DNA from: Phoronis australis | Lineage: Eukaryota > Animalia > Phoronida | DNA length: 64,000 bases | NCBI GenBank assembly: GCA_002633005.1 | Contig: NMRA01000343.1 | Span: 62,001 to 126,000, forward strand | Direction: 5' to 3' | Shown: positions 1 to 64,000 of the stretch, piece by piece | How the letters are laid out: every line of letters starts with the position of its first letter | How positions within the stretch are numbered: the first letter of the stretch is position 1 | Made by a program: the position numbers and the translations under genes | The notes under the pieces: model-generated | The model's input: only the letters and a program-made list of their open reading frames with translations | What the model was told of the DNA's origin: nothing | Databases searched by the model: none

Positions 1-381
1 TATTAACCCCTTGAGGTTTAGATAGTCTTAGAATATTAAGTTCTTAAATTTCAGAAACATTCTGAAAATTTTTCTTCGAATTCGAGGGGCACACGCCTTC
101 GGTTAAAATTTTTCCACAAGGAAAACATTTTTCTGATCATTCAAATCAGAATTTCTCAAAAAAAAAGTTCATTTTCCAATTGGCATACATTTGGGATTCA
201 AATTCTTGATATTAAGTATTGAGATTTGAGCATGGAATCTAAACTAAATGGATTTGTTTTATGAACAATAGACTTCTTGCAGTTCAAAAAATATTACAAA
301 TTTAATTATAAGTTAGGTAAGTTAAATGTCACTATTGCCTTGCTCCACTATAACTGCGTAACTCATTCCACTCCACCCTAG

Positions 382-3300
382 GTGTCTGAGAACTTGCTAA
401 GTATCTATCTGGATGAGTATGAAGAAACCCCCTGGGATGCCTTGAAATACTTGATTGCTGGTATCAACTACGGGGGTCACGTGACCGATGACTACGATCG
501 TCGACTGCTGATGACTTACATATCTGAGATGTTCTGTGAGGAGACCATTGCAGCACCATTCTTTAAGTAGGTTCCTTTCTTGGCAAAGTTCTGTGCCTTG
601 TAGTTTACTTAATTAATAGTTTCTTTGTTGAAATAATTCTTTGGAATATAGACAGTATTTATTAAAAATTAAGTGGCATTTTGTCCAAGCAGGCACGTGT
701 TATGAGTGTTTCCAAAGATCTGGCCCCTCCCTTCCCAGTCATTTTTCCTTGACTGTAATGGAGGGTCCCTCTTTTAATGGTCCTCTGGGCCATGATCCAG
801 AATGAAAAAATAATGTCAAAACTAGGCCTAATTCTAACGAATTCATTAAACTCGACAACTGTTGATCAATCATTATTGAATAACAATCTCTTCAACAATT
901 TTTTTATTCAGACTGTCGTCTCTACCCACGTATTACGTGCCAAAGGATGGACCACTCAACTCCTACAAAGAGTATGTTAGTATGCTACCCAACATTGATC
1001 ACCCCGAGGCTTTCGGCCAACACCCCAACGCTGATATCGCCTCGCAGATTGCCGAGACCAGGATGTTGTTCGAGACCCTGCTCTCGCTTCAGCCGCAGGT
1101 GTCCTCAGGAGGTGGAGAAAGCCGTGAAGATAAGGTGAGTTTGGCCGCAGTATTACTGTGTCATGTTGGAGAACATTACATTTTGGTTTGGTCGATAAAT
1201 CAGTGTTTAAATATCCAATTTACTCCAAAAAAATTAGAATTCCAAGACTGACAACTAGGTATTACAAATTTCTTCTGCTCAGTTTACAAAATGGAGGATG
1301 CACTGACATTTGGAACATGAATGATCATCACAGACTTGGGTACTGTGTGTGCACGAGAACAGTACATAGCACAACTGGTGGTCCCGATGGCTGGGTGGAC
1401 TTGAAGCTGTCCCCGGATTACTGAAGGTCATAGGGTTCAAGCAGAAATCTTTTTGGACTTTATAATCAGGTCAGATAATGTGACCATGTATGTGGGTATC
1501 TGCGGTATACATTTACATAATATGCAGTCATTCTAGTTGCGTGTTAAAATATGTGGTCAAGTCATTTTAAAAATGAAAAAGTTAGTGTTAATTAATTAAG
1601 ATTTGTCTTCACAATTAAGTACTAATTAAAATTCCAGGTGTTGGATTTGGCTGCAAACATTGGCAAGCAGGTCCCAGAAAATATCGACTACGAGGGAACA
1701 GCTAAGATTCTGTCTGTTGACCCTTCACCTTTGAACGTTGTCTTACTGCAAGAGGTAAGAGCATGGAATACTTTTTAGAAAAAATGTAATTTATTGTCAC
1801 AAAATTCATTTTCAGTTCAAATGAGGCAGCCTCTTGAATTAACAGAAGTTTTGAGCATATTTTCCGCCTTGCAACTCACCTATATTGGTTTTGGCTGTGC
1901 GGTTTCCTGGTGCTCTGGTGTTTTTTTGTATGTTTTAAACTTACAAGACTTTGAATTTATTTTGCTTCTCATTTATTAGTTTTTCAGGATGTTGATGCTT
2001 GGCGTGTAGCAGCCATGAATTATCACAGCCATGACTGTGTTTTATGTCAGATATAAAAAATAATTTCTCTCTCAGCAAGTCTCATTTTCTTGACTGTTAA
2101 GTTACTTGTTGGCGATAAATTTCATAAATTCCTTTCATATTTCAGATTGAGCGTTATAACGCACTGTTGAATGAGATCCGCCAGTCGCTGTCTGACCTTG
2201 AGAAAGGCATACAGGGTCTGGTAGTGATGTCATCTGAGCTGGAGGACATCTTTAATTGTATCTACGACGGCAAGGTGCCGCCGGCGTGGCTTAAAGTGAG
2301 TCTGAGCTATGAAGAGTCTTAATTATCATCCCAAAAAGTTTATAAAATGGCTATGGTTCAGTGGTGTGGAAATGAGGCTCTAAAGTTCGTTTGAAACTCA
2401 GACTGACCACACATCTAGTGATGCCTGCAATGAGTTCCACAGGGAATGCTGGGTAAAACATGGCCAGATACCACCAACTGACTGACTGCCTTTATATCAC
2501 CTGAAATGTGAAAGTGTGCTAACGATTTATCAATTTTCGAATTTGCGGTAAAAATCTTTTAGTCCCTGGCCCTGAACCAAATTAGCTTACTATCTTTGCA
2601 TTTATATTTTGTCTCATATATTAAACTTGGCTATCATGAAAAGTATGTACTCTGTTGATAATTCTTTTTTACTAAAATTTTCTATAAAACCTTGAAAAAG
2701 GCAACGTCCAAGAAACATTGCACAGATTCACTTTTGGTGGTTATTTTTACTGCAGCTTTCCATTTTTAAAATGGACAAATCTGGGTTTTAGTAGAAAATA
2801 TGTCACTCACCTGTGACAAAATATTGGTTAATAGGAATTTACCCTTTTCTCTTCGGAATCCATTAAATCCTAAAATCATTGGATTTCGATGTTTATAACA
2901 TAAACTTTTCTACTGCATCTTTACATTGTTGTCTTGTCTATCCACAGGCGTATCCATCACGTAAGCCCCTGGCCTCCTGGACACGTGACCTGGTCAAGCG
3001 CCTGGAGCACTTCGCCAACTGGGCCCTGACCGCCCACCCACCTCTCCTCTTCTACCTGGCCTACTTCACCTTCCCAACCGGCTTCCTGACTGCTGTACTA
3101 CAGACCTCCGCTCGACAGAATAATGTCTCAGTTGACTTGCTATCCTGGGAGTTCTCAGTCATGACTGTTGATGACTCCAACTTGACTGGTGCACCAAAGG
3201 TGAGAGATATTGAAGAGTGTGTATACCTCGCCCATTTGGGTGATCGTCCAGGGCATTTTAACCATGAAACTGAAAAATTCAGCTGAAGGTAGTGAAATGT

Positions 3301-4313
3301 GGTTGCTTAAAGGTGAAATTTCCTAAGATTTGTGGGTGAGCATTGTTCATCTGAAAATGATAGTTTGGTTGTTTGGCAACTTATTTAAGTGTATTTTTTA
3401 ATTGAAAATTTATTAGAAATTTCAATATTTTCCATTATTTTTCACCAGGACGGTGTGTTGATCAAGGGCTTGTTCCTAGAGGGCGCCGGCTGGGACAAGA
3501 AGAATGCGTGTCTGGTCGAGGCCAATCCCATGATGCTGGTGTGCCCCATACCCACAATACACTTCAAACCGGTCGAGAACAAGAAAAAGACTGGAAAGGG
3601 TAGGTGTTGAGTTTTGCGGTGTGGCACCGTGCCTCTTCCTGCACTGTCTTGTGGTGATGTCACCATTGCAGTATACTGGTGTTGGTGTTTCTTTATTGCC
3701 AAGTAAATGCCATGCAATGTGGCAAAGTTCATCTTGTTTCATTGTAGTCTTGGTAGAAATGTGAAAGAAATCGAAAGAAAATAATTGTGGGTCATTTAAG
3801 AATTAGCTGAAAATTTATTGTTCTGGAATTTATCTATCAACATTTTGACAGGAAGTGAGATGCAGTGGAACTGGGTTACAATGACCTCATGGTCGGTTCA
3901 TGAGTTCCAAGCCAACTGTACCATGTTCAACTTGCTTCGGTTGCAGTGATCTTGTGTTGCAACAAACATTTGAGAAAGGTCACGGAGGGTTCGTTGTAAC
4001 AGGGTTGTACTATAGGTGATCCACTTCGTCATTCCAACTTGGCAAAGTACTGATGTGTGAAAAACACGGAACAACTTCCTTGAGATATTTGTCATTTGTA
4101 GTGTCATTGGGCCTCTTATAGTTCTTTCTTAATTCCAGTCGTTATATGTATGTTACAGGTATGTACAACTGCCCCTGTTATTACTATCCAAATCGCGCGG
4201 GCGGTAGTGGTCGCCCCTCGTTCGTGGTGGGCGTCGACCTCAAGTCTGGTGACAAGGGATCAGACCATTGGACCAAGCGAGGTACTGCCTTGTTGATGAG
4301 TCTGGACTCGTAA
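382..4313 (+). CDS. DNAH2: Axonemal dynein heavy chain 2, 3' end (last 7 coding exons; gene begins upstream of the window)
   Basis: Exons read from sequence with AG/GT boundaries and consistent phases: 382-566, 912-1134, 1638-1754, 2146-2295, 2948-3199, 3449-3599, 4159-4313 (TAA). Dynein AAA6/C-terminal motifs include PWDALKYLIAGINYGGHVTDDYDRRLL, HPEAFGQHPNADI, VVLLQEIERYN, FTFPTGFLTAVLQ and GLFLEGAGWD. The C-terminus MYNCPCYYYPNRAG...HWTKRGTALLMSLDS resembles vertebrate DNAH2 as recalled. Confidence 0.93.
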
Positions 4314-4919
4314 AGAAGGAGGGAAAGTAGTAGGAGTTCAAAACAATGGCGTTTAATGCGTAAAATTTTTGTCAAGAAAAGTTTTAGTAAAGAAATGTTA
4401 TACAAAACAATGTTATACAAACAGAGTCAACATTTATGTGAATGAGCCATCATTTGCATTCACATGTTGTTGGCAAAATATTTCATAAATATGTTAAGCT
4501 ATTGATCAATTGAAATGCATTGGTTAAAGTTTTTAAGTAATTGCCATTTTGAACTGTGAGACGCCAACATTCAGTTAAGTGTAGATGATGGCATGTTTTA
4601 TTCATGATGGATTTATTCATGATGAAGCCTTTGAAGAGGAAAGTCAGAAACTATCAAATGAGAAAACTGTGATAGATGTAAATATTTTCATTGTACTGTT
4701 ATAATTCATGTTTGAGTTTATGTTTTTAAGTGTATTTTATTTAAAAGTTATTATTTTCTTAAAGAATTTTTTAAACAGTTTCTAGATTCTGTTGAGCTAG
4801 AAAAATACCATTCCATCCGTTATCAACTGGTTGTCAGAGTCTGTTATTTCCGAGAGTTTGGTTAGTATTTGATAATCAACATTTTGCCATTTTAAATACT
4901 TTTTGCTGATGATTTATTT

Positions 4920-4929
4920 AATAAATAAA
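4920..4929 (+). terminator. Probable polyadenylation signal of DNAH2 (overlapping AATAAA hexamers)
   Basis: AATAAATAAA about 600 nt after the stop codon, followed by a T/GT-rich tract (tttttattttgttttt). Confidence 0.55.
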
Positions 4930-6299
4930 TGAATACTTACATTTTTATTTTGTTTTGTTCACTCCAAGTATCATGGCCTAGGGACTGGAGAACATTTAGT
5001 AATATTGCTTCAAATGGTGATTTTTTAGGAAAATGTCAAAGGTAAAAGTTGAAGTTCTGTCAATTTTAGTAATCCCCTAAGAAAGAGTATCCAATCTTAT
5101 TTAATACTATTCAAAGCTTCTTACATTTTGATGATGGAATTTAATTGACTTTTGTTTTTTAAAAAAATCACGTTTTGTTACAGTATTTTTCTGGTCATGT
5201 GTGAGAAACATAAAATTATCTTCATCTCTCCCCAAATCTTCCCCCGTGTTATAGTTGTTTGACCCCTTGCTCATATTTTTGGGTATTTTGATAACTATTG
5301 AGTCAAATACCAACTGCTGACTAGAATACCTGGGGGATATTCTCATGGAAATGGTATGTGGGGGTGCAGCTCAGTAGATAGCACTGCCTACGACCAATTT
5401 CCCTACTAGGAGGTGTCTTGTGGCAAAATTTCCCCACAAAAGGGTTTCACATATATATGTGTAAATCTTGAACGGTCGTGGGAATATAGATAACAACCTA
5501 TGCAGAAATCTTTTCAGACTTATGTTCAACAGGTCGTGTGATATGGCCAGAAGGTGGCGTGCAGACAAGACATTTCAAAAACTTTTGTTGTTGCAACGGA
5601 TGTACTCGCTTGTGGAAACACAGCATCTCTTTTTGTTTTATTTTGGGTTCAAAGGTTAAAACTTCACTGTCCAAGAGTCCCTATGAAGGGGTTAGGTTTA
5701 CGCGTGAATTATCCCTACATACGGGTGATGTTTCTGGAGCAGAAGCCTGCGAAGGGTGGCTTAATAGAATCTCCCTATGGATCCCCTTTCTGAGACCACC
5801 CTCTAAATGGGTGGGTGTCTTAGTTGTCCAGCTCCACCCTCCATCATTGATATAGTCGATTCCTCCCCGGGCTTAAAATTTGCCCCAAGCGTCTGCCTGT
5901 TCACATGCAGCAAGTCTACAATAATCTTACAGCGGCTACTTCACAAACTGGGTTATTTTCTCTACCGTTTGAACCTCTCACAGAATCACACCTGGTTGTG
6001 TTCCGTAGATAAAAAATGGCAACAACGCAAAGGTCACAAGTGAAGCACGTGAGCACACCTGGTTTTTCTCGCGAGTGTCTTGGACTTAAAAAACTAGGCC
6101 CGATGGCGGCGGTCGATATTCTGATGGGCTCTTTTGGCTTACGTCCTACTGATGTTTTGCGAGTGGTCGGTCGTATATTGAAAAATCATACAGAGTGTAT
6201 TCCAAGTTACGTCTTCACAAATTTTGGTAAATAAATAAAATTCTAAAGTTTCTTGTAATTTCAGTGTGCGTCTGCTGTATCTGTGATGTATGATCCTCT

Positions 6300-9200
6300 T
6301 TACCCCCTGCGGTGTGGAGCGAGAGACTGTCCGTCATAAGACGACATTTTGGGGAATTCTTTAGCGATCACCATCAAAATTTTATCGGTGGCGATGTCTC
6401 CCCAACCTTTTCGTTTGATTGAGTATTGAATACGCCGCAAGCTGTCTCCGAACTCGACTCCTAGCTTGATTTCTGTCTGGATTTCGGCGTTCAGGTCCAT
6501 AGCCTTTGAAATAAAGCAAGAGATAGTTACTCTATAAAATGTTGGAGTAGTCATCCACAGTTTTTGAACCGAGCACGAAGCATTCATCGTCGTTTCTGAT
6601 TTCTGCAAACCTGGAAAAACGCTCATGAATGAATACCAAAACCACACGAAAACAACTTGAAGGCGTTCATGAATTCCTCTTTTAAGAATGCCCTTACGGA
6701 AAGTCTCCTTTGTTTTCATTAGATTAGGTCTTGTATTTTTTAAAGAATTGGTGGCAATGAGTTTTTGGCTCGTATTGCAATAGAATCCTCTTTTTAACTC
6801 GCTTTTGTCAAGTCAAAACATTGCTCAAATTATGAAGCGTTACCATTGTTTTATAAAACTTGTGTCATGGTTGAAAATATCGAAGCGTCTGGTCTGAGGG
6901 TCGAAATGTGTCAGATTGCCAGTCACGTACTAGATAACACTTAAGATGTCATCGTTTGACAAAGCTTCGGTAAGCCGACGAATTTGTTTTCTGTATTTCT
7001 GCTGTTGATATTCACATGTAGTCCTGGATATGTAAAATACCTACTGGAAGCATACCTTAACTTATTTGGTATGACACCTAAAAACACAGCATTACTCTTC
7101 CATCACGTTATTGGTGAAAATAAAAACGAAATTTTTGCTCCAAAGAGATCTGTCATCCACTAACCTGGAGTTGCTCAGTGACTTTTGCATACTTGTCGAT
7201 GAGCGTCTTCTGTTGGACCTTTAGTTTATCAGCTGTGGGGATTCTCAGAATAGCCTTCGAGTCTACACCGGGAACTTCAACAATGCCCGCCAATTCACTG
7301 AACGACTGCCTCGAAGAAGAAAAGGCCGCCTTCAGATCATTGTTGGAATTTCTTTCCATTGTAATTTGTCCATCTGCAAAATGAAAATTCACTCATTTGT
7401 TGCAGACAGTCCCTAAAATGAGTGTGTAGTGTATCCAAGTGACAAATCTCACATTTTCTAATTGTTTTCGATGTCATGTTCAAAGAGTATCATGGTAAGC
7501 CTACTATGATTTGATCGACTTAGTTCGAGTTCGTTTCATGAAAAGTTGAACTGAAATGACGGGGAAGAAGGATCTTCAAAATTACTGAATAGGTAATTTT
7601 ATCATCTTGAATGGTTTTGAATTGTTTGGAATCGAATTGAAACTAGACACTATTTTACAAGTGTTCATAAAGTTTTGAAATTTTCTTACAAACAAATTGA
7701 GTTTTTGATGACAATGATCCAGACTTTTCTTGGCACATCGAGATAAGTGTTCGAGAATGTACATGTAAGGATACGCGGCTTTCGTACCCCGATAAAAAGG
7801 TCATGATTCGTTGCCGTTTCATTTGAAGTTATAGCCGTCCCATTCATCAAACTCGTGTCAAAATAACTTCACGGATAAGTTCACTACCTATATCTTTTTT
7901 GATTTGTAGCAACTCGTTGTTCGTGTTTCTCATGGATTCGGCCATGTCTTTCGCCATTTTGACGTCCACAGCAACAGAAACACCCAGGGAGAACAGACTT
8001 CCAATTACAATCGAAGTTTCCTTGACGTAGCCTCTGATCTAAAACACGAATTGAAATCGTTGGCATCTTGGGGTTAAGAATGTTTGAAAGACGTTGTCGA
8101 TGGTAAAATGTAATATTTTAGGTCACATTTTATTCAATACGTTTCCGTGTGTGAAGCTATTGGTACCCACGTGATCATTAATTTACGCACGTGTAGTCCC
8201 CTATTTAGGTACGTAACATTTTCCCACTGCACGTTTGGCCATTGATTTCGCGATTGTAACGTCTTATGCCGAAAAACTTTATCAAGAGACATTAAGTATA
8301 AGCGGTACTATTAGGTTCAAAGTATGACATTTAGTATAAATCGAAGCAACCTTAATACGCATGCGCGATAGCAGTTCCGTCGTTCCCAACGCCATGTTCG
8401 TATCGGAGACCCTTTGTCCCATCGCTGGACAACGCGTCGTTTCTATGGCCATGATAGCATTTCTGTCTCTGTCGTGGCTACGCTCCCCCTCCTTCCCTTC
8501 AACTATAACTCTGAAGTGAATTAATATGGTCAAATCGCCTTACCTTTCTGATATTAGGTTTGTTCCACCAGGCTCGGACTCTATTCAACTGTTGCTTAGC
8601 ACGATGGAAACGGGGGCTGGTGATGGGACGTAGCGCCAACTTGGCCGGGTTCGTCTTGACAACTTTTGTGGGGAAATCTATGGGGTTCTTAATGACGCCA
8701 TCCTTCTTCAGTTTGTTGTAGGCAAACTTGAGTCCTGAATGCGACAGTTTGTAAACAGTATCTTAATGGCATTTCAGCGATATTTTCTTTTTAAGTGAGA
8801 TATTGTGACAAGCGAGATACGTGTGTTACAGTCTGTCGACTCATCAGTACTCCGTACGATGTGCATGGTCACGCACCCGGTTTTACCCTTCCCGGCTAGC
8901 CTAGATCGGCTCTTGGGTATCTAAGATTATGTAGAATCTTGTCGACAACTCTGTGTAATTGCCAAATATCTTAAAAACAAGAGGCAGAAAGACTATAGAG
9001 TTTGATTTTTGGCTTTTTGTTAACAGGCCAAGGTTGGGTCACGTAACCATGTTTTAAGTAGTATTTAGCAAAACGTGAAGGTAGCAAAGCCACGGTATTG
9101 ATGAGACTAAATTTTGTTTATAATAAATATTCAAATGTTCAGTTTTCTAAATCATTTCGTTTTCGTTTCATACAGCTTTTGATTTTTTTTCATGAAAATG

Positions 9201-11230
9201 GTAAAAGTCCAATTTTCAAAGCACCTCATACAAAAGTGGAACATTTTAAAAACAACTGCTAACAAAGTTTTGGAGAAGATGGCATAAAACATAGCATGTG
9301 AAAGTTTGGTATGAATCAGATCTACCGTCTGGGAGGTACGATGTTCCAAAGTTGGCCAAGTTTGGACATCAGTTTCTCGAGCGTACTGCACAATCTTAAA
9401 AACGCTTAGATGTGTGCTTGTTAATCAGTTTTTATGAGCTAATTGTCTCATCAACTCGGTAAAAAACATTCTCATCAACGAAAGAAAAAATATATGTATG
9501 ATGTTTGCAGATTTTCTTTGGCACGCTATTTTAGCTGATTTGCAGGAGACTTCGCGTACTATGATCATACAATTATTCATATTCATGATCTATGAGCCTT
9601 CATTTACCAATACAAACTGTAACTGAACATACTACGGAAAATTAGGACTGACTTACCGTGGTATAGCAATTTCGCGCCGTCAAAAATTCCCAGGATCGCC
9701 AGTTTGGTAACAGCCGCTTTTTTCATAGCTTCGAACTCTTCGCGGTAAGCGTTCAATAGACGGTTAGTGTTGGCCTCGAACTCTTTAGCCAGGCCTTCGT
9801 ATACGTTCGGAGTACCTGGAAAATCACAACGTAAAAAGGATACCAAAACCCTGTTTTGGCCCATTGAAAAATATCAAAAACAACTTTTCAATCTAGATTT
9901 CTGACACAGAATAATGCTATGTAATCTTCGACAGCCTTCAAAAGTTTGGAGCAAAATTGGGAATCTCCTTACAAACTCTGCTGGACGGGCAAGCGTGACC
10001 TACGACGTAGGTTCGGTCAAAGGCAAGTCTACGCGAAGGCCGATGCTGCATTGTTGCATGGAGCGAAGTTCACGTTCAAGCTCAGCGCACGTGTTCATGA
10101 ATTGACAACAAAAGTTTAGGATGCGTCAGAATTAGTTAAAATCAGAGTTACGACCTTTTAAAAACGGGGCAAAAATTTCCAAGAAGGTGTCTACACGCTC
10201 GACGTTTATCGTTTATAATACTATGATGTCTATGGTTTCTCCAATCGCGTACCGGCGCTTAGGCCTAAATGAGCGTATGTGTGGTGTACATCGTCGAGTA
10301 AAATTAATGCATACCAATTTTTCTTGTAATAGACACGACTAGGTAAGCGATGTTGCCGGATTGTTGGGCAAGATCATTGTTGTACGCAAGGATGTCAGTC
10401 ATGTCTTTGTACAACTTCCTGAAATAATACAAAATAACATACTCTACTAATAAGTTACATGAATTTTGGACTATAATAACAAGAAGACAATAGTGCCCTT
10501 CCCATGTGAAGACTACCTTACTATAGTCCCACTATTTTTTAAGCAAATATTTTCTAAGATTTTTTGCTTTGGTACAAAAGTTTTCTGGGATCTTGGGTTC
10601 CATCAAATTTTGAAAGATTATTCCCGGAAAATTTATTCATGATGTGACCTTAGTTTACTTAAGTAAAATTCTAAGCCATACAGCTCTGGACCAATGGTAG
10701 TGTTGAAACTTATGTTCTGACTACATCTGTTATAAGTCTCACTGATGTCTTTTTGACGCCTGCCAATAGGGCCTAAAAAACCTGCTAGGGTTGCATGGAG
10801 TCACAACAGGTTAGTGGAAATAACTGCAAAAAGATTCATGCGAAACTTCTGAGACTGAAGTACATTTCAATGCTACTAGTGGTAAAATGTCTTTGTGGTA
10901 ACAGTAATAAAAATCCAGGAGTAGCGTTACGTGTATTTTACGTGGTGAAATAATTTGTACTCGAAATTATTTTTGGCATTTTCCATTCCATCATAAATGT
11001 CTAATATTCTATGCTCTAGTACTTACGGTTTAAGCACATGAGTTTCTAGTCCAATTTCACATTTGATCAACCGTAGAGTTTTGAGCTACAAACACGAGTA
11101 AAAACTCGAGATTTCGAATAAAAACCCGAAATTTTGAGTTCCGATTCGGACTTTTAGCCTAAATGTTGGTGTCTTCAAGTGCAAACTAGGATTAGACAAC
11201 AATTCGCCTAATGTTGATAATAATAATAAC

Positions 11231-11273
<43 letters not shown>

Positions 11274-14200
11274 GTAAATCTAAATAATAATATTAGTGAT
11301 AGATGTAATGACAAGAATGAAAATATATTATGTTAAAGCAGTTTGAAATCAAGTCGTGACAAAAACATAATTTTTGATTAATACCACGCGCCACTATAAA
11401 TTTTGTCACGACTTGTTCCTCTCATCGTAGGTTGTCACTGATTTCATAATTATAAATACTGACTCGTTTGCGACATCTAGATCGTCAAGAATCTTAAACT
11501 TGGGTTTCAGCTCTGTCTCCAGCTTGTTAATGCTCTTCTCCAGTTTACAAATGTCTGGCTCGTAGACACACCCATTGCTGACTACATTGGTAATGCTGAG
11601 CGTCAAGTCAAGGATATCTGTGATGATTGAGATGACGCTACCAATACCTCGCTCGACGCGACCTGCGCACAGAAATGAATTGATACCCGGGGCCGAGATC
11701 TAATCTTTGAACTCGAAATCGAAAATATTTTTAGCATTTTCTATACCACTTTTATGCCAATTCAAGATAAGTATCCACTGTACTCTGATCGTGTACAAAA
11801 ATAATTTTGAGTTCGATCTCGATCAAAAAGATTAGACACCGGGCCCAAAAGAGACGTCAGTGTTGTCTGCTCCAACCACTTTCGTTCAACACAGAGCATT
11901 CGTTTGCTTCCGTGTGACCTTTTCCTGGTATTGTTAACTGAATCGAAAGCAGCAGGCAGACATTATGCACCTCCCTGCAAAAAGGGGATAAAGTGCACAA
12001 GCTCAAAAGCTCACAACAATTGTATTTTGTTCACAATCAATAAGCGTGTCAGTGTTAAAGATTCTATACTACATTCCAAAATACAAATGAAAGATTCGCG
12101 TCAGTATTTCCAAATTTGCCGGCCAGTTCTTTCATATGAGATTTCCGTTTTTTCTCATAAATATGTCTTTTAACTATGCGTCCCATACAGACTGGTCCAC
12201 ATTCCTTTATTTCAGTAAATTTTTGCATTGGTCTAACGACACACAAACAATTTTGGTTGATCATAATTCATCATGATAAAAGATTTTTAATATGGATTCA
12301 TATCAACCATTCATATGAATTATTATCAACCATTTTTATCTTATTATAATATTCATATGAATTCATAGAAATGGTTGATATAATTTTTTTCATCCAAGGT
12401 TTATCATCTATCGTGATTATTTATGATGATTTCTTTATCACTGAGCTATGATGAATGACCAAGCGTGGTTGCCCATGAATGACGTTATGGGTGATTCATT
12501 TATCACCAACCTTATGATCATTTATCACCAACCAGATATGAATTCACATCAACCAAAATGGGAGTGTAGGTCAAGACTGAATGGAACTGTGGAAACGTTT
12601 AGTGTGATTTTTGATTGGTCTGTGAACACACTCACTCCTCCCACTGGCACAAAGTGTCGGCCGAAAAGTTGGTCAAAGTCTGGGGCAGATCCATGATTTT
12701 TTAAGAGGGGGGGGGTCTAAGTCAACAACTTGAAAATTCTAGATTTGATGTCACTAAAATCCGCCTAGTCGAAAATCCCCGACTTCTCTTCAACTTGTCG
12801 AGCGACACCTGCAATACGTCGCGCGACACGAAGGCAACCTTTTTCCATGTCATTTTGAGCTAAAATAAGGTTGGTTGGTTATCCTAGACATATTTTCCAC
12901 TTAATTACAGCTTTTCGTAATTTTGTTAATTACTCGTCCGCTACTCCGGAAGTGACGTTTTAGGAGGCAAGCATTTCGCGCCAATTTCTTTTCATATAGT
13001 CTGACTGTGAGAGCTGCCGACTCAGTCATTGTTCTACCTCGGTTGTGTTAAGTTCCATCGTCGTTTGCTTTCATTTACTATTCGCATGCCACACTGTTTC
13101 TGCGTACCGGGATGTACTAATTATCGTCTCACGCGCGCTTTGGGAGTACCTTTGCATCGCTTTCCGATGGATGACACACTTCGCCGTACTTGGCTCTTTC
13201 GTGTGAAGAGCGCAGCGTTACCCGTCCACGCAACGTACAAAGCAGTCGAGAATACCGTGTGTGCGGCAAGCACTTTCTGCCCTCCGGTTACGAAAGGGAT
13301 TTGTACGCTGAACTGATGAAGGTCCCTGCGAAACAACGTCTGAAGCAGGATGCCACTCCGTCCGTGTTAATTCCCGGCAGTGCCCCGTCGCCACCCCCGA
13401 GATGTGTGTTTTTGAAGCCAAAGCCTCGCGAGCTGTGGCCAGTACAGTGACTGGAGCCAGTGGAGGCACTTCATCTATTGTCACCCGTGCCTCCGAACGT
13501 ACCCCAGAGCGTGCCATTCCTGGAACCAGTAGTGATTCGCCCTGTGCTGTTTTCTCCAGCCCAGAGCCTCTAAGCAGCCCTGCAGCGATATTGAGTACAG
13601 GACCAGTTCGACACCCAGTGAAGAGGACACTTCGTCGTCCAGTGAACAATAAACTTATCAAAGTTTGGCTCACCGGGTGAGCCAAACTTTGATAAATTTA
13701 TTGTGGACTTGTCTAAAGTGTTGTCGCTATTTAGAATGTGCCAGGTGTGAGGAGAGGGTGTCACACGACACGATGTAAGCAGTTTGGGTGCTCAGGTCGC
13801 CATCCAGTGGGAATGTGTCGCGGGACACTCTGGCAAGTGGGACAGTTGTTCCTCTGTCCGTGGTATGCCGGAGGTCTACTTAACCGTGTCCGGTAGTGGC
13901 TTGGCCTCGTCGAACTCTGAACAGCACAAGCATTCCATTGAGGTAGGCATAACAACGCACACAGTGCATTTGCACCAAGATGTATCACCACGTCTGTCCT
14001 CAGTAGCCGCTTCATTTCTGTCAACAGCTGCCTGTGCCTGTGCGTACTCTGCCTCGTTATACTCGGGCTCAAACATGTACCCACCCACTGAATGTCCGTG
14101 AAAAAATTCTTCGTCACCACTGCTGTGAACAAGGTCTCCGTCACTCACACTACTGTTACTGTGATACGGGTCACCGAGTCCAGCAATTTTCAGCTTACAA

Positions 14201-15091
14201 CACTCTAAACAATCCCTAAATCCAACGTAGTTGAGTTCTCTACTAACCTATGTTGCCGCAGAATACTCGCCGATGGAAAGTGGTGGCGACAATTGTTGAA
14301 AAACAGCACAAAACAAAAGTAGAACAGAACAGATTCGCACGGTAAACTCAACGCAAAACCAAGTGGCGGGAAACGCTTGCCTCCTAAAACGTCACTTCCG
14401 GAGTAGCGGACGAGTAATTAATAAAGTTACGAAAAGCTGTAATTAAGCGGAAAATATGTCTAGGATAACCAACCAACCTTATTTTAGCTCAAAATGACAT
14501 GAAAAAAGGTTGCCTTCGCCTTTGGAGTCACTCACACGCGCGGCGATTTCGATGGCGGCCGACATGTCGCACAAATTTTTGGCCGACAATGTGGCTCGTC
14601 TGAAACGATCTTCAATGGGCTATAAACCTACATACCCGCTAAATCACAAAACCAAACTTTGTTTTATACGACTTGACGTTGTGAAATTGGTCTCAGACTT
14701 GTTCCTTAGTCGTGGTAATTTCACAAACCAGGCTTTACATGATGGCTTGTCACATACGGCGTGATAGGTCAAGTATGGTCTCTAGGAATAACGAACTGTC
14801 AGCTCTTTAAAAACCCAGAAATTACTTCTCATCTCAGTAAGGAACAAACTGAGACCAACTTTGCAGCGATAATAATTCTAAGTAAGTAAAAAATCTCTTC
14901 TTGGAAAAACACCGGTTTATAGTCGCTTTAGTGAACGAGATTTGTCGATAAAAATGCTGAGTTTGCAGACAATTGCCACCACCCTGAAGTTAACACCAGC
15001 TTACCCCAGGATCGTATTACAAGACTGACTTACCTGTTGAAGCAAAGCTGCAAGCCACGAAGGCTAGAATTACAGTTAAAGCTAACTTCAT
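6300..15091 (-). CDS. Uncharacterised secreted alpha-helical/coiled-coil protein, 424 aa, 8 coding exons
   Basis: Minus-strand exons: 15091-15034 (MKLALTVILAFVACSFAST, signal peptide), 11662-11464, 10418-10315, 9815-9657, 8734-8544, 8038-7888, 7373-7165, 6503-6300 (TAA). All 7 introns are GT-AG, with phases 1,2,1,1,0,1,0 joining into one open frame with no stops. The ORF track shows only fragments of it. Confidence 0.85.
11217..11272. repeat. (AAT)n microsatellite
   Basis: About 18 near-perfect AAT units in an intron. Confidence 0.9.
12174..12569. mobile_element. Degenerate MITE-like element with internal short inverted repeats
   Basis: Ends ctatgcgtcccat / atgggagtgtag are imperfect inverted repeats. 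Internal ttttggttgat ... atcaaccaaaa and repeated atcaacc/ggttgat and ttcatatgaa motifs. Confidence 0.35.
13086..13880 (+). pseudogene. Frameshifted THAP zinc finger plus N-terminal fragment of a Kolobok-type transposase
   Basis: MPHCFCVPGCTN..LHRFP..RRTW, then a frameshift, then RVCGKHF..YERDL..RLKQDATPS (C2CH THAP signature with AVP-like box). Downstream: KFIVDLSKVLSLFRMCQV*G...GAQVAIQWECVAGHSGKWDS, in which a CxxC motif is broken by TGA. No DDE core remains. Confidence 0.75.
13646..13704. repeat. 29-bp-arm palindrome (1-nt loop, 1 mismatch) inside the transposon
   Basis: acaataaacttatcaaagtttggctcacc-g-ggtgagccaaactttgataaatttattgt. Confidence 0.9.
13876..14148 (-). pseudogene. Truncated KolX-like accessory ORF (P2X7 C-terminal 'ballast'-like Cys cluster)
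   Basis: YMFEPEY...RRGDTSWCKCTVCVVMPTSMECLCCSE matches the WCxCxxC...ExxCC motif. It is convergent with the transposase and cut at the deletion junction. Confidence 0.7.
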
Positions 15092-18082
15092 GGTAATGGC
15101 TCTCTGAAAGAGTTTAAGACCAATACTTTATGATCACCGATTTCTACTGACGCAAGATGACTGGTGAAAATATGACAGCTAATGAAGTCCATTACTAAAT
15201 AAAGCGATAAATAAAAAATTGACCGTTTATTTCCATTTACTTCTCAAGCCAACACCAGTGTGCATTATCTTACGGAGTAGCCTACCCGGTCAGAATTAGT
15301 CCACCTGTTACAAAATGCGATTTATTCAGATATCATCTGGCAATATTGGGCATCAAAAACAATGCCAGGTGACCATTGCTGTTTCCTATACTCGTAAAGT
15401 GTATTTTGCTGTCGATTTCCACAATATGTTTTTTGCAGTTTTTTTGGTGAGCCGACTCGTGGGCGGTCTTGCCGCATGGTGGCAGTATAAGACAAGTCTC
15501 TGCTGCTGTTGGCTGGGAATAAACGAGGCAAGGAGTCGACGCCCTTCCCGCAGGTACGGGGGCGCCTCCTTGCTCTGCTCCGGACACGACCAAAAAGGTC
15601 CCCGGCATCATCGTTTTCAAAGGGTCCGCGAACATTTTCTTCCAAAATGTCGATGACATCCTAAATTCGTCAGTGTGGCTTCCGCAGTAAATGAAAAAAT
15701 AGCTTAAAAAACCATACCCTGCTGCAATAGCCCTCCTGGATATTTAAGAATCAAGGTGCATTCATCGTCATAGTTCATTTAAAGAAATTTAAGTTTGCTT
15801 CTTCACGTAAGTGGGCATAAAAACGTGTAGACATTAGAAGATATAATCTGGATTTACACGAGCATAAATTGAAAAGATTTTAGCTAAAACGAATTAGCCT
15901 AAAATGTATTCTTTCCACATGACAAACCTGATGTGGCGAAAACGTTTTAACAGAGTTGAACAGCAGCTGCCGATCGTCGCACGAAATTTTATATTAAGCA
16001 TTATGTATTTACATGACCCAAAACAACTATATGGCACGGTACGTGAGCGTTGTTTTCTTTTCAATGGAAAAATGCAGTACTATGGCTGTGTGTGACGTGT
16101 TCATAGAAACAGTACTGACAGTAAAAATGTTTTGCTTTCACACGACGATTTGACTTAAAGGGTTCCGTCAAAACCTACAACAACAAATCGGGTTTAAAAT
16201 GTCGCAAGTTGTGGGAGTGACAACAAAACAAAACAAGCATTACGACATGCAAATATACAAACCACTTTACGCGGATTGGTGGAGCCCACACAGAATGTAG
16301 AAGATACGGACGATTAGGCCTGTTTTATGCAAGAACGCATATGTCGATTCCGTGTGTTGTTTGACTACGGGGTGTACCGAAAAAGACCTACACAATGTTC
16401 TAAAGTTCGGCAAGGCTCGTCATGTCAATGAAGTGAAACAACTGATGGCGAAATGCTAAAATGATGAATTTCGATAACTCAGACTGATGTCGAAGAACAC
16501 TGAACATGGGATGAAGACACTCTTTCAGTCATTTTCACTCCAGTCAAGTTCTCAGTCAAGTTCCCACCTTCTTTGGGGACAGAACTCAGTCACTGGGCAA
16601 AGTAGCCTACACTACTAATAAGAACATATCGTAAATTACAGTCCTCCATGGCAGCAACACGACCTGAATTCTGGAGTTCGCAGTCGTGCGAATGATGAGA
16701 TGATCGTACGTCCAATTTTTCATGATGGCCGGTTTGCCAGATGGCATATGATTCGAAGTTCGTACGTATTGCCAGCGCCGTCTTTGAAGTAAACACGACC
16801 GTGCAAGTATATTTGTGATCATCATATCCAGTAATCATCGGCTGTCGCTATTCCCTTATACCAGTGGTTTTAGGCTACTACAAGTTTTTCCCCCGGCCGC
16901 AATACGCATGCGAAATTTCCAACTCCTGACGGTGTTTCTATAAAATTGACGGTGAACCTATAATGTTCAGTTGGACATCAGATTTAACTTTATGTCCACT
17001 ACAAATGAATGAAAGAGGGGGCTTCAAAAGTTATTTATTCAAACTAAGCAGCAGGATAAATCATTCGGTATCATTTTACTCTAATCTTCGATGTCTACGG
17101 ATGTCGGAGCACACTCATGCATGGTGTCGAGTCACAAGAGATAAATTTCTGATAAATATGGGAGAAAAGGTGTGTTAAAATGGTTTGCTACTTACGGCCC
17201 CGGACTGAGTATATTACGTAGTGGAGAAGAGTTCATTTTAGATTTCGGTGATTTGTGTTATTTTTCCAGTCTAACCAAAACTTTGGACGTGGATGAAAGC
17301 CCCGCGCCGCCGGGCTGGCGGATGCAACTGAGATTCTGAGTAAATCGATCGCGATCTGTGGAGGCCTTCTGCAACGAAGACACGCTGGCCAAATAGTTCA
17401 GTAGGAGTCTACGGTCACTTGGGCCCGATATTGGGAGTCACTGATGAGATCACTCCTGTTGAGCTTCGGAGTAATCTCAGGCCGGCGGTGCATGGCACCC
17501 GGTGCTCACCGCGAATTACGTAACGGTAGTACAGTGCCGGCTAACACTAAAACAAAACTACCGATATAAATAATAACAGAACTACAAGTACTATTGGGCT
17601 TACTTATTTTTACAGCACTACAACTAATTTAAAAAACAGTGTTTGCATGATGGTGCCTGGAATTCAGTCACATTTTTTTAACACGGGACTTTCGAGTTCC
17701 CAGTACGTGTTGCACAAAGCTGGGTCTAATCGTATGTTGAATCGTAGATGAAACGAGTAAGAAGCTGGTTCAGAAAGTTGGTGAATTTATCTAACTTAAT
17801 CGCTTCTTTACAACAATGAAATGATCGAAATGGTTTGAACTCGAATGACTGCCTGTCCGGCGATGGAATTAGTCATCGGAGCCATGCTGAGCAGACCACT
17901 AATCTATTACCAGTTTTACTAACGCCGTTCTCATGACAATCTCAGTACTTAGGGAAATTTTTACTAGAGCCTTTGCATCGGTATACACATTTTTTATTCA
18001 ATAATAAATGTTCACGTATATACGGAGTAGCTTTGAACCTGTTATTGATAACGCGTTCAGTCTACGTTGGTTTTCAAACTTA

Positions 18083-18286
18083 CCAATAGATGTCAGCTTC
18101 AAACATTATGTACACACAACTAACTTAAAATTCAAGTTAATTATAGTTATCTGTTTAAAGCAAACATATTCTATATAGACCATCCAATAGCTATGTAAAT
18201 CAAACAATACACTAATTGATAAAATACCAAAGTTAACAATTAAAAGTGACAAATTTAGTTGTTAGTATGAAACACCTGTTAAATAT
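18083..18286 (+). promoter_or_regulatory. snRNA-type promoter, copy 1: distal CCAATAGATGTCAG element (-248) and PSE-like CACCTGTTAAATA (-58)
   Basis: Both motifs recur at the same spacing upstream of copies 2 and 3, while the intervening DNA is not alignable by eye. ATGTAAAT octamer variant at 18193. Confidence 0.55.
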
Positions 18287-18330
18287 ATAGAAAATGCTTA
18301 TTTATATTCAGACTGTACCGTACTAACTGT

Positions 18331-18405
18331 AATACGGACGTCCGGACGGACAATAACCCGCTGTCTGCGGGTTATTTTTGAAGAAGCTTGGTCCTTACCG
18401 GCTTC
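18331..18405 (+). ncRNA. Candidate Sm-class small nuclear RNA, copy 1 (~75 nt)
   Basis: AATACGGACGTCCGGACGGACAAT - stem AACCCGC/tgtct/GCGGGTT - Sm-like ATTTTTGA - 3' hairpin GAAGCTTGGtccttaCCGGCTTC. Confidence 0.6.
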
Positions 18406-19005
18406 ATAACGTTTAAGTGCAATGGAACTCAGACTTTGATGCATAACAGCTCCAATACTCACAAAATGCAACTGTGAATTCAGACAACTTACCAACTGAT
18501 TAAAACTTGGTGTCAAATTTTCGTTGCTATAGTCAAATTGCAGGTGATTTCTGACTTGAAAAAATGACGGTTCGCCAGAGACCCTGGGTTCTACAGTTTT
18601 GCTTGTCACTGCGGGACATTTTATACCGTAGGCCTACCAGACGTACTGTCAGTTTTTCCAAGCCTTCCCATATATGAGTTAGGAAGAAGTTGCGATGACG
18701 GTCAGTGGCCTAAACTGAAGATTCATGGCAACCGCGAGTTATAATAGCCGCTATAAAGGTGAATGACGTGATAAGAAAACAATTTAGATTTTATGAGGAT
18801 AGCACTGAACTGCGAATTCGAAAATAACGTATCGTTCGGCCCATTGAGTTGGTGATGGAAGTACAATTCTGTCACGGTGAGGAATAGTATAAGACTGATT
18901 TCGTGTGAGCAAAATAGGCCTAATCTGATTTTCGTTTTTTAGCCAGCTAAAACGGCGAAATGCAGATTTAACCAGACATTTATTTTACGTTGGTTCTTAA
19001 AATGG

Positions 19006-19209
19006 CCAATAGGGGTCAGCTAAAATAACACATAATGTAAAATCAACCTATTATTCGACAATATTCAATCCGCTGAAATGAAAGCACGTACATGCTGTAT
19101 AAAAATTGGCAATAAAAAAATGTAATGACAATTACCGCTGATGATGAATTTTGAGGCTTGTCTTGAAAATAAGAAATTTGGTTGTTTATTTTTTTCACCA
19201 GTTTAATAC
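19006..19209 (+). promoter_or_regulatory. snRNA-type promoter, copy 2: CCAATAGGGGTCAG (-248) and PSE-like CACCAGTTTAATA (-58)
   Basis: Same motifs and same spacing as copy 1. ATGTAAAAT at 19035. Confidence 0.55.
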
Positions 19210-19253
19210 ACGTTGAAGACTTGTACAATAACAGATGTCTACCATCATTTGCT

Positions 19254-19328
19254 AATCCGGACGCCGGACAGAAAACCCACCCGCTGTTTGCGGGTTCTTT
19301 TTGGAGAAGCTTGGTCCTTACCGGCTTC
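19254..19328 (+). ncRNA. Candidate Sm-class small nuclear RNA, copy 2 (~75 nt)
   Basis: AATCCGGACGCCGGACAGAAAACCC - stem ACCCGC/tgttt/GCGGGT - TCTTTTTGG (variant Sm site) - 3' hairpin identical to copy 1. Confidence 0.55.
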
Positions 19329-20220
19329 GAATTATGTCAAAACGAAGTGCAACTCCGTTTGCAGGACGACCCTCCTACTTACTGCCTAAGTTTGTGAAAC
19401 CGTTTCAGGTACAGATGTTACCCGAAAACAGCAGCCAGATCTTTTGTAGGCCTGCGGTTTTCATTGACAGTGGTAACACGTCGTACTTTCCGGCTCATCT
19501 TTTCAATTAATTATTAGAATGTTGCATAAGTCAACTAAAAATATCCCTTCTCTCACTTCATACTGTCAGATACTGTGAATGCCATCTATCTATCAGATTT
19601 CGTTGCAAAATTATCGATACTCGTTTTCACGGGACAGGTCAACCGACACCTACTGCTGAGCGCTACAAAGAGCATTCAATAACGTTTTCATTGCCTCGAC
19701 CAAATCCAATGTATAAACATTAATTAAATTTAGTTTAGCTTTTTAACATGAAGGCAGTAGTTATATCATGCAGTATAGAATGGTTGGCAGGTATGTGTAA
19801 AGTACGCAGTTTTTTGTCCTTGTACCAGTCACGACAATTAACATCGGTGCATGTGAAAAACCCTTATATGTAATGCTACGACATGTTCTGGTTGATGCTA
19901 GTGTCAGTGGGAAAACCTAGCGGTGGAACTGAACTGATGAGACACGGACTGAGAAATACCATAGATTTTTTTTAGAGATGTCTATCGTCACAGCTCGTGA
20001 GTGAACATTGGAAATGGTTAGCTAGAGTAGTCGCGATTTGAGTTCGGCCTCGGGTTGGTTCCTTAGTGTCGAGTCTCTGTTCTAACACGGCACTACAAGT
20101 TTTCCTGCGCTGCGTGTTCTTGACCACTTGTAAACTCAGAATTGTCTCAGTCAAAGCAGATTAGAATGTCCGCCTGCCGACCACCTAACCCAACAAGGCT
20201 TACCTACCGCTCAATATTTG

Positions 20221-20423
20221 CCGATAGATGTCAGTACAACAACAGAATAGTTTGCATGTAAATCAGATTTTGTAAATTATAACTCGTGCATTCAAAGTTA
20301 TTTCATACATTGTCATTAACGGGATAGTATTTAGTTAAGACAAGTAACATGGTTGTATTACTTTTGAACTCACGGGTATTATTATAATTTGTTTTGAAAT
20401 TTCTAATAACACCAGTGTAATAA
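20221..20423 (+). promoter_or_regulatory. snRNA-type promoter, copy 3: CCGATAGATGTCAG (about -247) and PSE-like CACCAGTGTAATA (about -58)
   Basis: Same motifs and spacing as copies 1 and 2. tttgcATGTAAAT octamer-like site at 20251-20263. Confidence 0.55.
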
Positions 20424-20465
20424 ACTAAATGCTTTTTATATAATAGGCCGCAGCACACTTCTCCG

Positions 20466-20546
20466 ATGCGAACAAAAAAAAAAAACTTGCAACCTGCTGT
20501 CTGCAGGTTAATTTTTGGTGAAGTTGGTCCCTTCATACCCAACTTC
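20466..20546 (+). ncRNA. Candidate Sm-class small nuclear RNA, copy 3 (~80 nt, divergent)
   Basis: ATGCGAAC(A)12CTTGC - stem AACCTGC/tgtct/GCAGGTT (compensatory C-G to T-A change versus copy 1) - canonical Sm site AATTTTTGG - 3' hairpin GAAGTTGG...CCAACTTC (covarying with copies 1 and 2). Confidence 0.6.
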
Positions 20547-20824
20547 TCTGGTGCATAATAGAATGGAGGTTAACTCTGGAGAATAAGCGTGTGTAGACTA
20601 GTGTCTGCATCAACGGTATCATTGTGATTTCGTACCTTCGGTCCTCACTCTTTCTCACATGTAGTTGTCTATTGAGGTGCTGTAGGTTTTATCGATGCTG
20701 AAGACTTTATTTCCTTTTAACCTTATTGGGTACTGTGTAGACGTAACTTCAAAACTTGCATTTATCTACCTCTATAGAGGAACAGTCCATTTTGCAGTAA
20801 ACTTTCTCGGTAAAATACTAACCT

Positions 20825-21042
20825 CATGCGCGCACCCAGGGGGCTCGAAGGACCGCCTCAGAGAAACTAAAAGTCCGTGGAAACGAGACAAAAGTCCACT
20901 ACACTAGAAAGGTGCAGACGCACAGTTCACAGTACTGAAGGTGGACTCCCGTTTTTTAGTCCTACAGCTTTTTTGTTAGCAAAATGTCCACTTGGTCAGA
21001 AATTCGAGCCCCCCCCCAAACTAAAGGCCGGGTGCCCACATG
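20825..21042. mobile_element. Short MITE with imperfect TIRs
   Basis: catgcgcgcacccag...ccgggtgcccacatg termini plus subterminal gggggctcgaa / ttcgagccccc inverted repeat. No clear TSD. Confidence 0.45.
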
Positions 21043-21145
21043 AACCATGGACCATGAGAGAAGAAAATGTCTACAAATGTGTGCCGCACAAATTAGTCAG
21101 CATTGTCATTCATCGCATTGATTGATACGCAGCATGGCTCAACAG

Positions 21146-21948
21146 TGGCACGATATAGGGTATAGTGAAAACGCGCATTTTAAAATGTGTCGGTTTTTGA
21201 CAGTGAAATCGACACATTTCGTTTCGCGACCAAAACCCGCGGAAACTTCCTAATCATGCCCGGAGTAACAAAAGTCCGCAAACCTCAAATCTCAGTCCCG
21301 TCTCCGCTCCGCCAATGAACTTACCCGTGCGCCCCCTGTCTTTAACTGGCCAGTACGGACGTGCGCCCCCTGTGTTCAATTGGCCAGTATGGACGTGCGC
21401 CCCCTGTCTTCCACTGGCCAGGCTCCGACCCGACGGCTACCGTGATTCCGCACTCCGGCGCCGATACTCATATACACATTTCTTTGAACTCGCAAAATTG
21501 TTCAACCCAACGTTTCTGAAAGCGACACAAATGGCCAATAATCGACACATTTTCTTTGAACTTAGAAANAGGGCGGAGCCCGGCGGCTGGCAGGCCGGTC
21601 TGTCCCTGCGTTGGCGGTCGTGATGCCGCGGACTAAGTGCCGACCGGCATATATATTTTATGTGCATGGTCTCCCAGTATGGCATCTGGAGCGGTTCACA
21701 TACTAAAAGGCCTGACCTGCTACCCTGCGGCCACGTATCCATTAGGCCTACGGTTGGCGGAGGACTGTCCAACTGGAAGAAGTTCGCGCCCGCTGTCCCG
21801 CTGCCAGAAAGTGACGATCCAGTAGGTGATCGCTGTTTAATCAGCAATTTTTTGCGGGTTTTTGTTGAGAAACGAATTGTGTCGATTTCACCGTCAAAAA
21901 CCGACACATTTTAAAATGCGCGTTTTCACTTTACCCTATATCGTGCCA
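21146..21948. mobile_element. Non-autonomous DNA transposon with ~95-bp TIRs
   Basis: tggcacgatatagggtatagtgaaaacgcgcattttaaaatgtgtcggtttttgac... at the left end and its near-perfect reverse complement ending at 21948. GC-rich interior, no credible ORF, one N at 21569. Confidence 0.85.
21325..21421 (+). repeat. Three tandem ~34-bp repeats inside the TIR element
   Basis: cgtgcgccccctgt(ctttaa/gttcaa/cttcca)(c/t)tggccag x3. Confidence 0.85.
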
Positions 21949-23558
21949 TATATCGCATGGCTAAACAACTGAAGACCTAATACCGGTGGTTAGGTTTTAA
22001 GCCATGGTGAAGCAATGGCTGAAGTATTGGTGTTTATGTTAGCTAAATAATGCAATATGATGTTTGTTAAATGGTGACGCTTATTACTTTGTTTGGTGTG
22101 CTTGGTCAGTCTTCATGTTTTGAACAAGTTTTTGGTTGAAAACCGTTATCATTGGTTACAAACTGGGTAATGGGGTTGTCTTCATCTGGAAGGATGAGAT
22201 GTTCCTTATTTGTTAATATTCTATAGGGGAACGATTTTATTTTTTATTTCCCTGTGATATTTAGTCTTTTAATTAACATTATTGCACTGGATGATGTTAG
22301 AGTGAGAATTATGGAAAAACTTGCAGCGGTTGTCATGGCTTGTAAAACATACTTCGTTTTTAGAGGATGACTGATGAGCTCACGTTGCTGTTTTTGATGA
22401 ACAATAGTTTGTAAATTACACTGTACTGTGTTCATTAAGAATTATCTGTGCACCTACTGAGTGGATTTACGGTTCTGCTAATGTGGCTACTATAATCATG
22501 ACAAAGTAGTTGCGCTATATCAGCGTGTGGTTGCGTGGTTGAAGTATAGTGACAGATCATGTTGAAAATTTTGGCGTTTTAACCGTATAAGAGCCTGCAC
22601 GGTAGGCACTTAAGCAGCGCCTGCAAGCCTCTCATTTGCGGTATTCATTTGCTTAATTTTCGAGCGTCGGTTTCGTTTGCATTGCAACTTTTACAGTTCA
22701 CGGATTTTGCTAGGGGTAAGAGATATGTTAATGTATTGAACATTATGCGGCAGTAAACATGCATGGTCCATTTGTGTTAAGAGTAAAATTACCAATGACC
22801 AGAATTATCACAATGTCTCTTATCAAGCGGCATTACTTTAAATAATATTGCTGCGAAATCTAAACGTTTTTATGACGGAGGTGTTGAAAGTATTTTTAAA
22901 TAACATACTACTTTCTCAGGACTAAATTGCTAAAACGTTGTATCACTGACTAATCATACCACTAGACTTTGAAGGAAACGATGATATTTTCCAAACTGGC
23001 AATACATGGGCTGAATCGCGCTTGTTATTACAAGTCTCACAACAGTATGAATGGGCCTTTATTGAGGGCTCTATATCAATTAAAAATTGTTGTGTTTACA
23101 TCAGAGCTTCAGAAGACTTTGTCAGATTTTAATGCAAGCGTACGACACTATAGGCAAGTTCAAAGATTTTTAATCTGTTCAAAATTATTGCCACTTGCAA
23201 TCTCAAACTTAAACAAAGTGTCCGTGTTTCCCAGGAACTGTAATTTGAAAGCAATGGTTTAAAAATTGGAAAATTGCGGTAGTCAAAATTAAGTTTTAAC
23301 AGAACTGGACAATTCAGAGTCTGCGGCGAATGTTAGATTGTCAAAATACAGATGTAATTTGATATGCTGGCTTTGAAAGTAGTTCCCTGCTTGGAGCAAA
23401 GGTCATCTTTAGTTATGCATAGCAGGCCTCACTGGCTAATGCACCGAGAAGTTTCAATTAGATTGGTTCAGCTGATAAGGACTTAATGAGCCCCTAAGAG
23501 ACTTCTCAGACCAGGCCCGAAATGTTAAGTGTCAGGTCATCAATTTTTGTCAAATAAT

Positions 23559-23708
23559 CAGTGGCGAATTTAGAGGAGCAATGGCCACCCTAAAATTCTC
23601 CTGGATTACACTTGGCAGTTCGGGGGTGAGAATGTCTGACGGGCAAAATCATCCTGGCTAATACTCTGCCCTGGTTACCCCTAACTAAAAATCCTGGATC
23701 CGCCTCTA
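23559..23708. mobile_element. hAT-like MITE (CAGGGGCGGATCC-type termini); related pieces at about 12681-12717, 50066-50209 and 63897-63945
   Basis: cagtggcgaatttag ... cctggatccgcctcta. Similar ends: caggtgcggatccgg...ctggatcagcactg (50066-50209) and caggggtggatccaggatt (63897). Confidence 0.45.
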
Positions 23709-26700
23709 GTAATAAACAGTTTCGAGAAAAAATAAAGCGAAAGTTGTCTCCGTTATCCCTTGCCAGAGAGGGGCATCTGGAAAAATTCGCAAATTTGACT
23801 TATTGAATTTAATAATCCAGTAATTTTTTCGAAATATGTGTATGACTGATTTCGTGTACGTTTTCAAGCGCGTTAAGACGATTTGTGCTGCAAAAGCGGT
23901 GACCCTAACGACAATGTCCTGCCCACGGTTCTCAAAAGGTATACTATGCACTAATGCAGAATTGTTAAATGTTCTCTTGAATTTTCTCAGCTTCGTATTT
24001 CGCAACCTAGGCTTTTTCGACTGTCCCCGGCCCCACGCCTATGTTGGTTGCCACGGTGTAACCCTGTCGCCTGAAAGTTTTTTGGGGGCCTGTGCCCCCC
24101 CCCCGCTTCCTACGGCCCTGTATTACACTCCTGGGCCACACGTTTGTAACTTGAATTTGGCTGGTGTATAATAAAGTTGTCTTGCGCAATAATCATACAG
24201 TGTACATGTAATGTGTTTATTTTAAAAACGATCAACTCGTTTTCCGAAGAATTGCTGTCGTGGCGGGCACTGTGGTCAGGTCGCGAGTTCGTTTCAAGAT
24301 AAACCCTAGCAAGTTAGTTCCATACAAGGAATAGACCGGGGGGAGGGGAGTGGCACTCACATTGACAGTGTGACCAGTGACATTCGCGAACAGTGTACAG
24401 TACCAGAAATTGCGGGTAGGCTGTTCTTTCTCAGCAGTCTTGCGGTACTCGCGCGGTGTTCAATAAGCTCCCTAAGGAACGCTGGTTCCGACCTGAGCAG
24501 TGTATGTCCACAATCATCCTTAGTGTGGTTTGGTTGACAGAGGGTCAGATGCCAAAAACAAACTCGAAAACAGTAAAAATGGTCAATAGGTGGCGTAAAG
24601 TAACTCGAATCCGTCCAAAAATGGGCACCATATAGCTAATAGATGCCTAGCTGCCAAATTTCATGAAAACGATACAGAGGTAAGCCTAAAAAAATAAAAT
24701 TGTCACTAGGGGCACGCCGATAGTCAGAGAGGTCCAAAGTTCGTCGTCATCCGTTGTCAGCATCATCGGAACACATCTGCCAAATCTCATCAAGATCCTG
24801 CGAGGGCCAGGAGATACAGCAACGGGCGTTGGACGCCCAGACAGAAATGACGGAAATGGGACCGCATATAAATATGTTGGCGCATAATAAAAAACGGATT
24901 TCCATGTCGGAGTTGATCACTCATGAAATTGACAGAATTTGGAAAGTTTGCCGACAAAGTAAATTTCCCAAAGGTTGACAGCTTCACATCAACGATTCTT
25001 CAATTTTTTGTTGGTGAACACCAAATTGCCGTCATGCCAAGGGAAATTTCAAACTCGACTTGTCACATGTATTAACCCAGCAGGTGATAAAAAAATGATA
25101 ACTTCTAAAAGCAAGGTGACTGGCGTGAACTAAAATATTGTTTAAATTAGAATCGTTATTGTGAAAGTAGCAAATTAGGAGTGTTACAGTAAACCATTTT
25201 TATTTCATAAAGAAAACATTGTGCAAAAACACAAACATATACTTGAGGCAATTGATGTATCACAGAATTGCGAAACAGTGGCAGGAATGTTCAATTGTTT
25301 AGTGCACACATTGCTAACAAATAATTCTACAAGTGTGGACAAGAAAAATATTTTCATTCATTGAAGCTACATACAATTTGGACCTAAAAGTGTTACAAAG
25401 ACCAAAGCCCAGTTCCAGAGACTCCAAGACATTAGAAAGAGAATTTCATCCCATAGTACAATAATCCAACCTTATTGAACAAACACTTCGGTGGCTGCCA
25501 CTTTGAAAGGATAGGTTAGTCAGCTCTGAGCATTGTTTAACACCCGCCTTCGACTCGCTTGATTTTGCGAAATCTTGTTTTTCTCACAAGAAATTTGGTC
25601 TATGAAATGCTGTTACAGGTAGAAGCGATCTTTTTTTCTCTCAGATACCCTTGATCCATGTGGAATTCACTCACTGACTGCTTTTGCTGCTAAAATAAGC
25701 TTAAAAGTTGGTCGCTGCAATTTCTTAACTCCTGACTGCAAGTGGCTTTAACAATTTTTAGTCATTAAACATTGAGATATAAAGGACATCATGTAAAATC
25801 AATGACTCGGAATCAACTCTTCGGTTGGTTGCAGTCAGTGCTAAAGGTAAACAATTTAAAAAAATACAGAAAGTTTTCTATGCATTCAATAGGTAACAAT
25901 GATCTATGCTTAAACATTTTGATTTCTCTGAAACAATAAATACATCAAAACATCGCACATATACAAGAACTTTTATCACAAGAGTTGATAGCAAAAATCA
26001 CGAAATTACAAGTTTCATAACAAGGATTAAAACGCACAAAGTATACAGATCAAACTGCTAAAACTGAATATAAACAAACCTGCTCATTGACTTATTACTA
26101 AGGTGTTACACTGACCTTTGCTTTAGCTTAAACATGATTCGACTCTAAAACATTGATGACACATAAAATTTGACACATTCAACCAAAGTATGACCAATGC
26201 CATAAATAAATGACAAGCAATAAAACCAGTGCTTGAAAAGACTTCAACTATAGGAATGGCTATCGCTGACATGACCAACGTTTTTCAGATGTAGATACTC
26301 AGAATTAATTCTCTAAAACACCGTCAAAGTTTTTTCTGAATTATCTTTTCATTTTTGTGTTCTGGGTTTTTCAAGACTATCACACGAGTCCTTATTTTTA
26401 ATAGCACCTTATGCAAAATAAAAATACTTTGAATAATCCCTCACAGGGCTTTGGAAAAGAGTGTCTGAAAGTTTCACAGGACTCTGATCGGCCAATTCTG
26501 AAGTCGGAAGTTCCAAAGTTGGCCACATTTTGCCATTTTCTTGTTATTCATATATTTTAACCAAACCACTTGAACAGAACTTGTTAGGTCACACCTGTTT
26601 CCAAAATGTATCTAAACTGTGTGTGCACCCTATTCTAAAATCCTAGTTCCAGGGAGGAAACTTAAGAGCAAGGAGGTGTGCAGATACATCCTCTAACAAC

Positions 26701-26946
26701 TCCCAACTTGTCATGCAAATGTCGAATTCATAGGGCAGCTAGGCAATTTGTAGGGCATAACACTTGATAGAGAAATCACAAAATTGTGTTCACTGATAAA
26801 GGTATGCAGTTTCAGAGGGCAAAATTTTTTTACACCCCACGACAAAACAGCTAGTCCTGTCCACGCTTGGATCTGAACATACCTTAACTTGACCTGAACT
26901 AGATAAAAAATAACAAATCAGTTATGTAGTGACAGATTTTTCCTCA

Positions 26947-29900
26947 TCAGTCGTCGTAAAAATCGAATGGATCATCCCTGTTTGCCTTCAAGGTAGGTGG
27001 CGCCGGTGGATGAGGTGTCTCATCCAAATCGTAACAACGTAACAACTGGTACTCGCTTGGACCTCCCCGATCAACACGGCCAACCTTCAGCTTTTCGTGA
27101 CGTAACCTGACCAACATAAAGGATAAATACCACTGTTGTAAAAAGACTAGTTTTTAACATTTAGGTTGACCATTAAAGCTTAATCTCTTTATACAACAAA
27201 TCACAAAATTTTTATTAATTTTAAATAAAGATTAAAATTCATGTTCCCTAGCAACTGACAAATAAATTGATGTACTATTGTATTAAGTCAGTGCATGAAA
27301 TGAATATTCTTAGCAGCATAAAATGAATATTCTTAGCAGCATAAAATGAATATTCATAGCAGCATAAAATGAATATTCTTAGCAGCATAAAATATTCAAA
27401 TTTCAAAGCTTACTTCATGCCAGACTTCAATTTCAATTTTTTTGTTTAAGGATTAGAATTTCGTATATATTTGAGTACTAAATATTATGTCTTGTGAAAA
27501 AAATAATTCACACTGTCTATCTATAAAACATAAAAAGAGAAAGAGTTCTACAAATCAACCTAGCTTGCAAAACATAACAGATTTGAAGTTCGTCTACAAA
27601 ACATAACAGATTTGAAGTTCGTCTACGTTTTCAAAACAATTCCATTTAGAATACTTGTTACCTGAGAGCTGGACTGAAAAACATGTCAAAGTCATGATAC
27701 AATGTAATGCAGAGAAGAAACTTCAGATAACTGCAAGAACATCTGGCAACAGTAACTACAATGATTGTCACCATACTTGTACTTTACAACATTCATTTAA
27801 CAATTACATCAAACACACTGGATCTAGAATGTCATAAGGGGGGGGGGCAATTTTCAAAAGAAAAGTCCGTGCAAGCCCTAAAAATGGCATGCGTATGGGG
27901 TTTTTAGGTTGTGTCCATGGGGAAAGGGTGGCTCCTGAATTCTGCTTATGCAAACAATGTGAAATGCGTACAATGCAGGTTATATGGTCTCAACTTATCC
28001 CTTCCTCAATTTAGAAGTGACTCATCCGCTTGGGAAGAACTGACAGTACATTAATTTTAGAAGTTATGCTCAAATTGTACAATACTCAACTGGATCAAGC
28101 TAGGTCACTGAGCCTGGTATCAACCAATCATACAATAATCAGCTGGGTCAAGGTAGGTCACTGAGCCTGGTATCAACCAATCATACAATAATCAACTGGG
28201 TCAAGCTAGGTCACTGAGCCTGGTATCAACCAATAACAGACTGTCATTTCTTCGAAAGCACAGAAATCACTTCTAATACAAATAAGGGACAACTTGAGAC
28301 CAAATTTCTTAATATTTGGGGCATAATTCAAAACTAATAACTACATAAGGTAAAACATCACCAATTTATGACACAATACCGTGGACAAGTGAAATTTTAT
28401 TTTCTCATTTTTTTTGATAAATGACATGCAGTACCAGACTGATACTTTCCCATATCTAAGCTCTGAACCATAGCTATCCACGGAAAATCTTTTGAAAATT
28501 GTGACAATGTTAGAAGCCTTTAAAAAATGAGTAAAGTCCAATTTTGGCAATTACTTTGTTGTCTGAAACTGGTGAAAGTTTACGACTTTATTGGACATCA
28601 CATTGACTGTGAGAACAAGTTTTGTCAATACTTGGAGAAACAATGTTCCATACAGCACAGGTTAAAAATAATTTCCTATAGGTAGGCAACGAGTTGGCGA
28701 CGAGTGTCTTTCAAAGAGAATATTCAAAAGCATGAAATGAAGATAGCACTGTAGTTGGCTGGGCACGTTGCCAAAAAACAGAATCATCATTGGCAATTTT
28801 TCTGACCAGTTGATAACCAAACATCAATTCATTGCTGCCCGGTCGGAAAAAATTCAAGACCTCTGCAGAAGTAACCACACTGACTATAATTTGACTTGTC
28901 AATCAGCGCAGTAAGGTTGCCACCTTTATGATGAAAAAACTGTGATGTATTGAATGATAAGTCAAGTTAAAATAACACATACCTTTTGCCCTTTCCTTTG
29001 TTGAATTCCCTCTCTTTGATTTGTTGAGCAATTGTGTCATCATCAACATATTCCACCTGGTTATTGTTAAATGGTACTGGCTTTACTGGCGGCGGTGCCT
29101 AGAATCATATCACAACACGTTGGTATTCATAAAGTGTGCATTTCGCCAGAGTTAGCCACGCCAAATCATCCAACAAATTTTTGATGTCCTTTTGATTATT
29201 ATGAGGTGGATTGACAACAAAATTTTCTACATAAAGACATCATTTATAAAATGATAGTACAAGTAAAATTATATGAGTTTTCATTTCAGAGCACTCTTTC
29301 ACTACTGTAACATTTTAGCTAAAAATTTAAGAAAATGAATTTAAAGCTATCAAGTATAGCATTTTCACCATCCTAGTGACGTTCTTTCATACTGTATCGA
29401 GTAATTTACTATTTTTTAATTTCTTGCGGTTCACCAACAAAATCGCGGCCACAGTTGAATGACACTGAACTTTTTATAAACTTTAAAAAATGTATTACTA
29501 TTTTAGTGATTATATTTTTTGAATGATTAACCTCGTTCTATCCTCTAAACTCTAGTTAAAATAACCGGAAAACTATTTTCCATTAACAAGAACTTTAACA
29601 CTTTTAAACAAAAGAGCAGCAAACCTCTTCATCATCGTCAGAGTTCCTGGCCGAGTCAGCATGTATGACGTCATACGAGTTGATTTTCTGTTCAATGACC
29701 GGATGACGCGGCATGCTCATGGGGTCAATGAGTACATCATAGGGCACCATGGGGTGCTGGAATGTGGCTGGATTGTAGACATCCCAAGGCTCAGGTTGAC
29801 CGAAAGTACCTGGAGAATTGAAAGTGAAGAATAAATTAAGCTGAAACACATAAAATTCTCCTTTATAACCTTTCACAGTTTTATGACGGTCGTTTTGGCA

Positions 29901-32900
29901 AAGTCTCACCAAAAATCATACTGCAGCGGAGCGATACATTCAATTCTGACGTGCTAAGTGACAAGTGTTGTTTTCTAACATTTTGTTTACCAATCACCAA
30001 GTAATCTGTGAAGTCACCGGATGTTTACAAGCTGACAACCATCCCATAATGCATTTCAAAAATTACAGCAGCACTGTAGATAAATTCGCAGAATTCAATG
30101 GTTCATACAAGTAAGTCTGCGGACACAAAAATGGCCCCAAAACAAGTGTTTCTACTGACCTACATAATGACCCTGGACAGTCCACAGGCGAACAGTACAG
30201 TCAAGTGAAGAGGACAGCAACATCTTCACCTCGTCAATGTAGTCCATACACGTGACACTCTCTACGTGACCTCTCCACGATGCGTCCACTGGAACATAGC
30301 ACACCCCGTTAATTCAATCTTATGGCAAATCGGTGAATGAAAGGGCTGTGAATTGTGGGAAGTGTACAAGCTAAGCGGGAGACTTGACATGGAGTGACAG
30401 CTCTATAAACTTTGACCTTGGACATGAACTAAACAAATTTTCACGCGGATGAAAGTCAGACAGGAAGTTTCGCTACACGGTATATATTTCGTATTTCTAG
30501 TTCCCTAGAATGAAGATAAAGTATTTTGCTATACATATGTGAAATACTGGAAAAACGGCCATTTTATGTGAATAAGGTTTGTAAGTAGAAACTGAAATAC
30601 CACTAGCCACTAATTTTCTATTTCGATCACTCACTATTACAAGACTCAACTCATTCTTGTTTAATATTAGAAGTGATTCCTCATCTTAAATGCGGACACT
30701 TCATTACTGCCTGAGAGGATGCACCGTGCACCCGTAGGGTAAAAGCAACTTAATGAGTCTGTCAGCTCTTCCCAAGCCCATAAATCAACTGTAACCTGAA
30801 TAAGGAACACGTTGATGTCACTTAAGTTACCTAAATTAAAAGTTTTTGACAGCTATATAGCAGCTTTAGCATAGTATTTTTGGTGCCGTCGTATCCATCA
30901 CCCACTACTATATAAAAATAATTGCAGGTGGTCTGATTCACGTACCAGACGTGCAGAGGCCGCACTTGTGGCCGCATTGCACTGATCACCTGGAACCATT
31001 GTTATGCTTTTCAGTTAAAACCGAGCTGAGCTAGAAACCTGACTCAAGGGTCTAGCAGTGTGGCCCAGTGGTACTCACACCCACAACCTCGAGTAAAGAA
31101 AGCACGCACCAATCACACAATGCCACACTGCCTCCTCACCCACTACTATAATCATCACTTACATTCAGGAGGATGTTTCTCTTCGTGCACCAAGCCGTAC
31201 CCATCAATGTTCCACACGTTAATAAACCCGTGACTGTCGCCTGTGATCAGCCTCGTGTTCGTTTTATTTAGCACCATTGTAGTTACCATTGCATTTTCAA
31301 TTTTTGTCTGAATGAAAATAAAAAAATGACAAGTTATGACAAAGGAAAACTAAACGAAAGCCACAGCAAAGGGATTTTAATACTGACTCATTATGTCATT
31401 GAATATATGGTTGATAAGAGCCAGTGATAATAGACTCTTCAGTATACGGGCTAACACAGCTTAGTCATAGAAAAGAAATGTTTACTTGCCTCTCTCAATT
31501 TCTTAAGATGCATTGCAAAAATTAAATCAAAGCATTCGTCACTCACTATTTTGTGAAATGGGATGTTCCAAGTAAATATATTACCGAGAAACCAATCAAT
31601 ATAGCTTAAATGTCTTAGGGTTTGTATCACTTAGAATGACCAGTAGGGAAATGAATTGTATCTTGTGATGAGTTTTAACTTACCGCAGGCCACTTGGCTA
31701 TTAGATTGCCTCCTTGGAATACATTCCACAGGTGAATGTAACTCTTGGGACCACTAGCCACCAGAGAGCCAGCGTCTTTATTGTACGCTCTTGTTTTCAA
31801 AAATAATATCTTGTTAATTGACATCTCCCCATCCACTAAAAAAGGAATACACAGTAGATTTTATATATTAATTACTCCAATGTTTTGTGTTTAAAAAACG
31901 CCAGTTTCAGAATTTTAGCAGCTAACTATCTTCAGACTGACTGCAAATTATTTTCTGAAGTTCATATTCCTTTCTTGAAAATTTTCTCATTTTTTAAAAA
32001 AGCTGCTTCTAAGTTTGTAGACAGTCATGCCAAAATTTTGCAACTAGCTCTTTATAACTTTTATTGAATTTGTTATCTAATGTATTGTAAGTAGAACATC
32101 AATGGATTGTACTCTCTAACAGTCAGGCATACCTCAGGAAAACTGGTGATAACAATGAAGGTCACCCTAATTTTAAACATTACAATTGATAAAAGAAATA
32201 TCTTTATGTTCAACATTCTTGACCACCACTCAGATGTTTGAGAACGTCTGAGTGATGGTCGAAAATTGACATAATGCACAAGTCAATGCAGTTAAGTGTT
32301 GTTTGAGATGGACGTAGCAAAAGTTTGAAATTAAAATCACAAGAGACCAGTGACAAATGAATTTAACTGTACTAGAAAAACAGCAGTTAGAGATATATCG
32401 GCTAGGGTCACAACAAAACACAAAACAATTGAATGAAAACAAGAAACCATAACATTTACCATAGATGTCTGTCATTTGCTAAAATTGCACCAGATTATGA
32501 ATCTCAATTATGGTCAAATTATCTTTTACTTTAAGAATTATTCAACATTCAATATCTCCACTTTCTGAAATCAATACTAGGTAAACAAGAAATTTCACTT
32601 CACATTAAGTGTTGAAATTAACCCAGCAATGCAGTAAAAGCACAAGATCAGTATTTGGATATGTTTAGTGATGACGTATCAAGGCAGTAGATGACGCAAT
32701 TTGGACCCCGAAATAAGAATCAACATGACGTCACACTGAGTCCAAAACGTCATAATGACGTCAAAATGACATTCCTATAGATCATAGAAAGACTTGCATG
32801 AAATGACTCTCTCCCGGTCTCTCTTTCGTTACTTACGAATTTCACTCTTGGTGCCTGTCTGCAGTGGCGACCTCAAGTGGCTGAAGATGTGACCCGAGAC

Positions 32901-35900
32901 TAAGTTCCATATAATGACCTCACCATCGTAACTGGACGTGGCCAGAAGATTAGGGGCACTATGAGTGACGGACATGATGTCTTCTTGATGACCATTACGC
33001 TGGACATGCAAAAAAATGTCAGAGGGTCAGTAAAACTGACATGAGGTGGAGGCACAAAAGTCAGATCTTTGCTTAAAGCCTACTGTGAACAGTAAAACAT
33101 GAAAATTACTTTGTTGCTATTATATCGTTTTAGCATCACTCTGAGAACATCCATATACTGAGAAGCAGGTAACTGGATAAAACAATGTTATTTTCTCACC
33201 AAATCATCCTCCCATTCATCCTGAGGGTGCTGTATGTGTGATATGCTCTCTTCGTTTGAGTCGATATAGATGTTGATGCGTCGGTCCCAGCCCACGGCGC
33301 ACACGTACCTAACACAAACATTCAACATTCATTTATTATCTATAGTGTTGGCTGCACTGAACGGAAATTCTTCAGTAATACATGCAATCTCATAATTTGG
33401 ATTTCAAACTTTAGTTAATATGCGTATAATGATACAGGGAAAACTAAAAATGAAACTATGGTATTTTTGCAAAAAATATTAAATTCCATGCAAGAACTGA
33501 ACAGATCAATGTAAACTGACCAACTGGGATTTCAAAAAATTTATTTATTTGGCATTAATCAACTCTTTTAAGAGTTCAGTATTTGGGTCACCCTACGTTT
33601 TAAAATTGTAAGCTTGTATTTTTAAATGTACAGAAAAGCTTATCCCATGGTCTGGATAACAGTTTGCAGATCCTAATTAATATTTCAACAGCTTGTATTG
33701 CTACAAATGAATCGTAAAATATTGTAAGTTGGTGGCAATAGAAAAGCAGTCTACGTAAACATTGCTCAGTAAGCTTCAAGGTTCTATATTCTTAGAATAA
33801 TTGAAGTATTTGAATTGATTTTTAGGTAGAACTCAATAATATCCAAGTTTTGATTGAATATTTTGATATCAATCACTAAAAATGCTACTTACAAAAACCA
33901 GTGACGAGACAGATGTAGGACAAAGAGAATAATGCATTTTTGTTACATGCAACACCTGTGTTATTTTATTTATGATACACTGACATTTAGAGGTTTATCG
34001 TGTGATGGCAAATTGTCATACATATAGGAATAAACGTGAGCAAACCACCTCCAAGACTAATGTGTTGCCTTCAGCCATGAGAACTGTGTTCACATGTGGT
34101 AGTGGTACTAAATGGCTATGGTAAAGCAACCGTCACTGATTCTAATGACCATGTGAACAACGTCAAGCCAAGCATACTGAATATAGAAATTGACAGCAAC
34201 TCACTCTCAAGAGGAAATCAAGCAGTAATAATTCAAATTCACTTTAAATTTCCCGTGATAAAAATAGCTTGGAAAAATCACACACAATTCTGACTTGTAA
34301 AAGCATGCAGAGATTTTATATAAAAATTCAAAATCAATCAAAACAAATATGTGCGAATGAATTAAAGCCTCACATAAATTAAAAGTGCACAAGTAACGGT
34401 AATTCTTTCATTATTGTGACCAAAAATAGTCACTTAATTGACAGGATTCCTGTTGAATTAAATAACTTAAGGGACTGATTACATAATCAAAACGTTTTCC
34501 ACATGTCATCGAGATGGCATCTGAGAATTAAATTTCAATTTAGTAAATTTTTCTCAACTGACAGTTAACTTTTTCAAGAAAATAAGAATCAAGTTAATTT
34601 TTGTACCACACAGGATGATTATTAAGAGAATTACCGTACTGACAAACAAACCTAGGTGAAACGGAAAAACTATAAATGACTGAAAATAAATGAAAACTTC
34701 ATTACCGGACCAAAAAACTGTAAATTGTAAAGAAAACATTTAAAATTATCACATTTTCAGCACAAAGAGCAGAAAATGAAATGGCGTCAACAATAAATTT
34801 GTTTAGTTCAAGTAAGTTAGAACACTAGATCCCAGAATTACACAACACTGTGCACTGACATCAGTCTGTAATTAGTCTTACGCACACTCATGACAAAAGT
34901 AATGACACGATGATAGCATGATTGAGAAAATTCGATAATTTTTCAGTACATGGTGCACAGTTTTCATTTCAATCAAAATATCAAAAATTCTCAATTACAT
35001 GGGATCAGTAATTACATAGAGATTTTTGTAAAACAATTCACTGCCAATATACCTGTTTTTGTTCATCTCTACATAGACTATGGAGGAAATTTCTTCATTT
35101 CCATGATCTGAAATAAATTCACAGATAATTACAAATTACCTTCATCATATGAAATACACAAGACAGCATGAAACAGAATTTGTAACATATGTCCAGCCAA
35201 ATCAGTGCAAAGTTATACTTAAAGTTTCAAAAAATATTTGATATTCAATGACCTCAAGATTACCCACAAATATCTGAAAAAGCAACAGAACCAATCACAA
35301 TATGCAAGGAACTGTTCGTCTATTTCACTAGAGAACAAATACTCTCTTTAGGTGGGCAGGTCAAGGCACGCAGGCAACATAACTTGTCTGTACATCATAA
35401 AAATGAACAAAATTTAAAAAATTAATGTACAGTATGAAAATATGTGGAGAATGGTTTGAAAATAATTGCTTAGTTTTATTTCACCAACGAATACCAGTAA
35501 TGAGGCACATATACAGCTTATTAAGAAATACACTAGCCAAGAAGAAACATCCACATTTTTAACACTTTTTTAGAGGTCATGAAAAGTGTGTTTTGTACAC
35601 TTCTGAAAATGGCGATAATTGTAAAGGGTCCATAACAGATAAATAAAACTGTTATTACATGCCGATGTACACTAACTTGTACATGTGAGTGGAAAAGTTT
35701 CAGCACTAAAATCTAATACCAAAAATCCAAATTGCACACAATTCACCAGTTTTGTAAGCAAGACACTAATTCTATGAAGCCTGCATATTAAGTACTAATA
35801 AGCAAGCAACTGTTAAAAAGCTCCACCTTCTTTCTATATATGGCATCTAATACATACATGAAGTCTGACGAAGCTGTACATTGGGAGTCTCTGTTGGCCC

Positions 35901-38900
35901 CTCCGTATACAGCCCATATATGGATAGAAGGCAGAGCTCTGCTTATCAGTCATCTATGAAAAGCGTTAAACGGCACTATGCTACTGTTATTTTATTAGCA
36001 ACTACAAGACTTTTAGCTCTTGTGAGATTTTAAATGTGTTCACACCATAAAAATCAGCATCAAATACCAAACAAAGTGAATTATTCTAAACACCATGTGT
36101 TGCAAACGTTTACAAAGTAACACAGTCGCAAGTGGTTGTAAGTCACACAATATTACGACTGTAAAACACAAAATGCATATTTTTGATAAAATATTTTCCA
36201 ATAGGATTCATCAAGACACTACAATGGACAAAGGGCAGCAGAATAGGAAAATATTACACACGCATTTGTCATATCCAAACCCAGGAATTTTCGTTCAAAG
36301 CCCTGGGATTGATAAAATCATGCATGAAAACGTGTCTTAAGACCCGAGGTTGCTATCCTCGCAATGGTAGCAGTTGATAACCATAGTTACAATAAGAGTG
36401 ACAATGAATGTGTTTGAGATTTATGAAAACGATTAATACAGTTACTGTATTTACATGTGTTTCGGCCTATGCGCCTACGCCCGAAACAATGTGGTTTTCA
36501 GGAAAATTTTTAGGCTCAAATGTTTTCATATATCAATTGCATGCGCCTCAACACCCTTTTAATGCGGAGACGACAAATACTTATTTTTGTGCATTTTTTC
36601 ACAAGGTTTTGTTCCTTCTATGTACTTTCACTTATCAAGTTATTGTCAAATGACATGTTGATGCTAGTTTGTCATAACATATAAGCTAAGCTTCGCTGCT
36701 CTAATATTTCAAGTCTGTTCCTTTGTTTCATTCAAATCCTTCAGATATATGTACAGCTTTGAATAAACGCACATGGGCCAAAATACGTGCAAATACGACA
36801 GGGTATTCTATTGTATGATTAGAAACAAGGTTTCCAATGACAATCAAATTGTTTGTTTTAGTGTAAATCAGGTATTATGCAAACAAATGCTGAAAAAGTA
36901 AAAAAATACATGCAAAATATTTTTAAAATGTCATGCATCAATGATTGTGTTAATTCACTACAGTGTGATATCCAAGTTAAAACTAGAACTAAAATTTAAA
37001 AAACATCTATAAAAATATACCTCTCTTTGTGGCTGGTGGTTCAAACAAATAAGACAAGGGTTAACAAGGGAAATAGGTTTCTATAGAAACAGATGATATC
37101 GGCATAGAATGAGAAAACCTGAAGTCATTCAATAAATAATATTGGTCAAATCAAAATTCTAGCAGTATATGGCTAAAGCAACACACAGAAATATTGGCAT
37201 TTGTAAGGAAACGCTCACTAAAGGGAAAAAGTTCAACAGGTAGCGAGGAAGTGATCATATGGGTTATAGTCGTTCAAAAGGGTCAAGCATTTTGAGAACC
37301 AGTTTTCTCCACTGAATAACAGGAATCAAACTGGTTCTCAAAATACGGGACCCCTGAGGCGACCATTGCTGTCTTATGAACTAATGAAGCATCTGCTAGA
37401 AGCAAATGACCCGCGTAGAGAAATTAATGTTGTACCTAACCCTCATCAAAGCCCAAGCGACTGTACAGATGCCCAATTCAAAAATAAAGCAAATGAAGAG
37501 GACAGGCCCCAAATTGCAACGTAGCAAAATTAACTGCACAATAGATATCAATGTGGTAACTGTTTAGGACAATAAATATTACAAATTTCTACTACAAAAG
37601 GGATTCAAATTTGTAAAAAAATCACTCAGTATAGTATCAGTAACTTGAAATAAATCAAAATCATTTCTAAGAAGACAAATGACATTCGGAAAGTCCAACG
37701 ACTTATGACCAATGTATGCTTTTTGCATTCAATACCTTTCTGCAGTGTTTTTAAGCAATGTCCGTTGTTGTAATTCCATATTTTCACCGCACCATCTCGG
37801 GCACCAGTTATCAGCCTGCAATAATACACAACTTAAAGGCATTGAGAATCAATAAACATAACCATTAAAGCAAGATGTCATTATAAACTAGACCTACGGT
37901 GTCTTTGTTTAACATCCGTACACACTGGCAAACTTTTTGTTAGCAAACAAACGTTTGCCAATGTGCACCCATTGCCAAGCACAGCCAAACTACTAGTTAG
38001 CTGAAGTTTGGTCATGCACATTAATTTGAAAACTGGTGTAAAAGTTGAGTTTGGTGACTAATATCGACAAAATGGCAGCCTCCGCTAGCAAAGTTTGGCA
38101 GAGTTTGCTAGTGTCCACTGATTGCCAAACTTTGAGTTTGGCCGTGTTTGCAAATAAAACAGTTCGATAGCTTGCCAGATGAGTTGCCAATAGAGTTTTC
38201 AGTGTGAACGGGCCTTTAAAATGTTCAGTGTGAACGGGCCTTTAGTATGTTCAGTTCACAAATATTTTGTCAAATGGGTAGTAACAAGGCATCAGTTCAG
38301 ATTACCGGACGATGGCAAGGAGCAATCAATCGTGCAGCAAAACAGATAAGGTATCACAGCCAGACCCGTCATAGTTAAGACTTTTGAAAAATCAACGACA
38401 TTCGTGAAATGCAGTGCAGAAAAGAGCATATCATTACATCGATGTCTCATACATATACCAAAAGCCAAGATTTTGTGCAAAATCACAATTTGCAAGAAAT
38501 AAATAAATCTCCAATTCTCAGTTGTACAGATACCTCACTGCGTTTCATGCTGTTTCGTAATAAAGAGATCCTGGGAAGGAATAAAATCATGAGTTAAAGT
38601 TTCCACACGAGCAGAGTACAAATTAGGTTTTCAAAATAATGCAACAGGAAACTGGCAACATAAAAAATTATGCAAAGTTTCCTAGTATGACTGTTTTGTT
38701 GTTTGACAGAAACCACAAAAGCTTGAGCCTGTTTTATCTAAACAAACATGACAGGTGGGTGACAACAAGTTCCAAGTTTTACAACATGAAATAGCTGAAG
38801 AACTTCAAGAAAAACATTATTCACCTATTTGGTACACCAGAAAGACAAATGTGTACAGTGAACTATATGCACTAGTCTCAAGGCAGTAGTGACACTGAGT

Positions 38901-41900
38901 CAAGAATACCTTCAACTTTGAATACTGACACAGGCCAATCTCTCCTTGTCTTACCTTCTACCAGTCGTGTCAAAATCCATACAGGTGATTTCGGAGTCAC
39001 CATGAGCATCGCCGTAGTCAAACACAGCGTTACCCGACTCAAAGTCCCAGATCTTCACCACCTGTGAACACGAGGAAGAGAAATAGGATTAATTTTAAAG
39101 AACTGGACAAACTATAAAACAATGTGCAGCATAGAAGTTTGAAAAAATATCATCAAAACATCTAGAATCCACACTCAGATTGAGAGAGAAGCTATACTCC
39201 AAGCAAAAACTAAGGACTTTCATTTGAAACATAAGTAAATGAATTAAAGTCCTAACTTTAAACAAACAGGTTGCTGAATAAAGCTTTTTGTACTTCAAAA
39301 AATGTGTTATAAATTGACCATAATTAAGGCTTCAGATAATTATTTCAAGACTTAATTTAAAAAAATCTCAGTGTTTCCCTCCAGTCATTCAAGAGCACGT
39401 CGTATAGTTTAGTTACCACAGGTTTGGGAACGTTGGTTGGTGACACTAGTGTAGTTACTTACAGAGCCATCAGAACACGTGATGACTTGTTTGAATGCTG
39501 GATTGTACTTTGCCGCATGGATGGGTTCTTTGTGAGTGATGACGATGTCGGCGTGGAGGACGGGTCTGGAAACACGAAGGATAATGAACGAGAGGCAAAT
39601 GAAATTGCAGTAATTTTGGAAAAAATTAAACTTGTTCAAGTAATCACTGCCCACAGACAGACTACGTTACTGCAAATGCTAATTATGTTTCAGCAAATAT
39701 TGTTAGACGACAGCTACACAATACAAACATGCTAACAAAGCTGGGAATCTTTCTTTAATAAAATATTGTCCTGAGAAATTTCGTCAAAGTGAAATTTCAC
39801 ATGTCCACCATACTTTGTACTAAACTGAAGTTTGGAGGAGAAGAGTGGTAGAAAACATTGATAACAAAAATTTAACATTTACCATCAATGAAAGATACTC
39901 ATTTAAGTTCTAAGAAGCTAGTACACATATGAAAGAACACATTCTCAAAATAAAAAAGGAAATTTTCAAAAATTGTAAATAAGTGCCAAAGACACTTTGA
40001 CAATTGGCGGTAGACTGAGAATTTGAGCCAGCAAAAGCAAACTTATTGAAAAATGTACATCAACTCAAAATTTGGTTCAAAATAAACAACAATTTTAGCG
40101 ACCCGTGATTATTGTCCAAGTTTTGATTTATGCCCCTTACCGTTATAAATATGGCCTCAAATTGTACCTTACTCTAATGAGAAATGATTTCTGGGCTATG
40201 GATGGACTAACGGTTAATTATTTCTTCAGACCAGAAGCTCATAAAATTTCAGGTCACGCCCCGACCTGAAACTTTACGAGTTTGGTTTGAAGAAATTACA
40301 AAAAGTTTCTGTTCTTCCCAAGGCCATCAACTGTCAGTAGGGAACAAGACAAGACCAGTTTTATGAACATAAGTGGCCTAAACCAAAACATGTTTTTTGA
40401 CAGAAAGCACAGGTAGATATAGTTGATGCAACTTTAAGCATGTGACAAATACACACCGTGTTACGATATAACAGCAACACGATATTGTTTATTTGCTGTG
40501 TCACTAGATGGCGATAGTATTTTGTGTATCATAGTAAAAGTGGAACACCACCTGAAGTTTACATGAGGAAAGGGATATTTTAAAGCAGTGGAATTTCATC
40601 ATGTTCTCTTTTCAATGTTTAGTTATCCTCATGGTGTTAAACACCATGAAATATTCACATGATTCCTGGAAATAACTGCAAACATATTGAATATTAATTC
40701 TAAATATTGTGCATTTCATATTCATTTAAGCTCTGCCATCTTGACCATCAGAATTTGAAATTTGGTCAAACAGAAGACTTTTGTGCACTCAAAATGCTAA
40801 AGAGTTCTATGTCGAATGTTTCCTGAACACTTGATACAAATCATGAGAAACTCGCAAATCATAAAACTCCTCATTACAAAGGAGTAAAAGTTTATACGAG
40901 AGAAGTTTCCAAAAACACATAATTTCAAAGACAGCAATAAGTGCGCAACGAAGATACAAGAAGAATGTAAAATAGAGAAGTTCGAAGTTCAAATTTGTGA
41001 CACAGAACAGGGCATTGGCCTAAATAATAATTACTGTTCTGAACTCATGTAAAATTCATGACCAAATAACAAGGAAGAACCAGCTTAAGGTGAAGATATA
41101 GCAAGAATTCTTCACAGTACTTATACACCACAGGAAGTGCCAGAACGGTTATTTTTGTATGCTTTCAAATGATGACCAACTTGATACCTATAATTACTGC
41201 CATTTGCTGTCAAAATTCTTATTTAGTTGGACAAAAAATAAAAACCTTGATGTATATTTTTTGTTTTCAAAATTATCATATGTCATTCACTGGATAGAAA
41301 ATATAACTGACCATGAAAAATAAAAGATTGTTTGTGAAGTCTATGCTAGTCGACCCGAAACTGTGCTATAGCGGTCAGGTACATGTTGCATCCCGAAAAT
41401 AAACCTCCATTGTAAAAAATAGAAATCAGAAACCAAGTGTTTGAAATGTTCTCTAAATTCTGGAATTTTAAAATTTTTTTTTTGATCATTTACCAGCATT
41501 TTGCACCTGTCCAGACAATAAAGATAACATAAAATGATAACAAAACCAAGATCAGTAAAACTTGCAGTCACAGAATACAGACACTTAAACCATTACTTAC
41601 TTCCAAAGACCCCTGTCATAGCTTAAGGAAAGTATGTCAATCAGTAACTAATTTAATTAACTCATTTTGCAGCAGTCTACAATACCAAGACACTTTTAAC
41701 ACTGTATCAAAACTGAAACCTCCAACAGGACCAACTTATATTTTACATAATTACACGAAATCTTGGAATTTTTCAATTAACATGTTATTTACAAACAAAT
41801 GAAATATAAGTTCAAAGCCAGAGTGCTAATTTTGTCAACAGACAGTGGCTCGAGACCACCAATAAACTTATTTTATTCACAACAAGCCTCCAGGAGAGGG

Positions 41901-44900
41901 GTTCTTCAGAAATTGGCTAAAGGTGTGCCTCCATGAGGCCAAAAAGTAGACCAATTTAAATACCTACAAAATGTGAAAAATGAAGCCCATGCCAAAACCA
42001 AAATCCATTTCAAAAAGTGACACATTTAAGTACCTAGATCAGGGAAAACCATATCCAATTCTGCAGCACATGTGGACTTTCCTATACCATGGGAGAATCC
42101 CCCAGCAACAAGACTTATTGACCAATTGCATGGCTCACTTTAAGTAAACTTTTATTTGAAATTTCTCTTGATGTGATTGGCCAATTTTTAAGTTATCTCT
42201 TGAACAAGTTAGTTTTGAGGTCCACACGGTTTGAATCCATGAAAATTGCTCAATTTCAAGAAAAAATCATTCACAACTACAGGGTTCGAAAAAAGATATT
42301 TGGAGATGAAAACTGCAACTCACTTGAGCTTGAGTGGAAGAACAGAGAGTTGATCTGTTGCTACCATGAGTGCCTTACTAACATTGGAGTAGTGGCAAGC
42401 TTGAAGTTCACCGCGAATCTTGTGACCTTTGGGTCGGACCGTCAACAGACAGTTTTGGTCTTGAATGTCCCAGATCTGCAGAATGAATCAGGTGGCATTA
42501 AAGTTGCAGTCTTGCTATCCAAGTTACGTCAAATACGATCTTAACAAAAGGTTTTGATGAACAAATGGCATTATTACACAAACGCTGATTCTCCTGTCCT
42601 CCGATTGACTGAAACACGATGTGAAAACTTTTAGCTTAAGATTGATCAACTTAGTGTGGAATATCACTTTTCATTCATGCTGCCCGGATGTCAGATGTCT
42701 CTGTTCTAGATCTGACCAATCAGATGCTACAGAAACCGTAAGCCCTGACCACGAAGTGAGCAGACGCTGAACATCAAAGAAGGCAAGAACGAACTAAATG
42801 TAATACAAGATGTAAGAGAAAAGATGCATTCAGTGGCCGTGTAATAAAAATGAATATAGAGTGGTTTTGTGGGCATATCAGGTCACATGGACCTCAGGAG
42901 GATAATATTGCCCTCAGCCTTCTGGCAAAATTGCCCCTACCGTAACTGTGACTAAAACAGCGGTGTAACGCAGATATCGAAAGCTGTTCAATTTTCCAAA
43001 AGAGTAACAATGTCCTCACAATTTTTCCAAAATTTTAACAAAACTACAAGCTTTTTCATAAAAATTTGCCATTTGTTTGAAAACTATGTGTACCCTGCAA
43101 GTGTTGAAGTCAGTTCTCACCTTAACACATTTATCCGTAGATATACTAAATATTCTATTCTCTTCTTCAGCAATAAATAAATAGAAGATGGGTGCGTTGT
43201 GGCCCCTCAACATTCCTGTGGGCTTAGACGACACATATGGATTCCACATACGAACAATTCGATCCATTCCTAAAATGGACAAACAAAATAATTGTCAATC
43301 ATTCAGAGTTATCAAGGTAGCCTATTCATTCCTCCTACCTCAGGGCTTGCAACAGTCATTCTCGTTATTAGTGTCCTTTTCTCATTAAACACACTTTATT
43401 CTTTTCTTACAATCCGTAATTCTTTTCTCAATTAAGTTCCTACAAACTCAGTTCTCTGAGTCACATGGTCACAACACATGACAGATATCAAATCCAAAAT
43501 GCGGTTCTGACGACATATATATTCAATAAGGATACGCACAAACATATGTCAACAATGAACTGACAGCAACTATTAAAGTGGAATTGGTGAAAATTCTGTG
43601 TAGGATATTTAGTCGAATGAGGGGGATAATCTGGATGAAGCGATGGAGTCCAAATCTACAGAGCAATTAACGTTATTGTACTGTTTGATAAAGTTTGCAA
43701 GAGCAATGGAGTCCTTAACAACATTATATTAATTGACTAACCTCCTGTTACAATGATGTTCTTGTCTTTAGAGTAAGCGAATGTTTTCACGCCCTTGTAG
43801 ACTCTGAACCGTGATTCGTCTGCTTCAAGACGTGGCTTGGCCACTGTGTAGGCAAAGTTCTTACCCTTGGGCACAGGCTCCTTTATGCCATCTTTTTGAT
43901 CTTTGATCTCTTTCAGTTGAGCTTCAACATGGGTGCTGCCCTGAGTGCACCCTGTAAAGGAACGACAACCTTTCATTGTCACTCAAAATTACATTTTATG
44001 TTTATCTCGGGCTCTTTTCTGGTAAACTTAACTCTGTTCTTCTGAGCACAGTTTTCTTCTCGTAATCCCCATTTCTTCTCAAGTGTCCCAGAAGAAACAA
44101 AATTGTATGTGCTTGACACTATCAAGCAAATGTTTGGTACAATGCATCAAATATGTCTAAACACTATACAAGAAATTGTTTTCATGAGAATTCCATTATG
44201 GCACATGAGAAATCAACTGTGATTAATGAAAAAGCAGAGCATTTGTGAGAAAAGAATGGTGTTAAATCCATGCTTTCTGTTTGTGAGGGAGCAATGTCAG
44301 AAATGTTTTATTACTAAAGCCCGGCAACCAAGTAGTTCAGAACAGTGCAATGCACAGGCACCAAAAACTACAAAACAGCAATGTAAAGCAGTACAGACAA
44401 TAAAGTTCACCAGTATAATTTATGTTTACGATTGTTATACTAAAAATTCCCCAAGGTTTGTAAATCACTAGTAGAAACGTTATACACCCAATTCCAGTTT
44501 TGTCACAAAACATTCAATCGCAGTCAAGATCTGATTTTACACAAATAATTGTAATTTTATTATTTGAAAACAAAAAAGCTACAATTCAATGAGCTGTAAT
44601 GGATTTTTAGTAAAAACTTACAGCAGACATCTTACGTGTGACAGCCTAAAATTTGCAGATAAAGCAGACCCAAAAAATCAACTTCAATGGCATTAAGGGT
44701 TAGCCCTTGTACGGTAAGACAAAAATAATTGCCAAAAGCGTAACCTTTTTCATTTTTTCCAAAGCTTCTAACATAGCAGTGAATGCCTACAATTTTTCAA
44801 TGATGGTACGGTACCTGTGGTATAAAATTTGGTCCAGCATGTGTTGCATGGAAAAGCCATAAAATAGTATATCACTTGCTGCCACCTAGTGTCCTAATCT

Positions 44901-47900
44901 GGTGATATTTTACAGTAACTTGTACCATAAAATAACAACTAGAAGGTATGCCAATGAGAGTTCAAGCAAGCAGACTACTTTTACAGCAAATACTTGTAAC
45001 AACAACAACAACAACAGTTTAGATGTAAAAAAATTGAATAATGGAAATAGAATCATAACACAAGAGAGGAAGATAGAGAGAGAAACAAACTTACTATTTT
45101 TTAAATCATATAAAAACATACATTGTTATATGACTAGGTGGAGAGCAAAGGCACGGGCAACAAGTAGCTGGAATGTTATGAGTCCGACTTTACGACAGTA
45201 AAAGGCATTATTTGATTTTTGTTTTTGACCAGTTAAACAGGGTGAAATGTGAGTTTAAATTCCCTACCTATAACTAAGGCTGTGTTAGCGTGATTTGAGC
45301 ATGAAATCACTTGTCGTATCTCTTCATAATACTTCAGTTCCTGGACCCAGTCTCCATGTACCTTCCAACGAATGAACTTTGTATTGGGAGAGTTGGCCAC
45401 AGCATCAAGACCGATGTTGGCAATGCCGTCAATTTTGGGCATCTTTTTCCATGTTCTATATGACAAAGAATTTCCAATAATAATTTACATCAGACGACAT
45501 TGACTCACTTCATGGTAATACTTCACACACTAGACACTAACCACTCAGAGAGGGGCACACAATTCAGTATGTGGCCCTAATGAAACAATGGCCCCTGGGT
45601 GGTCACAACAGTGGAAGTTAAAATTGTGTCAAAAAATTCACACACAAGACCCAGTTACATGAAACGGTACATTTTGTCTATGACATTGTTGACATATGGA
45701 CTAATTCACCATTTCAGTTAGTCACAGGTAAGCGAATTGTGTGCATTTTGCAATGTGAAATTCTCCATAGATGGACATCAACTATGGTTCAGCACATTTG
45801 TGGACTTTGTACAATTTTTTTCTGCCATTTTGTCTTCATCGCTGCCTCAAGTTTCAGCTTTGGTACATGCTGCGGGTAAGCTGCTAAATTCTTATTTAGT
45901 ATTTAAAATAAAATAATAGAGACCTTTTCATGCAATGACCCTCATTTAAAGACTTAATCCATGCTTATTTGCACTAAAATAAGTGGTCAGTTTTCAGATA
46001 ATAAAAAAATAAGTAAAATAGCTCAAGATAACAAAAAATTAACAGTAGCATTTATTAAATAAAGTCAACAAATGCAATGAAAATTGAAGGGATGTAATGG
46101 AGTACCGTTTGGCACTGTTTCATGCAACCGGCCACATAAACCCAGATTGTTAACATAAATAGTTGGGGGAGATGCATAACAGTTACCGAACATGGGGTTT
46201 AAAAAGGAGAATTTAGAAAATTTTAAAGTGGGCATTTTGCAGAATGAGGCATTAACCCTAAGAAATATCATAATAACAAGTGAATTTAAGTCTCCAGTGC
46301 AAGAGTTTCTGTAATTGAATGGTAATCAGTCAAAAGACGATTCCTTACCTGAGGCACTCGCCAGCAGACTTAATCACCAGGATGTTAATAACACCTTGAC
46401 TATCGCCGTACATGACGAGACATTCATCTACACCTGTCGAGCTGTAATAGAACACATAAAATAACCACACTCTCAATGACTTTCATGATAATAAGCAAAA
46501 CGAAATATACGATTCATTTTAGGAAAATAACTCTAGTTGGGTCTTAGATGTAGCCAAGATGGTCAAAAGATTGCGAATGCAGCTCTTTTTATCTATAAAA
46601 TATTTGAACTTATTTTGAATTATATCGTTATTATTCAAAATCATTACTTATCAACCATCAGCACTTTTAATGAACAGTGTGCCAGTACTGTCTAAGATAA
46701 AACAATTCATTGATTGCAACTGGGCATAAAATCTTTCAAAAAATGCGTCCCAGATATGAAAACTAAATACATTAGTTGCTACAAAATGTGTTCAGTGAAA
46801 TATTACAAAACATTTGAAGTTCAAAAGCAAAAAATTCCTTAACACTGGCAACCTCTCTCCATACTTGGAGTAAATATCCAACAGTGTCAAACAGTGTCCT
46901 GCTGAGCACACAGTATGTCTTGCTGAGCAGGCAGTATCTCCTGCTGTGACTAACAGACCATCCTACTCTGAGTGAAGTGAACCAGTGAAGCTAATTTTCA
47001 AACCAAATCAGTGGCATTTATACAAATTTAATAAGTGACAAACAGTAGTGAAGACAAGATCAAGTAAACACTGAAAAATTTTGAGTAGCAATAAATTTAT
47101 GAACTTCGTCGATGGTTATAATCGTGTAGATTAAAGGAAGATAATTCACGATCTAAAAAAATTGAAAACATTTCAGATAAAGAGAACATTTTTTAAAAGT
47201 GTCGCTACACTGATTCTGTGGTAGTGTCCCTTGGAAGAACAAATGGCCCAAAAGTGATTGAAGCAACCACAATATATTGGGCTAACTTTTTTGAAAAGAC
47301 TTACCAGTAATCCATTCTGAGAGGTACAGTTTCTAGTCCACTAATTTGACAGTATGGCTCAAATGAAGAGAGCTCATAGAACTGGATCTCACGGTCCCTG
47401 CAAAGAGTTGTATAAAAATGAATCAAACATCTGTCATCATAATTTGAAATAGCATTTGTCTTCTTTTAAGCCTATGGCCAAAGCACCCCAGGAAGAGGCA
47501 ATGCTGGCTTAGCAATCTCTAAGCTGGAAAGAGTGGGGGTAATCATCTGTCTACCTACTCCCAATTATTTGAGGAGGCAGTGCGCCCTAGTGTGATAAGT
47601 GCCGGCTTTCTTTACTCGTGGGTTAAAGTCCCACTGGGCCACACTGCTAGACCCTTAAGTCAGGTTTCTACCTCCTCAGTTCGGTTTTAACTATAAAGCA
47701 CAAAAATGGTAATTCCTGGTGATCAGTGCAATGGGCCCACATGTGTGGCTCACCCACGTCTGCTACAATGTGTACCAGACTGCCTCCAATTTTTTTTTGT
47801 AATACTCCCCAATTGTCCATGCCTGTGTATACAATATACCAGAGTAATAGTCGGATGTTAGGTGCCCGCATTTTGAGAACCAGTGAACTCCTCTGAATAA

Positions 47901-50900
47901 CTACATTCCCGTCAAACTGGTTCTCTAAATGTGGGCACATTATATCAGACTATTGCCCTGTAAATCACTGTTCAAGAATGCTATCTTGCTCCGCTTCCCA
48001 ACTTCCCAACTGCCATTCGAATGAGATCTGAAGTATCCTGCCATCTACGAAAGGCTTCCATGGAATTTGGGTGTTAGTGTGTGGAGAAAAAGAACAATAT
48101 CAATTAAATTCCCAAATTTTCTTTTACCACAAAAATCCATTTACAAGCAGTCACAAAATGTTTCCAAAAATCACTCACTTGATCACTTGTGAAAGTCACC
48201 CACAAGACAGTTACTTCACATTCCAGATAGACTTAATTAACGTATTTCTTAATTACCATATTTCTTAATACCGCCTGAATGCACTGAATTGTTTTCAAAA
48301 TGCTTGTTACTAAAAATACAATGTACAACAATTGCAACTAAAGCCCATATAGTGCAAGAAAAGCATTATATCTGAGCGCACTGAATGGAAAAGACATGCA
48401 GCTTTACACAATTTCACACAACACATTAATCACCTTGTTTTCTGTTACAAAACTAAAGAGTACTAACAACAAACTAGTCCAAACACGCAAGAAAGACAGT
48501 AAAAATTATCCGCATGGGGACAGTGAAAGTCCCAAATTCTATAAATAGGCAATATTGGCAGTCCCAAATTCAAGAATCACCGGAAAGACAGCAAAATTAC
48601 CTACTCTGTAGATTGAAAACACTGTTGGGCTGTCACATTGTCTGAAATTTGAAATATAAATAGGTAAATAAAACAACAAGAATGGATCAACTGAAATTTT
48701 CGGATATAATAACGTCCTTTGTTAACAGAAACAAAGGACGTTATTATATCCGAAAATTTCAGTTGATCCATTCTTGTTGTTTTATTTACCTATTTATATT
48801 CTACATTTCGTGAAACAATAGTATCCTTGGGAGGATCTGGATCGCCTTATTTAGTTTCAGATTTATTTTCTACGTTATTTGTCTCTGAAATTTGAGAAAT
48901 GTGGTGAATGCCAAAATCACCCTTGTCCAAAATTCCATCCCACCAAGAAATTTTCTGGGAGTTTCCATGTTCCAAATTCTTGAGACTGACCCAAACTGTA
49001 GAAGTTTTACCGTAACAAATTTGGCAATCACACAGAAGTATAAAACCAACAACAACAAATGCCTACCCCGTGCCAACAATGATCTTTGTGTACTGAGACA
49101 TGATGACAAAGTCTGTTATCCATTTGTTCTTGTTCTTGGAAAAGTTATCCATCGGCTGAAAAGCAACAGAACAGGACTTATACTTACAGTACAAGCCAAA
49201 AGTATAATCAGACAACAAGACCTGAGATCCTCCATCATGACGGCTGGACGGAGGCCGAATCAATTGTCAGTATAGTCTTCCCTCATGACCCAGAATAAAA
49301 GAGAGTTCACTGGAAAGTCAGTAAGATGTCTAAAGCAATTCTGCCAATAGAATTTTACAGTGATGAGTCCTAGTAATTATTGTCAGTCATTTTTACTGTT
49401 AACAAGATTAGCTGCAACGGGGGAAAAGGTATTTGTCTGGTTGGTTTTGTCTTGTATTGTAGATATGCAGGAGTTTCAAGTAACATCATAAACGACAATG
49501 TTTTGTCCTCAACATCAGTCCCAAGACCCCATGACCTCAGTGGTTTTAGTCCAACGCTATGTTATAAGAGCTAAAAGTCAATGTGTAGTTGAGCAATAAA
49601 GCGTATTATAACTGACAAGGTCACCAGCCTCCATTTCAGTAACTTATTCCGAATGACTGGAAGCCCTTGTTAGGAATCAACAATTTTTTATCAAATTGCA
49701 AACTTTACTGATTTATATATCGACTGGTCTGAGCCATTGTAACTTCAAGAAGTCTAACCTTCTCAACAATAATCCAGACATGCATTTTTTCATCCCTAAA
49801 ACCGACAGTGTCCTTTTAGAGCAAATTCAGTTTCAAGAAAAGTATATCACCGACCCTTTGAGAAGTAAATACTCAAACTGTCTCTAGTCATTCTGATTTT
49901 TCATAAACAAATTTTAAGCCACTGTTTAAAAGCTAATTGTTGTATATGACATTTTAGCAAAAAAATCGCGTCGGAACACTTTTCTACAGACTGGGATTAG
50001 TAGAGTTGAGCAGGGGTTTATGAAAAATCGTAGTACAAGACAGAGCTTTCTACCAACTGTGATCGCAGGTGCGGATCCGGGACCAATATCAGGAGGCCTA
50101 ACAATGGAAAGACACAAGAGGGCACTTTATATCTTTCACTACAGCAACATTAAAGAAGGTGAGCAGGGGAGAGGACCAGAGCCCAAGGATTGGCCCTGGA
50201 TCAGCACTGGGCTTAATGATTTTTCAAGGTTTTTTTACCTCCATCATAGTACTTGATAATTTTCAAGTTATAAATTTTTATGTATCAAATACTTTACACA
50301 ACCTCAGGTCAGACAGAGCATTTTATTCCACAACAGTTGTATTCTATTTCAAACAAGCGATTTGTTGTAAACCTGGCACGATGAATAGAGTTCGTAGAAA
50401 AGGAATTTACGTTAAACTGTTGTCTGAGACTGAATAGTCCTGAATGACATTGCATGCGACAGTATAATGAACACACTTTCCGCTTCACAAATCAGGAAAA
50501 AGAAGAATTGGAAAATAATTCAAATCAAATCAACTTCACTTCTGTATTGAACTCTATGTGACACTGACCTGATGTATTTTTGAGTGTGTTCACTTTTGTG
50601 GTAGTGTTTATGAGGCAAACACGTCACGTCCATTTGAACTTTCTAATCTAAGTATTACATTGGGAAGGACTACTACACACAATAGCAAACACTATTCTCT
50701 AAATTCTTTAAAAAAATAACTTAAAACTGCCATTTCCATATTTTGTATTAGTATTATATATGCTACAAATGCTGCAAAAGCATCTCTCTGTACCACAAAC
50801 GATATGTTTATTAGTACCATACTAATTAATGAAGTAAAAAAGGCCACCAGGGAGTGCAGTATAACTCAAATCCGTCTGAAACAAGACAAGTGCTTTTGTC

Positions 50901-53900
50901 TCCTTGAAAAACACTTATTTGTCAAATTTTGTGAACTTGGTAGATATGGAGTCATACGTAAAGAAAACCTAAATTGCCAATAGGTGACGCCATAGTAGTT
51001 GGTCTTATCCAAAATCAACATCAGGTGTATTCTCCTCAGCTGGATCATACATACCAAATTTCAACTTTCTAAAACTGCTCTGAGGTGGTGGGGTGTTACA
51101 TTATTAAAATCTCTTGGTCTATTTACACCGACCTCTTGTCTATTTACACTGTCACGATGTTTCGGTCGGTCTATTCTCCGGCCATTGTCAGGAGTTCCCG
51201 CGTTCTTAGAAGAACGAGCACGAATATGTGGTACACTCATGGTGTGATTTCTTAGTAATGATAATAATAATAATAAAGCTGTACAATATAAGCCATTCCA
51301 ACATTGAAGAAACAGATATAAATATTCAATAATTCTAACACATCGTGTCCTCAGTTGAAGTATCTTTACAATATTTATACATTAACTTACTGTGACCGAT
51401 CGAGTTCTCTTCATATCTAATGATGTAGTCCAGAATGAGACTAGTCCCTCTTGACTGCATGCAATGAATGTCCCGTCATTAGTGTCCGTGATCTTTAACA
51501 GTGTATCACGGTGGGGCCTAAAGTTCAAAAGCAAAGATCTGTCTGATTAGTTTTCTGACTACACAACAGATGGCATTCAGTACTTTTCAAAAAGGTGACA
51601 AATATCTTCCTGTTAAAAAACAACAAAATATCTCATTGACAACAAAATTTTGCATATAATTTTTTGATTTGACATTGTAAACATAGTTTCATTTATACCA
51701 GTCTTGATATAGTCCTATGATAAACATATAACCCTGATCACATGATCCCACATATGAGCCCTTCCCATGAGACCAAATCACACAGAAAACGTCAAGATTA
51801 TACTCATCACAAGCCAAAAACAGAATTACACAAAGGAAACCTTGACAATTATCGCTATTTCCATGTCAACGACATGCAAAACTTATGCTTTGTGAGAGAG
51901 GAGGTCTCAGCTTATGCTTTTGATTTCACAAATATGACGATGCAAAAACTCAACGCCTCATTCAATTCTTTTTCACATCATCAAAAATACACCGAAGCAA
52001 ATAACAGCTTGGGGCAATCATCACGGTTTGACGATAACATCCGAGCACTTTAGAAATGATTCATGTGGTAAACCTGTCCAGACCAACAAAATACCTTATA
52101 AACACATCTAGTTATTTCACTTCTAACATTTTCATCACAAAAATGTCAACAAAATGTACGTTTTAATGACTTGTGAAAACGGTTACAATGTCCAAAGCAA
52201 AAAAATCAGGTCAATTTTCAATATCTTTTACTAATGCCTTAATTAGATTGACTGAAACTCATGCAGAAAGTTGAACAAAGCGTGAAAATAAGAGATTTTC
52301 ACAATTGCACAGTTTAATCACCCAGTACACATCCAAAGTATTCACACAAAATGATCCGGAGAATTCCCCCTCATGACGGCTGGGCTGAAGCTCAATGCAA
52401 TGTCAGAGTAGTCTCCCCTGATGACTGAGAATGAAGGGGAATTAACAGCAAAGATAGCAAGGTGGCTAAGCATTTTGTAATTAGAATTTTGCCACACTTA
52501 GAGCTATTACTAGTGATTTTGCTATTAACAGAATTAGCTGTCAGGACAGGAAAACAGTACTTTGCCTGAGTACCTGTGTTGTACATTATATCGATCAAAA
52601 AACAAATGGTAACATGGTATAGTAGGCAGATATGAAGACTAATATATAACTATTATCTAAGCCCTCAGTTTCATTAATATCTTTTGTTGAACAGTTTCCA
52701 AAGACTTGAATTTAAAGTATGTGAAAATGGGTTAACAACTTTTTATGACCATTATAAAATGATTCAAACAGAAGTGCATTACTAGGAGACAGGCCACAAG
52801 ACCTCAAGATAATTATGTCGAGTATCCTATACATTGTTGTTAACTCCTGGAGACAACAAAATAAAACGCAATACTTAAAAAATCAGTTTTACTGCCTTTC
52901 AGTCTAGAAAGCGATGTATTTTTACAAAGAATGTTTTGTTCACAAATGGACTGATGTACTTCACAGATTTTATTAAGACAAATATTTGCGATAGTTTTTT
53001 TAAAATATTCTAATCACTAACACTAAGTACATTTTCACAGGAGGTAAATTGTTAAACACAGTATGTAGTATAATCACGCAATTATTGATTTTCACAGGTC
53101 AATAATTGTTTTTCAGATCCAAAAAGATGTGATTATCAGTAAAGTCTTCCCCTTTTCATTTTCAAGGAGGTAGTTAGGGTACATCCGTAACTTAAATACT
53201 GTGTAGCATTAACAACAAAGCAATGGACTGAACAAAAGTACTGAATTCAATCCTATCAAAACAAAAGTGAATTATGTTCGCATGCTTGACAAGCACGCAT
53301 GCGCTATTGAGCAATTGATGTGTTCAGCATTAAGAATCTATGAATTCATTGGATATGCACATTTTAGCGCAAATATCGCATGACGGGAACTGTCACGCTC
53401 TCGTGGAGGCTTGCAGTCAACGAGTGCTTCCTATTTTACAGTTAAACAAACAGGGTTGAGCAGATGGCTATCAAAAACTTCCAAGTATAGTCACGTGGTC
53501 GTGGTCCAGCAGTATTAAAGTCAAAATACGTCCAGCACAATAATTTGAGCTCGAATCCCAACAGAACAATAAATTCCAACAAATTTCTTCCAAGGTTTGG
53601 ATTTGTCGTGGCCAAAACATCGATTAATATGAATATTTACTGATTCAGTGTTATCGATCGTTGACGAGTTTAAAAATGTTTGAGTTTATCCAAATCACAT
53701 AATAATAATTTTGTCTTCATATATTTCAATCCGTTAATTACGTGACCATGCCGTGTTCTGGTTTCATTAGACCAGATAATATGCTTGGCAAGACTTGAAA
53801 AATGATTACGGTATCACAATATGGCCGACGAGTGAAATTCTATAATTGAACTTCATCAAAGTTCTCCACAGAAATAAAGATTAAATATGATCACTAGTGT

Positions 53901-54938
53901 AACAGGGCACAATATAAAGCCACTATCACACTCGCATATTAGCATTGTTTGTACTGTGTAGACATCATAAAATAACATTTTGTTAATGTTCCCATTATTT
54001 GCATCAAAATAATCAGCCTTTGAAAAATGGAAAACTGTCAATGTTTAAAATTATCTTCGTGCAAAATAAGTGAAGAATTACCTAATACCAACAATATGAA
54101 ACAAAAATTTACAAAACTTCAACATAATCCCCCCCTCCCCTCCTCACTTACATGGACTTGGCCACTTTGGCTGGCAAGTGAAAGCAGACTTCTTTGGATC
54201 GTATGTACGAGTCCTCTTTCTCTGCATACTCCAGTTGCATATATGTACAAAACTCATCCCATGTGATTTGACCATCAGATGACCAGTCGATCTTGTAGAA
54301 CAAGGCATCAATTTGCTGGTCCTGTCACACAAATTCAAAAACAAAAAAAAACGTTCAGAAACAAGATCTCGCAACGTGGACGTGGAATATGATTACGTCA
54401 TTTTTCCTTCATTTTTGAATGAATTACCTGAGCAACTTCAAAGGCAAGTTCAACTACAACGCATCGCTCCTTTTAGAACGAGTTTATTTGAATAAAGGCA
54501 TTTTCTCTATCTTTATCAGCATAACTATGAGAAAAATTCTTACATTAAGGACAAAAAAGAATTGCCAAAACCTTAGTATTTTTTCAAATGCTCAGACTTG
54601 TCTCAAATGTTAGTTTTATGATATCTGAACAGTAATTTCTCAATTGAGGCCCAACACTTGAAAAAACAACAACAAAACTCTGCCGGTGTGCTCCTATACT
54701 TTGCAAATTTTCCATGAGAAGAGAGTTCGAGATCTTTCCTTTGAAAACTACTGTCCTGTGACATGAATGGTTCAGTTCAAACTAAATGAACCCATACCTT
54801 GGTTCCCGACAGCGACAGTTTGCTTTTGAGCAAAATCTTAAATTCATCAAGATCCAACTCTCCGGAGCCATCTTCATCTGCTTCTTCAAAAGCTTGTTTT
54901 AACAGCTCGAGCGTGTCAATGTTGATTTTCTCCTCAAT
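26947..54938 (-). CDS. WDR49: EF-hand plus WD40-repeat ciliary protein, WDR49/CFAP337 (WDR64/EFCAB8/WDY family)-like; first coding exon unresolved
   Basis: Phase-consistent GT-AG exons: 54938-54798 (EF hand ADEDGSGELDLDEF), 54321-54152 (KIDWSSDGQITWDEFCTYM), 51517-51391, 49155-49067, 47397-47305, 46441-46349, 45455-45268, 43951-43742, 43269-43121 (GMDRIVRMWNPY..LRGH), 42475-42324, 39565-39463, 39061-38955, 37815-37736 (ITGARDGAVKIWNYNNG), 35107-35053, 33308-33200 (AVGWDRRI), 32999-32837 (LATSSYDGEVIIWN), 31835-31684, 31307-31163, 30288-30160 (WRGH..SSSLDCTVRLW), 29809-29625 (GTFGQPEPW), 29098-28983, 27106-26947 (TGA). The family is clear; the exact paralog name is from memory. Likely minus-strand AATAAA near 25198-25203. 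Confidence 0.8.
27298..27393. repeat. Minisatellite, ~24-bp unit x4
   Basis: aaatgaatattcttagcagcataa repeated. Confidence 0.9.
27568..27626. repeat. 29-bp direct tandem duplication
   Basis: caaaacataacagatttgaagttcgtcta x2. Confidence 0.85.
28086..28235. repeat. Minisatellite, ~53-bp unit x~3
   Basis: tcaactgg(a/g)tcaagctaggtcactgagcctggtatcaaccaatcatacaataa repeated. Confidence 0.9.
30915..31139 (-). mobile_element. SINE-like interspersed repeat (decayed tRNA-like head), copy A
   Basis: The reverse complement (gaggaggcagtgtggcattgtgtg...ccactgggccacactgctagacccttgagtcaggtttcta...ggtgatcagtgcaat) aligns along its length with 47571-47800. Confidence 0.65.
37917..38243. mobile_element. Degenerate MITE with a duplicated right end
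   Basis: Left ccgtacacactggcaaact versus right agttttcagtgtgaacgggccttta. ttcagtgtgaacgggccttta occurs twice in tandem. Internal ggcaaact/agtttgcc-like repeats. Confidence 0.45.
47571..47800 (+). mobile_element. SINE-like interspersed repeat, copy B
   Basis: gaggaggcagtgcgccctagtgtgataagtgcc...ccactgggccacactgctagacccttaagtcaggtttcta...ggtgatcagtgcaat; homologous to copy A in the opposite orientation. Confidence 0.65.
48653..48800. repeat. Perfect inverted repeat, 71-bp arms with a 6-nt spacer
   Basis: 48653-48723 is the exact reverse complement of 48730-48800; spacer aacaga. Confidence 0.95.
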
Positions 54939-57900
54939 CTGAAACATATCGCAAAATCAACTGTTAGAAATATCAAAAAGACAACTGCTCTACCCCTTAC
55001 CCTGGATGATTTGTGCAGACTTCATCCCATTTAGCAAGTTTTTATCTGCAATTTTATTGCTTCCACAGCTTCACATCTGACAACACCTAGCAGAATTTCT
55101 TTTATTGAAGCCAAAGTCTCACTTGTACTTTTATACATCAAGTTTGACACTTGCTGTTAGTCTTTAACAAAATCGCCGAAACTGTAACACGACACCACTG
55201 TTTTGGGACTGTTAACAATGGATAGAAAAATAATACAATTTATACGAAAAATTTAAATTTGGAAAATGTCCTAGAAAAGATCTCTACTTGGCTATTACCG
55301 TATTCCAAGAAAAGTTTATAATTATAATGTAGGTCAATGACATCACACAGAGTGAAATAAATAACTTTAAAGAATTCTTTTCCTACCAAGACTTAACGAC
55401 TGCCAACACTGCATTTTAAATGAAACTGATGGGAAAATTTTCAATTTTGAACGACATCACTGATTTGTATTATTGTGTATGTCTAGTAAAAATGATATAA
55501 CCAAAATGGCAAAGTGCTATGCAACAAACTAGTAACTGTGAATCTATGCTAATTTGAAATTACAGTCCAGTTGTCATGATAACAAACCAAAACATAACCA
55601 CATGCGCATGGCAGGTTTTGATTGGGTATCTCTGATCATTTATTTGTATGGTACGAAAGGTCAGACGTATTTAGAGATAGAGGCACGTTTTATATTTACT
55701 TGGTCTGATACCGTGAAATTAAAAAGCCCAAAGGAAAAAATGTAACTGAAACTACGAAGTTGACTCAGCAATCCATGAGTAACATGAAACAGAAATAAGC
55801 TCAACTGACATAAACTGATTGGGTTGTTTTTAAAAACAAATCAAGGGTCCTTATCAGCGAGCAAAAAGGATTTTTTAAATCAGTCTCAGCATGGAATCAT
55901 TAACCCGCAACCCCTTCGAGTGCAGCCATAATGGTGTGCTGATGGCTTCAATCAGACATCATACAGTAAATGGCTGAGCAGGTAAAGTAACCAGCCTTGT
56001 TTTCAGTGAAGGTCTGGTAGACAACGGTGAGGATTGTTGATTTATAATAAAATAATGAATATAACGGATTTTTTTCTTTAATATAGCTCTGGTCAAAGCT
56101 ATTAACACCATGACATTTCTCACTCGACAATTAGTTGTAAACCCCTTGTTTTGAACAAATAACTTCAAAGAATACTATTCACCGGTAAGTCTGAAATCTA
56201 CTTAAATGTTTCTTATCATTTGACTTTTGACTATTCTGCATAAGCATTTCACAAGCAAAATGGTAGCTCAAATACCACAATAAACCCGTCATACGGCTAC
56301 ACCAGACAAAACTAAATTCTCACAATTAGGAGGTTCGAGAACAAATCTGCCACACAAACTCTATACCATCCCACACAGCCTCGCACGAGAATAACTTTAC
56401 GTGACACATCAAAATTTGTTCAACTAAACAGACAATATGTTCTCTACTTCTTTTGAGGACACCTTCCCTCTCCTCCCCTCTCAGAGTCTTACCACCATTA
56501 AGTTTTGACTGGAGCCACTGAGTATAGTTATAGAGCTGAAGTAAAAAGGTATTTCACAACGCAGACACTTCAACACCGTTTTGTAACACAGAAAATACAA
56601 AATACAAATAATCTTAATAACAAAAATTTTAGCAAAAATAAAGACTGAAGATTGAGCAACTCACAAGAGCCAAAACTCGTATCAGGATTTCCCAGAGGGA
56701 GCAGCAGTAGCCCTCCCATCCACAAATGGTCTTGAATATGACCGAAGGTGGTCGATCTCCTTTCAGCGGATCAAAATCCAAAATGGTCTTTTTATACTCG
56801 GCTGTACTCGGCAAGCACCTCAGTTTCACATTAGGCAACTCCCGCACAGAGATTCTACCACTAGTCATTATTATATCTCATGAGTACAAGTCTACATCGC
56901 GTGATGTGAATTAAGAATTGATGGCCGCCATGAACCAGCCCCGTGTCACAGCTAGTAACAGTACACAGATCACCGCCAACTGACAACGGTAAAGCCTCTC
57001 CTTGATAATATAGTGATGAATGTCCGTGTCCCTCAAATCCTTTCTAATAAGTTGTGAAGAAAACACAACAACAGACACCTTAAACAAATATTGGCTATCA
57101 TTTTAACACTGATAACTACACCTAAGGCCAGTGCTTTTTACAGCTTCACTCTTCTCGCAGTTGCCAATACATTAACTCTCAGAGGTATATCAAAATATTG
57201 TGTCATGTACAAACACAGCCCTACAGAGATATCAAAACATCACATCATCACCCATTAAAATTTTCGCATTCCTGAACAAACATAACATAATGTATGAAAC
57301 CTTGCCAAGCTATTTTGCTTTGACAATTCAAGTCTTTAACAGCATGATTATTCAATTACCTGTATAAACAAAACAAACAGAGTTATGGCCATCACCAAGA
57401 AAGCAAAACACAGTGTGAGCAAATGAAGTTTGTTTTAACCTAATCCCAGTTAATTCAATTTACAGCTCAAATAATGACAAATGTCACATGTCAAATTTTG
57501 TGCAGATTTAAATCTTATGGGTAACTGGAGAGAAATTCCGCAGGTTGAAATCAATTCAAACCTCATATCTCAGGACAATTTCCAAAAAATCTTAACTTTG
57601 ACTGAAACAGAAACATGTAACACATACAGTACGTTAATTATAATTACCACCCAACAAAGACTCGTACATACATACTCGTTCCATTCCGACATACTGAGGA
57701 AAGTAATATTGGATTAGTTTGTTTCGAGAAAGCAAACTAATGGAAATGTTGAGTATGTTTGTAATAGCATGATTTTAGATCTTTTGAATGTGGTTAAAAT
57801 TGTAGCAACACCACTTTAAATTAACATGTAAATGGAGAAGACAAGATAAGAGAAGGTAAAAGTACGATAAAGGAAATCCAGAGTATCAACAATCTAACTA

Positions 57901-59548
57901 ATCTTTCCTCGCAATGCCCTTCGTCACTTACACCTCGAGAGCTGTCTCAAGTGGGTCCACTAGGGGATAAGTAGCTTATAGATTCAATGCACTTGTTTCA
58001 TTGGGGTGAAATTGAATTTGGGTACCAAATAATCTCACTGATTTAGAACAAAATACGACGGGGGAGGTGAAAGTTTATTTACCTTCTTACACAACGATTC
58101 ACAATACTGGAATTTATGCTTTGCAATATCTAAGTTCTGTAGCTACCAACAGAAAAGATTTTGAAAATTTGTAGCCAGTGATAGAAGCCTTTGAAAAATT
58201 AAAAGGTGTTTATAATTTTTCAATTACTTTTGAACGAAACTGGATAGATTTTACCATAACAATACTAGTTGCTAAGAAATTTAAATTGTTTTCAAAACAG
58301 AAATGTTTACAACCATGGTGAGAGACTGGTTTCTGCCTGTGATTTGAGCAGAGGAAAATGTCTGTTTTTTCCAAATTCACCACAATAATTCTTCCCCAGT
58401 TAAACAACTTTAAAACATTTTGCGGACATTATTTAAAATTCAAGAGAGAGAGACTAACCATTATAACATCTGGCACTCGAGTTTCTCCTCAGCTTACACA
58501 AACACAGATCAATACAGTATCTGATCATCTAGTTTTAATTTTTTTCTATTATTCGCAATCTTTTTCAGGAAAGAAATAAAACTACGTTGAATTAACATAA
58601 ACCAATCCAGTGCTATTTTTTTAGTTTCACTCCAGCAATATCCATGGCTAGGCAAATACATTAAAAATGCACACATGGTGTGCAGAATCTGAGCCATAAC
58701 CCAGTGTCTGAAGTTTTCTGAAGGTCAAGAAATTCAAAATATCCATGTTGTTTCTAATTGGCAGGTTTTCTTATTTATGGGACCAACAAACTTGAGACCT
58801 GTTATTAAAAACAATTCCAAGACCATCAAAGCATCCATTTTCAGTTAGGGCTGAATATAGGACCCATTACCCTATAAAAATATTTAAATTAAATTCCCCT
58901 CAACATTGGCCCAAAATATCCCGACCAGAAATTGAAAAAATTCCTTAAAGGCAAGAATCATTTCTGCAAAACATTAGTTTTGGCTACCTGAGGAACTGTC
59001 TTTGAGGCATTACCACTGAATGAGGGGTGGCGACGTGGGTGTGGGGATTTTCAAAAAATGTCCTCTCAAAAGGCACAATAAACTTTCCACACAGGTGAGC
59101 GAGAACCCAGTGCCCAGTTGCATGAAACAATCTCAAACAAGGACTAAACCAAGTTCCCTAAATCTACTGTGTATTTATGGATTTGTGAAAACACTGATTT
59201 TTATTATTACTAAGTTGACTTTTTATTTTGATAAAAATCGAGAGTGAACTCTACATTGAATTCTCAGTATTATTGAATTGAAAATAAGTAGGGGTCGACA
59301 ACGCCCCTAATTTAAGGACCAAGTCAATACTTTCATGGAACTAAGGGCTCAATGTTTACTTCGCAATAATTTTAGAAAATGCCATTGATGTCTATGGCCA
59401 TTAGTCAAAGAGGAGCTTATTCTAAAGACTACATAATAGAAAAAGATTATACCCGTTACTAAAGAACTACACAGAATATGCAAAATATTTAGGAAGTTAG
59501 TTGAGCTTCGATTTGGACCATTTTATGCAACAGGGTTCTGAAATCGTA

Positions 59549-59938
59549 CCTTGCTCAATAACTGAGCACTTGGTAGACTCTTATACATGCAATGGCTACT
59601 ACCTCTTTCAGAAAATTCTGCTCCAAGTTGTCTCCACCTTCACGCTCATCTTCCCCTTCACTTTTTTCTTCATCATATTCTGAGTCGTACCAGCTGTCGG
59701 TCACTTCCATCGACTCATAGGTCTTACCCATGGGTATTTGGGTATTGAACGCCACCTCAGTTCCGGTTTCATTATCCGATGTGAGCAGTGACAACCGTGA
59801 CGGGGACGAAACCGGTGGTTCCGGAGCGAGTTTTACATCGCCTTCTGTCTTTGATCTTCTCAGGACTATCGTGTCATTACTCTCCGTAGCAGTCTGTATC
59901 AACTCACCTTTAGTCACCGAGCGAACACCCAACGACAT
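59549..59938 (-). CDS. Candidate upstream or alternative first coding exon of the WD40 gene (acidic, low-complexity N-terminus)
   Basis: ATG at 59938 opens MSLGVRSVTKGELIQ...DSEYDEEKSEGEDEREGG. Possible donors are GAG|gtagta (in frame) or AAG|gtacga (needs a frameshift). Confidence 0.35.
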
Positions 59939-62900
59939 GATTGCAGATTGATAAAGTAAATTATCACACAAAGTTGTGCAGAAGAAACCTTTTGATGACT
60001 AGATGACGTTAAGCACCAATTCAATGTTAACAGTGACTAGAGCTATTGTCTTCACAGAAGACGCTAATGCGTCAACCATCTTTTCATTATTAAGATGGGA
60101 ATCTTGTGTTTTGCAAATCACCGTGCAGCGCGGAGCACAGAACAACACAGCTTGGTTACTCAACCAGGACCTGAGCATAAACTCGCTTGTTCTAGGTAGA
60201 AACCTCGTACCACGGCTATAGTTTCTTTACCCTGTGCATTACCACTGGATCAACGAATTAGGCAAGAGCAGGAGAGCATTACACGAAACTGCACAACCAA
60301 ATCACTAGGAGCAATCCCACTTTAACCTATGTCAACACTTAACAACCATGTATCCTGAACAATGGAGTCACAAATTTAGATTGAAGACCTTGAAGTACTC
60401 AATGTCATGAAGGTTGTTCATCACCGTGTTCCACATATGAAGACTAGAAACTGGTATTCTCTCCCCACAAGATACTATTTCAATATCACCACAGCTTCTC
60501 AGTATTTCTTTGTCTTGTAAGTAGCCAAAGGCCAAGTGCTCTGAGCAAGGTGAACTTTCCCACAGTCAATATGGAGATCTCCAATTCCACATTATCTTCA
60601 TTCATAATCACTCAAGCCTTACTGTTTCCAATACAAGGTGAGCCACCACAACTAGGCAAGCAATCATTATGTGTATCCATAGGGGGCAACATTAACTCCC
60701 TGTTGCATGATACCAAGACCAGAGGTCAAAATGACTGGCTACCTTTTGGGGCGCCAACAAGCCAAATATAATACAGCCATGGATATATTTATGATGTTGA
60801 TAAAAGGTGGAAAATCCAGTCTATCAATGAGATATTCTGCCTTTGGCAGTTACTGCATGAATACGTAAGGGGATTTATACTCCTGGTTGTTATAGGATCT
60901 AATCGGAATTGAAAGAGAGTTCCACTTGGATTACAAGAAAAATATTTGGAAACTAAGGTCCTGAAAGGGCTTTCAAACCCCAATTATACCAGCGATTAGC
61001 ATGAACAAAAGTTCTATTATTGGAACGCCTGTTCAACATAAAGTGGGGATTAGGTCAACTTTCTTAAAGCAATTCAAAAATGCTGCTTATTAAAAGTAGT
61101 AACAATTCAGATGGACTGTAACCTGTGTGGGTTTCTCTAGTACAGAAAATAGAAAGCGTGAAATAATTATAGCAATAAAAACAAGGTAACAATAGAATTG
61201 AGAAGCAGAGTGAATAAGTAACTTGAGATGAAAAAAAACACCCTAAGAAATGTAATTATGTGCACGTTGTCTTCAAAATCCACGGTAATACGTACTTAAC
61301 GACCATAACTAAATCTGAATGTTTTGTCATCCAGATATCATACATTGATTGCGCTTATGAAATTTATTTTTATCCATACCTCATTTTAAGTTTGCATGTC
61401 AGTGTATGGTATTGAATTATTAATTTATAATCTAACATTTTTTTATTTCATTCTTTACATTTTATTACATTCCACTCACTCAAATTATGCAAAGTATACA
61501 TAAATGGTCTACAAAATGTAGAGCATCCAAAACATCTCTCAGTCCCTGACACACACAATCCCAGGTCACCCGAGTTACGGCAAACACGAGAGTCAAAAGC
61601 TATTCTAAAAGACGTGACGAAGTGCACACCATCTTGTCAAATTGTGAACGCCTACACTTTTTCTTGACAATAAATTTTTCTTAATTACAAAATTGTCTAA
61701 AGGTATCAAATGATGGCCTGAATTTCACAATAAGTTGCTTATAAATATTAAACCCATATTTCCTAATACTTAAATCATTCCTTTTTATTATGCTTATTAT
61801 CTTGTCATTTTTATTAATTTTGATAATTTGAAACGAAATTTCAAATAAATTGTTTCATTATACTCAAACAGCATTTTTCATTTCACACCGAATATCTACA
61901 TGGGTATGCTTAGCAACAAACACGTTTACCAACTGAAGAAAACCACAAGACTTGACACCAAGCTTGCAGCACAAATGACAAAAGTCTGCTTCAAGTCTGC
62001 AAACTTGTTTTGTCAAAGACACAGGGTTGTCAACAGGGCGCTTAGTCAGAACACATAAAATACACACTATTGCTTCTACATAAATGCATAATTAAGAAAA
62101 AATACAGGAGGCATCAATGGTTCAAGGACAGACACGGCAGTCCAAAATCGTGCTATTGATGATTTTTGGGCATTTTCAGATTTCATCGTTTTTCATCACT
62201 TCAATGTATAGTTTACAGGATTTTATTATGGCAGATAGTCCAAATCATATGGAAAATAGGAAAAAAAAAACAATTCATTGTCAAGTACCTCACTTTATTT
62301 GAGTAACATTTCACCAATATGTCCTTCAAAATTACCAAAATTTAAGTGGCCTTGCAGCCCCAATGCCTTGGCCGATCGAAGCAAATGAGTCATACCTTGT
62401 TTTTAAGGAAATTATGCCCTCTATCGGATGTTGTCATTTACATAAGGATATTTCCACGTATATTCGGCTAAGAAATATATTTGCAGGCCTTACGCTATGC
62501 ATTCTTATATTCTGCTGAACAGTTACGAAAAATAATAAGGACAACGCGCATTCTGATTGGTCAACTGGCACACGTGACCAGCTTCGTTTATCCGTCAGCA
62601 ACTTGTTAGCAACCACCAGGAACAAGCAGCCATTTTGACGGCTTGATTACATCAGATTTTTCTGTTTGGTTTTCCGATTATTTTTTACCAATTTTCAATA
62701 CCTTATAAAAATTACTGTCAAGTACTCTTGAATTTCCTTCTGTTGTTTTGTATATCCGTGCTTTTATTATAATTCAAAAAAAACAGATCAGAAAAATGTC
62801 AACAGGTACATGACGTAAAGAGTTTCTCGTGGACGTTCCGATGTTACGCAATTTTTGGCGTTGCTGAGGCGACCGAATATTTTTTTCTCAGAATGATTAT

Positions 62901-63135
62901 TTTATGATCGTCGTATCACGCACACCATCCCCAATGATTTTTATTGAAATCCATCAACATTTGCAGATTTTGATAAAACAATGCCCAGTCTGACCTCAAT
63001 AAAACAGTACTGCTAAGTTATAACTCTGCATATGAAATGTTGTTAAAAAGCTTTATAATAAAACCGATACTGATGACAAATGATGACGACAATGACAAAA
63101 TGATGACAAATGACGATACATCTAAAACTACTTAC

Positions 63136-63255
63136 CCAACCCTTCCAACCAGTAAACTCAGGCTCGGGAACAATTTCCTTTTGTACATAAGGATTAGGAA
63201 ACTTTTTCTCCGCACTCCCTTTCCCACTGTTTTTCATAAGTTTCTGGTAACTATG
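63136..63255 (-). CDS. Candidate upstream exon (MHSYQKLMKNSGKGSAEKKFPNPYVQKEIVPEPEFTGWKGW)
   Basis: Ends at a consensus donor TGG|gtaagt in phase 0, compatible with the EF-hand exon. The link to the WD40 gene is unproven. Confidence 0.3.
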
Positions 63256-64000
63256 CATAATTCCAGCTTGCAAAAATGTGAACAGGATGTACTTCTTTCT
63301 TTTCAGAGTGACAGAGTGAGATCAGGGTTGATCAGCAAAGTTTTATCAATAATTCAATTCTCTTCTTCTTGAGCAGAGAATGGTTTAAAGTTTAATGAAG
63401 CCATCACAGCGTGTGTCTTAATTAACCGCTTTCGTTTGGGCAGAAGAAGAAAACAATGTAGCAGGTGATTTCTTTTCTTTGAAAATGAATACTGAAAATG
63501 AACAATGTACCAGTTGTTTTGTCAACTGTGAAGAAATGTCAAGAGCATTTCAAAATAAACAGGGAACCGAGAAAACTATACAGCCCAAAAAACACACCGT
63601 TAGGAACTTGTACCGCAGACAGAAGAGATGGGCAAAATGATTAAAATTATTAAAATGCAGGGAAATGATATATATTTAGATATATCCATAATTCAGTCTA
63701 AACCATAGTAGTCAACATCAGGAAAAACCATAAGGTTATGAATAGAGACAAAGGCTGCTCTACTTTGTCACACCCATGGCCCAATCGTTGGAGAACCAGC
63801 GGGAAATGGATTCATTTTGTTCAACTTGTGTTCTTGACCAGAGTACCCACCTGCCCGTCAGTTTGTGATCAAGTGTATCGAACACAAAATAACATTCAGG
63901 GGTGGATCCAGGATTTTGAGTTGGGGGGGAGGGCCAGGGCACAGAAATAACCAGGATTTCACCACATGTGCGCAACCAGTCTAAAATGTAGGGATGTAGG

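Follow-up and report, generated by a model that had tools for sequence, protein, structure and literature searches.

Three units on the plus strand of the 64-kb window (the whole stretch of DNA that was analysed) share promoter-like blocks at fixed distances and an RNA module, beginning near 18331, 19254 and 20466, that folds into two hairpins around a U-tract. We judge, with slightly better than even confidence, that they are three old tandem paralogues, likely of one undescribed Sm-class snRNA family, each with its own snRNA-type external promoter. An earlier note on this DNA had read them as a novel Sm snRNP RNA family; the promoter register, the Sm-class layout and the lack of an Rfam match speak for that reading, although the covariation that it invoked is not significant.

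Promoter boxes and their register

The distal box, CCRATAGRKGTCAG, is present at 18083, 19006 and 20221, with no further match in the 64-kb window at ≤1 mismatch; three matches are observed against 0.09 expected, and none of 100 shuffles gave three. The proximal CACC box, CACCWGTKWAATA, has its sole matches in the window at 18273, 19196 and 20410. Its count alone is weaker (0.97 expected; three matches reached in 8 of 100 shuffles), and the weight of this box rests on its fixed register, not on the bare count. The features of the three units are as follows.

18063..18096, plus strand: copy 1 distal block, TACGTTGGTT, a spacer and CCAATAGATGTCAG, spanning about −268 to −235 relative to the predicted start; repeat family D3
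18251..18285, plus strand: copy 1 proximal block, AAATTTAGTTGTT, a spacer and CACCTGTTAAATA, PSE-like, with CACC at −58
18299..18307, plus strand: copy 1 TATA-like box TATTTATAT, at −32 to −24, read from the sequence
18331..18410, plus strand: copy 1 predicted RNA of about 78 nt (fold MFE −30.5, z −4.15; covariance model 106 bits), made up of a 5′ tail of 25 nt that carries CGGAC repeats, hairpin 1 (18356-18372), AUUUUUGA (18374-18381) and hairpin 2 (18383-18405)
18417..18421, plus strand: copy 1 GTGCA, within AAGTGCAA, 12 nt past hairpin 2
18986..19019, plus strand: copy 2 distal block, TACGTTGGTT, a spacer and CCAATAGGGGTCAG, from box match, repeat and identity profile
19174..19208, plus strand: copy 2 proximal block, AAATTTGGTTGTT, a spacer and CACCAGTTTAATA, from box match and identity profile
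19224..19231, plus strand: copy 2 weak TATA-like stretch TACAATAA, in register with the boxes of copies 1 and 3
19254..19333, plus strand: copy 2 predicted RNA (fold z −2.25; covariance model 105 bits), with hairpin 1 (19279-19295), CUUUUUGG (19297-19304) and hairpin 2 (19306-19328)
19347..19351, plus strand: copy 2 GTGCA, within AAGTGCAA, 19 nt past hairpin 2
20221..20234, plus strand: copy 3 distal box CCGATAGATGTCAG, from box match; repeat family D9
20410..20422, plus strand: copy 3 proximal box CACCAGTGTAATA, from box match
20437..20443, plus strand: copy 3 TATA-like box TATATAA, at about −30, read from the sequence
20466..20550, plus strand: copy 3 predicted RNA (fold z −3.51; covariance model 29 bits, E 1e-5), with a 5′ tail carrying an A12 run, hairpin 1 (20492-20508, ACCUGC/GCAGGU) and AAUUUUUGG (20510-20518)
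20520-20546, plus strand: copy 3 hairpin 2, 8 bp with an 11-nt loop
20551..20555, plus strand: copy 3 GTGCA, 5 nt past hairpin 2

The spacing of these elements hardly varies. In copies 1, 2 and 3, respectively, the distal box lies 190, 190 and 189 nt from the proximal box, and CACC lies 83, 83 and 82 nt from hairpin 1. Between copies 1 and 2, similarity restarts 58 nt past CACC and 248 nt past CCAAT, and the two copies are offset by exactly 923 bp at the distal block and at the RNA module alike. They also have in common two additional promoter blocks that the earlier note had not listed, TACGTTGGTT at 18063 and 18986 and AAATTTRGTTGTT at 18251 and 19174. The DNA between the boxes has an ungapped identity of 0.28-0.33, which is background. 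The earlier note was right that the two boxes and the hairpin/T5G/hairpin module stand at the same places in all three copies, at nearly invariant distances and in otherwise non-alignable DNA. Because the conserved blocks keep a fixed register with background DNA between them and an exact 923-bp offset, the pattern points to selection on discrete elements and their spacing, not to recent duplication or a transposon copy. Judged from the sequence, such patchy, register-locked conservation looks like what is left when a small-RNA gene whose snRNA-type promoter is external exists as three old paralogues.

It is decidedly unlikely that the units are not RNA genes at all but a repeated DNA module, either a Helitron/Helentron-type transposon end or a cis-regulatory cassette, with chance palindromes and a T-run. 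A hairpin followed by a T-run is indeed generic, and the Rfam matches obtained at E≤10 are to bacterial terminator-like RNAs. Furthermore, the tails of copies 1 and 2 carry GTCC/GGAC repeats, and mobile-element debris lies nearby, namely a MITE-like inverted repeat (21146-21948) and THAP and P2RX7_C fragments. Transposons, however, decay evenly, whereas here blocks of 75-100% identity alternate with background and keep their lengths within 1 nt; the three copies lie in one orientation inside 2.5 kb with none further in 64 kb, and the changes in their stems preserve pairing. The minus-strand open reading frames over the modules (111 and 97 aa), considered as a possible coding exon, belong to no Pfam family and are unrelated to each other as proteins, hence no coding exon explains the conservation. 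The earlier note had named a high-copy transposon end with random flanks as one case that would overturn its reading. A transposon end would be expected in numerous scattered copies, evenly decayed and flanked by unrelated DNA; within the 64-kb window there are only three copies, clustered and sharing upstream boxes at fixed distances. A covariance-model search of the window found no further copies of the module, and a candidate fourth copy at 17853-17872, a 20-nt inverted match to the tail of copy 2 (I2), was rejected since no minus-strand module adjoins it.

The host has an axonemal dynein heavy chain 2 gene, which falls within a spiralian clade of a dynein tree, without resolution there. 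The P2RX7_C-like open reading frame matches database proteins at 93% identity.

The predicted RNA module

Hairpin 1, T5G and hairpin 2 together span 18356-18405, 19279-19328 and 20492-20546. All three predicted RNAs fold as a hairpin, a free U-tract and a terminal hairpin, with z scores of −4.15, −2.25 and −3.51 for copies 1, 2 and 3. A point against the Sm-class reading is that the U-tract of copies 1 and 2 is partly paired, in their MFE folds, to A-rich sequence 5′ of hairpin 1. The module, as folded, has an Sm-class layout, in which a U-tract followed by G lies between two hairpins, the second of them terminal. This agrees with the hairpin-Sm-hairpin arrangement of about 75-80 nt proposed earlier, the module measuring about 75-85 nt. 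Sm sites are described by the consensus RAU4-6GR, single-stranded and beside a 3′-terminal stem-loop; copies 1 and 3 have such a stretch between the predicted hairpins (AUUUUUGA and AAUUUUUGG, respectively), while the U-tract of copy 2, CUUUUUGG, opens with C where the consensus has A, a departure that the earlier note did not mention and that tells against the Sm-class reading. In every copy the stable hairpin is followed by exactly T5 and then G. Two stretches are invariant among the copies, CUGUYUG in the loop of hairpin 1 and UUGGUCC in hairpin 2, and a 5′ AUNCGRAC, absent from the earlier note, is common to all three predicted RNAs. The best-conserved stretch between copies 1 and 2 is 26 nt over hairpin 2, with an identity of 0.95-1.0, and this places hairpin 2 inside the functional product. 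The wobble U18388.G18400 favours the plus strand, one pair being lost in the minus-strand fold.

A covariance model of the module was built from copies 1 and 2 and run on the 64-kb window. It recovers copy 3 with a score of 29 bits (E 1e-5), and the best plus-strand match after that scores 12 bits. Taken literally, the earlier note's claim of covariation in both stems is correct, in that copy 3 differs in its stems by pair-preserving changes throughout and no stem change among the copies breaks a pair. One pair of hairpin 1 changes from C-G to U-A; hairpin 2, read as an 8-bp stem, has one change of this kind as well, together with one from U.G to U-A. The hairpin 2 changes were read by eye and not counted by a tool, because MAFFT misaligned hairpin 2 of copy 3 and the model-based alignment took its 4-bp version only. 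The covariation is not significant: with three sequences, a test of no statistical power, the observed score was matched by 162 of 500 shuffles.

The GTGCA that the earlier note placed 5-19 nt downstream is present, at 12, 19 and 5 nt past hairpin 2, but it is barely above chance, a shared 5-mer also being found in 820 of 20000 random triples of 30-nt windows. It is a possible, weakly supported candidate for a 3′ processing box.

The module matches no catalogued Rfam family. Rfam 15 gave no match at gathering scores in the whole 64-kb window, and at E≤10 the SmY, SL1/SL2, U7, U11, U12 and U4atac models were unmatched in 17900-20800. The canonical spliceosomal snRNA models (U1, U2, U4, U5, U11, U12 and U4atac) matched neither at gathering scores in the 64 kb nor at E≤10 in the cluster, in keeping with the mismatch to known snRNAs claimed earlier. 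Five matches at E≤10 (DnaX, rsmX, two to isrK, and rncO), all bacterial or terminator-like, score 15-18 bits against gathering scores of 35-56 and were set aside as chance. ARAGORN found no tRNA or tmRNA genes. A specific DNA pattern running from hairpin 1 to hairpin 2 had no match in metagenome, viral and prokaryote genome contigs, and this failure to find a homologue in the collections scanned counts against the favoured reading. The loose pattern T5G..GAAG..TTGGTCC had at least 120 metagenome matches; the 80 of these loci scored with the covariance model (R1) were rejected as chance, the best reaching 16 bits and aligning over the seeded stretch only. One literature sequence search with the 23-nt hairpin 2 sequence found no paper. 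The word undescribed thus stands against Rfam, one literature sequence search and the collections scanned, and its reach is limited to these.

TATA-like boxes and the choice of polymerase

The earlier note had missed a TATA-like box that lies at about −30 and is clear in copies 1 and 3, weak in copy 2. The passages on snRNA promoters in three published accounts place a TATA box at −20 to −30, the PSE at −40 to −70 and the DSE at about −200 to −250, these last two being separated by a nucleosome (PMC11696126, PMC5855946, PMC5493778). The conserved blocks of the cluster, at about −248, −58 and −30 and followed by the module of about 75-85 nt, fit the layout described there. The CACC core of the proximal box matches the opening of the PSE consensus in humans, which is given as beginning TCACC (PMC5493778). 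The remainder of the box departs from this consensus, a point against the favoured reading. The Rfam 15 search at gathering scores found no other snRNA genes in the 64-kb window.

The TATA-like box in the cluster makes Pol III type-3 transcription a real rival to the Pol II transcription that the earlier note had assumed, though we consider it rather unlikely. The units would then be U6/7SK-style genes, with Pol III recruited by PSE plus TATA and stopping in the T5 behind hairpin 1. Their product, bound by La, would be about 49 nt long and consist of the 25-nt tail, hairpin 1 and a U-tail, with hairpin 2 outside. TATA-like boxes do lie at about −30 in copies 1 and 3, and in vertebrate snRNA genes a TATA box that lies downstream of the PSE switches transcription to Pol III, as these accounts describe it (PMC11696126, PMC5855946, PMC5493778). 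Exactly T5 stands right behind a stable hairpin in all three copies, where it would be the terminator, and no longer T-run follows hairpin 2. The arrangement also resembles that published for vertebrate U6, 7SK and RPPH1, with a DSE at about −200 to −250, a PSE at −40 to −70, a TATA box at about −25 to −30 and a T-run. However, the cluster differs from these genes in its conserved, covarying hairpin past the T-run and has no sequence similarity to U6, 7SK or RPPH1. That hairpin, beyond the supposed terminator, is what copies 1 and 2 have best conserved, and the stem changes of copy 3 all keep its pairs; furthermore, T5 is followed in all three copies by a G, as in an Sm site, and the TATA-like stretch of copy 2 is weak. 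The U2 gene of sea urchin, moreover, is a Pol II gene in which a TATA box is required. More generally, polymerase choice is described as following other rules in other organisms (PMC5855946).

On the favoured reading of Sm-class snRNA genes, the CACC box at about −58 would be the site for SNAPc-type factors, and the CCRATAG..GTCAG box, 190 bp further upstream, that for an activator, with a positioned nucleosome probably lying in between. The polymerase would most likely be Pol II, initiating near 18331, 19254 and 20466 and reading through T5, and cleavage a few bases past hairpin 2 would give the 3′ end. An Sm ring would presumably load onto AUUUUUG(R), the single-stranded stretch that separates hairpin 1 from the terminal one. 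By analogy with the conserved first stem-loop of SmY, partner proteins or RNAs may bind the invariant parts, CUGUYUG in the loop of hairpin 1 and UUGGUCC in hairpin 2, and the 25-nt 5′ tail would be free to vary among the copies.

Related systems and meaning of the proposed family

SmY RNAs are 70-90 nt long. The cluster is laid out like them, but it is not an SmY member. SmY (RF01844) is described as having a strongly conserved first stem-loop, as forming a multi-gene family and as nematode-specific (PMC11229312); the conserved first stem-loop, the several genes, the similar size and the defining layout all recur here. The cluster, in contrast, has no match to the SmY model even at E≤10 and carries a 25-nt 5′ tail before hairpin 1, and its host groups with spiralians. 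The Drosophila snRNA:LU is described as an orphan, lineage-restricted Sm-class snRNA with a PSEA/PSEB promoter, an Sm site, a terminal stem-loop and no known function (PMC4053861). The likeness, which is one of description and not of sequence, lies in a lineage-restricted orphan recognised through its snRNA-type promoter, Sm site and terminal stem-loop; snRNA:LU, however, is one intronic gene beside U5 whose Sm and TMG association is experimental (PMC4053861), whereas the cluster consists of three tandem copies known from their sequence. SmY and snRNA:LU are precedents for lineage-restricted orphan Sm-class RNAs and therefore favour the explanation given here.

It is very improbable, in our view, that the units are short spliced-leader RNA genes, with a leader of about the first 32 nt, the GU of the hairpin 1 loop (GCU/GUYUGC) as donor, and then the Sm site and one hairpin. 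Trans-splicing does occur in some spiralian lineages, and the dynein tree groups the host with spiralians. The GU, the only one that the copies share, and its loop are kept in all three copies. G/GUA-type donors are known from SL RNAs, and the donor context here (U/GUCUGC or U/GUUUGC) is far from these. A GU in a stem-loop, an Sm site flanked by inverted repeats or stem-loops, a length of about 80 nt and clustered genes all fit the SL criteria and the 80-nt Hydra SL-A RNA of a published account, which also reports leader diversity within species, such as 15 SLs in Trichinella (PMC7986045). However, the GU lies only 10 nt from the Sm site, as against the 20-60 nt used there by default and 10-35 nt in short SL RNAs (PMC7986045). 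Furthermore, the would-be leaders are not conserved among the copies, being about 60% identical between copies 1 and 2 and unrelated in copy 3, whose leader contains an A12 run, and the Rfam SL1/SL2 models have no match in the cluster.

In U7, a short 5′ tail complementary to the histone downstream element pairs with it, and the 3′ Sm site and hairpin serve as scaffold; there is no hairpin between tail and Sm site. The cluster has a 17-nt hairpin between tail and U-tract, no match to the Rfam U7 model (RF00066) and no histone-element tail. U7 and the herpesvirus saimiri HSURs, both small Sm-type RNAs with a short base-pairing 5′ tail and a 3′ Sm/hairpin scaffold, resemble the cluster in their small size, 5′ tail and 3′ domain. 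The HSURs are described in two published reports (PMC5054213, PMC6763288). HSURs differ in being viral. The tails of the cluster are copy-specific, with CGGAC repeats in copies 1 and 2 and an A12 run in copy 3. A far-reaching and quite unlikely version of the Sm-class reading would make the cluster a programmable snRNP family in a spiralian, in which a constant hairpin/Sm/hairpin scaffold carries copy-specific guide tails to different RNA targets. Such a family could correspond to U7 but serve multiple targets, or its RNAs could be cofactors of the SmY kind that betray an undiscovered trans-splicing system, and this too we regard as a long shot.

To our knowledge, the animal Sm-class RNAs are few, comprising the spliceosomal snRNAs, U7, the SL RNAs, SmY in nematodes and LU in Drosophila, and past additions to them have each opened new RNA-processing biology. 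If the favoured explanation is true, a three-gene family with its own snRNA-type promoter, in an apparent spiralian, would be a new Sm-class entry. The cluster would also serve as a natural footprint, old paralogues having kept the functional boxes and their spacing alone, and it offers a candidate PSE/DSE/TATA layout for a poorly studied lineage. The preserved distance of 190 bp between DSE and PSE would then be evidence that the distance itself is under selection.

Anatomy and spacing of the three units

Reading of the sequence from 17900 to 20800 gave three units on the plus strand, in which the distal and proximal boxes, the RNA module and the GTGCA claimed by the earlier note are all present. 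In each copy the module runs from hairpin 1 through T5 and then G (the putative Sm site) to hairpin 2, with predicted RNA starts at about 18331, 19254 and 20466 in copies 1, 2 and 3. The earlier list lacked a TATA-like box, two extra blocks, a common 5′ end (AUNCGRAC at the predicted start of all three copies) and the first base of the U-tract of copy 2, which is C, not A.

Features of the three units (window positions; offsets relative to the predicted RNA start)
18083, 19006, 20221, plus strand: distal box CCRATAGRKGTCAG, one in each of copies 1, 2 and 3
18273, 19196, 20410, plus strand: proximal box CACCWGTKWAATA, one in each of copies 1, 2 and 3
18299-18307, plus strand: TATA-like box TATTTATAT, copy 1, about −32 to −24, in register
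20437-20443, plus strand: TATA-like box TATATAA, copy 3, about −32 to −24, in register
19224-19231, plus strand: only TACAATAA, the copy 2 counterpart of the TATA-like box
20 nt upstream of the distal box, plus strand: extra block TACGTTGGTT, copies 1 and 2
22 nt upstream of CACC, plus strand: extra block AAATTTRGTTGTT, copies 1 and 2
All three copies, plus strand: hairpin 1, stem ACCYGC / GCRGGU, loop UGUYU
All three copies, plus strand: GTGCA, 5-19 nt downstream, after the module

At up to one mismatch, the 64 kb contain three sites for the distal box, against 0.09 expected, and none of 100 shuffles reaches three. The proximal box has no site in the window beyond the three (0.97 expected; 8 of 100 shuffles reach three), and its count taken alone says less than that of the distal box. 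A window-wide pattern search restricts the module core to these three copies; a three-mismatch match at 9500, lacking every other feature of the units, was discarded. Little weight attaches to the common GTGCA: 820 of 20,000 random triples of 30-nt windows also have some 5-mer in common. The yeast-type branch-point heptamer, TACTAAC, lies at 18321-18327 (plus strand), right before the predicted RNA start in copy 1; copies 2 and 3 lack it, so it is probably there by chance.

Spacing is nearly invariant, as had been proposed: the distal and proximal boxes lie 190, 190 and 189 nt apart and CACC lies 83, 83 and 82 nt from hairpin 1 in copies 1, 2 and 3, and both the distal block and the RNA module of copy 2 lie exactly 923 bp from those of copy 1. 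Identity is 0.75-1.0 within blocks, and between them the ungapped value is 0.28-0.33, near that given by base composition alone. We infer that substitutions have saturated the flanks while their length has been held to within 1 nt, so that the spacing itself would be under selection. Transposon copies or a recent duplication would show even decay, whereas here blocks alternate with background-level DNA, a pattern that points to neither. The three-unit observation is real and far beyond chance.

Surroundings and host

Features of the neighbourhood
340-4307, plus strand: final seven coding exons of a gene for axonemal dynein heavy chain 2 (DNAH2-like); domains AAA_lid_11 and Dynein_C
13011-13450, plus strand: THAP zinc-finger domain in two overlapping frames (profile positions 2-54 and 41-86)
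13876-14247, minus strand: P2RX7_C-type ORF, scoring right at the Pfam cut-off
21146-21948: MITE-like element, terminal inverted repeats of 109 nt, 90% complementary, 585 nt apart

The DNAH2-like protein shares about 73% identity with annelid proteins. A maximum-likelihood tree of 25 C-terminal fragments, with no ecdysozoan among them, places it in a clade with annelids, molluscs and a flatworm (support 100/99), within which its branching is poorly defined; the opposite clade holds vertebrates, an echinoderm, a cnidarian and a sponge. By gene and tree the host is thus an animal, probably one of the Spiralia, as opposed to a nematode-like organism without axonemal dynein.

Mobile-element remains surround the cluster: the frame-broken THAP domain, the P2RX7_C-like ORF and the MITE-like inverted repeat. 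The split THAP may be what is left of a THAP or transposase-derived gene that has decayed by frame-shift, or it may hide a missed intron. Two unnamed database proteins, both encoded on short contigs, share 93% identity with the P2RX7_C-type ORF, which indicates that sequence from the same or a closely allied species exists elsewhere. The MITE-like element contains three tandem 34-bp repeats (21326-21427), further internal inverted repeats and the sole N of the window (21569). From 24000 to 64000, about 40 kb show sustained positive AT skew, negative GC skew, a low GC of 0.33-0.39 and few long ORFs; either a long minus-strand gene rich in introns or a compositional domain could account for this.

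RNA fold and search for relatives

On the plus strand all three copies fold into hairpin 1, an open U-tract and hairpin 2, with z-scores relative to shuffled sequences of −4.15, −2.25 and −3.51. For copies 1 and 2, the MFE structure pairs part of the U-tract with A-rich sequence upstream of hairpin 1. Read on the opposite strand, the U18388·G18400 wobble becomes an A·C mismatch and, in keeping with this, the minus-strand fold is poorer. A covariance model trained on copies 1 and 2 only finds the left-out copy 3 (29 bits, E ~1e-5) and no other convincing match in the window, the next being the copy 1 minus strand (13.5 bits) and 52532 (12 bits). Both stems had been said to covary. Indeed, no stem difference in copy 3 breaks a pair: in hairpin 1, U-A replaces C-G and, in the 8-bp reading of hairpin 2, U-A replaces one C-G and one U·G, with a bulged U lost. 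The formal count captured the hairpin 1 change only, as hairpin 2 entered the model alignment in a 4-bp version, and with three sequences the covariation test has no statistical power (a score as high as the observed one arises in 162 of 500 shuffles); the claim is literally true of the observed changes.

Rfam 15 gave no match at gathering scores in the entire window. At E<=10 over the cluster, SmY, SL1/SL2, U7, U11, U12, U4atac and the major snRNAs were unmatched, and the five matches obtained (15-18 bits, all bacterial or terminator-like) were dismissed as chance. ARAGORN found no tRNA. A specific pattern across both hairpins had no match in metagenome, viral and prokaryote contig collections. 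A loose pattern had at least 120 metagenome matches; the best of the 80 scored with the covariance model reached 16 bits, aligned over the seeded stretch only, and these loci were also attributed to chance. No occurrence of the 23-nt hairpin 2 sequence was found in the literature searched by sequence. Neither of two minus-strand ORFs overlapping the modules belongs to a Pfam family, and the two are not similar to each other; a coding exon was therefore rejected as the source of the conserved block.

Promoter layout, polymerase and affinities

snRNA-type promoters are described as having a TATA box at −20 to −30, a PSE at −40 to −70 and a DSE at about −200 to −250; a positioned nucleosome lies between the last two and joins their factors (PMC11696126; PMC5855946). 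The three upstream blocks sit where such external elements do, in what are resemblances of layout. The human PSE consensus is given as beginning TCACC, and the 3′ box as lying a short way downstream of the RNA (PMC5493778); the proximal box agrees with this consensus in CACC and an A-rich 3′ half but otherwise does not fit, nor does GTGCA fit the 3′ box, so the resemblance is one of layout and not a test.

The arrangement of the module is that of the Sm class. Between copies 1 and 2 no stretch is better conserved than hairpin 2 and, given also its pair-preserving changes in copy 3, we take it to lie within the RNA product. The polymerase would then have to read through T5, which makes Pol II the likelier enzyme. 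The chief alternative is a Pol III type-3 gene, its transcript ending at T5; against this, the sea urchin U2 gene is a Pol II gene in which the TATA box is required. A TATA box after the PSE is reported to specify Pol III in vertebrates (PMC11696126; PMC5855946; PMC5493778), although polymerase choice is described as following other rules in other organisms (PMC5855946).

Less probably, the units may be short SL RNA genes, as their predicted total size is close to the 80 nt reported for Hydra SL-A RNA and variable leaders have described precedent (PMC7986045). However, the one GU common to all copies lies in the hairpin 1 loop, 10 nt upstream of the putative Sm site, in a poor splice donor context, and the would-be leaders differ between copies, with no conservation. 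The layout of the units, with their putative Sm site, is like that of nematode SmY RNAs, which are described as having an Sm site flanked by two stem-loops, the first conserved, and as forming a multi-gene family (PMC11229312), but the units do not match the SmY Rfam model and belong to a non-nematode host. Nearest in kind is Drosophila LU, an orphan Sm-class snRNA that is reported to have been picked out by promoter, Sm site and terminal hairpin before immunoprecipitation for Sm and TMG confirmed it (PMC4053861).

The new Sm snRNP RNA family proposed earlier draws on layout, conserved boxes and the absence of an Rfam match, all read from the DNA. Together, these features make snRNA-type small-RNA genes of an Sm-class family, uncatalogued relative to Rfam 15, the contig collections scanned and the literature searched by sequence, the best-supported reading of the units, and one towards which we lean modestly.
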